From IMG/VR virus record IMGVR_UViG_3300045988_128817: DNA of 38,184 nt, one strand, 5' to 3'. This document shows positions 1 through 38,184 of the stretch, piece after piece (positions within the stretch are counted from its first letter, which is position 1; each line of letters starts with the position of its first letter). This DNA is from a virus. Made by a program: the position numbers and the translations under genes. The notes below the pieces were generated by a model. The model was given only the letters and a program-made list of their open reading frames with translations. It ran no database searches and was not told the DNA's origin.

Positions 1-55
1 AGCTGGAGGAATAATATGGCGGTTGATATAGGTCTATGGTAAAATAAGGACAAGG
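1..55. repeat. Terminal direct repeat, copy 1 of 2 (exact copy of 38130..38184); a circular-assembly overlap rather than a biological repeat
   Basis: The first 55 nt (agctggaggaataatatggcggttgatataggtctatggtaaaataaggacaagg) are identical to the last 55 nt. Positions 1-14 duplicate the 3' end and TAA stop of the holin ORF. Confidence 0.9.
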
Positions 56-102
56 ATTACCGTTTGGCGGTCGGTCACTCTCTGATAAAGGGGGTGACGC
101 TT

Positions 103-189
103 ATGGTTACATACTCAGAGCTGTTTACATTCAGCTCGCTGATCGTGAGTATTATTACCCTTTGCGTGTTGTTACTGCGCAAGAAATAG
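103..189 (+). CDS. Small hydrophobic peptide, Hol-Tox-like / type I toxin-like (28 aa)
   Basis: Too short for the ORF track. ATG 103 follows AAAGGGGGTG at RBS distance. The product MVTYSELFTFSSLIVSIITLCVLLLRKK is one hydrophobic helix plus a basic C-terminus, as in Firmicutes putative holin-like toxin peptides. It lies directly after the holin across the circular junction. Confidence 0.5.
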   Translation: MVTYSELFTFSSLIVSIITLCVLLLRKK

Positions 190-247
190 CAAAGACCGCC
201 TAATCTGAGGATTAGACGGTCGCTTTGGAAAAGTATTTCTCGGACTG

Positions 248-278
248 ACCGCCGTACCAAAGGCGGTAATCCTTTTTT
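248..278 (+). terminator. Weak stem-loop with a distal T-run
   Basis: accgcc(248-253)/ggcggt(262-267) forms a 6-bp GC stem; TTTTTT at 273-278 lies 5 nt away. Confidence 0.3.
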
Positions 279-327
279 ATCTATATTAAGATTACCACGC
301 AGAGAGAACTTAATCAAGGAGATTTCA

Positions 328-352
328 GAGGAAGCCGGAAGGCTTCTTTTTT
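328..352 (+). terminator. Rho-independent terminator closing the holin/Hol-Tox transcript
   Basis: gaagcc(331-336) ggaa ggcttc(341-346) is followed by TTTTTT 347-352. The stem is extendable by A-U/G-U pairs. Confidence 0.7.
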
Positions 353-375
353 ATAAAGTAGTCTGATGATATTGG

Positions 376-427
376 TTGATATCATAATTTTTGTGTGATA
401 TGATAAATTTACCTAAAAGGTAAATTT
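376..427 (+). promoter_or_regulatory. Promoter of the higBA-like cassette with a palindromic operator at the start site
   Basis: TTGATA(376-381), 17-nt spacer, TGaTATGAT extended -10 (-10 hexamer 399-404). A perfect 9-bp inverted repeat follows immediately: aaatttacc(405-413)/ggtaaattt(419-427). A second inverted repeat, atgatat-N6-atatcat, sits around 366-385. Confidence 0.6.
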
Positions 428-442
428 GAAAGAGGTGACGCA

Positions 443-739
443 TTGCGAATCACATATAAAAGCAAGAAGATCGAAAAGGTGTGTACAGTTGCCTCAGAAG
501 CCGAAAAGAAATACGGCCTTGAAATGGCTGCTAAGATCCACCAGCGTATAGATGAAATAAGTAGTGCCGATACTATAGAGGAAATGGTTCAATTTAAACT
601 TGGTCGATGCCATCCGTTGAAAGGAGAACGAAAAGGGCAATATGCTGTGGATTTGGTTCAACCTAATCGATTAGTATTCCAAAAAGAGGGCGATGAAATT
701 CAAATTGCAAAGATAATGGAAATCGTAGATTACCATTAG
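443..739 (+). CDS. higB: HigB-family toxin (plasmid maintenance system killer, RelE/ParE superfamily)
   Basis: TTG start after AAGAGGTG. The C-terminal pattern CHPLKGERKGQYAVDL..NRLVF......IVDYH matches the HigB signature (LHPLKGdrkG...wRi.F....DYH). Confidence 0.85.
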   Translation: MRITYKSKKIEKVCTVASEAEKKYGLEMAAKIHQRIDEISSADTIEEMVQFKLGRCHPLKGERKGQYAVDLVQPNRLVFQKEGDEIQIAKIMEIVDYH

Positions 740-771
740 TTTTATTGTTGAGTTAGGAGGAGGTAACGAAA

Positions 772-1824
772 ATGATAAAGAGTCGTACTTTTATTGCAAC
801 GCCTCCAGGAGCAACTATAAAGGAACAGCTTCAAGACAGGGGGCTCAGCCAGAAAGAATTTGCTCTGCGTATGGGTATGTCTGAAAAACATATCAGCAAT
901 CTTATAAACGGCGACGTCAGATTGACCCCTGAAGTTGCTTTTCGTTTGGAAATGGTTCTGGGTATCCCTGCAAAATTTTGGAATAACTTGGAATCTGTTT
1001 ATCGTGATAAAATAATAAAGGCTAATGCTGAAAATGAAATGGATGCAGATATAGAGTTGATGAAAAAATTTCCATATCGTGAAATGGAAAGAAATGAGTG
1101 GGTGCCTCATGCAACAAATTCTGTGGAAAGAGTCATAAATTTACGGCAGTATTTTGGAGTTGCACAGTTGGCGATGGTTCAAGATTCACGTATTACTCGA
1201 ATAGCTTGCCGCAGGTTGTCTGAAACGGAAAAAGCTGACTTTGCTTTAATTGCATGGGCTCAAAAAGCAAAATTAGAATGCAGATCAATTCAAACAGGTC
1301 CTATTGATTTAAAACATTTACATGATATCATTCCTGAAATAAGAGAAATGACCGTAAAAGACCCTTCTGAATTTTGCTCTCAATTAACGCAGATGTTGGC
1401 GGAGTGTGGAATCGCCCTTGTGTTTCTACCGCATATTGGAGGTTCTTTTTTACATGGAGCTACGTTTTATGAGGGACAAAAGATAGTGGTTGGTCTTACT
1501 GTTCGCGGACGGGATGCGGATAGATTTTGGTTTAGTCTTTTTCATGAATTGGCACATATTTTAAAGGGCCATATTAATCAACTTGAGGGGACTTCAGATG
1601 AGGACGAGGATGAGGCCAATCAATTCGCAAAAAATACATTGATAGATATCAGAAGCTTTGAATCTTTTGTTGAAAACGGAGACTATAGAAAGGATGCTGT
1701 AATTCAATTTGCTGATTCAATCGGAATTGACAGGGGTATTGTAGTTGGACGTCTTCAGAAGGAAGGCTATATCCCATTTAATTGGTTTAACGATTTAAAG
1801 AAAAAATATGTTATTACAAATTAG
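772..1824 (+). CDS. higA: HigA-type XRE HTH antitoxin fused to a C-terminal ImmA/IrrE (COG2856) zinc metallopeptidase domain
   Basis: The N-terminus (IKEQLQDRGLSQKEFALRMGMSEKHISNLINGDVRLTPEVAFRLEMVLGIPAKFWNNLE) is HigA-like. The C-terminal half carries an intact HEXXH (FHELAHILKGH). RBS is AGGAGGAGG. Confidence 0.8.
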   Translation: MIKSRTFIATPPGATIKEQLQDRGLSQKEFALRMGMSEKHISNLINGDVRLTPEVAFRLEMVLGIPAKFWNNLESVYRDKIIKANAENEMDADIELMKKFPYREMERNEWVPHATNSVERVINLRQYFGVAQLAMVQDSRITRIACRRLSETEKADFALIAWAQKAKLECRSIQTGPIDLKHLHDIIPEIREMTVKDPSEFCSQLTQMLAECGIALVFLPHIGGSFLHGATFYEGQKIVVGLTVRGRDADRFWFSLFHELAHILKGHINQLEGTSDEDEDEANQFAKNTLIDIRSFESFVENGDYRKDAVIQFADSIGIDRGIVVGRLQKEGYIPFNWFNDLKKKYVITN

Positions 1825-1847
1825 TAAAAAATGTTGACGCTTCTTGA

Positions 1848-1873
1848 GCACTCTGCTTTGCAGGGTGCTTTTT
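1848..1873 (+). terminator. Rho-independent terminator between the TA cassette and the endolysin
   Basis: gcactctgc(1848-1856) ttt gcagggtgc(1860-1868) gives 9 bp with one G-U pair, then TTTTT 1869-1873. The endolysin RBS (GGAGGAAG) begins only about 5 nt further on. Confidence 0.7.
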
Positions 1874-1886
1874 ATATGGAGGAAGA

Positions 1887-2588
1887 ATGTACATCAAACA
1901 GCAGATTATCCCAAAGAGCAGAAAAACGCAGCGGCCGGGTATCGCCATGACTCCGCAGTTTATTACGATCCACAGCACAGGAAATCCGTCCAGTACAGCG
2001 CAGAACGAAGCGGACTATGTTTGTAAGAATTCTGTCCGTCAGGCATCGTTTCATTTCGTCTGCGACGAGAAGCAGGTGATTCAGGTGATTCCAACAAACG
2101 AGATTGCCTGGCACGCCGGAGACGGCGGCAGCGGTACAGGAAATCGGAAAAGTATCGCAATCGAAATCTGCGAGAGCGGCAATCGTAAGGCAGCCGTAGA
2201 TAATGCGGTGCAGCTGACGAAACAGCTTATGGATGAATTTAAAATTCAGCCGGGAAATGTCTTTCAGCATCATCATTGGAGCGGTAAGAACTGTCCGCGG
2301 ATTCTGAGGGATAATAAATACATAAAGGATAGAATCGACTGGAAATATTTCACGGCGAAAATCAGAGAAGAGGAGGAAGAGATGACACAGGAACAGTTTA
2401 ACAAGATGATGGACATATATCTGGAAGATCGTGCAGCACAGCCTCCACGTGACTGGTCAGAAGAAGATCGAAAGTGGGCGGAGAAAAATGGTATCATCCA
2501 GGGAGATCCTGACGGCGAGAAAAGATACGGTTCTTTCATCACCAGAGAAGAAGCGACAGCGATGATGCGAAGATTAGCAGAATTATAA
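1887..2588 (+). CDS. Endolysin: N-acetylmuramoyl-L-alanine amidase (Amidase_2/PGRP fold) with a short C-terminal SLH-like segment
   Basis: FITIHSTGN, ASFHFVCDE, AWHAGDG, SIAIEICES and HHHWSGKNCP are amidase_2 hallmarks. An EEEEE linker is followed by GIIQGDPDGEKRYGSFITREEATAMMRRL. Confidence 0.9.
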   Translation: MYIKQQIIPKSRKTQRPGIAMTPQFITIHSTGNPSSTAQNEADYVCKNSVRQASFHFVCDEKQVIQVIPTNEIAWHAGDGGSGTGNRKSIAIEICESGNRKAAVDNAVQLTKQLMDEFKIQPGNVFQHHHWSGKNCPRILRDNKYIKDRIDWKYFTAKIREEEEEMTQEQFNKMMDIYLEDRAAQPPRDWSEEDRKWAEKNGIIQGDPDGEKRYGSFITREEATAMMRRLAEL

Positions 2589-2617
2589 AAAAGCCGGGGG
2601 CACTCCCCGGCTTTTTT
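2587..2617. terminator. Bidirectional rho-independent terminator between convergent operons
   Basis: AAAAAA gccgggg(2593-2599) gcact ccccggc(2605-2611) TTTTTT. The A-run and T-run flank a 7-bp GC stem. Confidence 0.85.
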
Positions 2618-2688
2618 CTTTGGAGGTAACGTAATCATCAACTCTGCGCAATACTTCCAGCCTTCCGAAGCGCTTGCCTGATAGATCC

Positions 2689-3117
2689 TTAAATTTTATT
2701 TCCATCGCTATACGCATCATATATAGCATCTATGAGTCTGGCGAGATCGGATACTGTGAGCCTCTCAAAACAGGAATCTGGCACGCGCGATAGATTAGCC
2801 GAAAATGTATCTCCAAAGGCGCCTATTTTAGATTCTTTTCTTACAGCTGAAATTTTAGCCATTCCAACAATTTCCGGCAAACTAAAAATCGAAAGGTCGG
2901 TATCGGATGAAAATACATCAAAGTTGATATTTTCTAAATCCTCTATAGGATGACCGATTGCAGCGGACATTTTTTTTGCGGTTGATACCGTCATGTTGTC
3001 AATCGCAGTTTCGCCAGCTTCGTATTTTTGCCAAAGTCGGATATTGATTCCGACCCTTTCGGCGCATTCTCGCTGGGTAAGCCCAGCAAGTTTCCGTATT
3101 TTTCTTAAATTGCTCAT
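2689..3117 (-). CDS. XRE-family HTH protein with an unknown C-terminal domain (142 aa from the internal ATG)
   Basis: MSNLRKIRKLAGLTQRECAERVGINIRLWQKYEAGE is a classic XRE HTH. The start is moved to 3117 because the longer ORF overlaps the upstream gene. Confidence 0.7.
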   Translation of the reverse strand: MSNLRKIRKLAGLTQRECAERVGINIRLWQKYEAGETAIDNMTVSTAKKMSAAIGHPIEDLENINFDVFSSDTDLSIFSLPEIVGMAKISAVRKESKIGAFGDTFSANLSRVPDSCFERLTVSDLARLIDAIYDAYSDGNKI

Positions 3118-3127
3118 CTTGTTCTTC

Positions 3128-3511
3128 TTATCTTCCAACATATTCCATTGTTTCCGCGTTGATGTCGCTGTACTTCGTGCAAACATATTCATTTGCCACG
3201 AGATCGACATATCCGCAATCATATGTTCCTTTATAATTGCCTGCGAGAGTATAGCAGACGATCTTTAAGTATTCTCTCTTCTGTCCGTTCTTTTCCCAAA
3301 TCTTTGTAGTTACTTCACGTTCAACGCCTGCGTTGATGTGATAATCGTTATACTTCATCTTATTCAGGTTTTCTACTAACTTAGCCGTTAAATTTTCCAT
3401 CTTTTCTTTCGCTTCCTTCCACGCTTTTTTTAAAGCGGAAGACATGTCCATTTTTATTGCTTTAACTAATTCCCAAGCTCTTGTCATGATGTTTGATAAG
3501 TTGTATTTCAT
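3128..3511 (-). CDS. Hypothetical protein, first gene of a two-gene minus-strand cassette
   Basis: 127-aa ORF with a GGAGGAG RBS, transcribed from the consensus-like promoter at 3555..3583. No family recognised. Confidence 0.6.
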   Translation of the reverse strand: MKYNLSNIMTRAWELVKAIKMDMSSALKKAWKEAKEKMENLTAKLVENLNKMKYNDYHINAGVEREVTTKIWEKNGQKREYLKIVCYTLAGNYKGTYDCGYVDLVANEYVCTKYSDINAETMEYVGR

Positions 3512-3554
3512 TTCTTTCTCCTCCGCTTTTTGTTTTGCTTTATCTTATATCTAT

Positions 3555-3583
3555 ATAATACGCCAATAATGGCATTATGTCAA
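3555..3583 (-). promoter_or_regulatory. Near-consensus sigma-70-type promoter with a palindrome in the spacer
   Basis: On the minus strand: TTGACA(3583-3578), 17-nt spacer, TATTAT(3560-3555). A 13-bp palindrome ataatg-g-cattat occupies 3566-3578. Confidence 0.6.
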
Positions 3584-3694
3584 GTAGATATAAAAAATAA
3601 ATGCCAATATTGACGTATTTTTTTAGCGCACAGAAAAAGGCAAAGTTGTAGGTTCTGCCAAGGATTAAAAAAACTATATGTGGAATATTTATTA

Positions 3695-3740
3695 TTATCC
3701 TAATAATACTTTATATGTCGGTAATGTATTATTAGGATAA
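3695..3740. repeat. Perfect 15-bp inverted repeat with a 16-nt spacer; candidate attP core or integrase terminator
   Basis: ttatcctaataatac(3695-3709) / gtattattaggataa(3726-3740), 6 nt beyond the integrase stop codon. Confidence 0.4.
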
Positions 3741-3746
3741 ATTAAA

Positions 3747-5084
3747 TTATGAAAAAAATACTTTGAGATTCTGCTGATCATTCATCTCTATTCGCGTAAT
3801 GATGCGCCGCCATAAAGACCGCTTATTTTCATCTGTTAAAAGGTCGTAATCCGCGAGAAAGTCTGTATTTAAAATTTCTTTCAAGTGGGATATATTTTTT
3901 GGTTGTGATCTCTGATATTGCTCTTCTGCTTGGGCAAGATTCTGTTTTAGCTGCTCTGTTCGCCTGCGATAAGTCTCCTTATCCATGTTACCTTCCAGAT
4001 AGATATCATTGAGGCGTTCTATTTTCTGTCGCAGTGACATGACTTCGCTGGCGGCATCGCTACGTTTTGTCGCAGATTCTTTTGTTTCGGCAGCCACAAT
4101 ATACTCGCTCATCAAGCGTCGGATGTGACTGACAAGGTATTTCTCTATTTTGAGTTCTGATATGTGTTTGTGATTCTCGCATGAGTAGTCGTCGGTTGCC
4201 CGCGGGCAGCAGTAATATTTTACTGTTGTATATTTTCCTTTCATCCGGTGCCCACAATGCGCACAAAACAGAATTCCGGTGAAAATGTAAACTCTGCCGG
4301 TGGGAGTTCTTTTTATATGGCTGCCACGAAATATTTCTTGATTTTTGTCAAAACGCTCGCGGCTGATATATTGGGGACGATACCCGGAGATTCCCATATA
4401 TTCACCGGCGTATGCTGATCGGTGCAGAAGGCGGCGAATAAAAACAGCTGAAAAATCCGTTCCGTGTTTTTCATTGATATACTTCGTTGTCAGGGATGCG
4501 CTGTTTGTACGATCGAAAGTATTAAATATATCATGGACAACAGGCGCAGTTTCTTCGTCTATCACGGACTTTTTTTCTCCTTCGACGATTGCTATTTTAT
4601 AGCCGTACGGCTGTTTCCCGACGACCTGTTTTTTCTGTGCTTTGTTGTCTAAGACAAATTTTATACGCTCTCCTGTGCGCTCTGCCTCGTTCTGAGCTAC
4701 GGAAAGCATGATATTGACTTTCAGGATACCGTCGGCGCTTTCTGTGTTGTAGTCCTCTAAAATTGTTCTCCACGTTACTTTGTTTCGGTCGAGAACTTCC
4801 TGAACTCTGTAATATTCTTTCACCGATCTAAACCAGCGGTCGAGTTTGATAAACAGGATTTGGTCTATCTTACCCGCTTCCACATCCCGAAGCATTCTCG
4901 CCAGTGCGGGCCTTTTACTTGCCGATTTTCGGCCGGATATTCCCTCATCCACATATTCGCCGACAACTGTCATATTGTGATCTTTTGCATATTGGTGCAG
5001 CGCATCCTTTTGCGCCGGCAAACTGTAGCCGTGGAGCGCCTGTTCTTCGGTGGACACGCGCATGTATAATGCTACGCGTTTCAT
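3747..5084 (-). CDS. int: Large serine recombinase (phage integrase)
   Basis: Resolvase N-terminus MKRVALYMRVSTEEQ...GYSLPAQ, a recombinase domain, a Cys-rich zinc ribbon (CAHCGHRM...YYCCP) and a C-terminal coiled coil. Confidence 0.9.
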   Translation of the reverse strand: MKRVALYMRVSTEEQALHGYSLPAQKDALHQYAKDHNMTVVGEYVDEGISGRKSASKRPALARMLRDVEAGKIDQILFIKLDRWFRSVKEYYRVQEVLDRNKVTWRTILEDYNTESADGILKVNIMLSVAQNEAERTGERIKFVLDNKAQKKQVVGKQPYGYKIAIVEGEKKSVIDEETAPVVHDIFNTFDRTNSASLTTKYINEKHGTDFSAVFIRRLLHRSAYAGEYMGISGYRPQYISRERFDKNQEIFRGSHIKRTPTGRVYIFTGILFCAHCGHRMKGKYTTVKYYCCPRATDDYSCENHKHISELKIEKYLVSHIRRLMSEYIVAAETKESATKRSDAASEVMSLRQKIERLNDIYLEGNMDKETYRRRTEQLKQNLAQAEEQYQRSQPKNISHLKEILNTDFLADYDLLTDENKRSLWRRIITRIEMNDQQNLKVFFS

Positions 5085-5106
5085 GGATGTTTTTCCTCCC
5101 TTTTTC

Positions 5107-5496
5107 CTATAATCCTAATTGGGCCTTTAATGCTTCCTGCAAAGTGGCCGAAAAATTGATTCCAGCTTTTTCTGCTTCGTCATTCAGCCAAGATGGGATA
5201 GTGCAGTTCTTTCTGACGGAACGATTTTCGTTGCGTTTACGGTAATTATCAAAATCGACGTCTACCAATGTCTTAAATTGATTTCCCTCTGTTAAGACAG
5301 ATGAAATCGAAGATGGTTCCGGTACTGCCTTTTTTTCATCTTCCCAGTAACATCCGGTCATAGCGATAGCATCTCGAGCCATATCCATAGCCTCCGCCTC
5401 ATCTTCGCCTTGAGTATTGATGTCAAAATCGGGTATATAGACAACAAAACCGCCTTCCTCTGCTGGGGTTAAAACGATAGGATAAACTTTTTTCAT
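5107..5496 (-). CDS. hicB: HicB-family antitoxin with a C-terminal RHH-like DNA-binding tail
   Basis: MKKVYPIVLTPAEEGGFVVYIPDFDINTQGEDEAEAMDMARDAI is the HicB N-domain pattern. RBS is AAAGGAGGAA. Confidence 0.8.
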   Translation of the reverse strand: MKKVYPIVLTPAEEGGFVVYIPDFDINTQGEDEAEAMDMARDAIAMTGCYWEDEKKAVPEPSSISSVLTEGNQFKTLVDVDFDNYRKRNENRSVRKNCTIPSWLNDEAEKAGINFSATLQEALKAQLGL

Positions 5497-5532
5497 GAGA
5501 GATTCCTCCTTTTATCGAAACAGAGAACGGGT

Positions 5533-5706
5533 TTATTTCAGCCCGTTTCTCTTAATAATTGCTTTGGCAAGCACTTCCTTTATTTCAGGATGACGTGGAA
5601 TAGGTTCTGTATTTTTTCCGTTGGTGTAAATATCGTGATTTGCACCATTTCTGACCAGATACCAACCATTTTTTTCGAGCATCCTAATCAACTCCCTTCG
5701 TTTCAA
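5533..5706 (-). CDS. hicA: HicA-family mRNA interferase toxin (57 aa, absent from the ORF track)
   Basis: TTG start 9 nt after AAGGAGG. Hand translation gives (M)KRRELIRMLEKNGWYLVRNGANHDIYTNGKNTEPIPRHPEIKEVLAKAIIKRNGLK, matching the HicA pattern (G.H..y......t.iPrH.eik.gtl..Il). Confidence 0.8.
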   Translation of the reverse strand: MKRRELIRMLEKNGWYLVRNGANHDIYTNGKNTEPIPRHPEIKEVLAKAIIKRNGLK

Positions 5707-5729
5707 GTGCCGTACCTCCTTACAATTAT

Positions 5730-5783
5730 ATTATACGCATTAATACGCATAAAGTCAATGGAAAAATGCGTATTGATGCGTAT
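5730..5783 (-). promoter_or_regulatory. hicAB promoter flanked by four ATACGCAT operator-like repeats
   Basis: On the minus strand: TTGACT(5758-5753), 17-nt spacer, TATAAT(5735-5730). atacgcat at 5733-5740 and 5743-5750 faces atgcgtat at 5766-5773 and 5776-5783, forming a 17/18 inverted repeat around the -35. Confidence 0.65.
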
Positions 5784-5789
5784 TTTTTT

Positions 5790-5829
5790 ATAAAAATATC
5801 CCGCCCTCCTGCGCCAACAGGTGGGCGGG
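5790..5829 (-). terminator. Rho-independent terminator of the lipoprotein gene
   Basis: cccgccc(5800-5806)/gggcggg(5823-5829) plus inner cct/agg pairs. On the minus strand it is followed by atattttta. Confidence 0.7.
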
Positions 5830-5890
5830 TTGTTACGATAATTCCATTCATTCAGTTTTTAAAATAAATGTGAATACACATGGTATTGAT

Positions 5891-6439
5891 TTATGCATAT
5901 GATGCACTTTTTAAAATATTTTCAATTTCTTCAGACTGTTCTTTTGAATAATACGCAGATATTTCATATACTAATCCATTATCTTCCAATAGTATATTTG
6001 TTGTATATATTGTGTTTTCATCATCATCATTTATATATGTGCTATAACTATCAAATCTATCGGCGTATTTTCCGGCAATTTCAGTGGAGGATATTTCCGG
6101 AGTCGAGTGTTTTGAAGTTACACCATTATCAGAGGAATCTTCTATTTTTTGGGATTGAAATTCATATCTGTCATTTAAATATTTTGCTGAATTTCCTTTT
6201 GTTGTCATGGTGGGGTCAATGACATTGCACTCGAAAATTGTATGTGAGCCATCATCTCTCATATATACAGATGCGATTACTTCATCGCCACTGTCTATAG
6301 TTGGCTCTTCACGCGAGTATGAAGTAGGTATATCAAATGTTAAATTTTTAGCTGAAATTTTTGTTGTGCTCGTTCCGCAAGCGGCGAAACTGAAACATAT
6401 AAATGCTGCAATACAAAGCGTTAAAATTTTCTTTTTCAT
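5891..6439 (-). CDS. Prophage-encoded lipoprotein (182 aa)
   Basis: MKKKILTLCIAAFICFSFAAC is a signal peptide plus lipobox Cys. AAGGAGG lies 6 nt upstream of ATG 6439. The gene is AT-rich. Confidence 0.75.
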   Translation of the reverse strand: MKKKILTLCIAAFICFSFAACGTSTTKISAKNLTFDIPTSYSREEPTIDSGDEVIASVYMRDDGSHTIFECNVIDPTMTTKGNSAKYLNDRYEFQSQKIEDSSDNGVTSKHSTPEISSTEIAGKYADRFDSYSTYINDDDENTIYTTNILLEDNGLVYEISAYYSKEQSEEIENILKSASYA

Positions 6440-6485
6440 TTTTATCCTCCTTGTATAAGTAAAATGATTGATAATCAATAAGACA

Positions 6486-6512
6486 TATTTGCAAACATAA
6501 ATGTTGCAAATA
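6486..6512. promoter_or_regulatory. 9-bp perfect inverted repeat TATTTGCAA-N9-TTGCAAATA upstream of the lipoprotein gene
   Basis: tatttgcaa(6486-6494)/ttgcaaata(6504-6512). It shares the TTGCAA core with the 11-bp repeats at 8974..9006. Confidence 0.45.
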
Positions 6513-6598
6513 AATTAAATAACCCATTCAGGATTTAACTTACCGATAACTTGTCCAAAACATTTGTATGCATGATTTTTCTTCAGCACAATGTCAAT

Positions 6599-7498
6599 TT
6601 ATTCGATACAATCCCAGAAATCGTTTTCATGGACAATTTGAATTTTTGAGCCGGACTTTCTTAAGTTGACAGCCTTTTCGACTTTGCGGCCATAACATGA
6701 AAATGCCCAGCACGGATTCCCCTCATCGCCCACTATAAGAAAGTCAGTATTTTTTACTACTGAATCTTTGAAAGTACCTCCTGCATCGGTTACTGCTTCA
6801 GCAATTTCTGTTCTGGAAGCTCTGGAAGATTTGCCAGTGAAACTGAAAATTTTATCTTTAAAAGTAATATTAGGCTGCATGCTACAGATTCCAGAGATTT
6901 GGTACTGTTCCTTCAACGCATCGATTTCTCTTTGGGAAATGTTGTAAGATTCTGCACAGTCAATAAAATCGCTCATAAAAGCAATTAGCATTCCTCTTTC
7001 ATCTTCTGTAATCACTCCATCCTGAAGGACTGTCGTGATTAAACTTCGAATCTCGTCATACGGATATGTTCCAATCAAGACATCTTCGTTTGAATCTAAC
7101 CAGTCATTAAGTCTTTTAATTTCTGTGTCACTTAATTTTTTATCAGCTAAGATTCCATGAAAAATTCCATGTAGTAGCTGTAGAGACAGAGTGATAAATC
7201 CATAATATTTACCGTCATTAAATTGATCGCAGACCCACAGAATATTTTCAATCTCTTCTTGTTCCAGAACATTATCAGAAAGAACTTCGATAATGACGGG
7301 AATCAACTCCTTGAATGGAGACTGGTGTTTATATGTCTTGTGTATATGCAACCAATTTCTTAACTCTTCAATTTCGGCCCGATTGACTTTTTCGTCAATG
7401 GTTATACCTTGCAAAAGCCCGCGTAGAGTAAGGAGCGCTTTTTCGGTTTCAGCCTTTCCCATATATTTTCTATAGTCCATAGTTTCATATGTTGACAT
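6599..7498 (-). CDS. Protein with three TerB-like helical repeats and a C-terminal BRCT domain (299 aa)
   Basis: The C-terminus FSFTGKSSRASRTEIAEAVTDAGGTFKDSVVKNTDFLIVGDEG...KVEKAVNL...IQIVHENDFW follows the LigA-type BRCT pattern. The N-terminus repeats the motif h.G...D..h...Eh..L..WL three times. Start is set at ATG 7498 (AAGGAAGG upstream). Confidence 0.6.
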   Translation of the reverse strand: MSTYETMDYRKYMGKAETEKALLTLRGLLQGITIDEKVNRAEIEELRNWLHIHKTYKHQSPFKELIPVIIEVLSDNVLEQEEIENILWVCDQFNDGKYYGFITLSLQLLHGIFHGILADKKLSDTEIKRLNDWLDSNEDVLIGTYPYDEIRSLITTVLQDGVITEDERGMLIAFMSDFIDCAESYNISQREIDALKEQYQISGICSMQPNITFKDKIFSFTGKSSRASRTEIAEAVTDAGGTFKDSVVKNTDFLIVGDEGNPCWAFSCYGRKVEKAVNLRKSGSKIQIVHENDFWDCIE

Positions 7499-7543
7499 AA
7501 GTAAGTTACCTTCCTTTCTCGGGATCGGGATATAACTCAAAAA

Positions 7544-7759
7544 TCAAAGTTCATTCTGGCACCTTGATTCAATTGACTGAACATCATCTTTTTCAAAGTC
7601 ATTTTTTTTAATATGACTTAATGCATGTTGATAGCTTTTCAAATGTGTTTCATAATTACACTTTGCATTAAGGAAGATACTGTAACTATCATCTTCGTTT
7701 CTGCAAACGGTTTCCTTTACTCCGATTGGAAGATCAATCAGATGGACGTTCAATGTCAT
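7544..7759 (-). CDS. Short ImmA/IrrE-like protein with a degenerate metal motif (HALSH instead of HEXXH)
   Basis: LIDLPIGVKE...SIFLNAKCNYETHLKSYQHALSHIKKNDF matches short phage ImmA-like proteins except for Glu to Ala in the motif. Its ATG overlaps the repressor stop (TAATG). Confidence 0.5.
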   Translation of the reverse strand: MTLNVHLIDLPIGVKETVCRNEDDSYSIFLNAKCNYETHLKSYQHALSHIKKNDFEKDDVQSIESRCQNEL

Positions 7760-8136
7760 TAATCATCAACCCCTTTTTCCTTTCTCTTCAGAGCCATTAA
7801 CATTTCGTGTGTAGTTTTTAGATCTTCCGGAGAAGAATCACGCGCTGCACTAAATAATAGTCGAAGTTCTTTATTGTCGAAGATTTCTTGTGCGATCTGA
7901 GCGGTTTCTTCGTTTAAATAGTATAGATTTGTATTTTCTTTTTCTTCATCATCTCCATAAAAATAAGATAATGGTACATCGAAATAATTACAGATAATTT
8001 CAATTTTATCTTTTTTAGGTGTGCTTTTTCCATTTTTCCAATCTGATAATGTAGCTGTCGATATTCCAGTGTCTTTATGAACTCTGTAAGGAGTTATTCC
8101 ATTAGCTTTTAGCAACTTTTCGAATTTTTGATACAT
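7759..8136 (-). CDS. CI-like lysogeny repressor, XRE HTH (125 aa)
   Basis: MYQKFEKLLKANGITPYRVHKDTGISTATLSDWKNGKSTPKKDKIEIICNYF plus a C-terminal extension. It is divergent from a Cro-like gene. AAGAGG RBS precedes ATG 8136. Confidence 0.85.
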   Translation of the reverse strand: MYQKFEKLLKANGITPYRVHKDTGISTATLSDWKNGKSTPKKDKIEIICNYFDVPLSYFYGDDEEKENTNLYYLNEETAQIAQEIFDNKELRLLFSAARDSSPEDLKTTHEMLMALKRKEKGVDD

Positions 8137-8171
8137 AATAAACCTCTTTTTCATCACGGAAAAATTTCTTG

Positions 8172-8310
8172 ATTGTATTGACTATAAAATAAAACGTGAT
8201 ATATTGGAGATAGATCAGAAAACAGTGATATATTCTGATACTACATCTCGGAAATATATTTCTGTTTGTAAAACACAATATATCATATTTCCGATATATG
8301 TGTAAAGAGG
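8172..8310. promoter_or_regulatory. Genetic switch region: divergent or face-to-face promoters and three TGATATATT operator copies
   Basis: Plus strand: TTGACT(8178-8183), 16-nt spacer, TGaTATATT (-10 hexamer 8200-8205). gtgatatatt occurs at 8196-8205 and 8225-8234, with an inverted copy at 8277-8286. That inverted copy is itself a minus-strand TGaTATATT with TTACAC(8305-8300) as -35. An alternative minus -10, TACAAT, lies at 8177-8172. A 12-bp palindrome gaaatatatttc lies at 8251-8262. Confidence 0.6.
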
Positions 8311-8319
8311 GGAGGGTAA

Positions 8320-8520
8320 TTGTTGTACAAAAAATTTAATAAGTTACTTAAAGATTGCGACAGAACAATATATAGAGTTTCAAAAGACACTGGAATATCA
8401 ACAGCTACGCTCTACAATTGGAAACGTGGAGTCAGTACTCCCAAAGTCGACAAACTCAAAAAATTAGCCGACTACTTCGGCGTGTCGATCGAGTACTTCC
8501 TGGAGGATGACGCCGGCTGA
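8320..8520 (+). CDS. Cro-like XRE HTH protein
   Basis: GGAGGG RBS with TTG start at 8320 or 8323. It is 66 aa and is an HTH paralogue of the CI-like protein. Confidence 0.8.
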   Translation: MLYKKFNKLLKDCDRTIYRVSKDTGISTATLYNWKRGVSTPKVDKLKKLADYFGVSIEYFLEDDAG

Positions 8521-8533
8521 GGGGGTGAGAAGA

Positions 8534-8713
8534 ATGATTGTTAAAAGAAAAGACTGGAAGAGTTTATGTAACCGAATAGAAAAATTAGAGAAAAGTGAGG
8601 AGCTGATCACAACTGCGGAACATGGAAAGAAAAGTCTGAAGTGGTATATACGGATGCTTTCTTCTTCGGTAAAAAGTGACCCCAGCAAGGAGCTGAGGTC
8701 GTGGGAGGATTAA
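8534..8713 (+). CDS. Hypothetical protein (59 aa)
   Basis: ATG 8534 follows GAGGGGGTGAG. Start was trimmed from the track ORF. Confidence 0.5.
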   Translation: MIVKRKDWKSLCNRIEKLEKSEELITTAEHGKKSLKWYIRMLSSSVKSDPSKELRSWED

Positions 8714-8892
8714 TCGATAGAATCCTTTATCACTTTTGCCAAAGAGGAAATTGCATAGAAGGTCATGGTAGAAAGACGATTTAAATCTTCTAATGTGGCA
8801 GTCTTATTAGAACCATTTTCAAATAGCGCCATATCTTTTCGATAATTTTCAATAATCTCGTCAAGAGTTTTATTTAATTGTGATTTATCCAT
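8710..8892 (-). CDS. Hypothetical protein (60 aa)
   Basis: AAAGGAGAAAAA RBS precedes ATG 8892. It is convergent with the cro operon, overlapping by 4 nt. Confidence 0.55.
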   Translation of the reverse strand: MDKSQLNKTLDEIIENYRKDMALFENGSNKTATLEDLNRLSTMTFYAISSLAKVIKDSID

Positions 8893-8973
8893 TTTATTTT
8901 TCTCCTTTCTTAATACTCGGCTGCTGCAACAGCCTGTAAGGAGATTATATCACAGCCAACGCAAATACCAGCA

Positions 8974-9006
8974 AACTTGCAATGAACTTGCAACGAACTT
9001 GCAATT
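8974..9006. repeat. Three tandem 11-bp repeats AACTTGCAAnn
   Basis: aacttgcaa at 8974-8982, 8985-8993 and 8996-9004, with one helical turn of spacing. They lie in a divergent intergenic region. Confidence 0.8.
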
Positions 9007-9072
9007 GTGCAGAGGTCAGAAGGTGGCTGAGAGACAAGGTGAACTACGCCAGCTAAGGAGGAAAAAACAAAC

Positions 9073-9186
9073 ATGAACACTTTTCGCAAAAGCCCGCAAG
9101 ACGATCCGCTGTATGGATGGAGGTGGGTGATATGGAGCGTAATCGGTTCGCTGTGCGTAGTGTGTGTGGCGTTGATACTCAAGTAA
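9073..9186 (+). CDS. Small membrane peptide (37 aa)
   Basis: Not in the track. AAGGAGG lies 9 nt upstream. The product is MNTFRKSPQDDPLYGWRWVIWSVIGSLCVVCVALILK. Confidence 0.5.
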   Translation: MNTFRKSPQDDPLYGWRWVIWSVIGSLCVVCVALILK

Positions 9187-9535
9187 GTAAGTGTTGTAGC
9201 AACACACCGAGACTGGTAGTTATTACACCGGCGAAAAAACCGAATATGCGTTCTTTCCAGCGTGCACCTGATTCAAGCTTTTGGTATTCCTCATATTTCA
9301 AACCTCTTTGAGTCAATGCGATGCCGCGATCCTTTTGACCGAAAGTCTTTGAATTACTGTATGCATATTCGGCGTATCCGCTGGAAATCAAGTTTTTCAC
9401 AATAGGAAACATGTCGTCGGCATCCATATGGGATATCTCACATATGTAACCATACGAAAAAGATTTGCGCGGTCCATCAGGTTCGCTATTGATGAGTAAG
9501 TCGATCATATCTTTTGATTTTTGGTCTATAAACAT
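9179..9535 (-). CDS. Winged-helix-like protein with a C-terminal transmembrane (TM) anchor
   Basis: AAAGGAG RBS. ICEISHMDADDMFPIVKNLISSGYAEY...GIALTQRGLKY resembles a wHTH. The tail IFGFFAGVITTSLGVLLQHLL is hydrophobic. Confidence 0.5.
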   Translation of the reverse strand: MFIDQKSKDMIDLLINSEPDGPRKSFSYGYICEISHMDADDMFPIVKNLISSGYAEYAYSNSKTFGQKDRGIALTQRGLKYEEYQKLESGARWKERIFGFFAGVITTSLGVLLQHLLT

Positions 9536-9590
9536 AAAAAACTCCTTTCATACTTAGTATACATGAAAAGGAGAGGAAGGAGAGAGCGGA

Positions 9591-9824
9591 GTGCAGTTTT
9601 ACGCAGATGATAAACCTGTGATTGATAAAGTAAAGAACAAAAAAGAAATAACAGAACTTTGCCATGTATGCAAGCATGCACGTATCCGGGAAAACGGAGG
9701 CGTTCGAATGGTGGAGGGGTGTGAGAAAGGTATGGTTGTTTGTGATGATTTTGAAGCGATTGGTTCGAAAAGGGAAAAATTTGAAAGAAATATCAGCAGT
9801 AGTATAGGCACAGGAAGGAGGTAA
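9591..9824 (+). CDS. Hypothetical Cys-containing protein (77 aa, GTG start)
   Basis: ORF preceded by a GGAGAGGAAGGAG RBS. Confidence 0.5.
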   Translation: MQFYADDKPVIDKVKNKKEITELCHVCKHARIRENGGVRMVEGCEKGMVVCDDFEAIGSKREKFERNISSSIGTGRR

Positions 9825-9956
9825 ATGGGCATGGATAACAACAATATGAGCCCTCTGACCCGCATGCTTCAAAGGGCTATTTCAATTACTATGGCCTTAT
9901 GTGCAATAGCTATTACGATCGCAGTGACAGTAAAAATTGTCATGTGGGCTATTTAG
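9825..9956 (+). CDS. Small membrane peptide (43 aa)
   Basis: Not in the track. GGAAGGAGGTAA precedes ATG 9825. The product is MGMDNNNMSPLTRMLQRAISITMALCAIAITIAVTVKIVMWAI. Confidence 0.5.
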   Translation: MGMDNNNMSPLTRMLQRAISITMALCAIAITIAVTVKIVMWAI

Positions 9957-9977
9957 AAGGGAGGTAAATAAACAAAC

Positions 9978-10169
9978 ATGCGAGCGAATCTAAAAAAAGC
10001 CCGGCAGGATGCAGGGCTGACGCAGAAGCAGGTGGCGGAGTATTTAAAAATTGACATACGATACTACAAAGCTGTAGAAAGCGGAGAACGCCTCGGAAGC
10101 ATATGGATATGGGATAAGCTCGAAGACTTGTTACATATTAATCAGCGGATTCTCCGTTCTGCCCAGTAG
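9978..10169 (+). CDS. XRE-family HTH protein (63 aa)
   Basis: LKKARQDAGLTQKQVAEYLKIDIRYYKAVESGER with a GGGAGG RBS. Confidence 0.7.
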   Translation: MRANLKKARQDAGLTQKQVAEYLKIDIRYYKAVESGERLGSIWIWDKLEDLLHINQRILRSAQ

Positions 10170-10346
10170 GTAGTCAGTAGATACTTCAAGTTTATCAGCG
10201 ATTTTGACCAACGTTTCAAGCGATGGGGAGCGATCGTTACTTTCGTAGTTGCGATAAGCTCTCAATCCCATAGATAGATGATCAGCCATTTGTTGCGCTG
10301 TGATACCTTTTGATTTTCGTGTTTGGTTGAGACGTTCAGAAAACAT
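10131..10346 (-). CDS. XRE-family HTH protein (71 aa), divergent from the early promoter
   Basis: RLNQTRKSKGITAQQMADHLSMGLRAYRNYESNDRSPSLETLVKIADKLEVSTDYLLGRT with an AAGGAGGA RBS. Its 3' end overlaps the 9978..10169 gene by 39 nt. Confidence 0.75.
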   Translation of the reverse strand: MFSERLNQTRKSKGITAQQMADHLSMGLRAYRNYESNDRSPSLETLVKIADKLEVSTDYLLGRTENPLINM

Positions 10347-10367
10347 ATTTGTCCTCCTTAAAAAATA

Positions 10368-10396
10368 TTGACAGTGTACAAATCGTACACTATAAT
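10368..10396 (+). promoter_or_regulatory. Perfect consensus promoter with a palindromic operator in the spacer
   Basis: TTGACA(10368-10373), 17-nt spacer, TATAAT(10391-10396). The spacer is gtgtac-aaatc-gtacac, a 6-bp perfect inverted repeat. Confidence 0.8.
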
Positions 10397-10445
10397 GACA
10401 TTAAAAATAAGTGCGCAAATTGAGCACTGTAAAATGGAGGGCAAA

Positions 10446-10676
10446 ATGACAACAGTAGCAAAAATAGAGCAAAAATGCGTAAGCAAACACGACAAAGGAA
10501 TCAGCGTAGACGATACCGTAAGAGCCTGCATTAATTGTGCATGGTATGAACAGTATCACCGGCAGAATCGAGGAAACGTCTACGGCTGGGTAGGGATCCA
10601 TATCGGATACTGTCTGAAACATGATCGAGAACATAATGCGCTTCGTCAAGCGTGCAAGGATTTTGAACGTGAATGA
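10446..10676 (+). CDS. Hypothetical Cys-rich early protein (76 aa)
   Basis: ATG 10446 follows GGAGGG. The longer track ORF would begin inside the promoter. Confidence 0.55.
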   Translation: MTTVAKIEQKCVSKHDKGISVDDTVRACINCAWYEQYHRQNRGNVYGWVGIHIGYCLKHDREHNALRQACKDFERE

Positions 10677-10774
10677 TGTCGTTCTCCGTGCGGAGGGCGT
10701 GGGTTGAAATAAATAAATGAACGCGAATAACGTACAAGCGCGAGAACATACAATCTCATAAAGGAGGTGAGATT

Positions 10775-10924
10775 ATGCCGAAAGTAGAATTTATTGGAGA
10801 GTTGAACATAGAAGATATGGTTGATTACATGGGCAAACTGCTGTCTGAGCAGTTTGGAGCGGAAATCACAATGAAGGCCGTTAAGATCGGAGAAAAGCAA
10901 GAATCTCAGGAAGACGCAGGCTGA
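10775..10924 (+). CDS. Hypothetical acidic protein (49 aa)
   Basis: Not in the track. AAAGGAGGTGAG lies 5 nt before ATG 10775. Confidence 0.5.
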   Translation: MPKVEFIGELNIEDMVDYMGKLLSEQFGAEITMKAVKIGEKQESQEDAG

Positions 10925-10966
10925 TGCCTGCCGGACGGGACAAGCTATATCGAAAGGAGTGAAACA

Positions 10967-11194
10967 ATGAAAAAAATCATTATTGGCACTGCACTTGCAG
11001 CCGGCTATCTCATTCTCTGTCGGCTGATGCGCGGCTACTGGGCATTAGACGGAGATCTGATCGTGATTGCTATGGCGACAGCGGCATATCTGATTTTGGA
11101 CAAGATGCCGGAACGGGATCGGGAAGGAAGAAATAACGAGCCTACATATATCAAAGTAGCGAAGGGGACAGATGGAATTGAAAAGGTCAGTTAA
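10967..11194 (+). CDS. Small two-TM membrane protein
   Basis: MKKIIIGTALAAGYLILC... and IVIAMATAAYLIL are hydrophobic segments. RBS is AAAGGAG. Confidence 0.55.
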   Translation: MKKIIIGTALAAGYLILCRLMRGYWALDGDLIVIAMATAAYLILDKMPERDREGRNNEPTYIKVAKGTDGIEKVS

Positions 11195-11327
11195 AAGGAA
11201 AAGGCGCATGTCTGCGGGAACAGAACATGCGCCGGTGAATGTGGATACATTCATAAATATACAAAGAGAGGATATCACAATATGGAAGAAAAGACAATAT
11301 TGATGATGGAAATATAGGAGTACGAAT

Positions 11328-11550
11328 ATGCTGCAGAAAAAAATATGAAATCGTAAAAGAGATTGCAGTAGCTCCTGCAGATGTTAACGGGTGGTCACTA
11401 CAACTGAATTTGATCAGCTGGAACGAAAATGCACCGAGATACGATTTGAGAGCATGGTCAAAAGAACGGGAGCGCATGAGCAAGGGGAAGACGTTGAGCA
11501 CAGAAGAATTAATGTGGCTGAAAAATGTACTGGAAGGGATGGATATTTAA
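11328..11550 (+). pseudogene. YdbC/PC4-like ssDNA-binding protein interrupted by a frameshift in an A7 tract
   Basis: AGGAG plus ATG 11328 reads MLQKKI then stops. The +1 frame from 11344 reads YEIVKEIAVAPADVNGWSLQLNLISWNENAPRYDLRAWSKERERMSKGKTLSTEELMWLKNVLEGMDI, matching the B. subtilis YdbC pattern (FEI.E..V......GW..ELN..SWN...PKYDIR.WS......GKGITLS.EE), but has no start codon. Confidence 0.7.
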
Positions 11551-11940
11551 ATGGTTGGGGAAATTGAAATGGACAGCTTTTATGGTACATGTAAGTTTTG
11601 TGGGCAGATGAAAATGGTGGATGCTGCAGATGAAGAGGATGCAAATGTAAAAGTAACGAATTCCTGTAGTTGCCCAGATGCCAGACTGATGAGAAAAAGA
11701 AAACAGATCAGGACTTTAATTACACAGATATGTGGAGAAGAGGGGGCAAAACGAGGGTTTGAACAACTGGACAGCGAACAGATGACGATTGTTATCCAAC
11801 TGGCAGAGATGGTGGAATCCGGACACGTTATAAGCGTAAATCTTCGAATGGCCGATTCTGCGATAAAGCTCAGCACGAATGCAGACGGAATTTTAAAATT
11901 TCGGCGAGACCGGAGTGAGACGATAGAGGAGGAAATATGA
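11551..11940 (+). CDS. Hypothetical Cys-containing early protein
   Basis: 129-aa ORF abutting the previous stop (TAAATG). An alternative ATG lies at 11569. Confidence 0.55.
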   Translation: MVGEIEMDSFYGTCKFCGQMKMVDAADEEDANVKVTNSCSCPDARLMRKRKQIRTLITQICGEEGAKRGFEQLDSEQMTIVIQLAEMVESGHVISVNLRMADSAIKLSTNADGILKFRRDRSETIEEEI

Positions 11941-12317
11941 TTGACTATTATAAGACATGCGCTGTAGCCAAACCGGTAGATAAAAAGAAAAAGAAATTGA
12001 TGAATGGATATAAGGACAAGCCAAACCGGATTTGTGTGGAGTGTGGGACCGGATATGCGGAAAGACACGAGATCTTTGGCGGAGCGAACCGTCAGCACAG
12101 TATCGAAGACAAATTACAGATTGATCTCTGTAAAGAATGTCACGATCGGTGGCATCGTGGGACAGATGCTGAAACCATAGAATGGAGAGAAAAATGGCGC
12201 AGCAGAGCGCAGCGTTGTTATGAAAAACGCATGATTGAAGCTGGTGCAAAACCGAAAAGAGCACGAAAAATTTTCATGGATCGATATGGAATCAATACAT
12301 TGCCGGAGATTCATTAA
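11937..12317 (+). CDS. NinG-like / HNH-fold zinc-binding phage protein
   Basis: CVECGT..AERHEIFGGANRQHSIEDKLQIDLCKECHDRWH resembles the Firmicutes-phage family often labelled NinG-like. Confidence 0.4.
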   Translation: MIDYYKTCAVAKPVDKKKKKLMNGYKDKPNRICVECGTGYAERHEIFGGANRQHSIEDKLQIDLCKECHDRWHRGTDAETIEWREKWRSRAQRCYEKRMIEAGAKPKRARKIFMDRYGINTLPEIH

Positions 12318-12595
12318 CTAACTCTGATATGAGGAACGAGTCTGCCTGAAACAGAAGAACTGGGAAAGGCAAGCGAATATCTCATCCGTGACACAGATTC
12401 GTTCTTTATATATAAGGGAGCGGCCACCTGACAACTGAATATTGATAAGTGACTCTTACGAAACAATCTCGGCCGCTCCTGCTTATCGGATAAAAAGCCC
12501 TGGCATCCGCCAGGGCATCGTTATAGCCAATTTCAAACGGGCGCCGGCGCGGCCGTAATATATCTTGATAAAGATATTAATCTAAGGGACATGAG
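12318..12595. other. Highly structured 278-nt intergenic region upstream of Rep; candidate replication origin
   Basis: Nested or serial stems: gaacgagtctg(12333-12343)/cagattcgttc(12394-12404), ggagcggcc(12417-12425)/ggccgctcc(12471-12479) and gccctggc/gccagggc(12497-12516). There is a GC-rich run gggcgccggcgcggccg followed by an AT-rich inverted repeat atatctt-gata-aagatat. Confidence 0.45.
12492..12516 (-). terminator. Canonical intrinsic terminator oriented against all neighbouring genes
   Basis: An 8-bp GC stem gccctggc-atcc-gccagggc. The U-tract (revcomp of aaaaa 12492-12496) is present only when read on the minus strand. Confidence 0.5.
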
Positions 12596-13426
12596 ATGAA
12601 AATCAAGAGAGAAACGATTGTCGCCGGCAGCATTATCAGCCGCCGGATATATGGAGGAATAAAAAAGACTCCGGGAGAAAAAAGAAGCCGAAGATCAAGA
12701 CCGACGCTGGAATCTGTGGCGGTGATCAACCGGAAAAATTCAGAGCGGGAATTAATGATAAAACTGCATCATAATTTTGGCCCAGGGGATCTCCATGTCG
12801 TACTTACATATAAAGGGCAGGAACCGACGAAGGAACAAGCGAAAAAAGAGGTCAATAATTTTCTGAAAAGACTCCGGAGATATTTCAAGAAAAAAGGAAC
12901 GACACTGAAATGGATCATGGTTACCGAATACGAGAATCAGAGAATTCATCATCACATGATCCTGTCGCAGATGGATACCTATGATTTAGATCAGCTCTGG
13001 ACAGCGGGAAAAGCACGTCCGACGCATTTGGACACCACAGGAGATTATAGAAAGCTGGCATCTTATCTGATCAAAGAAACGGATAAAACATTTCGTAGCC
13101 TGGATGCATATTCGAAACAACGCTTTTCCTGCTCCAGGACAGTGGAAACTCCGCCGAAAAAAGTGGAAGAAGTCGATGCTTCGCAACTGATCAGGGATCC
13201 GAAACCGATCAGAGGATATTACATAGATCAGGAAAGCATCTATCGCGGAGTTAATCCGGTAACAAATGTTCCTTATTTAGAGTACATCATGATTTCCGAA
13301 AGTCCGAAACCTCGCCTTAGTATATGGCCAAAAGGAAAGAAACGAAAATACAAAGAAAGATATTACAACTTTAATGAATTGAATGAATACCAGATTCGAT
13401 TCGTCATGCCATGGGAGGAAATATGA
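12596..13426 (+). CDS. HUH-superfamily rolling-circle replication initiator (Rep)
   Basis: Three motifs appear in canonical order: HVVLTY (motif 1), RIHHHMIL (HUH motif 2) and LASYLIKET (Y..K motif 3). The N-terminus is basic. Confidence 0.55.
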   Translation: MKIKRETIVAGSIISRRIYGGIKKTPGEKRSRRSRPTLESVAVINRKNSERELMIKLHHNFGPGDLHVVLTYKGQEPTKEQAKKEVNNFLKRLRRYFKKKGTTLKWIMVTEYENQRIHHHMILSQMDTYDLDQLWTAGKARPTHLDTTGDYRKLASYLIKETDKTFRSLDAYSKQRFSCSRTVETPPKKVEEVDASQLIRDPKPIRGYYIDQESIYRGVNPVTNVPYLEYIMISESPKPRLSIWPKGKKRKYKERYYNFNELNEYQIRFVMPWEEI

Positions 13427-13908
13427 AAAATATGAAAGAATTCTGCAGAAAGTGCAAATATGCAGAAGAACCATCCGATAAAGACCCGTGTAAATCCTGC
13501 ATGGATTTCGGAATCGCAGCTCTCGGCAGACCGGCAAATTTCAGAGAAACGGATCCGGAAATGAGAAAAATTGGTGACAGAATAGAGGAAGTCTATCAAA
13601 ATCTCATCTATTGCTCCGAACAGTCAGCTTGTTCTGATGAACGTTGCAAATATTATAACGCCTACCCTCATTGCGATAATGCTTTAATGCGGGAAGCGGC
13701 ACAGGTCCTGAATCTTCTCGTCAAAGAAAGAAATCAGGCAGTGGATTTATTAAAAGAGGTTGTAGTGAGCGAAGGCTTCTGTACGGGATGTTTATACGAT
13801 TTGGGAGCGCTATGTACACATCCACAAAAAGGAGAGCGCGAGTGTAGCGGCGAGAATAACTATTGGGAATGGAGAGGAATATTTGAAGAGGAGGGCATGG
13901 GAAGATGA
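13423..13908 (+). CDS. Hypothetical Cys-rich protein
   Basis: ATG 13423 overlaps the Rep stop (ATGA) and follows GGGAGGAA. Confidence 0.55.
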   Translation: MKNMKEFCRKCKYAEEPSDKDPCKSCMDFGIAALGRPANFRETDPEMRKIGDRIEEVYQNLIYCSEQSACSDERCKYYNAYPHCDNALMREAAQVLNLLVKERNQAVDLLKEVVVSEGFCTGCLYDLGALCTHPQKGERECSGENNYWEWRGIFEEEGMGR

Positions 13909-14327
13909 ATGTCGTGGCTTTGATTGGACGATTAACGAAAGATCCGGAACTCCGATACACCAACTCACAGATGCCAGTTTGTTTAGCGACACTGGCGGTA
14001 GACCGTCCGGTGTCCAGAAACAGCCAGGACGGCGGAAATGACAGACAAGTTGACTTCATCCGAATTACATTATTCGGTAAGCAGGCTGAAACATTCTCCA
14101 GACACCTCACAAAGGGCCGTCAGGTGGCTGTAGAAGGAAGAATTCAGACAGGCTCCTATCAGAATCAGAAGGGAGATACCGTATATACCACGGATATCAT
14201 AGTGGGGAGATTTTACTTCGTTGGCAATAAAACGAAAGAAAAACCTCCGGATACCTCCGAACGATATGACCCCTATGTACATCAGAGTAATTTTGAAGCG
14301 ATCAACGATGAGGACTTACCGTTTTAG
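13905..14327 (+). CDS. ssb: Single-stranded DNA-binding protein
   Basis: MNVVALIGRLTKDPELRYT, an OB-fold core and an acidic C-terminal tip DEDLPF. Confidence 0.9.
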   Translation: MNVVALIGRLTKDPELRYTNSQMPVCLATLAVDRPVSRNSQDGGNDRQVDFIRITLFGKQAETFSRHLTKGRQVAVEGRIQTGSYQNQKGDTVYTTDIIVGRFYFVGNKTKEKPPDTSERYDPYVHQSNFEAINDEDLPF

Positions 14328-14335
14328 GAGGGAAC

Positions 14336-14746
14336 ATGTCAAAAAAGAAACGGGAAAAAATCTGTGAGTACTGCGGGAAAACATACATGGCATCTTATGA
14401 AAAACAAAGATACTGCAGTCGTTCCTGTTCGTCAAAGTCGAAAGGGCTGATCGAAAAGAAACGCATCTGTAAGCGCTGCGGAAAAATATACATCCAGCCC
14501 AAAGGTGAATATTCTCTTTTTTGTTCAGAAGAGTGTAGAATTGCGCAGCGCAGAGAACGGAATCAGATGCGTCGCAGGAAATCAGAGGAAAAGAAAGAGG
14601 AATTTGACCGCCCGAAGAATGTTCGCCTGACAGCTCATTTGATGGAGTGTCGTAAAAATGGCAGACGATATGCAGAGGATCAGATGGAAGATACTTTGCG
14701 TATGGTGGGATCCGTGAATGTGAATTTTGAAGAGAAGAGAAAATGA
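14336..14746 (+). CDS. Hypothetical protein with duplicated zinc-ribbon-like CxxC...YCSxxC units
   Basis: ICEYCGKTY...RYCSRSC and ICKRCGKIY...LFCSEEC. Confidence 0.55.
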   Translation: MSKKKREKICEYCGKTYMASYEKQRYCSRSCSSKSKGLIEKKRICKRCGKIYIQPKGEYSLFCSEECRIAQRRERNQMRRRKSEEKKEEFDRPKNVRLTAHLMECRKNGRRYAEDQMEDTLRMVGSVNVNFEEKRK

Positions 14747-14801
14747 TTGAAGAGGGAAGTGGAGCAACTGAGAAAGACGGTACAGGTATGGGAGGTAAAA
14801 A

Positions 14802-15119
14802 ATGATTAACTTTGAAAGACGTAACGAAGAAATAATAGAGAAAGAGTGCGAAGAGCCGAAGCTGAAGCCGACGCTGACGAAAAGACAAAGGGCATTATGT
14901 GAGGCTCTTGTTGAAGGCTGGATTTTTCGTAATGCTGATGGGAAATTGTGGTTTTCAAAAATAAAACCTATAAAAGATGCTGTTTACTGGATTTGCAAAG
15001 GCGCTGAGAAAAAAATTGAATTAAATGAAAAGTCATTCCCTGATTTGCCATTTATTAAATGGAGCGATAAAGAGCCGCACAGCGTCGAAGACATACTTAC
15101 GTGGGAGGTGGAGGAATAA
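14802..15119 (+). CDS. Hypothetical protein
   Basis: 105-aa ORF with a GGGAGG RBS. Confidence 0.5.
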   Translation: MINFERRNEEIIEKECEEPKLKPTLTKRQRALCEALVEGWIFRNADGKLWFSKIKPIKDAVYWICKGAEKKIELNEKSFPDLPFIKWSDKEPHSVEDILTWEVEE

Positions 15120-15397
15120 TGAGGGAATACATCGAAAAGGACGCGCTTTACAGCAAACTATATGATACGCCATGCGACATGGTAGAAATTATGGAACTGG
15201 TAGAGAATTTCCCGGCCGCAGATGTTGTATCTGTTAAACGTGGAAAGTGGTTAAGTTGGGAAGAACAGTTCCCGGAAAAGAAAGTTCCTAAAAAGAACAA
15301 ACTCGGCGTATTTTGTTCTTTTTGTCATGGACACGCTGACAATAGGTTCGATTTTTGCCCTAATTGCGGCGCGAAGATGGAGGTGTGGGGACAATAG
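15119..15397 (+). CDS. Hypothetical protein with a C-terminal zinc ribbon
   Basis: ATG 15119 overlaps the upstream TAA. The C-terminus carries FCSFCHG...FCPNCGAKM. Confidence 0.5.
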   Translation: MREYIEKDALYSKLYDTPCDMVEIMELVENFPAADVVSVKRGKWLSWEEQFPEKKVPKKNKLGVFCSFCHGHADNRFDFCPNCGAKMEVWGQ

Positions 15398-15399
15398 CT

Positions 15400-15723
15400 A
15401 TGAAAAAGTATCAGTTAGGAGCGTTGGCCGTAAGAGATAAAGAATTGCAGGATACAAAGGAAGAAATAGTTATTGAATTGGTAGACCGTATGCAAAAATA
15501 TATTGTAGAGGGCAAAGCGGCATACGAAAACGGGGATTACACAAAAGAACAGAAATTGAACATTATCACAAACCTTTGCGGGAAGTTTTGCGGACTTGCC
15601 GAATTCCTGCAAATAACAATGGGGATTGACGTTCGGCAGGCGGACGGGCTTCTTTATACACAAGAAATGTTCAGCCATTTCCATTATTGGAAAATGAACC
15701 TAAAGATCGATATCGAGAGGTAG
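15400..15723 (+). CDS. Hypothetical protein
   Basis: ATG 15400; start trimmed from the track ORF. Confidence 0.5.
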   Translation: MKKYQLGALAVRDKELQDTKEEIVIELVDRMQKYIVEGKAAYENGDYTKEQKLNIITNLCGKFCGLAEFLQITMGIDVRQADGLLYTQEMFSHFHYWKMNLKIDIER

Positions 15724-15782
15724 AAAGATGCGGCAAAAAAAGTCATATGAAGAGGGAAAATAAAAAACAAGGAGGATTAACA

Positions 15783-16151
15783 ATGAACACAATCAATATT
15801 AACGGAGTAGAGTATGTGCCTGTAGAGGAATTGGATAAGACCATATCCGCGGTAGACCTTAATGGTATGCCGTATCAGATCGTCAGGACGTATAGTGCCG
15901 GCGTTTTCGCGGGCTATGTGGAAAAGCGCGATGGAAAAGAAGTAACAATGAGAAATGTGCGTCGTATCTGGTATTGGGACGGCGCGGCCAGCCTGTCGCA
16001 GCTTGCAGTTGACGGTACTTGCAAACCGGAAAACTGTAAATTTGCCGTACCGGTTGACCGGATTTTAGTTACTGAAGCAATCGAAATATTAGATTGCACA
16101 ATAAAAGCTCAGGAATCTATCGAGGGGGTTGAAGAATGGGTAGCGGATTAG
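15783..16151 (+). CDS. Conserved-looking hypothetical phage protein
   Basis: AAGGAGGA precedes ATG 15783. Confidence 0.5.
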   Translation: MNTININGVEYVPVEELDKTISAVDLNGMPYQIVRTYSAGVFAGYVEKRDGKEVTMRNVRRIWYWDGAASLSQLAVDGTCKPENCKFAVPVDRILVTEAIEILDCTIKAQESIEGVEEWVAD

Positions 16152-16375
16152 GCGACGGCAGCGGTTACGGCTACGGCAACGGCAGCGGTTACGGCTACGA
16201 CGACGGCGACGGCTACGGCGACGGCAACGGCGACGGCAGCGGCTACGGCAACGGCAGCGGCTACGGCAGCGGCGATGGCAACGGCAGCGGCGATGGCAGC
16301 GGTTACGGCAACGGCGACGGCAGCGGTTATGGCAGCGGTTACGGCTACGACGACGGCAGCGGTGACGGCGAATGA
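16136..16375 (+). CDS. (Gly-X)n low-complexity protein, X = Ser/Tyr/Asp/Asn (79 aa)
   Basis: GAGGGGG RBS. Almost every second residue is Gly. The gene is built from reiterated ggc-agc-ggt-tac-ggc / ggc-gac-ggc units. Confidence 0.55.
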   Translation: MGSGLGDGSGYGYGNGSGYGYDDGDGYGDGNGDGSGYGNGSGYGSGDGNGSGDGSGYGNGDGSGYGSGYGYDDGSGDGE

Positions 16376-16397
16376 CAAAAATCAGAAAGGATGAATT

Positions 16398-16826
16398 ATG
16401 GAAAATATTAAACTAAAAATGCTGGCAGATATCGAACCGCCAGAAGCAATTGAACAGGGCGATTGGATTGATTTAAGAGCGGCGGAGACGATCCTTATCG
16501 TAAAAGGGGAATTTAAATACATTCCGCTGGGAGTTGCAATACAGCTCCCGGAAGGTTACGAGGCAATCGTGGCACCACGATCTTCTCTGTTTAAACGCAG
16601 AGGAATTATCATGACCAATAGTATTGGAATTATGGACGAGTCTTATTGCGGAGACGGAGATCAGTGGAGATTCCCTGCGTATGCGACAAGAGAGACTATC
16701 ATTCCGAAAGGAGAACGCATCTGTCAATTCCGGATTGTGAAACATCAGCCTGAGATTGAGTTTGAGATCGTCGACACATTAGGAAATCCTGATCGAGGGG
16801 GATATGGAAGTACAGGGGCTATGTGA
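16398..16826 (+). CDS. dut: dUTP diphosphatase (trimeric dUTPase)
   Basis: Motifs [26 protein letters not shown] and DRGGYGSTG. Confidence 0.9.
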
Positions 16827-16855
16827 TGTATCGGCACAGAGATGGAGGCAAATGA

Positions 16856-17011
16856 ATGACAAATTTTGAAAAGTATCATGAGGAAATGATTGAGAAAAAA
16901 TATAAAGCCGTGAAAAACGGAAAACCTATATCATGTAAAAGCGTTGGTTGTTCAGAGTGCGAACTTTACGATGAAGGCTCAACATGTACTTATTCATTAA
17001 ATGAGGGATAG
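16856..17011 (+). CDS. Hypothetical Cys-containing protein (51 aa)
   Basis: Not in the track. GGAGG lies upstream of ATG 16856. Confidence 0.45.
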   Translation: MTNFEKYHEEMIEKKYKAVKNGKPISCKSVGCSECELYDEGSTCTYSLNEG

Positions 17012-17013
17012 GG

Positions 17014-17250
17014 ATGCAGCACTGCAAGAAAGAAAGTTGTCAATATTGTTCGCGTTTGGGCAATGGATCGGGATCGATGAAGTTTTGCGATTACATAGGC
17101 TATACGGGAAAGCGCAGGGGAGTATATGGCGATGATATAAAGAACTGTGACAAGTATCAGCCAAGAACGAAAAAGCGGCGAACAAATCAGATCTGTGTCG
17201 GATCGGATGAGTGGTTAGCGAAGAACGCAGGAAACAGGAAAGAGGATTGA
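17014..17250 (+). CDS. Hypothetical Cys-rich protein
   Basis: 78-aa ORF with a GAGGGATAGGG RBS. Confidence 0.5.
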   Translation: MQHCKKESCQYCSRLGNGSGSMKFCDYIGYTGKRRGVYGDDIKNCDKYQPRTKKRRTNQICVGSDEWLAKNAGNRKED

Positions 17251-17258
17251 TAACAAGT

Positions 17259-17639
17259 ATGAGAGATTATATGTCCAAAAAATATAGTATGCCGCAGGAC
17301 ATATATATGCGGACGTTATGGCTGATCCGAGGGTATGACCGGCTCAAAGCGAGGTATGATGACCTGGCTGATCTGTTAGGGGCGGCAATGGATGGACAAC
17401 CACGAGGCGGAGGGGTGGCAGATACCACAGCATTACAGGCGGTAGAGAGGGCAAGGCTGTTTGAGGAGTGCCAGGCAATCGAACAGGCATACCTCTGCAT
17501 ACCAGAAGAGTATCGACGGGGCATATGGGAAAATGTAACAAAACGTGTGCCGTATCCGGATACTGCGCATTATCAGACTTGGGCAAAGCATAGGAGAGAG
17601 TTTATAAGAAGAACCGCGGAAAATATGCACTATATATAA
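17259..17639 (+). CDS. RinA/ArpU-family late-gene transcriptional regulator
   Basis: It sits just before the packaging genes. The central MDGQPRGGG..DTT and the C-terminal DTAHYQTWAKHRREFIRRTAENM parallel RinA (..SDRTAHRIKRKIISRLAEEL). Confidence 0.5.
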   Translation: MRDYMSKKYSMPQDIYMRTLWLIRGYDRLKARYDDLADLLGAAMDGQPRGGGVADTTALQAVERARLFEECQAIEQAYLCIPEEYRRGIWENVTKRVPYPDTAHYQTWAKHRREFIRRTAENMHYI

Positions 17640-17744
17640 ACTCGCTTAATAAGGGAAAAAATATAGTGGTATTATGGTATCAGGAGAAAATGAAAACACG
17701 CATGCATTTTGTCCTCCTTTCATGATGATATTGGATATAACGGT

Positions 17745-17782
17745 CAACAAAACCCTGTCGCAGAGCGGCGGGGTTTTGTTGT
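17745..17782 (+). terminator. Stem-loop after the late regulator
   Basis: caacaaaaccc/gggttttgttg forms an 11-bp stem. T residues occur only inside the descending arm. Confidence 0.35.
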
Positions 17783-17823
17783 AGAAAAATATGGAAAAGT
17801 ATCATCTTTTTTACAGATATGTA

Positions 17824-17852
17824 TTGACATAGGGTATACCATATGATAATAT
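17824..17852 (+). promoter_or_regulatory. Near-consensus promoter
   Basis: TTGACA(17824-17829), 17-nt spacer, TGaTAATAT (-10 hexamer 17847-17852). Confidence 0.7.
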
Positions 17853-17877
17853 ATACTTGTAAGGAGGTGAGAAACCA

Positions 17878-18003
17878 GTGAGCAAGAAAAAAAGGCGAAA
17901 AAAGAAAAACTCCATCAACTGGCCTGAAGTCGCAATTCAGACAGTATCCGGAGTTGTCGCCGGAGTGATAAGCGGTATCATTACATGGCTCATCACTCGG
18001 TAG
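17878..18003 (+). CDS. Small membrane peptide with a polybasic N-terminus (41 aa)
   Basis: Not in the track. AAGGAGGTGAG precedes GTG 17878. The product is (M)SKKKRRKKKNSINWPEVAIQTVSGVVAGVISGIITWLITR. Confidence 0.5.
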   Translation: MSKKKRRKKKNSINWPEVAIQTVSGVVAGVISGIITWLITR

Positions 18004-18079
18004 CTAAAGCTACATGTCAGAGAGGGGCGAAAGCCCTTCTCTTAAAAAAGTATATCATAAAAACTCGCTGGTAAAAAGC

Positions 18080-18175
18080 ATGAAAATATATATCATAGTG
18101 GCTGTTGTAGTTGCTGTGGCGGTAAGCATAACGGTTGGAAATTATCTGCGAAAGCGGAGGGACCGGAATGAGTAA
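18080..18175 (+). CDS. Possible small membrane peptide (31 aa)
   Basis: MKIYIIVAVVVAVAVSITVGNYLRKRRDRNE. Its stop overlaps the next ATG, but the RBS is weak. Confidence 0.35.
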   Translation: MKIYIIVAVVVAVAVSITVGNYLRKRRDRNE

Positions 18176-18368
18176 AGCGAAGCCTCACACGATTGCAACG
18201 GAAAAGTATCAGAAGAAAGCCGGCTGGATGTCAAAATCATATAAGCTGAAACGCGAGGTTGTAGAAGCCTTTGCTGAAGCATGCGAACAAGCGGGCGTCA
18301 GTCAGGCGGGAAAGCTTACAGAGCTGATGAAGGGATTCATCGAGGAAGTGAACAAAACAAAAGAGTAA
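18168..18368 (+). CDS. Ribbon-helix-helix-like small protein (66 aa)
   Basis: GGAGGGA RBS. KSYKLKREVVEAFAEACEQAGVSQAGKLTELMKGFI has the beta-strand/helix/helix pattern. Confidence 0.45.
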   Translation: MSKAKPHTIATEKYQKKAGWMSKSYKLKREVVEAFAEACEQAGVSQAGKLTELMKGFIEEVNKTKE

Positions 18369-18377
18369 GACAGAAAA

Positions 18378-18402
18378 GCACTCGGGAGACCGGGTGCTTT
18401 TT
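18378..18402 (+). terminator. Rho-independent terminator
   Basis: gcactcgg gaga ccgggtgc (8 bp, one G-U) followed by TTTTT 18398-18402. Confidence 0.7.
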
Positions 18403-18415
18403 GTGTGGGGATGAG

Positions 18416-18715
18416 ATGACAAAGCAAGAGCGTGCAAAGTTCTATAAATCTAAAAAATGGAAGAACAAATGTAAAGTAATATTGAAACGTGACAGGTATC
18501 GGTGCCAACTATCGAAACGGTATGGGAAACAAGTAGATGCGGAGATCGTACACCACATCTATCCGCTATCTGTTTACCCGGAATATCGTTTAAAGAGTTG
18601 GAATCTAATTGCGGTGTCGCGCTCGGAACACAACCGATTGCACAATCGTGCTACAGGCGAACTAACAGATTACGGCAGACAGTTGATGCATCGCACACAG
18701 CCCCCCCCGGGGTGA
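18416..18715 (+). CDS. HNH endonuclease (packaging-associated)
   Basis: RYRCQLS...EIVHHIYPLS...NLIAVSRSEHNRLH, positioned immediately upstream of the terminase genes. Confidence 0.8.
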   Translation: MTKQERAKFYKSKKWKNKCKVILKRDRYRCQLSKRYGKQVDAEIVHHIYPLSVYPEYRLKSWNLIAVSRSEHNRLHNRATGELTDYGRQLMHRTQPPPG

Positions 18716-18798
18716 ATAGATGAACATGCAAATGGTTGGTTGTGCCTGGGTTAACTCTTTCCAACTCTGAGCAAAAATTTCAAAAAGGGGGTGCCGTT

Positions 18799-19161
18799 TT
18801 GGAGAAGGCAAAATGGAAGAAAAAAATCATAAAACAATGCCAGGATCTCGGCACTTATCAAGATGCATATATTCCAGCAATTGAAACGCTTGCAGGGATT
18901 TTGGAACAACGGGATCGCACACATGTGGAATTTACAAAATCCGGCGGGAAATCCGTGGTAGAATACGTCAATAAATTCGGCGCGGTGAATATGGTGAAGA
19001 ATCCGTTATTGACCTTGTGGGATGATCTGAACGCAAGTGCATTAATGTATTGGCGCGACTTAGGATTGACACCGTCCAGCTACAAGAAAATGACGGGAGG
19101 AACACCTAAAACAGAAAGGGGTGGAGGGCTTGCGGAAGCGATCAAATCCCTCGACCTATAA
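18799..19161 (+). CDS. terS: Terminase small subunit, P27 family
   Basis: [16 protein letters not shown]...[32 protein letters not shown] 18799 follows AAGGGGGTG, and the start is uncertain (the track ORF begins at 18736). Confidence 0.7.
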
Positions 19162-20890
19162 AGGAAAAAACTGGGCGGTTGTTATGGAATATGCGGAAAG
19201 CATACGCGATGGAAGAAAGATTGCCTGTATGGAACTGCAACAAGCTATCGACCGTTTTTTTCGCGATCTCGATAATCCTAACTATGAAATTGACTGCAAG
19301 GCTCCGGAGTTTTGCATTGGCATTATAGAAAAAACATTCTGTCATCAACAGGGAGAAAAATTGGACGGAACTCCGCTGCGGGGGACGCCGTTTTTACTTG
19401 AACCGTTCCATAAATTTATCATATACAATTTGGTCGGGTTTCGGCTCACAGGGACGGACATCGTCCGTTTTCACGAAGCGCTGATTTTCATCCCTCGAAA
19501 AAATATAAAAACGAGTTTCGCAGCTTCTCTTGCGTGGGCTCTGGGGCTTTGGTACAGAAAGAGCGGATCAAAAGTGTATATCACTTCCGCTGCACTGATG
19601 CAATCTCTGGAGTCTTTTAATTTTATTAAGTACAACGTAACACGTATGGGAGAGGATCAGAAGTCCGGCGGCGCGGTTAAAATCATCGATAACAATAACG
19701 AACATTCTTTAGAGGCGTCTTTGGGAGACGGCTCTTTTTTTATACGAGCTTTGGCGGCAAATCCGGACACACAAGATTCACTAAATGCCAATATTGCTAT
19801 CGCGGATGAGATACACGCTTTCAAAAAGCCTAAGCAATATAACCTGTTTAAGGAAGCAATGAAAGCGTATACCAATAAGCTGCTGATTGGTATATCTACT
19901 GCAGGGGATGATGAGCAGGCTTTTCTTGGGCAGCGTTTAAAATACTGTCGCAAGGTATTGGATGGTACTGTGCAGGATGAACAATATTTCATTTTCATGT
20001 GTTGTGCAAACCCCAATCCGGAAACAGGAGAGATCGATTATACAGATCCTATAGTGCACGAAATGGCGAATCCGGCTTACGGTGTTTCGATTCGCCCGGA
20101 AGAATTAATGAACGATGCTTTGCAAGCACAAAATGATCCGCAGCAGAGAAAAGACTTCTTTGCAAAATCACTGAATGTGTACACAAATGCATTAACGGCG
20201 TATTTCGATATCGAGGAATTCCGCCGATCAGATGTGAAATATAACTGGTCTTTGGATGAGCTGGCAAAACTGCCGATTGACTGGTACGGAGGTGCGGATC
20301 TGTCCAGGCTGCACGATCTGACTGCCGCTGCCTTATACGGAACCTACAAGGATGTGGATATCATCATTACGCATGCTTTTTTTCCGATTGTAGCCGCTCA
20401 TAAAAAAGCGGACGAAGATGGAATACCTCTCTTCGGTTGGCAGGACGACGGATTTTTGACTATGTGCAATAGTCCGACGGTAAACCATGCAGACGTGGTT
20501 AATTGGTTTGTTCTGATGAGAAAGAAAGGGTTTCGCATCAAACAGGTCGGACACGATCGAAAATTTTGTAGAGAATACTTTATCGGTATGAAATCCGCAC
20601 GATTCAGCATTGTCGATCAGCCGCAGTATTATTACAAAAAATCCGAAGGATTCCGGCATATCGAAGAGCGAGCTAAAAACGGAAAATTGTATTATCTACA
20701 CTCACAAGCATTTGAGTATTGTGTGGAAAATGTTCGGGCCATCGAAAAGACCGACGATATGATCCAATACGAGAAAGTGCAGCCAGAACACAGGATTGAC
20801 CTGTTTGATGCTGCGGTATTTGCGTGTGTAAGAAAGCTGGAAAATATGGAACGGTCAAAGAAGGCTGCGAGTTGGTGGGGTGAAAAATGA
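19121..20890 (+). CDS. terL: Terminase large subunit (Terminase_1 type)
   Basis: 589-aa ORF in the canonical position, with an ATPase plus nuclease layout. The start is uncertain (GTG 19121 or ATG 19184). Confidence 0.85.
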
Positions 20891-22101
20891 GCAAAAAACA
20901 AAAGAAAAATAAGACAAGAGCAGAACCTAAGATAAAACGCAATGTAAGTTATCTGTGTTCTCCGGATGCGTATGAAACCTTGTGTGTCAGCGGATATACA
21001 TCTCTATCGCATAATCCGGAAATCGTTACCGGAGTAGATCGTATCGCAAGGCTTATCTCTACAATGACGATTCACCTGATGCAAAATACGGAACATGGGG
21101 ATATCCGAGTGAAGAATGAGCTATCGAAGAAAATGGATATCTACCCAAACCGTAATATGACCCGTTCTACCTTTATTCACTACATTGTCAAAACAATGTT
21201 GCTGGATGGCAATGGAAATGCAATTGTATACCCGGAGTATCAAGAGGATGCAGGAAGGTATTTTATTAAAAATTTGCAGCCAATCCCGCCAAGTATGGTT
21301 TCGCTAATTCCTGAGGGAAATTTTGATTATCAGGTACAAATTGGGGGTCAAAACTACCGTGCAGATGATGTACTGCACTTTCTGGTCAATCCAGATTCTA
21401 ATTATCCGTGGAAGGGAGTGGGATATCGGGTTGCGCTGAAAGATGTAGCAGGGAATTTGAAACAAGCGTCTGCAACGGAAAAGGGGTTTATGGCATCCAA
21501 ATGGAAGCCTTCCATAATTGTTAAAGTCGACGCGCTCACGGAAGAATTCTCGGATAAAGAAGGCAGAGCGCGATTGCTGGAAGAATATATCAGCACCAAT
21601 GAAGCGGGAGAGCCTTGGTTAATTCCTGCAGATCAGTTTGAAGTTCAGGAGGTGAGACCTCTTTCGCTTTCTGATCTTGCATTATCAGATATGGTACAGC
21701 TGGACAAACGAACGGTGGCATCCATTCTCGGAGTGCCGCCTTTTGTTTTGGGGGTAGGTGAATTTAATCGTGATGCATGGAATAACTTCATTGATTCCAC
21801 GATTATGCCAATCGCCAAGTCCATCGAACAAGAACTCAGTAGAAAATTATTGATAAGTCCGGACCTGTATTTTAAGTTCAATGCCAGAAGCCTGTACAAT
21901 TACGACATTACGCAGCTGGCGCAGGTGGGAGATGATCAATATGTTCGAGGTATTATGACGGGCAATGAAGTGCGCGATTGGCTGGGATTATCGCCACGCG
22001 AAGGTTTGGACGAACTCGTCATATTAGAAAATTACATCCCTCTTGGAATGGTAGGAGATCAGAAAAAATTGATACAAGGAGGTGAGGGAAATGGAGAATA
22101 G
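20887..22101 (+). CDS. Portal protein, HK97 family
   Basis: Its size, its position after TerL, and the HK97-type protease and capsid that follow. Confidence 0.85.
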
Positions 22102-22666
22102 AGAACGGAGGCAGATGCGGTCGGTATCATCGGAATTTCAGACCAGAGAAGAAGACGGAGCTCTTTACATCGAAGGGTATTTTTCCGTGTTTAATACGAA
22201 TTATGAGTTGTGGCCAGGAGCAACTGAAAGCGTGGCGCCGGGAGCGTTTTCGGATACGCTGGGAAGCGATGTTCGCGCATTAATTGATCACGAAAGCCGT
22301 TTGGTGTTGGGGAGAAATAAAGCGGGAACATTGGAACTGAAAGAAGATTCCCATGGTCTTTGGGGACGCGTGGAGATTAATCAGTCAGATAGAGATGCGA
22401 TGAATCTGTACGAGAGGGTAAAACGCCGTGACGTAGATCAATGCAGCTTCGGATTCGATATCTTATCGGAGGATACAGATTATCGAGAAGATGGATCGGT
22501 CCATTGGACGATCCGGAAAGTAAAGCTGTATGAGGTCAGCGTGGTCACTTTTCCGGCATATGAGGAAACTTCGGTATCCGCTCGAAAACGGGATTTAGAG
22601 GCAATAGAGAAGCGAAAGGCAGAGGCATGGCGTGAATCCATGCGAAAGAAAGTGAGAGGTGAATAA
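22091..22666 (+). CDS. Prohead maturation protease, HK97 family
   Basis: [12 protein letters not shown]...APGAFSDTL...[24 protein letters not shown] precedes ATG 22091. Confidence 0.85.
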
Positions 22667-24319
22667 ATGGCATTAAGAGCTTTAATCATCGGAAAGAAGC
22701 TTATGGAAGCAAGAGGGCGTTTGGAAAAACTGAGAGAAAAGGATGAAGAGTTCCAGACGAGAGAAGCAGAATTAGAAGAAGCAATTAGTGAGGCGGAAAG
22801 CGAAGAAGATCAGGAAGCTGTGGAAAAACTTGTGGAAGAGTTTGAAACAGAAAAGGAAGCTCACGAGGAAGAAAAGAAAAAACTGGAAGAGGAAATCTCC
22901 GACATGGAGAGTGAGTTGGAAGAGATTGCAAAAGAGCCGGCTGCAAGGATGAAAAAACAGGTGAAGGAAAAGAGAGGTGAGAGCAGAACAATGGAAACGA
23001 GAAAGAAATTTTTCGGAATGGACGCACAGGAGAGAGACGCATTTTTCGCAAATGAAGAGGTAAAAGAGTTCCTTCAGCGTGCGCGGGATCTGGCGATTCA
23101 GAAGCGCACGATTACCGGCGCGGAACTGACGATTCCGACGCAGGTACTTGAACTGATTCGTGAGAATGTGGAAAATTACTCGAAGCTGGTGAATCGTGTA
23201 CGTGTACGCTACGTGTCCGGTAAGGCTCGTCAGAACGTTATGGGTGCATTCCCGGAAGCAGTATGGACGGAAGCCTGTGCTTCTTTGAACGAGCTGAGTT
23301 TCGGATTTACGCAGACAGAACTGGATGGATATAAGGTCGGTGGTATCATCTATATCTGCATCGCGACATTGGAAGATAGCGACTATGATCTTGCCAGTGA
23401 AATTATTACGGCGCTTGGCGCTGCGATCGGTATCGCACTCGACAAAGCGATTCTGTACGGAACCGGGGTAAAAATGCCTCTGGGCATTGTTTCAAGACTG
23501 GCACAGGATTCACAGCCTTCAGATTATCCGACAGTATCCCGTCCGTGGGAAGACTTAAGCGGAACCAATCTGATTACAATCAGCGGGAAAACCGGTCTCG
23601 CTTTATTCCAGGAACTGGCGAAATCCACGAAGGTTATCAAGGGAAAGTACTCCCGCGGCGTAAAATTCTGGGCGATGAACGAATCAACCTATACCGATCT
23701 CATGGTCGAAGCGATGAGTATTAATGCGGCCGGCGCTATTGTCTCCGCTCAGGGGGCGACGATGCCGGTAGTTGGAGGAGATATTGTTGTCCTGTCAGAT
23801 GATATCATTACAGACGGCAATATTATCGTAGGATATGGCGATCTCTACTTACTTGCAGAGCGCGCAGGATCTTCCTTTGCACGTTCTGACGAATACCGTT
23901 TTGCAGATGATCAGGTAGCATTTAAAGGGACGGCGAGATATGACGGCGCTCCGATTATCGCAGAAGGCTTCGCGGCGATTGGTATCGGATCAGCGCCGGC
24001 GACCGATGCAACGTTCCCGGGCGATACAGCAAATGATACGACCTTGACCGATCTGTCGATCGGATCTCTGAGCTTATCTCCGACTTTTAATCCGGAGACG
24101 CTTTCCTATACGGCGACGGCAACTGCCGCATCTGATGCAGTGACAGCGAATCCAACACAAGCGAGAGCAAAGGTTACATTAACTTACAACGGAAAGAATT
24201 ACCCGAATGGCGGAAGTGTAAAATGGCTGGCAGACAGCACCGCTCATCCACTTGAAATTGAAGTAGAAAATGGTGTCAGCGTTCGGACTTACACTGTACA
24301 GGTCACAAAGGGGGAATAA
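22667..24319 (+). CDS. Major capsid protein, HK97 fold, with an N-terminal coiled-coil delta domain and a C-terminal cadherin-like beta-sandwich domain
   Basis: A Glu/Lys-rich N-terminus of about 110 aa, an HK97-type core, and a last ~94 aa matching the Cadherin-like (PF12733) pattern. Confidence 0.85.
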   Translation: MALRALIIGKKLMEARGRLEKLREKDEEFQTREAELEEAISEAESEEDQEAVEKLVEEFETEKEAHEEEKKKLEEEISDMESELEEIAKEPAARMKKQVKEKRGESRTMETRKKFFGMDAQERDAFFANEEVKEFLQRARDLAIQKRTITGAELTIPTQVLELIRENVENYSKLVNRVRVRYVSGKARQNVMGAFPEAVWTEACASLNELSFGFTQTELDGYKVGGIIYICIATLEDSDYDLASEIITALGAAIGIALDKAILYGTGVKMPLGIVSRLAQDSQPSDYPTVSRPWEDLSGTNLITISGKTGLALFQELAKSTKVIKGKYSRGVKFWAMNESTYTDLMVEAMSINAAGAIVSAQGATMPVVGGDIVVLSDDIITDGNIIVGYGDLYLLAERAGSSFARSDEYRFADDQVAFKGTARYDGAPIIAEGFAAIGIGSAPATDATFPGDTANDTTLTDLSIGSLSLSPTFNPETLSYTATATAASDAVTANPTQARAKVTLTYNGKNYPNGGSVKWLADSTAHPLEIEVENGVSVRTYTVQVTKGE

Positions 24320-24321
24320 TT

Positions 24322-24355
24322 CCCCCGACTGAGACCGGCCTGATCGGCTCGGGGG
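24322..24355 (+). terminator. GC-rich stem-loop after the capsid gene (possible attenuator, no U-tract)
   Basis: cccccga(24322-24328)/tcggggg(24349-24355) with inner gcc/ggc pairing. Confidence 0.35.
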
Positions 24356-24399
24356 TCATCGGACAGGCTAAAATAGGAATGAAATAAGGAGGAAAGGAC

Positions 24400-24660
24400 A
24401 TGGCATATACTCCAACAACATGGAAAACGGGCGATTTGATCACTGCTGAAAAAATGAACAAACTGGAACAGGGGGTTCAAAATGAACAGGCGGGACCTGC
24501 AGGACCGTCTTATACACTTCCTGCTGCAAATCCTACCACTCTGGGAGGAGTAAAACAGGCTGCTGCGGTAGCGGATGCAGCAGCAGCGCCGACAAAAGAG
24601 GAATTTAATGCACTTCTTACTTCTTTGCGGAATGCAGGGATCTTGGCAACTGGTGAGTAG
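24400..24660 (+). CDS. Head fibre / decoration-like protein
   Basis: MAYTPTTWKTGDLITAEKMNKLEQGV plus TLGGVKQAAAVADAAAAPTKEEFNALLTSLRNAGIL, motifs seen in Firmicutes-phage head fibre proteins. Confidence 0.45.
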   Translation: MAYTPTTWKTGDLITAEKMNKLEQGVQNEQAGPAGPSYTLPAANPTTLGGVKQAAAVADAAAAPTKEEFNALLTSLRNAGILATGE

Positions 24661-24661
24661 T

Positions 24662-24934
24662 ATGACACAAGAGGAGATTTTGGAAATCTTAAAAATAGAC
24701 CTGGGGATTATCGGAGCGGCTTATGATACCATGCTGACGCAGTTGATCTCTTCGTCGAAATCTTTCATAGAACGCGAAGGAATACAGCTAACTGATAGCG
24801 TAGAAGATGGTCAGTTGATTATTATGTATGCGGCTTATCTTTTTCGTAAGCGAGCAACGGATGAGGGAATGCCACGTATGCTGCGCTGGGCTCTGAATAA
24901 CAGACTGTTTGGAGGTGGCGCGAATGCTACTTGA
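24662..24934 (+). CDS. Head-tail connector (gp6-like)
   Basis: Its position and the pattern LKIDLGI...DTMLTQLISSSKSFIE. Confidence 0.55.
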   Translation: MTQEEILEILKIDLGIIGAAYDTMLTQLISSSKSFIEREGIQLTDSVEDGQLIIMYAAYLFRKRATDEGMPRMLRWALNNRLFGGGANAT

Positions 24935-25253
24935 TGCGGGCATCGCGACTGTCTACCGGCAGACTCTGATTTCTGATCCGGGAGATATGCCAAGATATCA
25001 GTGGATGGAAATTTGGAAATCGTTTTATGGTGAAAAGACAGTAGGTCTTACGAGGTACTACGCCGGCATGGACCATAACGACCAAATAGATCTTCTGATT
25101 CAAGTGCAGCGAAACCGGGGTCTGTCTCCGGCGACAGACCGCGTGGAAATCAACGGGGAATATTATCGGATCACGCAGGCGCAGCATGTCATTGATGAAG
25201 AGGGATTACCGATGACAGACTTATCGCTGGAAAGGGTGGAGTCGTTTGAATGA
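24924..25253 (+). CDS. Head closure / head-tail adaptor protein
   Basis: Position in the module. GGAGGTG precedes ATG 24924. Confidence 0.5.
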   Translation: MLLDAGIATVYRQTLISDPGDMPRYQWMEIWKSFYGEKTVGLTRYYAGMDHNDQIDLLIQVQRNRGLSPATDRVEINGEYYRITQAQHVIDEEGLPMTDLSLERVESFE

Positions 25254-25560
25254 AAGAGTAAAAGAAGCGCTTTTGAGTGTATCAGAAAATGTGTTTTTGT
25301 TTACCGCAAAAGGAAATCAGAATCTCCCATATATCGTGTATGGCGTAGATGGAGAGAATCATCTATTTGCATCCAATCGACGTGCGGAATTATGTGATGC
25401 AGGATATATCGATTTGTTTACGAAGAACGGAAGCGATCCATTGATAAAAAGCGTCCCGGAGGCTTTAGAGCTTGCCGGGATCGCTTTTTATTTAAATTCA
25501 GTTCAGTTTGAAGAACAAACAGATTTGCTGCATTATGAATGGCGTTGGGAGTCGGTCTAA
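25246..25560 (+). CDS. Neck / tail-completion protein
   Basis: Position in the module; the LPYIVYGV...IDLFTKN pattern. Confidence 0.4.
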   Translation: MNERVKEALLSVSENVFLFTAKGNQNLPYIVYGVDGENHLFASNRRAELCDAGYIDLFTKNGSDPLIKSVPEALELAGIAFYLNSVQFEEQTDLLHYEWRWESV

Positions 25561-26039
25561 TGGCAAGAATCAAAACCACGTTTTCGGACGGAATTAATGA
25601 ATACCTTCAAACATTGAACCGGCTTGGCAAGGAAATTGAGGGAATATCCAAACAAGCGGTATATGAAGGAGCTAAGATCATTGCGGATGAAATCAAAAAC
25701 AACATAGAAGCTTTGTCGACAGATGAAGAGTGGGGAACTCCGAAGAAAATGAAAGCGGGACCGACGAAGGCAGAGAAGGAAAACATTGCTCGGGGACTTG
25801 GTATTGCTCACATGCAAGATAACAAAGGAACAATCAATACCAAAATTGGTTATGATGATGCCGGATATGATGAAAACAACAAACCGATCCAGATGATTGC
25901 CAGATCTGTCAATAGCGGCACATCCTTCATGAAAAAAAATCCGTTTTTTGAAAAAGGTGTTCGAAACTCACGGAATAAAGCAAAGCAAAAAATGATTGAA
26001 GTCGCAGAAAAAGAATTGGGAAAAATCGTAAAGGAATAG
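25560..26039 (+). CDS. HK97 gp10-like neck protein
   Basis: Position in the module; its ATG overlaps the upstream TAA. Confidence 0.45.
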   Translation: MARIKTTFSDGINEYLQTLNRLGKEIEGISKQAVYEGAKIIADEIKNNIEALSTDEEWGTPKKMKAGPTKAEKENIARGLGIAHMQDNKGTINTKIGYDDAGYDENNKPIQMIARSVNSGTSFMKKNPFFEKGVRNSRNKAKQKMIEVAEKELGKIVKE

Positions 26040-26052
26040 GAGGGAAAAGACT

Positions 26053-26700
26053 ATGGCAGTAATTGGTTTATCAAAGCCACATTATGCAGTTTACACAAAC
26101 ACAAGCGGGACGGTATCTTATGCAAACGGAGGGGTACTCGGAAAGGCTGTTGAGGTCAACCTGGAAATCGAGACCAGCGAGGATAACAATCTCTACGCAG
26201 ATGACGGAATCGCAGAAACGGACAGAACATTTTCAAACGGCACACTGACACTATCAACGGATGATTTGTCTCAGGAGGTATCCAAGGCGATCCTCGGGCT
26301 GAAAGAGGTTGCGCTTAGCGAGATCGAGGGCGTGACAGATGAGGACGCAAAAGAACTCATTTACGACAACGAACAGGAAACGCCGTATCTCGGCATTGGT
26401 TTTATCATCAAAAAGAGAGTGGGCGGAAAAGATATGTGGCGAGGTGTCGTGCTGCGCAAGACGATGTTTTCGGTACCTCCTGACGCAGCAACAACACAGG
26501 GCGAAACCATCGAATGGCAGGTTCCGGAGCTAACTGCTACGGTGATGAGAGATGACAGTGCAACACAGCAGTGGAAGAGCGAGGCCACGTTTACTACTCT
26601 TTCGCAGGCGGAGGCATATATCAAAAATCGGCTGAATATTACAGCGTCACCTGCCAAAATCAACGAGGCGAAAGTCAACGAGAGTGTAATTTCTCAGTAA
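26053..26700 (+). CDS. Major tail protein (phi13/TP901-like)
   Basis: MAVIGLSKPHYAVYT...YANGGVLGKAVEVNLE...NNLYADDGIAE, positioned before the G/GT chaperone and tape measure. Confidence 0.8.
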   Translation: MAVIGLSKPHYAVYTNTSGTVSYANGGVLGKAVEVNLEIETSEDNNLYADDGIAETDRTFSNGTLTLSTDDLSQEVSKAILGLKEVALSEIEGVTDEDAKELIYDNEQETPYLGIGFIIKKRVGGKDMWRGVVLRKTMFSVPPDAATTQGETIEWQVPELTATVMRDDSATQQWKSEATFTTLSQAEAYIKNRLNITASPAKINEAKVNESVISQ

Positions 26701-26710
26701 GGAGGAAAGA

Positions 26711-27091
26711 ATGGCAGAATTTGAAGTACTCGGGACACGTTATCCGCTCGCTTTTACGATTCGCGTCGTGGAAAAAGTGTGCGAACGTTATGGGTCGCTG
26801 AAAGATTTTGATAACCTCGCGACAGATCGCACGGACATAGAGCTCTTAAAAGAATACATCTGGGTGCTGAGAGAAATGATGCTTGGGGCCGCAGCTAAAA
26901 TCAGTATGGAAAAAGGCAGCGGTATCGCAGACATTCCGGATTTGGAGCGTCTTTACGATGTTTTAGAATGGGGAAGTTATCCACGCATCTTAAAAGCGGT
27001 TAACTCCTGCCTGGTCAGTGATTCGGATCGAACGGTAGAGGCGGAAGAAGACCCGAAAGCAGCAAAAAACGCAAAAGCCGCGCAGATATAG
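26711..27091 (+). CDS. Tail assembly chaperone (gpG analogue)
   Basis: Located between the major tail protein and the tape measure, and it contains the slippery site near its 3' end. Confidence 0.8.
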   Translation: MAEFEVLGTRYPLAFTIRVVEKVCERYGSLKDFDNLATDRTDIELLKEYIWVLREMMLGAAAKISMEKGSGIADIPDLERLYDVLEWGSYPRILKAVNSCLVSDSDRTVEAEEDPKAAKNAKAAQI

Positions 27092-27273
27092 AATTAAATT
27101 CTGCGTGGCTTCTTTATTATTTGGTAAATATCGGATTTTCGAAAGCAGAGGCTCTGAATCTCCGTATGGGGGAAGCTTTTGATTATATCGCCTGTCATCA
27201 GATCAGTAACATTGAGGGAATCCGGCAGAAACGCAGATTGACAGCGGACGATATTCTGCCGGATATTCCATAA
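26711..27273 (+). CDS. Tail assembly chaperone -1 frameshift product (gpGT analogue)
   Basis: The -1 frame is open from 27022 to TAA 27271-27273 with no start codon. After slippage at 27064-27070 the reading continues RKSRADIELNSAWLLYYLVNIGFSKAEALNL... Confidence 0.75.
27064..27070 (+). promoter_or_regulatory. -1 programmed ribosomal frameshift heptamer A_AAA_AAC
   Basis: gcA AAA AAC in the gpG zero frame, 19 nt before its stop. Confidence 0.75.
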
Positions 27274-27296
27274 ATAAGTAAAAGCGAGGTGAGAAA

Positions 27297-30200
27297 GTGG
27301 CTACAGACGTAGGGATCCGAGTCGGCGTTGACGGTGCAGCGGAATTTAAAAATGCACTAAAAGGGATTGACGCGCAGCTGAAAAATTTAGATTCGGAGAT
27401 GAAAAGCACGGTATCCGGTCTCGATTCCCTCGAAGATGCTCAGGCCGCCGTCGGAAAACGAACGGAAATCCTCGGAAAACAGATTTCTGTCACGGAGCAG
27501 AAAATATCTACCATATCCGCGGAGTATGATCGATCTGCGAAAAAACTGGACGAACTGGGCAAAGCCCTTGACGATGTAAAAAACGCTGAAAACAGCACGG
27601 AAAAAGAGATCACCGCGGCAGCAAATGCGTACAATCGTCAGCAGCAGGAGGTAAACCGGCTCGGAACGCAGCTGAACAATGCGACCTCGAGCTTGAACAA
27701 GCTGCAGCGTGAGATGCGCGATGTCGAAAACGGCACGGATAAGGTCACACGATCCTTTCAAAAAGTGGAAAACGAAGCAGAGGATATGGGCGGAAGCCTG
27801 CGCGATGCCTTTGTGGGCGGAGCTGTAGCCGGAGGGATCCAGTCTCTGGCATCCAGTCTGTCCGGACTAATTGACGAGACGATGGAATACCGGAAAATCA
27901 TGGCGTCGCTCAATACGTCGAGTGCGAAAGCGGGATATACTGCGGAGCAGACAGCAGCATCGTATCAGCAGCTGTTTGGAGTCCTTGGAGATGAGCAGAC
28001 GGCAGCGACCGCACTGGCGAATCTGCAGGCGTTGGGGTTATCTCAGGCGGATTTAACACAGCTGACGGATGCGGCGATCGGAGCATGGGCGACATACGGG
28101 GATTCTATTCCCATTGACGGGCTTGCGGAATCAATTAACGAAACCATCCGCGCCGGCGCTGTCACCGGTACCTTCGCTGACGTGCTCAATTGGGCGGGAA
28201 CGAGCGAAGATAAGTTTAACGAGAAACTCGCAAAATGTAAGACGGAAAGCGAACGCGTCAATCTTGTTATGCAGGAGCTTGCCAAACAAGGGCTTGCAGA
28301 TACCGCGCAGGCTTGGCGGGAAAACAATCAGGATATCGTGAAGACGAACCAGGCGTCTGCAAAAATGACAGAGACCTGGGCGCAGCTCGCGAAGAAAGCA
28401 AGCCCTGTTTTTGCTGAAATCAAAACGTCGATTGCGGATGCAGCACTCGGTGTTATGGAATTCGCGGAGCAAAACAAGGGACTCGTAGCGACTGCCGGAG
28501 CGGTAGTCGGAGCTGCTGCCGGTTTTTCTGCGGTTACCGCTGCGGTGAAAAAGACGACCGAAACACTTGAGGTATTCGGGTTTAAACTGTCCGCCAGCCC
28601 GATCTTTTTACTGGCAGGAGTTATAACCGGCGCCGCGGTAGCTATTGGAGTGCTGGACAAAGCTGCGGAAAATGCGGATCCGGAAATGGCTGCGCTGAGA
28701 GATCGGACAGAAGAGCTGACCTCATCCGCCGATGCTTTGACGAGCTCGTGGCAGACGATGACGGATGCGTCAAAACAGCAGGCGGAAAACCGCATTGCTG
28801 AAATCGATCAAGCACAACAGCTTGCGAACGAATTGAAGGGACTCGTCGATGCAAACGGCAAGGTTGCCGCATCCGATCAGGAACGCGCCGCAGGGATTTA
28901 CGAGATTGTAAATGACCTGATGCCCGGGCTGGTCAAAAAGACCGGGGAAGGGAAAAAGGCCAATTATGAATTCGCAAAAAGCATCGACGCTGTTATTGAA
29001 AAGGAAAAAGCTCTCGCCTTAGTCGAAGCATATAAAGACGATTATGCCGAAGCCGTAAAAACGAAAGCAGAAGCGCAGAAAAATCTATCGGATGCACTTG
29101 CTCATCAGTATGATCTTGAGTTGGAAATGGCGCAACTGGAAGCTGCGGAAGATTATGGAAGAAAATATGAGGATCTGCAAAAAGAATGGGCCGCTACTAA
29201 AGAAACAATTAAAAATCAAAGTGATTTGATCACATCGACAGAGAATGTGACGAAAAGTTATGAAGCGATGACCTCAGCGATTGCTTCCGGAGATTACGAC
29301 AAGGCTCTGACTGCTGCGCAGTCCTTTGGTGTGGATCTGGCCGATATCTCCCAAATGTCCGCCCAGCAGATTCAGGCGGCGTATGGAGATATCAACAATG
29401 CGATTAAGACGGTCGAGGATTATCTCAATTCCGGAAGCTTGACAGAAGCACAGCGCACACAATTTACAAATGTTCTAAATGAATTAACGGTCCAAAAAGC
29501 GCAATATGAGGATCAGATGGCGCAGACAGCTGTCGGGGGCGCAAAGAGTTTTGCGGATAGCTTATCATATGAGAAATCTGCTATAGAAGGCGCAACGAAA
29601 TTAGTGGCAGATGCCTCTGTTGCGGCAATGGATATTGCGCAGGCGGCGCTGGAAAAAGGACGAGATGGAGGAGAAAGCTATGCTGCGGGTGTAGCGAGTG
29701 CGAATGGAAAGAGCGAAACATCCGGGAAAAATCTTGCGCAAGCGGCGATTGACGCGGCTGCAATAAAGAAAATCGGATTTAAAACAACAGGAAAAGACTT
29801 GGCTTCTGGGCTTGCTCAAGGTCTCTTAGATGCCATAAATATGGTTACTGATGCTGCCGGTCAGGTAGCACAGGCGGCGATGAATAAAATGCGCGCGGCG
29901 GAAAACTTTGACGAAAACTCCCCGTCAAAATGGGCGGAGGAGACCGGAGAATTCGTTGATAAAGGTCTTGCGATTGGTTTCGTAAAAAACAAAGGGATTG
30001 TTTTGTCTGCTGTAAGCGATCTTTCCGAATCCGCAAAAGCTGAGATGGAAGGCAATTTTAAGACCATTAAATTTGTTGCTATTGACGCAGCCGAAAAAAT
30101 GAATGATGCTCTGCTAAAGAAAGAGGCTGAATTAAATGATGCAATCGCAAAAATGGAAGCAGATGCGGCCAAAAAGCAGTCGGAAAAAGAACTCTCGGAG

Positions 30201-31256
30201 TACAAGAAAAACCTAAAAGAAAAATATGCTGAGCTGGGAAAGGCAGAAAAGAAAGAGAAGAAAAAAATCCAGGAAGAGATCAGCAAACTGGAAAATGATT
30301 GGAATGAAAAACAGCGAAAGGCTCAGGAAGATGCTCAGAAGGAGCAGTTAAAGGCCCAGCTGAGTACGCTGCAGCAATATAAAAAAGAATATGAATCAGC
30401 ACTGAAAGAGATTGAATCTTCGCAGGAATCCATGTCGAAAAAACTGAAAGATTATACAGAGCTGATTACGAAAACAAAAGACGGGACGGAAAAGCTGGCC
30501 ACTTCAGCCGATCTGCAAAAAGATATCGATATGATCGAGCGTTACGGGGAAGCTTTGGAAAATTTGAAAAACAGAGGGACTCCGGATGATCTGTTATCGG
30601 AATTTGTAAACATGGACGTCGAAGATGCGATTAAATTCGCCAATCAGTTAGGCGAAATGACAGATGATAAATATGAAGAATATATCGCACTTTGGAAGCA
30701 AAAGCAGGAGGCTGCGAATGAAGTGGCTCGAAAGTTCTATCAGGATGAAATGGATGCTTTAACTGAAGAATTTGTTGATAAAATTCCTGAAGAATTGAGC
30801 GACGTCAAAGATGAAATGCGTACGATCGGGGTTCAGGGCGTGCAGGGTATGATCGACGGACTGTATTCCCAGACGGGAGCCCTGGCCGCTGCAGCGCGGG
30901 AGGTGGTAAGTCAAGCAATCGCAGCTATGCAGATGGAGGCGGATATACATAGTCCGTCGAAAAAAACAAAGAATCTCGTCGGTATCCCTATGGGCGAAGG
31001 CGTTGTAGTCGGTTTTGATACCGTCATGAAAACGGCATCGAAAGATGTAGCGGCAGCGATCAGTTATCCGTTTGATCGCGTGACGAAAAATGATTTATAC
31101 AATGCGGCTGCATCCACTGTTAACGGCATGGCCGCAGCGGGATCCGCGGCGCCTGCAATGCAGACGATTGTAATTCCGGTAAATCTCAACGGCAAACAGG
31201 TTGCTGAGGTCATATATGACCCATTAAAACAGGTAGGAAAACAGAGGGGGTATTAG
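27297..31256 (+). CDS. Tail tape measure protein (1319 aa)
   Basis: Its length and position, extensive coiled coil and hydrophobic central segments. GTG start follows GAGGTGAG. Confidence 0.9.
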   Translation: MATDVGIRVGVDGAAEFKNALKGIDAQLKNLDSEMKSTVSGLDSLEDAQAAVGKRTEILGKQISVTEQKISTISAEYDRSAKKLDELGKALDDVKNAENSTEKEITAAANAYNRQQQEVNRLGTQLNNATSSLNKLQREMRDVENGTDKVTRSFQKVENEAEDMGGSLRDAFVGGAVAGGIQSLASSLSGLIDETMEYRKIMASLNTSSAKAGYTAEQTAASYQQLFGVLGDEQTAATALANLQALGLSQADLTQLTDAAIGAWATYGDSIPIDGLAESINETIRAGAVTGTFADVLNWAGTSEDKFNEKLAKCKTESERVNLVMQELAKQGLADTAQAWRENNQDIVKTNQASAKMTETWAQLAKKASPVFAEIKTSIADAALGVMEFAEQNKGLVATAGAVVGAAAGFSAVTAAVKKTTETLEVFGFKLSASPIFLLAGVITGAAVAIGVLDKAAENADPEMAALRDRTEELTSSADALTSSWQTMTDASKQQAENRIAEIDQAQQLANELKGLVDANGKVAASDQERAAGIYEIVNDLMPGLVKKTGEGKKANYEFAKSIDAVIEKEKALALVEAYKDDYAEAVKTKAEAQKNLSDALAHQYDLELEMAQLEAAEDYGRKYEDLQKEWAATKETIKNQSDLITSTENVTKSYEAMTSAIASGDYDKALTAAQSFGVDLADISQMSAQQIQAAYGDINNAIKTVEDYLNSGSLTEAQRTQFTNVLNELTVQKAQYEDQMAQTAVGGAKSFADSLSYEKSAIEGATKLVADASVAAMDIAQAALEKGRDGGESYAAGVASANGKSETSGKNLAQAAIDAAAIKKIGFKTTGKDLASGLAQGLLDAINMVTDAAGQVAQAAMNKMRAAENFDENSPSKWAEETGEFVDKGLAIGFVKNKGIVLSAVSDLSESAKAEMEGNFKTIKFVAIDAAEKMNDALLKKEAELNDAIAKMEADAAKKQSEKELSEYKKNLKEKYAELGKAEKKEKKKIQEEISKLENDWNEKQRKAQEDAQKEQLKAQLSTLQQYKKEYESALKEIESSQESMSKKLKDYTELITKTKDGTEKLATSADLQKDIDMIERYGEALENLKNRGTPDDLLSEFVNMDVEDAIKFANQLGEMTDDKYEEYIALWKQKQEAANEVARKFYQDEMDALTEEFVDKIPEELSDVKDEMRTIGVQGVQGMIDGLYSQTGALAAAAREVVSQAIAAMQMEADIHSPSKKTKNLVGIPMGEGVVVGFDTVMKTASKDVAAAISYPFDRVTKNDLYNAAASTVNGMAAAGSAAPAMQTIVIPVNLNGKQVAEVIYDPLKQVGKQRGY

Positions 31257-31259
31257 TCG

Positions 31260-31640
31260 GTGGAAAAAATCATCATTGCAGGAATCGAAATGCCCCGGAC
31301 CCGATCCCTTGAAGTGGGAGGAAGCTATGAAGCAAAGGAAACAACCATGGCCAGCGGCAGGATCGTACGAGACATTATAGGATGGCGTACCGAACTGACG
31401 GCAGAATGGGAGTGGGTACCGGCGGGTCTTTTAACTCAGCTGGTACCGATTGCTCGCAGCGGAAAATTTGTTGAAATACAATATCCCGATAGTGTTGGAG
31501 AAGACACGTCAGGCATGTTTACGATCGAAATCGGCAGTCAGAAGATCTTTAAATTCCGCGGCGGTGAACCGTATTGGTACAATGTTGAGCTGTCCGCGAC
31601 CGCGCAGGAGGTGACAGACTATGATCCCGATGCCGGGTAG
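31260..31640 (+). CDS. Small tail tip component
   Basis: Positioned immediately after the tape measure. GTG start follows GAGGGGG. Confidence 0.5.
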   Translation: MEKIIIAGIEMPRTRSLEVGGSYEAKETTMASGRIVRDIIGWRTELTAEWEWVPAGLLTQLVPIARSGKFVEIQYPDSVGEDTSGMFTIEIGSQKIFKFRGGEPYWYNVELSATAQEVTDYDPDAG

Positions 31641-33162
31641 CTATCAGCCGTATGCGGACTGGCGTAAGGTTGATTTTGGTATGAGCTTTGGCGTCATTGC
31701 GGTCGATGCGGCAACTCTGGCAGAGCCGTCATCCTCTGCGCAGTATCCAACATCTCAAATCGAGCAGACACACGATCACATCGAACTGACGACAGCAAAA
31801 TATACCACGTTGGAGCACAACATGTGGGTACTCGACGGTACGATGCAGCTGTATCCGGATAACTTATCCGGCATACAAACCGGATGGATCTCCGAAGATA
31901 TGAGCGGAGAGGATAGGACTTACGAATCAGGTGTACATCTGACCTTTGAATTCAGCGAGCCGCAAGATAGCTATGGTCTGACTTTTGTTTTTGATCAGCA
32001 GATGCCGGAAGAGATACCGGCCGAAATCAAAGTTACCTTTTATAGTGAAGCCGGCGCAGAGCTCTATACAAAAAGAGATTCGCCATACGGTGCATACCAT
32101 TGGATGGACGCCCCTGTGCAGCAGTATTCAAAGGTGATAATCGATTTTTTGTCTTCCAAAATTCCAAACAGGCGTATTCGGGTCACGGAGGTGATCTTCG
32201 GAATTGTGACGGTATACGACCGTAAAACGATAGTTGACGCCTCGGACAAGCAGAGCATTGATCTGTTGTCAGAAAGCTTACCTTCCGCTACAGTGATGAT
32301 CAAAATTGATAATCAGGACAAACTGTATAATCTAATCAATCCGGAAGGAATCTACGAGTACCTGCAGGACGGTCAGTATATCAATTATTGGATATCTGTC
32401 GGAGGTACGAAGGTGAACATGGGCGTACGATATTTTTACGCCGCAGAGAGTGATGATGGGGGCTTGACTGCCACAATCACATTCAACGACCGCATGATCT
32501 TTTTAGACGACGTTATATTTAACGGCGGCGCATCCGGTACGTGGACTCTTAAGGAGGCGGTGGAAACGATCCTGACCGGCGCGGGCGTAAAAACTGCGCC
32601 GACCTTTGAGGACGGTCTCGACGGCGTTGTGATACGCAAATGCATCCCGCAGGATACCACCTGCCGAGAAGCGCTGAGGCTCTGTGCTCAAGCGGCGATG
32701 TGCGTCTGTTATGTAGATCGTAACGATAGTCCGCACTTTATTCGTCCGCAGATCAAAATGACGCCGGACGATCAACTGACGCGGGATCGCCTATCAGAGG
32801 AGCCGGTGGTGGATATTGGGGATCGATACAACGCAGTTACGATCCGCCGAAGAGATGATTATGTAGATGGATCAGAAGAAGAGACTTATACAAAGTCTGC
32901 GGCGGCAGAGGATGAGATGATTCTGACGAAGGAAATATCAAACCCGTTGGTCAATGATATGGTCGCCTGGTGTGACTGGGCTCTGCCATGGGTACAACGA
33001 CGGACGTCTTTTGACATAGAATATCGCGGTAATCCAGCACTTGAGATGGGGGATACCGTGCAGGTCTATGACGCTTTTGGAGTTAATGGCAGCGCTCTCG
33101 TTGAATCTCACGAACTGACTTTTGACGGCGGGATGGACGGATCGATGAAAGCGAGGCGGTAA
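31621..33162 (+). CDS. Tail tip / baseplate protein (Tal-like by position)
   Basis: 513-aa ORF downstream of the tape measure. Confidence 0.55.
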   Translation: MIPMPGSYQPYADWRKVDFGMSFGVIAVDAATLAEPSSSAQYPTSQIEQTHDHIELTTAKYTTLEHNMWVLDGTMQLYPDNLSGIQTGWISEDMSGEDRTYESGVHLTFEFSEPQDSYGLTFVFDQQMPEEIPAEIKVTFYSEAGAELYTKRDSPYGAYHWMDAPVQQYSKVIIDFLSSKIPNRRIRVTEVIFGIVTVYDRKTIVDASDKQSIDLLSESLPSATVMIKIDNQDKLYNLINPEGIYEYLQDGQYINYWISVGGTKVNMGVRYFYAAESDDGGLTATITFNDRMIFLDDVIFNGGASGTWTLKEAVETILTGAGVKTAPTFEDGLDGVVIRKCIPQDTTCREALRLCAQAAMCVCYVDRNDSPHFIRPQIKMTPDDQLTRDRLSEEPVVDIGDRYNAVTIRRRDDYVDGSEEETYTKSAAAEDEMILTKEISNPLVNDMVAWCDWALPWVQRRTSFDIEYRGNPALEMGDTVQVYDAFGVNGSALVESHELTFDGGMDGSMKARR

Positions 33163-33164
33163 CT

Positions 33165-33338
33165 TTGAGCGATTATGTTATATTTGTGCCTCAGATTGAT
33201 TCTGCCGCAATAACGCCGAATCCGGTAGAAGCAAACGCGTCCTTGAAAATATCAGTAGTTGTTTCAGAAATACAGAAAGTACTTTATCCGGAATGGTACT
33301 ATTCCGGCGAGATCTATTCCGGGGAAAGCGAGGGATAA
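33165..33338 (+). CDS. Small structural-module protein (57 aa, TTG start)
   Basis: Not in the track. GCGAGG lies upstream. It contains ITPNPVEANASLKISVVVSE and YYSGEIYSGE, motifs that recur in the next two ORFs. Confidence 0.4.
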   Translation: MSDYVIFVPQIDSAAITPNPVEANASLKISVVVSEIQKVLYPEWYYSGEIYSGESEG

Positions 33339-34241
33339 ATGGCGATAAAAACAGTTCGAGCTCAAATTAACGGTCAGTGGCACACGCTGACGCTTAATCC
33401 GTCCAATGGGCATTATGAGGCAGAAATCACTGCGCCAAGTGTTACGTCATACAACCAGCCGAATCATTACTACAATGTGACGGTGGAGGCTACCAATGAC
33501 GCAGGTACGACGGTGTCTGCATCCGGTACAACCATACCGGGATTGCAGCTGCAGGTGCGCGAAAGAATTAAGCCGGTTGTTACCATCACATCGCCGTCTA
33601 ACGGCGCCCGGATTACAAATAACAAACAGCCGGTATTATTTACAGCGACAGACGAGACCAATGGGTCCGGAGTGGATCTGTCGAGTCTTGTTGTAAAACT
33701 GGATAATGTTTTGGTGCCGTCAGAGCAGATATCTAACAGCGAAATTACTAACGGGTACAGCTTTACCTATACGCCGGCTGAGGCCCTTTCTGACGGGTCG
33801 CATACGGTAACGGTTGATATATCTGATCACGATGGCAACACTGCAGATCAGAAAACGACAACCTTTATCGTTGACACAGTAGCTCCGACACTTAATGTAA
33901 CCGCTCCGACGGAAGGATACATTACCAATACCGCGGAACTTACTGTTGTTGGTACGACCAACGATGTAACCTCGTCTCCGGTAACCGTAAAGATTACACT
34001 CAATAGTGCGGATCAGGGAGCGGTTACAGTAAACAACGGAGGTGCATTTAGTAAACAGATAACGCTCGCTGAAGGGGCAAATGTTATTGTCATTACGGCG
34101 ACTGACGCGGCGGGCAAATCTACTTCCGTAACGAGAAATGTTACGCTGGATACAAGCCAGCCGGCGATCACTTCCGCTACAATAACACCGAACCCGGTAG
34201 ACGCAGGAAAAACCATGTTGATTAGTGTGGTGATCGAATAA
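33339..34241 (+). CDS. Ig-like-domain tail fibre/decoration protein
   Basis: Repeated beta-sandwich-type segments (VVTITSPSNGARI..., VAPTLNVTAPTEGYI..., ITSATITPNPVDAG...). Confidence 0.6.
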   Translation: MAIKTVRAQINGQWHTLTLNPSNGHYEAEITAPSVTSYNQPNHYYNVTVEATNDAGTTVSASGTTIPGLQLQVRERIKPVVTITSPSNGARITNNKQPVLFTATDETNGSGVDLSSLVVKLDNVLVPSEQISNSEITNGYSFTYTPAEALSDGSHTVTVDISDHDGNTADQKTTTFIVDTVAPTLNVTAPTEGYITNTAELTVVGTTNDVTSSPVTVKITLNSADQGAVTVNNGGAFSKQITLAEGANVIVITATDAAGKSTSVTRNVTLDTSQPAITSATITPNPVDAGKTMLISVVIE

Positions 34242-34913
34242 ATGCGCAGCATCAAGGTAAGACTGCCGACGGAAATATTGCAGGTGACAGGCTCTGTAAA
34301 CGGAATCGAGGTACCGTGGACAAGAAACGGAGACATGTGGACCGCAACATGCTCTCCGTCAGAGGATAAAACCTATCATGTACAATTAAAGGCGATTAAC
34401 AGTCTGGGTGCGGAGTTTGATTATGCCTTTGAGTTATATGACGGGCTGCGTCTGATTACAGACCGCACAAAACAGGATGTGGATCGCGTTAATTTTCTGC
34501 GTAAGAAATGGTTTGCGGGTACGATTACGCCGACAGAGATGACAGAATGGTTTTCCGATTTGAAAGGGGCGTATAATGCATCTGATCTTAACCGGGTCGG
34601 GGCCGCTATGGAATATATCAGCCAACGTTTGGCAGATGCAGGATATGGTCATATGCTAAACCTAAAAACAGATTGGACGGCAGCTGACGATAACCGTACT
34701 GGCGCACTTGATTATTACCTGAAAACAATCCGGCAGTTGCGGTCATGGTTTGTAACATGGCCAACTACGCCAGATACGCCGGCTGATCTGCAGAACCTGA
34801 CATTTGAAGAGGCGAACAATATCGAAAAAATATTGATGGATCTGGATGATCTTATCAATCGAATGGTGCAGGCTTATTACTACAGCGGCGAAATATATGC
34901 GGGGGAGGTATAA
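34242..34913 (+). CDS. Tail-fibre-associated protein
   Basis: 223-aa ORF, in frame with the upstream ORF and separated from it by a single TAA. It ends YYSGEIYAGEV. Confidence 0.5.
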   Translation: MRSIKVRLPTEILQVTGSVNGIEVPWTRNGDMWTATCSPSEDKTYHVQLKAINSLGAEFDYAFELYDGLRLITDRTKQDVDRVNFLRKKWFAGTITPTEMTEWFSDLKGAYNASDLNRVGAAMEYISQRLADAGYGHMLNLKTDWTAADDNRTGALDYYLKTIRQLRSWFVTWPTTPDTPADLQNLTFEEANNIEKILMDLDDLINRMVQAYYYSGEIYAGEV

Positions 34914-34915
34914 AA

Positions 34916-36535
34916 ATGAAAGATAGAGTACCAAAATATCCGGGGCGTGTTTACGTTACCCCGGAAAATGAGGGCACGCCGTATTATGCGACGATTGAGA
35001 GAGCGGATGAGCCTGTTGAGGTTGGCACACCTTTAAATAAGGCAACTTTGCTAAGCGATGAAACGGCGGAGTTATATGAGAAACCTACTGATACGGCGGT
35101 TCCAGACGATATGTTTAAAATTCTTGGCGCCGAGAGGAAAAGAGCTATTTTCGGGGAGAAAAGCGAAATAGAGTCTGGCATTTGGGATACTTATTCTTAT
35201 GTAACCAACAATTATGGTGACGAGCTTTTTAGACAAATAACGTCCGACGGTAAGGGTAGAGTGATTGCTCGTATGGGCGGAGATAGCAGTGATAGAATAT
35301 ACTATTCGGATGATTACTGCGAGACGATGAACCCAGTTAGTACTCCTTGGGACTATTCTTCCGAAGTATTTGGTTATATGGGTTATGTATGCGGGCATTT
35401 TATAATACCTAATAGCCGAACAGAGTCTGATCCTGTAATTTTGATATCGAAAGATGGTATAAATTGGACAGAAAAAACTCTTGATTGGAATCTAAGCGGC
35501 GATGACCGAATAGGCGGAAATAAGAGAGTAATCGGGAATGATGATTGGGGGTTTATATTTGCAGCAGATGAATACTCTGCAGGTTACACTGCTATAAAAA
35601 TTACAAAATCGGGCGGCGACTTAATTTTTTCAAAAAGTAGTTTTGGACCCACTAAAGAGGCATCATACAATGACGGAGTATACGTCGTGTGGCGCACGGA
35701 AGGCTCTGTCCAAATTAGTTACACTACAGGAGATCCTGAAAGTTCTAAGACAAATCTTACTCGACCTCCAAACATGAACTCTGACGATACTGTTGGAGGA
35801 TGTATACATGTAGGTGGCTATATTGTTATGTGTTGGAGTGGCTTTTATACTGGAAAAAAACCCGCTGTTTCAGTATATAACATTTCCGCAGGCTCTTGGA
35901 GCGATCGATTATATACTTCGGATAGTACAGGTGATATCTATCGTATAGGAGCATCTGCTGGAAAAGCTCTAATATTTCTCGATAATGGTACAGATTTTTG
36001 GATTGTAGACCCAAAAACAAATACCGTTGAGATTAAAAGTGTATATTTTAGTTCTGATGTAGTTTTGGTTACTATGTATCCGGAGGACGGTCCAACCGTC
36101 TCCCTCTTCCCGGCAGGACTTAATGCTTCTAATATTTACGGTGTTTATAAGTCAGAGATAACTAAGAGTATCGAATATCGGTTAGTAGACTTATTAGGAA
36201 ATTACGTCGGCAACGGAGTAAAAATAGAGACTGGAGAATATACCGGTACAGGAACGTATGGTGCTTCAAATCCAAACACACTAACTTTTAATTTCGTCCC
36301 GAAGCTACTTATTATAAGACCTTCAGCTGGTAAGTTGGAAGGATCGTCCATATCAGACACAGGCATGATCGCTTTATACGGCAGTACAGCGTTTAATGCA
36401 AAAAGCTCCGACGGAAACAGCAATGCTCTTGCCGAAATAGTGTGGTCATCAACATCGGCATCTTGGTCAGGGAAGAACGCCGATGCGCAGCTGAATGCTA
36501 ACAATACAAAATATTTGTACATAGCGATAGGTTAG
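34916..36535 (+). CDS. Tail fibre / receptor-binding protein
   Basis: The N-terminus MKDRVPKYPGRVYVTPE...RADEPVEVGTPLNKATLLSDETA is typical of Firmicutes-phage fibres. The C-terminal ~460 aa are AT-rich. Confidence 0.65.
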   Translation: MKDRVPKYPGRVYVTPENEGTPYYATIERADEPVEVGTPLNKATLLSDETAELYEKPTDTAVPDDMFKILGAERKRAIFGEKSEIESGIWDTYSYVTNNYGDELFRQITSDGKGRVIARMGGDSSDRIYYSDDYCETMNPVSTPWDYSSEVFGYMGYVCGHFIIPNSRTESDPVILISKDGINWTEKTLDWNLSGDDRIGGNKRVIGNDDWGFIFAADEYSAGYTAIKITKSGGDLIFSKSSFGPTKEASYNDGVYVVWRTEGSVQISYTTGDPESSKTNLTRPPNMNSDDTVGGCIHVGGYIVMCWSGFYTGKKPAVSVYNISAGSWSDRLYTSDSTGDIYRIGASAGKALIFLDNGTDFWIVDPKTNTVEIKSVYFSSDVVLVTMYPEDGPTVSLFPAGLNASNIYGVYKSEITKSIEYRLVDLLGNYVGNGVKIETGEYTGTGTYGASNPNTLTFNFVPKLLIIRPSAGKLEGSSISDTGMIALYGSTAFNAKSSDGNSNALAEIVWSSTSASWSGKNADAQLNANNTKYLYIAIG

Positions 36536-36545
36536 GAGGTGTGCT

Positions 36546-36836
36546 TTGTATATCAGGAAGAATCCCAACAGCAGCGGCGCATATCCTGCTCCGCAGAGCA
36601 ACTATGCAGAAGGTTTGCTTGTTATTTCAGAAGAGTTTTTAGAGGTCTTTTTTCAATATAACGGTTTCGTTTTGATAGAACACGACGGAACCCAGGTGAC
36701 CGGCATCTCTCCAAAAACGGAAGCGTGGGAAAAATGGAAGGCATCTCTTCCTCCAGATCCAGAGCCTGACCCAGATCCGGTGACGTGGGACGCACTCGCA
36801 GAAGCCTACAGAGAGGGGGTCGAGTCTGTTGGATAG
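36546..36836 (+). CDS. Hypothetical protein (TTG start) with a PDPEPDPDP linker
   Basis: TAGGAGGTG RBS. Confidence 0.5.
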   Translation: MYIRKNPNSSGAYPAPQSNYAEGLLVISEEFLEVFFQYNGFVLIEHDGTQVTGISPKTEAWEKWKASLPPDPEPDPDPVTWDALAEAYREGVESVG

Positions 36837-37314
36837 CAAAACAATCGTTTTAAATGCCATGCGCTCTCAGGGCGCCACAGATGCTGCCGCACTGGCGGCG
36901 AAGTCAGTAGATGGCGATGTCGATGGTACGGCTCTGATCGCGGCCGAGGGACAGATCCCGACGTGGAGACAACGGGACTTCACCAACGTATCAGTTGGAA
37001 CACCTTATCGCTATAAAGAACAAGTGTATAAGTTATGGCAACAGCACGACGCGACGAATCAGCCGGACTGGAATCCGGAAGATGCTGTCAGCTTGTGGGA
37101 CATTGTTCATACAAAAGACCCATCTTATGCTAAACCATTCGTTACACCATCCGGTACACGTGGAATGTACATGAAAGATGATTGCTGTGGGTATAAAGGT
37201 AAAATATACCGCAGCAAGGTTGACAATAATGTTTATAGCCCGCAAGATTATCCTCAAAATTGGGAAGAAGTAACAGTGAAAGAGCCGGGCGCACCGGCAG
37301 AAATGGAGGCTTAA
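36829..37314 (+). CDS. Protein with two CBM5/12-like carbohydrate-binding repeats
   Basis: GTPYRYKEQVYKLWQQHDATNQPDWNPEDAVSLW and GYKGKIYRSKVDNNVYSPQDYPQNW resemble the chitin-binding-type motif (Y..G..V.y.G..Y......PG....W). Confidence 0.45.
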   Translation: MDSKTIVLNAMRSQGATDAAALAAKSVDGDVDGTALIAAEGQIPTWRQRDFTNVSVGTPYRYKEQVYKLWQQHDATNQPDWNPEDAVSLWDIVHTKDPSYAKPFVTPSGTRGMYMKDDCCGYKGKIYRSKVDNNVYSPQDYPQNWEEVTVKEPGAPAEMEA

Positions 37315-37315
37315 T

Positions 37316-37546
37316 ATGGAAAGAAACTATAAGGAAATTGCAAAAACAAATACTTTCGTGAAACATGCGAAAGAGGTCCGTGAAATCTGTCTGGTACAGA
37401 ATGTCGATGTTGGCGTGGCTGTTGATATGTACATCACCAATCATCACCTGACAAGATCAAAAGAATTGATGGAACAGAGCAAAGAATTCCGTAAATACTG
37501 TAGAGAAGACACTCTGAAAAGTATCGTGGAGGCACTGGGAAAATAG
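37316..37546 (+). CDS. Hypothetical protein
   Basis: 76-aa ORF tightly packed with its neighbours. Confidence 0.5.
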   Translation: MERNYKEIAKTNTFVKHAKEVREICLVQNVDVGVAVDMYITNHHLTRSKELMEQSKEFRKYCREDTLKSIVEALGK

Positions 37547-37854
37547 TGGACATGCTTACACAGATTGCGTGGTCTGCCCTGCCTGCTCTTTTGAGCGGTA
37601 TTGTGCTTGCGATTTTTGGCAGACAGCAAAATAAACGGGATAAAGCTGCAGACAAAAGGGAAGAAGAACGAAAAAAGAGCGAGGTCGTAAAACTTAACCT
37701 TTTAGCGGCTACCGCGGATCTCTCCTGCGCTACAGCGGTATCACTCAAATATGGCAGAACGAATGGAGAAATTGACGAAGGCTTGAAGCAGTACGACAAA
37801 GCGATTGCGGCCTTTCGCGATTACGAAAGGGAAAAATTAGCGGAGCAGGCATAG
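37546..37854 (+). CDS. N-terminal single-TM protein with a charged coiled tail (lysis-associated by position)
   Basis: [19 protein letters not shown] followed by a K/E-rich segment. Start is GTG 37546 or ATG 37552. Confidence 0.5.
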
Positions 37855-37892
37855 ATCGGCCACCTTATTAAAAAAAGTGGTCGATTTTTTTA
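37855..37892 (+). terminator. Rho-independent terminator upstream of the holin
   Basis: atcggccac(37855-37863)/gtggtcgat(37877-37885) with one G-U pair, followed by TTTTTTT 37886-37892. Confidence 0.65.
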
Positions 37893-37951
37893 ATAAGGTT
37901 TCAAATTCCTACATTATATTAAATAGACTATTAAAAGAGGTGAAAACTGAA

Positions 37952-38143
37952 ATGACAAAAAAATGGTGGAAAGCTGCAGGAATAAGAGCAGTAAAGACGA
38001 TCGCTCAAACGGCAATCGCCACAATCGGTGCATCGGTCCTGCTGTCCGAGGTCAATTGGTTAGCAGTGGCATCTGCTTCGGCGTTGGCCGGGATCCTGTC
38101 TCTGCTGACCAGTGTCGCAGGGCTTCCAGAGCTGGAGGAATAA
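37952..38143 (+). CDS. Holin (63 aa)
   Basis: AAGAGGTG precedes ATG 37952. [61 protein letters not shown] has two TM segments and the AGLPE tail seen in Gram-positive phage holins. The longer track ORF would begin inside the terminator. Confidence 0.7.
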
Positions 38144-38184
38144 TATGGCGGTTGATATAGGTCTATGGTAAAATAAGGACAAGG
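38130..38184. repeat. Terminal direct repeat, copy 2 of 2
   Basis: Exact 55/55 match to positions 1..55. Confidence 0.9.

Follow-up and report, generated by a model that had tools for sequence, protein, structure and literature searches.

The higB and higA-M78 genes and their signals

The window analysed here, i.e. the whole stretch of viral DNA of 38,184 nucleotides, is a circular assembly, positions 1-55 being identical to 38130-38184. Close to its start, on the + strand, two genes follow each other at a distance of 32 nt, with the toxin gene first. The gene higB (443..739) starts with TTG and codes for a 98-aa protein of the RelE fold, predicted to be a ribosome-dependent mRNase toxin. The gene higA-M78 (772..1824) codes for a 350-aa protein in which a HigA-type helix-turn-helix (HTH) domain is fused to a zinc peptidase of the M78 (ImmA/IrrE) family. 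Both open reading frames (ORFs) were confirmed at the place where an earlier examination of the DNA by itself (hereafter the sequence-only reading) had described a HigB/HigA-ImmA cassette.

HigB was identified from its ORF, PHROG match, fold and residues. With the Pfam profiles for HigB (PF05015, 17.2 bits) and YoeB (19.8 bits) it stays below the cut-off of 27, although some of its homologues carry precomputed PF05015 matches. Yet the other lines of evidence agree on the identity proposed in the sequence-only reading. The protein matches PHROG 3066 (‘toxin of TA system’, E 1.8e-14), its closest solved relative by sequence is HigB of Proteus vulgaris (4mct_B, E 2.5e-3), and the same toxin gives the best Foldseek superposition (TM 0.74-0.78) with its AF2 model (pLDDT 89.7). 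Among 101 homologues, H57, R76, D96 and H98 never vary and Y97 is kept in 99%, the C-terminus being DYH; these five residues are the equivalents of H54, R73, D90, Y91 and H92, the catalytic residues of the P. vulgaris toxin (PMC5027501). The TTG start is found in 110 of 121 cassettes and its asymmetry with the ATG start of the fusion is conserved. A degenerate higB next to an intact fusion would have told which partner is toxic, and was sought as well: one contig (L141) has no called higB, yet the gene is intact.

The assignment of the fusion draws on Pfam, TIGR and PADLOC profiles, on alignment and on fold. The HigA HTH occupies residues ~10-80, and is followed by a long helix (67-97), a conserved linker or middle region (98-150) and the M78 peptidase (~150-335). 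The protein matches HTH_3 (E 5e-12) and, above the cut-off of 22, Peptidase_M78 (PF06114, 24.5 bits); with the HigA profile TIGR02607 it scores 47.0 bits, just below the cut-off of 47.7. A profile of the fusion family finds the HigA structures of E. coli and P. vulgaris (E 3e-10 to 2e-8), and Foldseek comparison of the N-terminus with HigA structures gives TM values of 0.74-0.82. A search of solved structures by sequence profile with residues 100-350 gave no match, and by fold the C-terminal two-thirds come closest to CapP (7t5t, E 2.8e-3), though weakly, with TM of 0.29-0.34; in BFVD, the fold matches of the fusion were only HigA/VapI plus weak IrrE. The predicted active site comprises H258-E-L-A-H262 (codons 1543-1557) and E279 (1606-1608), and 27 homologues show no variation at H258, E259, H262 and E279. 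Because of its position and invariance, E279 is probably the third zinc ligand, by analogy with the set H97/E98/H101/E128 of CapP. That a HigA HTH is joined here to a complete ImmA/IrrE peptidase, as had been suggested, is thus borne out. All 350 residues are strongly constrained (mean column identity of 74% in the homologue alignment). In the middle region C146-R147 is invariant, and in the AF2 model I-A-C146-R147-R-L forms a strand immediately preceding the peptidase domain. The fusion has no GAF domain, no residues being left for one after the peptidase.

The pair also has its own expression signals. A sigma-70-type promoter with an extended -10 element (376..404, + strand) consists of TTGATA at 376-381, a spacing of 17 nt and TG-n-TATGAT at 396-404, and agrees with the consensus at 10 of 12 positions, in line with what had been proposed. 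As a class, promoter-like matches are not commoner in 1..2700 than in shuffles (7 found versus 6.4 expected); elements of the type TTGAC and TGnTATAAT align across five unrelated contexts, and the promoter is conserved, together with the palindrome next to it, in chromosomes of Syntrophomonas and Dorea as well as in phages that are unrelated. This palindrome, a proximal putative operator (405..427, + strand), has two perfectly matching 10-nt arms, AAATTTACCT-N3-AGGTAAATTT, and covers the site where transcription is expected to start; the sequence-only reading was right about the palindrome but not about its length, given as 9 bp. Of 123 unique upstream regions of homologues, 103 contain the core TTACC-N3-5-GGTWA, which lies at -40..-30 and -100..-90 relative to the start of higB; shuffled sequences have 0.0014 each. 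The window copy has the proximal operator only, the distal one being missing.

Downstream of the fusion, an intrinsic terminator (1846..1875, + strand; hairpin 1846-1870) combines an 11-bp stem, a 3-nt loop and a T-run (dG -16.9, z -4.76), and a comparable hairpin with a T-run follows 64 of 119 homologous cassettes. A second one lies upstream of the promoter (327..352, + strand), with a stem GAAGCC/GGCTTC extended by G-U pairs and a T-run (dG -13.5, z -3.96). The two had been described as bracketing the cassette, and both are indeed stable hairpins with T-runs, but only the right one is the cassette's own: the left one belongs to the phage backbone, since it is also present in relatives devoid of the cassette (L144-L153), whose alignment to the window ends at 352. 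Within the cassette, a search of 1-3000 against Rfam gave only chance-level matches.

Insertion boundaries and distribution of the module

The location between holin and endolysin genes given by the sequence-only reading is correct, except that another gene has to be taken as the holin: the true upstream neighbour, found across the circular junction (37952..38143, + strand), codes for a 63-aa holin of the r1t type (Pfam Phage_r1t_holin, E 3.3e-16). The downstream neighbour, outside the module, is an Amidase_2 endolysin gene (1887..2588, + strand; Pfam E 5.6e-24, PHROG amidase E 2e-48). Relatives with an identical holin exist in which the HigB/fusion pair is absent, which shows that the cassette is a discrete insertion. 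Their alignment to the window goes up to 352 and resumes at 1878-1882, with 15-22 nt between. The inserted moron, of ~1.53 kb, thus extends from 353 to ~1885 (+ strand) and comprises promoter, operator, higB, higA-M78 and terminator; its right junction falls at 1878-1890, where the ribosome-binding site and second codon of the endolysin gene are replaced. The GC content is 0.36-0.41 within the insert versus 0.44-0.50 in the endolysin gene. In other relatives, including L234, the slot between holin and endolysin is occupied by a Bro-N protein.

The empty sites came from a look-up through the holin. When IMG/VR relatives were sought through the endolysin, identity was at most 45%, and where the exact endolysin is found, the cassette is also present (20 out of 20 contigs examined). 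Among GenBank phages, blastn with 1-3600 gave no match outside the cassette, which was found at 68% identity in two phages from gut metagenomes, and tblastn matched only three phage records.

We consider it probable that the segment from 353 to ~1885 came in by horizontal transfer and represents a type II toxin-antitoxin moron of the HigB/HigA-M78 family with autonomous transcription, lodged in a cargo slot among the lysis genes of a temperate phage of gut Bacillota. The self-contained character claimed for the cassette agrees with the signals that belong to it (promoter, operator, terminator), and with the discrete insertion revealed by the empty-site relatives.

This type of module is widespread and known. 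The sequence-only reading had asked whether HigA-ImmA fusions recur beside HigB: they do, a HigB gene being found directly upstream, 20-35 nt away, of all 141 full-length fusion homologues surveyed. At E <= 1e-30 the family amounts to 1,103 representatives of 50%-identity clusters, and HigB plus HigA-M78 are carried by 407 species-representative genomes. The arrangement, already the object of a prediction in 2009 (PMC2701414), is therefore real, but it is not unusual as had been thought. Besides bacterial chromosomes and plasmids, the cassette is found at several other phage module junctions, mostly terminase/portal. Full-length homologues are present on 40 plasmids of many phyla, where they are annotated as HigA addiction-module antitoxins. 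Copies with 65-70% protein identity occupy unrelated sites, non-prophage chromosomal ones among them, which reveals the mobility of the module, and the copy of Syntrophomonas wolfei adjoins cas1/cas2 and IS elements. In other phage contigs (L065, L063) there are orphan genes for the HigA N-domain, with no HigB.

What, then, of the location among lysis genes? According to the sequence-only reading, the M78 domain might cleave the CI-like repressor or itself upon DNA damage, which would link the release of the toxin to prophage induction and to lysis, and make the place in the lysis cassette a functional one. The fusion is indeed the sole HEXXH peptidase of the genome, only one such motif being found in the window when open frames of 60 aa or more were scanned in all six frames, so that the claim of a single intact ImmA domain holds at the motif level. 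The CI-like XRE repressor (132 aa, 7759-8157), for its part, has no S24 autoprotease domain and no recognizable ImmA partner. The Bro-N protein which takes the same slot in L234 could be cited along the same line, the Bro-N domain being common in antirepressors. But a cassette 99-100% identical is also found in phages with a LexA-like S24 repressor (L132, L138), and, conversely, the module made of CI, the 71-aa gene, BRCT, HicAB and integrase occurs in L234 without the cassette. Homologous cassettes are moreover found in non-prophage chromosomal loci and, in other phages, mostly at terminase/portal junctions, and in the window a terminator on either side shields the cassette from transcription of the lysis genes. 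This explanation appears to us very improbable; cleavage of CI by the M78 domain is not supported, nothing in these comparisons seeming to point that way. The position of the cassette most probably reflects a cargo hot spot and not a link to lysis.

The 71-aa gene beside CI (7544-7759) had been taken for an ImmA-like gene with a lost catalytic Glu, and this view was abandoned. The gene has no Pfam match and no detectable peptidase homology, and it belongs to PHROG 20886, a family annotated as ‘function unknown’; it is only in a non-significant BLASTP alignment with the fusion (E 0.21) that its HALSH is put on HELAH.

Proposed working of the pair and competing explanations

The most likely interpretation is that the pair constitutes an autoregulated toxin-antitoxin moron giving abortive-infection defence or addiction. 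In the lysogen, the extended -10 promoter would drive a bicistronic higB-higA mRNA, from which HigB would be translated weakly, due to its TTG start, and the fusion strongly, due to AGGAGG and ATG. The HigA HTH would bind the palindrome over the transcription start, and so repress the operon, and would also sequester HigB, as in the HigBA complex of P. vulgaris. The attached M78 zinc peptidase could then act as a built-in switch, cleaving the HigA or linker part in cis or in trans once triggered. The likeliest triggers would be a signal given by an infecting phage or, by analogy with ImmA, IrrE and CapP, ssDNA or DNA damage. Freed HigB would cut ribosome-bound mRNA, arrest translation and abort the superinfecting phage; a side effect would be that the prophage becomes addictive.

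A role in defence is suggested by homology, namely the full-length match of the fusion to the B component of the PD-lambda-2 system, the likeness to RosmerTA antitoxins and the cas1/cas2 neighbourhood of the S. wolfei copy. A different possibility, which we judge unlikely but worth keeping in mind, is that the module is purely selfish: post-segregational killing would stabilize the prophage or the pair itself, the peptidase would serve only to make the antitoxin unstable, and there would be no role in defence. Such behaviour would be in keeping with the classical higBA, which is a plasmid-maintenance system, with the 40 plasmid-borne homologues and their annotation, and with a cassette that hops among unrelated sites. 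It is less easily reconciled with the fact that the closest tested homologue, PD-lambda-2, defends against phage, that systems with HTH-ImmA antitoxins are enriched in defence contexts and that the S. wolfei copy has CRISPR-Cas as neighbour. Selfish addiction and defence are in any case not mutually exclusive, and sequence does not separate them.

It could also be imagined that the fusion is a transcriptional sensor of the CapH/CapP kind controlling a neighbouring effector, which would be the endolysin here, through read-through, and a variable third gene elsewhere. Three-gene versions with differing third genes do exist, with a Fic gene overlapping the fusion stop on a Deinococcus plasmid and a 161-aa ORF in Achromobacter phage CF418P1; PD-lambda-2 requires its gene C, and the fusion has weak PADLOC capP and capH matches. 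Among the Bacillota loci examined, though, no conserved third gene follows the pair, what lies downstream being portal, terminase, ABC transporter, IS, etc. In the window, a strong terminator stands between cassette and endolysin gene, and the latter is equally present in the empty-site relatives. We regard this possibility as the least credible of those envisaged here, and retain the autoregulated toxin-antitoxin moron as the preferred interpretation.

Relation to known systems

With HigBA of the P. vulgaris plasmid Rts1, the window pair shares the toxin-first order, the HigB fold and the equivalents of its catalytic residues, the HigA HTH fold, and palindromes, here putative operators, flanking or overlapping the promoter. 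It differs by an antitoxin that is ~270 residues longer, owing to the conserved middle region and the M78 domain, and by the presence of the proximal operator only.

In ImmA/ImmR, IrrE/DdrO and CapP/CapH, an XRE repressor is cleaved in response to ssDNA or DNA damage (PMC13228613). There too the function of an M78 HEXXH peptidase is linked to that of an XRE HTH protein, whereas in the window peptidase and HTH form one polypeptide, which is tied to a toxin. Furthermore, IrrE and CapP sense ssDNA through a GAF domain; since the fusion has none, its trigger may differ from theirs. In CapP/CapH, the peptidase, with its GAF domain and cysteine-switch loop, is distinct from its HTH substrate, which controls an immune operon next to it. 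The fusion does not qualify as CapP/CapH, as judged from its matches to the capP (E 1.1e-4) and capH (0.021) profiles, the low TM to 7t5t quoted above, the single polypeptide and the lack of GAF.

RosmerTA systems are defined by HTH-ImmA antitoxins (RmrA) and are also encoded by phages, e.g. Gordonia phage Kita; their RmrT toxins are diverse, that of Kita being a membrane-depolarizing protein (PMC10440598). The likeness resides in the antitoxin, with its N-terminal HTH and ImmA-type zinc peptidase. The difference is in the toxin, which depolarizes the membrane in Kita and is of the HigB mRNase type in the window; the RmrT profiles gave no match with HigB. The RmrA profiles match only parts of the fusion, in its peptidase part, with a best E of 1.3e-9, which is far weaker than the match to PD-Lambda-2_B.

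PD-lambda-2, from E. coli ECOR42, is an abortive-infection defence against lambda-vir, in which the Xre-peptidase B alone was toxic on overexpression, the HigB-like A neutralized it and gene C was required for defence (Vassallo et al. 2022, PMC9519451). Our comparison was made with PADLOC profiles, and on this basis residues 12-344 of the fusion match positions 60-388 (of 402) of PD-Lambda-2_B (PDLC03982; E 4.9e-37, 126 bits). The PD-Lambda-2_A profile has no match at E <= 0.1 with the window HigB, nor with its Achromobacter phage homologue, and component C was not matched, the fusion being directly followed by the terminator and the endolysin gene. Both systems reside on mobile elements, and in both a HigB-like gene precedes one for a HigA/Xre HTH joined to an ImmA/IrrE peptidase. 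The differences are that B is toxic in PD-lambda-2, that the window HigB keeps strictly conserved catalytic residues and that the host phylum is here Bacillota. Set against the working proposed above, the tested relative had a toxic fusion and needed gene C, and the window has no third gene.

The polarity of the pair could then be reversed, as in PD-lambda-2: the fusion would be toxic, for instance as a deregulated peptidase or repressor, and the HigB-like protein would be its inhibitor, or each would keep the other in check. The full-length homology of the fusion with PD-lambda-2B would fit such a scheme, as would the strong constraint on all of its 350 residues. However, the residues for mRNA cleavage are invariant or nearly so in 101 HigB sequences, and a protein acting only as an inhibitor could do without them; the weak TTG of higB and the strong ATG of the fusion fit the dosage of toxin and antitoxin; and, as the PD-Lambda-2_A profile misses the window HigB, the A components may not be equivalent. 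For us this makes reversed polarity quite unlikely, and we keep HigB as the probable toxin.

At this stage we may tentatively add a suggestion, made with less than even confidence, on how the antitoxin might be switched. The M78 peptidase could be the missing activation step: it would sense infection, through a phage protein or nucleic acid, and cut its own HigA or linker part, possibly at the invariant I-A-C146-R147-R-L strand, freeing HigB without Lon/Clp; C146 is also a conceivable pseudo-substrate or cysteine switch for the zinc site. Binding of HigB would keep the peptidase off, which would explain why the PD-lambda-2 fusion is toxic when alone. If this were true, the orphan HigA N-domain genes (L065, L063) would be anti-defence decoys, and the family could reveal a switching of type II toxin-antitoxin systems by a built-in protease instead of the Lon/Clp proteases of the host. 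Pairs of HigB and HigA-M78 are common, and PD-lambda-2, the only relative tested, behaved unexpectedly.

The architecture itself is exactly that foreseen in 2009 by Makarova, Wolf and Koonin as a ‘three-component TAS’, i.e. an operon which combines a RelE-family toxin with an Xre HTH fused to a COG2856 zincin; such Xre-COG2856 fusions were found linked to RelE/PIN toxins and abundant in phages and prophages (PMC2701414). This prediction gave no mechanism. The window copy adds to it the insertion boundaries, the conserved operator and a subfamily of ~350-aa fusions with a 98-aa HigB and, with its exact limits and empty-site relatives, serves as a clear-cut natural case of a moron for defence or addiction.

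The HigB and HigA-peptidase pair

The cassette lies where the sequence-only reading had placed it, between the holin (37952-38143) and endolysin (1887-2588) genes, and comprises higB (443-739, 98 aa, TTG start) and higA-M78 (772-1824, 350 aa). The large protein is indeed, as had been proposed, a HigA fused to an M78 (ImmA/IrrE) peptidase. For the HigA part, there is an HTH_3 match (E 5e-12), a profile of the fusion family finds HigA structures (E 3e-10; Foldseek TM 0.74-0.82), and TIGR02607 gives 47.0 bits, slightly below its cut-off of 47.7. For the peptidase part, the Pfam M78 domain scores above its cut-off (24.5 versus 22) and 27 homologues all share H258, E259, H262 and E279. AF2 models the fusion with confidence (pLDDT 89.7, pTM 0.78). 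A profile search with residues 100-350 retrieved no sequence-related solved structure; their best fold match, a weak one, is CapP (7t5t, E 2.8e-3), and the fusion has no GAF domain. The HEXXH motif occurs once among all open frames of at least 60 aa in the window, so that this is, as claimed, its sole intact ImmA motif.

The 98-aa protein scores under the Pfam cut-offs of both YoeB and HigB. It is nevertheless a HigB. It matches PHROG 3066, ‘toxin of TA system’ (E 1.8e-14), and Proteus vulgaris HigB is both its best solved relative by sequence, with a common HPLKG(D/E)R motif, and the best superposition of its AlphaFold model (pLDDT 89.7; TM 0.74-0.78). H57, R76, D96 and H98 are shared by all of 101 distinct homologues and Y97 by 99% of them; the protein ends in DYH. 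These five residues are the equivalents of H54, R73, D90, Y91 and H92, which P. vulgaris HigB needs for mRNA cleavage (PMC5027501).

Insertion site and regulatory elements

A 55-nt terminal direct repeat (1-55 = 38130-38184) shows that the assembly closes into a circle of about 38,129 bp. The r1t-type holin comes first in gene order, followed by a small BsrG/Hol-Tox-like element (50-269), the backbone terminator, the cassette and, directly after it, the Amidase_2 endolysin; the lysogeny module (serine integrase, HicAB, BRCT-domain protein, 71-aa ORF and XRE CI-like repressor) is on the opposite strand. Six prophages with an identical 63-aa holin (L144, L145, L147, L151-L153) have the endolysin directly after it. 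The DNA alignment with the window is unbroken from the holin to position 352 in four of them (L144, L145, L152, L153), and restarts at 1878-1882 in all six, the empty site having just 15-22 nt in between. The insert is therefore discrete, extending from 353 to about 1885, and contains the promoter, operator, both genes and right-hand terminator; its slot is a cargo hot spot. Strong terminator hairpins do bracket the cassette, at 327-352 and 1846-1870, but only the second is part of the insert, the first being phage backbone shared with the empty-site relatives. At the right junction (1876-1892), which reads GGAGGAAGAATGTAC versus CAGGAGGTGAAAAATGCAG in these relatives, the endolysin RBS and second codon are replaced (MYIKQQ versus MQIKQQ), and thus the start of the lysin gene was replaced by the insertion or recombination event. 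The insert has a GC content of 0.36-0.41, against 0.44-0.50 for the endolysin.

The cassette has its own extended -10 promoter (376-404), as had been noticed, and a palindromic operator (405-427), which is a perfect inverted repeat of 10 nt rather than the 9 bp first reported. The -35, TGnTATAAT and palindrome line up across five unrelated contexts. Of 123 unique upstream regions, 103 contain the core TTACC-N3-5-GGTWA, compared with 0.0014 occurrences per sequence after shuffling; it is concentrated at -40..-30 and -100..-90 from the higB start. In homologous cassettes one palindrome is 5′ of the -35 and another just 3′ of the -10, the distal copy (-100..-90) being present in about half of them. 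The window has the proximal palindrome only; the expected distal position (340-365) coincides with the insertion boundary, 352/353. Since the distal operator is missing at the left junction, the cassette may be less strongly repressed in this lineage. The start codon is TTG for HigB in 110/121 cassettes and ATG for the fusion in 112/121; a hairpin with a T-run is found 3′ of 64/119. The regulatory elements travel together with the genes.

Other elements of the phage and its relatives may be mentioned. In four contigs (L146, L148, L149, L234) a 251-aa Bro-N gene and an M15 lysin replace the cassette and the Amidase_2 lysin, and in L147 an Abi_2 gene lies 3′ of the lysin (L147:4895-5764). The segment 56-270 is itself swapped in some relatives. 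It includes most of a candidate BsrG/SR4-like type I toxin-antitoxin (50-269, plus strand; minus strand 275-190), which matches the Rfam BsrG model over its full length (27.3 bits, E 7e-4; under the gathering score of 55) and whose ORF (103-189) encodes a hydrophobic 28-aa peptide with a weak Pfam Hol_Tox match. An antisense RNA could arise from the minus strand, given its strong fold (z -5.7) and terminator-like hairpin (221->194). HicA (57 aa) and HicB (129 aa), adjoining the serine integrase (5107-5706, minus strand), constitute the phage's second type II toxin-antitoxin module. The 71-aa ORF (PHROG 20886, function unknown) and the 313-aa BRCT-domain protein (PHROG 3989), which directly follow the CI-like repressor (6599-7759, minus strand), are found as a unit in related phages too.

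Distribution and relation to the host phage

The arrangement had been considered unusual, which it is not: its architecture was described in 2009, an exhaustive search gave 1,103 50%-identity cluster representatives matching the fusion (E <= 1e-30), and a pattern scan found relatives in 407 species-representative genomes, those listed being mostly of Lachnospiraceae, Oscillospiraceae, Syntrophomonadaceae and Erysipelotrichaceae. A word-indexed search gave 2,971 homologues (E <= 1e-10), mostly of 350 aa and 64-70% identical. The recurrence of the fusion beside HigB proved complete, a HigB homologue being directly upstream in 141/141 full-length-fusion loci, usually 24-34 nt off. The module is common, strictly paired and autonomous. 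In IMG/VR contigs the pair lies mostly where the large terminase and portal genes meet, or just 5′ of terminase genes; a few copies are near lysis or integrase genes. The pair adjoins cas1/cas2 and IS elements in Syntrophomonas wolfei, and lies between V-ATPase and ABC-transporter genes in Dorea. Full-length fusion homologues at 26-35% identity are present on 40 plasmids from many phyla; their PGAP annotation is ‘HigA family addiction module antitoxin’ or ‘ImmA/IrrE family metallo-endopeptidase’.

Two side observations concern viral contigs. Beside one phage cassette, the large terminase (L011:64-2331) has 755 aa and LAGLIDADG/Hom_end homing-endonuclease domains, probably an intein. HigA N-domain genes stand alone, with neither HigB upstream nor a peptidase part, in two large contigs. 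The one at L065:4001-4279 encodes 92 aa that share 74% identity with fusion residues 1-91; the other, at L063:4001-4438, encodes 145 aa with 68% identity to residues 1-145. Such genes could be remnants left by decay, or else decoy antitoxins directed against the module.

The sequence-only reading also suggested a link of the cassette to CI cleavage, induction and lysis, and described an ‘ImmA-like’ gene beside CI. The results argue against this. That gene is the 71-aa ORF, which has no peptidase signal. Phage variants with a 99-100% identical cassette differ in their immunity regions, some having LexA-like S24 repressors (L132, L138), and some also in their tail modules (L140, L141), whereas L234 has a matching CI, an identical 71-aa ORF, BRCT protein, HicAB and integrase, yet no cassette. 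Copies also exist outside phages. It is therefore unlikely that the cassette is specifically tied to the repressor or the lysis timing of this phage. The cassette is real and was accurately located, but the class to which it belongs is known and widespread, and it is ordinary within that class; its value is that of a well-delimited natural example of a family whose mechanism is unsolved.

Proposed function and known systems

Most likely, the cassette is an autoregulated HigB/HigA-M78 module expressed in the lysogen. The parts and their conservation are observed here; as to DNA binding, neutralisation, trigger, substrate and phenotype, we infer the following. Expression in the lysogen would be driven by the cassette's own promoter, which the HigA domain would repress while neutralising HigB. 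The attached peptidase would be a trigger-responsive switch, inactivating the antitoxin part and so freeing the mRNase HigB. Infection by superinfecting phages would thereby be aborted, addiction being incidental.

Makarova et al. (2009) described Xre-COG2856 fusions that share operons with RelE or PIN toxins and abound in phages and prophages, and proposed a protease-controlled three-component system (PMC2701414). PD-lambda-2, isolated from E. coli ECOR42 by Vassallo et al. (2022), is an abortive-infection defence with three genes, A (HigB-like), B (HigA-peptidase) and C; B alone is toxic, A neutralises B, and defence needs C (PMC9519451). Among PADLOC profiles, PD-Lambda-2_B covers the full length of our fusion (E 4.9e-37); RmrA profiles of RosmerTA match it more weakly. 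However, our HigB has no PD-Lambda-2_A match in PADLOC and the window cassette has no C gene. Because B is the toxic protein in PD-lambda-2, polarity is the main uncertainty; the invariant catalytic residues and the start-codon asymmetry speak for HigB being the toxin. Versions of the module with three genes exist, the third gene differing between them: a Fic gene overlapping the fusion stop codon on Deinococcus radiophilus plasmid pRadio3 (L246:1161-3959), and a 161-aa ORF, without a PADLOC match, in Achromobacter phage CF418P1 (L244:2166-4093). HTH-ImmA antitoxins are a recognised defence-associated hub, some being phage-encoded (PMC10440598), and there is a precedent in ImmA/ImmR, IrrE/DdrO and CapP/CapH for an M78 peptidase that cleaves an XRE protein in response to a signal.

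Follow-up and report, generated by a model that had tools for sequence, protein, structure and literature searches.

A candidate superinfection-immunity protein: a K139 Orf2-type BRCT protein encoded behind the repressor of a temperate phage

The lysogeny module and its BRCT gene

The window, i.e., the whole stretch of DNA analysed, comprises 38,184 nucleotides of a temperate, siphovirus-like phage (IMG/VR virus record IMGVR_UViG_3300045988_128817). On one strand, its lysogeny module carries an XRE repressor, a 71-aa ImmA-like gene, the BRCT gene under study, cargo (a lipoprotein and HicAB) and a recombinase, in this order. The features are as follows.

3747 to 5084, minus strand: large serine recombinase (prophage integrase; Pfam Resolvase, Recombinase and Zn_ribbon_recom), closing the lysogeny module
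5107 to 5706, minus strand: HicA/HicB toxin-antitoxin pair (HicA 5533-5706, HicB 5107-5496; Pfam), further cargo in the same slot
5891 to 6478, minus strand: predicted lipoprotein (lipobox FAAC, from a lipobox scan; probable ATG start at 6439), next downstream of the BRCT gene
6599 to 7498, minus strand: BRCT gene under study, 299 aa, two tandem helical modules and a C-terminal BRCT domain; K139 Orf2 family, phrog_3989
6605 to 6865, minus strand: BRCT domain, aa 212-298, with conserved T221-G222, R229, W264 and G270-R271-K272 and the family-specific insert GNPCWAFSCYGRK
6953 to 7201, minus strand: helical module 2, aa ~100-182, with near-invariant G115, D119, E126, W133 and P146
7211 to 7459, minus strand: helical module 1, aa ~14-96, with near-invariant G27, G31, D35, E42 and W49 (from AF2 helices, hhalign and conservation)
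7544 to 7759, minus strand: mini ImmA-like protein, 71 aa, phrog_20886; HALSH replaces HExxH (degenerate metal site)
7759 to 8157, minus strand: XRE/CI-type repressor, 132 aa (Pfam HTH_26/HTH_3; PHROG transcriptional repressor families), first gene of the leftward lysogeny transcript
8158 to 8319, no strand: switch region with divergent promoters and operator-like repeats
8306 to 8277 (minus strand) and 8178 to 8205 (plus strand): divergent sigma-70-like promoters inside the switch region
8191 to 8205, 8220 to 8234 and, inverted, 8276 to 8290: three copies of the operator-like GTGATATATT inside the switch region
8320 to 8520, plus strand: Cro-like HTH protein, 66 aa, divergent from the repressor

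With a TTG start, the open reading frame of the BRCT gene spans 6599-7540 on the minus strand (313 aa), while the ATG at 7498 gives 299 aa. Since GAAAGGAAGG, a strong ribosome-binding site, is located about 8 nt 5' of this ATG, 6599-7498 is the likely gene; phrog_3989 matches the 299-aa protein over its full length (E 3e-83).

Within the CI/Cro-type switch, the gene is on the side of the repressor and belongs to the repressor transcript. A first-pass annotation, made from the sequence alone, had placed it on the same strand behind a CI-like repressor and a degenerate ImmA-like gene, and this arrangement is confirmed by the coordinates, by the gap of 45 nt between the 71-aa gene and the BRCT gene, and by the HALSH motif. 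On the minus strand from 8157 to 6599, no terminator-like site was found. The HTH coding regions of the Cro-like gene and the repressor gene are 71% complementary. Homology links the 71-aa protein to the core of Peptidase_M78 (ImmA), in which its relatives carry the motif HEIAH, HELKH or HELGH; Pfam gave no M78 match for it, and the HExxH zinc-binding/catalytic motif is absent. An Rfam scan of the window detected no RNA family, and when 25 kb of the window were compared with cultured phages by megablast, no match was returned.

The AT-richness of the block, likewise remarked upon in the first-pass annotation, is exact to the base for positions 7561-7620 (15/60 G+C) and extends over 5500-8300, where the GC content is 34.1%, compared with 45.7% for 11000-38000. 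The low GC content, together with the neighbouring HicAB and lipoprotein genes, fits the expectation for accessory cargo. By analogy of position, the predicted lipoprotein may be a cell-surface exclusion factor, the counterpart of glo in Vibrio phage K139.

Domain architecture of the protein

The C-terminal part of the protein had been read as a LigA-type BRCT domain, which is borne out by sequence and structure comparison. Pfam PF00533 matches aa 212-298 with an E-value of 4.9e-9 and 36.7 bits (cut-off 21.3). For the AlphaFold2 model (pLDDT 86, pTM 0.81), Foldseek retrieved exclusively BRCT domains from the PDB (LigA, RFC1, XRCC1, Rad4) at a probability of 1.0, superimposing with an rmsd of 2.3-2.7 A over 85-86 columns and a TM-score to target of 0.56-0.63, and a profile of the C-terminal part matched the Rad4, RFC1 and LigA BRCTs in the PDB at 4e-7 to 1e-4. 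With the full model as query, solely ligase or BRCT proteins were returned from the BFVD viral library, and a PDB sequence search with the whole protein gave no meaningful match outside the BRCT. The C-terminal part is truly a BRCT domain, and it belongs to the LigA/RFC1 class. The BRCTs of LigA and of eukaryotic RFC1 (p140) are its best structural and profile matches; however, the window protein has neither ligase nor clamp-loader domains and carries an extra 13-residue insert. Identity with LigA, as the name in several databases has it, was rejected, with TIGR00575 at 35.6 bits (cut-off 444) and PRK07956 at 30 (cut-off 369), both on the BRCT tail only.

The database names "NAD-dependent DNA ligase" and "DNA polymerase III epsilon", and NCBIfam matches to LigA and PRK06195 that are limited to the BRCT tails of these models, might be taken to mean that the gene is a functionless, decayed piece of a NAD-dependent DNA ligase or DnaQ gene. 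These NCBIfam matches amount to 30-42 bits against cut-offs of 369-1051 and concern the BRCT only, whereas the full-length architecture is kept in the 2,090 clusters at 50% identity that make up the family, with near-invariant residues in both halves, a confident structure prediction and a strong ribosome-binding site. Given the family-wide conservation, the idea of a remnant is effectively refuted already, and we regard it as extremely improbable.

In 150 diverse representatives drawn from the clusters at 50% identity, T/S221 is conserved in 97%, G222 in 99%, R/K229 in 93%, G270 in 100%, R271 in 93% and K272 in 99%; overall, conservation of the TG...R...GRK phosphate pocket is 91-100% among these relatives. 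The TG...R stretch aligns with "ITGVLESIER" of RFC1, whose residues T415, G416, R423 and K458 form the 5'-phosphate pocket, and K272, which lies outside the aligned stretch, would be equivalent to RFC1 K458. Judging from residue conservation and from the mutagenesis of RFC1, the pocket is predicted to bind 5'-phosphorylated DNA ends or nicks.

The GRK helix is preceded by the 13-residue, family-specific insert, for which the model is of low confidence (pLDDT <50 at residues 264-266); its sequence GNPCWAFSCYGRK is invariant in the Firmicute branch. We also weighed a possible zinc site of C205, C263, C268 and H290. For the family as a whole it was rejected, given that conservation of these positions among diverse relatives is only 47-83% and that two of the residues are absent from K139 Orf2; within the Firmicute branch, such a site may exist.

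For the N-terminal part, the first-pass annotation had proposed three TerB-like helical repeats. The repeats are real, but are better described as a duplicated module of ~85 aa: in hhalign, residues ~20-94 match residues ~104-179 with a probability of 99% (E 1e-17), which amounts to a tandem duplication, and two D-x6-E hairpins per module give four repeats, not three. The likeness to TerB is weak, below every family threshold and without a structural counterpart. TerB has no match in the window protein itself (Pfam, E<=0.1), and among 26 relatives only weak Pfam matches to TerB (8/26, best E 6e-4) and DUF533 (5/26, best E 1e-5) were obtained. The family consensus scores 17.8 bits against TerB PF05099 (cut-off 24.4) over 24 residues (aa 118-141), and this sub-threshold motif match is confined to module 2. 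In a Foldseek comparison of the N-terminal model (pLDDT 93) with the PDB, the best E-value was 2 and no TerB entry appeared, the method resolving helical bundles poorly; a profile of the N-terminal part found no meaningful match in the PDB either. Structure prediction has, thus, delivered the expected BRCT fold but no TerB-like one, and as Foldseek drew a blank on the N-terminal model, no fold is assigned to the helical modules. TerB and DUF533 are likewise all-helical with a paired "D-G-x5-E" acidic motif, but the likeness ends at the short sub-threshold sequence match.

Family spread and genomic neighbourhoods

The family, with its 2,090 clusters at 50% identity, occurs in gut Clostridia, Bacilli, and Vibrio and Pseudomonas phages. 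Homologues of the window protein were retrieved as 1,732 90%-identity clusters, and identities are ~50% across Bacilli, Clostridia and a few Spirochaetes. The distribution of the family is patchy, on mobile elements rather than in the core.

A full-length homologue is Orf2 of Vibrio phage K139, with which the window protein shares 32% identity in BLASTP (aa 15-291 versus 22-292, E 2e-38) and 93% coverage in tblastn. By sequence comparison, the window protein is a member of the K139 Orf2 family; an identity of 32% is, however, no guarantee of shared function. Promoter and transcription start of the K139 lysogenic operon, PL-cI-orf2-glo-int, are annotated. Orf2 is credited with superinfection immunity (Nesper 1999, as cited in PMC7997343). 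The view that the protein is undescribed and without an assigned role is overstated, considering this full-length homologue with the role ascribed to it there and an exonuclease-fused relative that is already listed by PADLOC as candidate PDC-S48. To our knowledge, the mechanism of K139 Orf2 was never determined, and its BRCT nature reportedly went unrecognised in 1999. The protein is not entirely undescribed, yet it is mechanistically unexplored.

The loci of the relatives were surveyed by a coordinate-based count in which the downstream side served as control. Upstream, a same-strand HTH repressor occurs within 1.6 kb in 74/77 of the viral loci and 44/72 of the genome loci, compared with 10/65 and 1/62, respectively, on the downstream side, and an integrase follows within 6 kb downstream in 49/51 viral and 39/58 genome loci. 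Named prophage examples of this conserved slot come from Geobacillus, Flavonifractor and C. paraputrificum. An ImmA-like gene was counted within 5 kb, based on jackhmmer seeds, in 28/77 viral and 14/72 genome loci, which are lower bounds because the jackhmmer seed missed the window's own HTH+metallo-protease gene. The survey suggested with the first-pass annotation, of whether homologues follow XRE/ImmA pairs, has a positive outcome as regards the repressor.

Neither repressor nor integrase is nearby in 21 of the 72 genome copies. Five of these 21 were checked, and all lie beside defence genes. In one locus (L027), SngA, SngB and SngC of Shango are immediately upstream; a second one (L072) has SngC and a Mokosh-like helicase; in three others (L050, L052, L059), PDC-S37/Hhe-like helicase-nucleases adjoin, accompanied in L052 by a GajB-like (Gabija-like) helicase.

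BRCT domains are classic DNA-damage modules, and we know of no account of how DNA damage activates ImmA. The protein could be imagined as an induction sensor, with the BRCT sensing ends, nicks or gaps and informing either an ImmA-type protease or the repressor itself. If true, it would connect DNA damage to ImmR/ImmA-type switches, a link that is so far missing. In many loci the gene is indeed situated between an XRE repressor and an ImmA-like gene, such as in C. paraputrificum (CI-BRCT-x-x-M78-integrase) and Geobacillus (XRE-exonuclease-BRCT-M78-recombinase), and related orders are found in pneumococcal prophages (regulator-metalloprotease-exo/BRCT-integrase) and in the window (XRE-miniImmA-BRCT). 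However, the ImmA-like gene is counted in a minority of the loci, even if as a lower bound; the ImmA-like partner in the window has lost the catalytic Glu; no ImmA is annotated in the control region of K139, whose Orf2 is cited for superinfection immunity and not for induction; and 21 genome copies are devoid of both repressor and integrase nearby, with the five checked adjoining Shango or Hhe-like systems. The suggestion of the first-pass annotation that the protein feeds into induction is, thus, disfavoured, and we consider it distinctly unlikely.

At least one orphan chromosomal copy has no mobile or defence neighbours. Such a copy would suit a factor of host physiology or lysogen maintenance which binds LigA, the beta-clamp, SSB or RecA-loaded DNA and tunes repair or replication, or stabilises the prophage, with no direct anti-phage role. 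Conservation of ~50% across classes is unusual for defence genes and may point to contacts with some conserved host machinery instead; together with the invariant Firmicute insert, it suggests a conserved host partner, and the nearest BRCT types, LigA and RFC1, serve replication and repair. On the other hand, a maintenance role leaves unexplained the repressor-integrase linkage, the recurrence beside defence systems and the reported K139 phenotype, and the family is patchy and mobile rather than core. We judge it unlikely.

Coupling to an exonuclease is a recurrent theme among the relatives. Fusions to RNase_T occur in both orders, with the enzyme N- or C-terminal, and in Geobacillus the exonuclease is encoded adjacently (XRE-exonuclease-BRCT-ImmA(M78)-recombinase); some relatives are fused to HhH_2 and a second BRCT, which are DNA-binding modules. 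The PADLOC profile of PDC-S48 (PDLC05027, 411 positions) is matched by aa 115-298 of the window protein, helical module 2 plus the BRCT, at positions 237-405 (E 1.8e-7), while exonuclease-fused relatives cover more of it, as far as positions 5-295 (L080), with E-values down to 1e-42 (L061). In the window protein, Pfam detected no RNase_T match and no catalytic domain, and in the entire window neither an RNase_T/DEDDh relative of the Geobacillus exonuclease nor a Geobacillus-type ImmA was detected. A search of the open-access literature yielded nothing relevant on PDC-S48, on BRCT with TerB, or on BRCT in anti-phage immunity.

A candidate role in superinfection immunity and comparison with known systems

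As the best explanation, we propose that the gene product belongs to the K139 Orf2 family in function as well, being made in the lysogen and acting against other phages (superinfection immunity), a proposal to which we would give an even chance. It is favoured because of the homology to K139 Orf2, which occupies the same slot and is cited for superinfection immunity; because of the conserved repressor-integrase position and the defence-gene neighbours where no prophage module is present; and because of the relation to PDC-S48, the coupling to DNA-end enzymes, the conserved BRCT pocket and the low-GC cargo block. The idea of a lysogen-expressed defence component reading DNA ends or nicks, already voiced in the first-pass annotation, is supported by the conservation of the pocket predicted to bind them.

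Mechanistically, the BRCT pocket would bind 5'-phosphorylated ends or nicks, which would be missing from the integrated prophage and the host chromosome, but exposed by an injected or replicating linear phage genome. End binding might then block end-joining or circularisation dependent on host LigA, whose own BRCT would read the same structures. Alternatively, the bound end might be handed to a 3'-5' exonuclease, fused or adjacent in many relatives; in the window phage, this enzyme would be host-supplied or dispensable. The duplicated helical modules, with their near-invariant G..G...D......E......W surface, might provide partner, ligand or oligomerisation sites. Since the protein has no effector domain, and neither a relative of the Geobacillus exonuclease nor a Geobacillus-type ImmA was detected in the window, the effector step is conjecture. 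It is only tentatively that we picture the enzyme-less BRCT protein as a stand-alone immune sensor and effector, which would know foreign DNA by its free 5'-phosphorylated ends or nicks and act by competition with LigA or recruitment of a 3'-5' exonuclease. If so, BRCT would have its first immune role in prokaryotes, one shared by P2-like phages of Vibrio, siphoviruses of Firmicutes and defence islands on chromosomes. Less likely but more far-reaching, the end-sensing would act on ImmA-type switches and explain how DNA damage leads to ImmR cleavage.

Genes of lysogeny operons are also expressed during establishment. This timing, together with a conserved pocket of the putative end-binding type, would be compatible with a role in self-protection or counter-defence, in which an early product caps the phage ends against RecBCD/AddAB or end-sensing defences until integration. 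However, fusions to 3'-5' exonucleases suit attack better than protection, copies in chromosomal defence islands have no phage genome to shield, and a protein made only after injection comes late for the ends; we regard this role as improbable. An anti-phage function of the lysogen-expressed protein remains our preferred explanation.

BRCT is a hallmark of eukaryotic DNA-damage signalling. If the anti-phage explanation is true, a very widespread family would be a prophage-borne defence with BRCT as its recognition module, and free DNA ends read by BRCT would join the short list of self/non-self cues. Furthermore, a mechanism would be supplied for the 1999 phenotype of the cholera phage K139, the PDC-S48 candidate would become open to testing, as nature provides split, fused and exonuclease-less versions of it, and annotations that widely misname the protein "NAD-dependent DNA ligase" or "DNA polymerase III epsilon" would be corrected. 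Overall, the interpretation of the first-pass annotation is partly supported.

Among known systems, Orf2 of K139/Kappa (K139p03), the second gene of the PL transcript, has the same two-module plus BRCT layout and the same FTG...R...W...GRK residues as the window protein, and it occupies the same slot, right after the repressor, with the genes of an envelope protein and the integrase behind it. In contrast to the siphovirus-like window phage, K139 infects a Gammaproteobacterium and is a P2-like myovirus; the pair of Cys seen in the Firmicute insert is absent from its Orf2, the partner protein Glo is periplasmic and not a lipoprotein, and no ImmA-like gene is annotated in its control region.

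The ImmR/ImmA/Int modules of ICEBs1 and of Gram-positive temperate phages share with the window the order repressor, (ImmA-like), cargo and recombinase on one strand, as well as a divergent Cro/Xis side with operator repeats in between. They differ in that the ImmA-like gene of the window is a 71-aa remnant without the catalytic Glu, and a BRCT gene is no known component of these modules.

PDC-S48, which is a candidate defence system only, has its C-terminal half, i.e., one helical module and the BRCT, in common with the window protein; it possesses one helical module instead of two and, at its N-terminus, a DEDDh exonuclease (positions ~1-190) that is absent from the window protein. Pneumococcal exo-BRCT proteins and NCBIfam PRK06195, to which the window protein matches at E 5.7e-11, combine enzyme and BRCT without the duplicated helical modules. 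Nevertheless, the DEDDh-BRCT proteins of pneumococcal prophages (e.g., phiARI0923 gp34) reside in the same slot, in the order regulator, metalloprotease, exo-BRCT and integrase, and their BRCT is of the same type as that of the window protein, with 34% identity over aa 205-299.

The BRCT gene beside the genetic switch

The window carries a temperate siphovirus-like genome (endolysin, large terminase, portal, major head protein, tape-measure protein and replication initiator), for which no near relative was found among cultured phages. The gene under study, named here after the BRCT domain of its product, lies in the following setting:

772-1824 (+): 350-aa protein with an N-terminal XRE HTH and a metallo-protease C-terminal half (ImmA-like, phrog_87)
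3747-5084 (-): large serine recombinase
5107-5706 (-): HicA/HicB toxin-antitoxin pair, flanked by the lipoprotein and recombinase genes
5891-6478 (-): predicted lipoprotein (lipobox FAAC), next gene after the BRCT gene
6599-7498 (-): BRCT gene, 299-aa open reading frame
7544-7759 (-): 71-aa ImmA-like protein ("mini-ImmA"); abuts the repressor gene, 45 nt before the BRCT gene
7759-8157 (-): XRE/CI-type repressor, 132 aa, divergent from the Cro-like gene
8320-8520 (+): Cro-like HTH protein, 66 aa, divergent from the repressor

The longest version of the BRCT reading frame starts with TTG at 7540; since GAAAGGAAGG precedes the ATG at 7498 by about 8 nt, 6599-7498 is the probable extent of the gene, in agreement with the first-pass annotation of this DNA. 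The gene order also bears out its placement, on one strand, behind a CI-like repressor and an ImmA-like gene, which puts it on the repressor's side of a classical switch. The surrounding block was rightly described as AT-rich (34% GC at 5500-8300 versus 46% in the remaining phage), and the hand count of 15/60 G+C at 7561-7620 is exact. Because the repressor gene abuts the mini-ImmA gene, the gap to the BRCT gene is short and no terminator-like site was found on the minus strand from 8157 to 6599, the three genes are likely co-transcribed. A 162-bp region separates the repressor and Cro-like genes. Sigma-70-like promoters lead out of it both ways, and the operator-like GTGATATATT occurs in it three times (8191-8290; two direct copies, one inverted), these copies being likely operators shared by both genes. 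Over 76 nt, the HTH-coding parts of repressor and Cro-like genes (8060-8135 and 8324-8399, respectively) show 71% complementarity, suggestive of two paralogous DNA-binding domains in facing orientation.

The mini-ImmA had been called degenerate, and correctly so: an iterative search seeded with it leads to full-length Peptidase_M78 ImmA proteins, its short relatives retain HExxH, and the window version reads HALSH. Because of this degeneracy, the 350-aa HTH-metallo-protease, whose gene lies directly 5' of the endolysin gene (1887-2588) and distant from the switch, could be the functional protease or an anti-repressor.

On the same strand, the BRCT gene is followed by the genes for the lipoprotein, HicA, HicB and the recombinase, in that order. 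HicAB pairs also occur near BRCT genes at five other collected loci (L105, L119, L121, L125, L142), a recurrence that singles out the slot as a hotspot for cargo or defence genes. In Vibrio cholerae phage K139 the same post-BRCT position holds the periplasmic exclusion protein Glo, and in Pseudomonas phage Lodos a BamE-like lipoprotein adjoins the BRCT gene. In a crude scan across loci, 9/128 immediate downstream neighbours were lipoprotein-like, versus 1-4 at other positions; the stretches concerned are 5891-6478 of the window, L168 4843-5256 and L169 1212-1553. An envelope exclusion factor and a cytoplasmic BRCT protein may form a recurring pair, or just occupy common cargo space. The 120-nt spacer between BRCT and lipoprotein genes contains a short, AT-rich inverted repeat (TTTGCAA-N9-TTGCAAA, 6488-6510, minus strand), which was not called by the terminator scan; it may form a weak hairpin or serve to regulate the lipoprotein gene.

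A C-terminal BRCT domain and duplicated helical modules

The last 87 residues form a genuine BRCT domain, as had been noted from the sequence alone: Pfam scores them at 36.7 bits (cut-off 21.3), the AlphaFold2 model of the protein (pLDDT 86, pTM 0.81) has BRCT domains of LigA, RFC1, XRCC1 and Rad4 as its sole PDB neighbours, and the domain profile matches the BRCTs of Rad4, RFC1 and LigA. In the profile alignment, "FTG" and the Arg eight residues on align with "ITGVLESIER" of RFC1, whose 5'-phosphate pocket we take to consist of T415, G416, R423 and K458. Among 150 representatives of 50%-identity clusters, T/S221 (97%), G222 (99%), R/K229 (93%), W264 (99%), G270 (100%), R271 (93%) and K272 (99%) are nearly invariant. 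C205, C263 and C268, with the insert GNPCWAFSCYGRK among them, are invariant in 40 close relatives; family-wide they are conserved at just 57-83%, and Orf2 of K139 lacks two of them. Only at this insert is confidence in the model low (pLDDT <50 at 264-266). A branch-specific metal or redox site may exist at these Cys residues and H290 (codons of C205, C263, C268 and H290 at about 6884-6886, 6710-6712, 6695-6697 and 6629-6631).

For the N-terminal 200 residues, about ten helices are predicted confidently (pLDDT 93). They comprise a tandem duplication (residues ~20-94 versus ~104-179; hhalign probability 99%, E 1e-17), each module presenting a near-invariant G..G...D......E......W face; G27, D35, E42 and W49 of module 1 and G115, D119, E126 and W133 of module 2 are conserved at 97-100% in the 150 representatives. 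The helical repeats of the first-pass annotation are confirmed; a TerB assignment for them is not. Pfam gave no TerB match to the window protein, the family consensus, matching across 24 residues, reached 17.8 bits (cut-off 24.4), and Foldseek with the N-terminal model returned no match, so the modules are not called TerB domains. With TerB matched by 8/26 and DUF533 by 5/26 relatives at weak E-values, they are TerB-reminiscent at motif level.

Family and genomic neighbourhoods

PHROG 3989 (unknown function) covers the protein at full length. At 90% identity, the homologues form 1,732 clusters, mostly of about 304 aa and about 50% identical between genera (Geobacillus, Anoxybacillus, Clostridium, Flavonifractor and others). 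A search with just the N-terminal profile retrieves 2,090 representatives from a 50%-identity library. Relatives are usually named "BRCT domain-containing protein" and some are misnamed "NAD-dependent DNA ligase" or "DNA polymerase III epsilon". A few, in assemblies labelled Spirochaetales or Treponema (L046, L086), share ~48-51% identity with Firmicute proteins, suggesting recent cross-phylum transfer or mis-binned contigs.

The neighbourhood survey took in 80 loci of one-genome-per-species assemblies and another 80 of IMG/VR; neighbours were annotated by iterative searches from seed proteins.

Table. Genes neighbouring BRCT-family relatives
HTH, same strand, ending <=1.6 kb upstream: viral 74/77, genome 44/72
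Control, HTH, same strand, <=1.6 kb downstream: viral 10/65, genome 1/62
Serine or tyrosine recombinase <=6 kb downstream: viral 49/51, genome 39/58

The survey of homologues that had been asked for bears out the link to a repressor: the upstream HTH gene recurs. An ImmA-like gene was detected near a minority of the loci (a minimum, as detection used seed searches). The interval between repressor and BRCT gene varies, holding a mini-ImmA, a 146-165-aa ImmA, an exonuclease or unknown genes. Examples annotated by Pfam keep to this pattern: the order is XRE - DEDDh exonuclease - BRCT - ImmA - serine recombinase in Geobacillus prophages, HTH - BRCT - ... - integrases in Flavonifractor, and CI-like - BRCT - two unknowns - ImmA - tyrosine integrase, adjoining rpsI, in C. 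paraputrificum.

Neither upstream repressor nor downstream recombinase accompanies the gene at 21/72 genome loci. Neighbours were inspected at five of these and at L052:

L027 (2049-10839): Shango SngA, SngB and SngC directly upstream, ABC-3C CTD2 protein downstream
L072 (2093-7747): SngC and a Mokosh-like helicase-DUF2726 protein
L050 (1990-7902), L052 (11-7233), L059: DUF4011 helicase / REase_MTES_1575 proteins matching PDC-S37 and Hhe; at L052 additionally a GajB-like UvrD helicase
L073: TGT-family neighbour

The L020 neighbour is ordinary (choloylglycine hydrolase), and in Desulforamulus the gene stands as an orphan. At L027, a complete Shango system (SngABC) stands directly beside a chromosomal BRCT copy. 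The clusters at L027, L072, L050 and L052 may be new composite defence islands.

That the BRCT protein feeds prophage induction, a role formerly proposed alongside superinfection immunity, is made attractive by the ImmR/ImmA neighbourhood. We consider it quite improbable, however, because ImmA-like genes were detected at only that minority of loci, the partner in the window is predicted to be catalytically dead, the K139 control region has no annotated ImmA gene, and some copies sit among defence genes without any repressor. A role in host physiology, which would fit the family's unusually high conservation, we likewise regard as unlikely.

The best-supported reading, at about even confidence, is a protein of the K139 Orf2 family that is expressed in the lysogen and acts against phages. 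What the analysis shows directly is the architecture, the pocket and the lysogeny-operon slot, both of them conserved, and the associations with defence islands and exonucleases.

Proposed mechanism and known relatives

As to mechanism, we infer that the BRCT pocket would recognise nicks or 5'-phosphorylated ends, which would be exposed on injected or replicating phage DNA and absent from the integrated prophage. Binding might block LigA-dependent end-joining or, alternatively, lead to 3'-5' degradation via a fused, adjacent or host exonuclease, with the duplicated helical modules as possible partner or ligand sites. A BRCT domain in immunity would surprise many specialists; nothing tying BRCT domains to anti-phage defence, and no mention of PDC-S48, a candidate defence system of PADLOC-DB, was found in the open-access literature.

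Orf2 of K139/Kappa matches the window protein with 32% identity over 93% of its length (tblastn versus cultured phages) and, in work by Nesper and co-workers from 1999, reportedly has a part in preventing superinfection. The K139 lysogenic operon, with annotated promoter and transcription start, reads PL - cI - orf2 - glo - int. A passage in a review (PMC7997343) attributes superinfection immunity by Orf2 to Nesper et al. 1999. Pseudomonas phages carry a shorter relative, with one module and BRCT, beside the integrase and the BamE-like lipoprotein.

The sole PADLOC match of the window protein is PDC-S48 (E 1.8e-7, profile positions 237-405 of 411), a profile that a scan of fused relatives resolves into DEDDh exonuclease, helical module and BRCT. 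In pneumococcal prophages, a gene that fuses a DEDDh exonuclease to BRCT occupies the slot regulator - metalloprotease - [exo-BRCT] - integrase; in one of them, phiARI0923, a ctRNA_pT181-type antisense RNA is annotated between fusion gene and integrase (L170 3294-3401). Long family members bear RNase_T at the N-terminus or C-terminus, or HhH_2 and a second BRCT; fusions in both orders, together with adjacency, indicate that the family core has repeatedly been coupled to 3'-5' exonuclease and DNA-binding modules. Unlike these, the window protein has no RNase_T, HhH_2 or second BRCT, and a search of the rest of the window for RNase_T/DEDDh relatives of the Geobacillus exonuclease detected none. 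Given the K139 phenotype cited and the PDC-S48 candidate, the family is not undescribed or without an assigned role, as initially supposed, yet it is essentially unexplored; with this gene, the window adds a new member, Firmicute and siphoviral, to a family that has one old phenotype and one database candidate.
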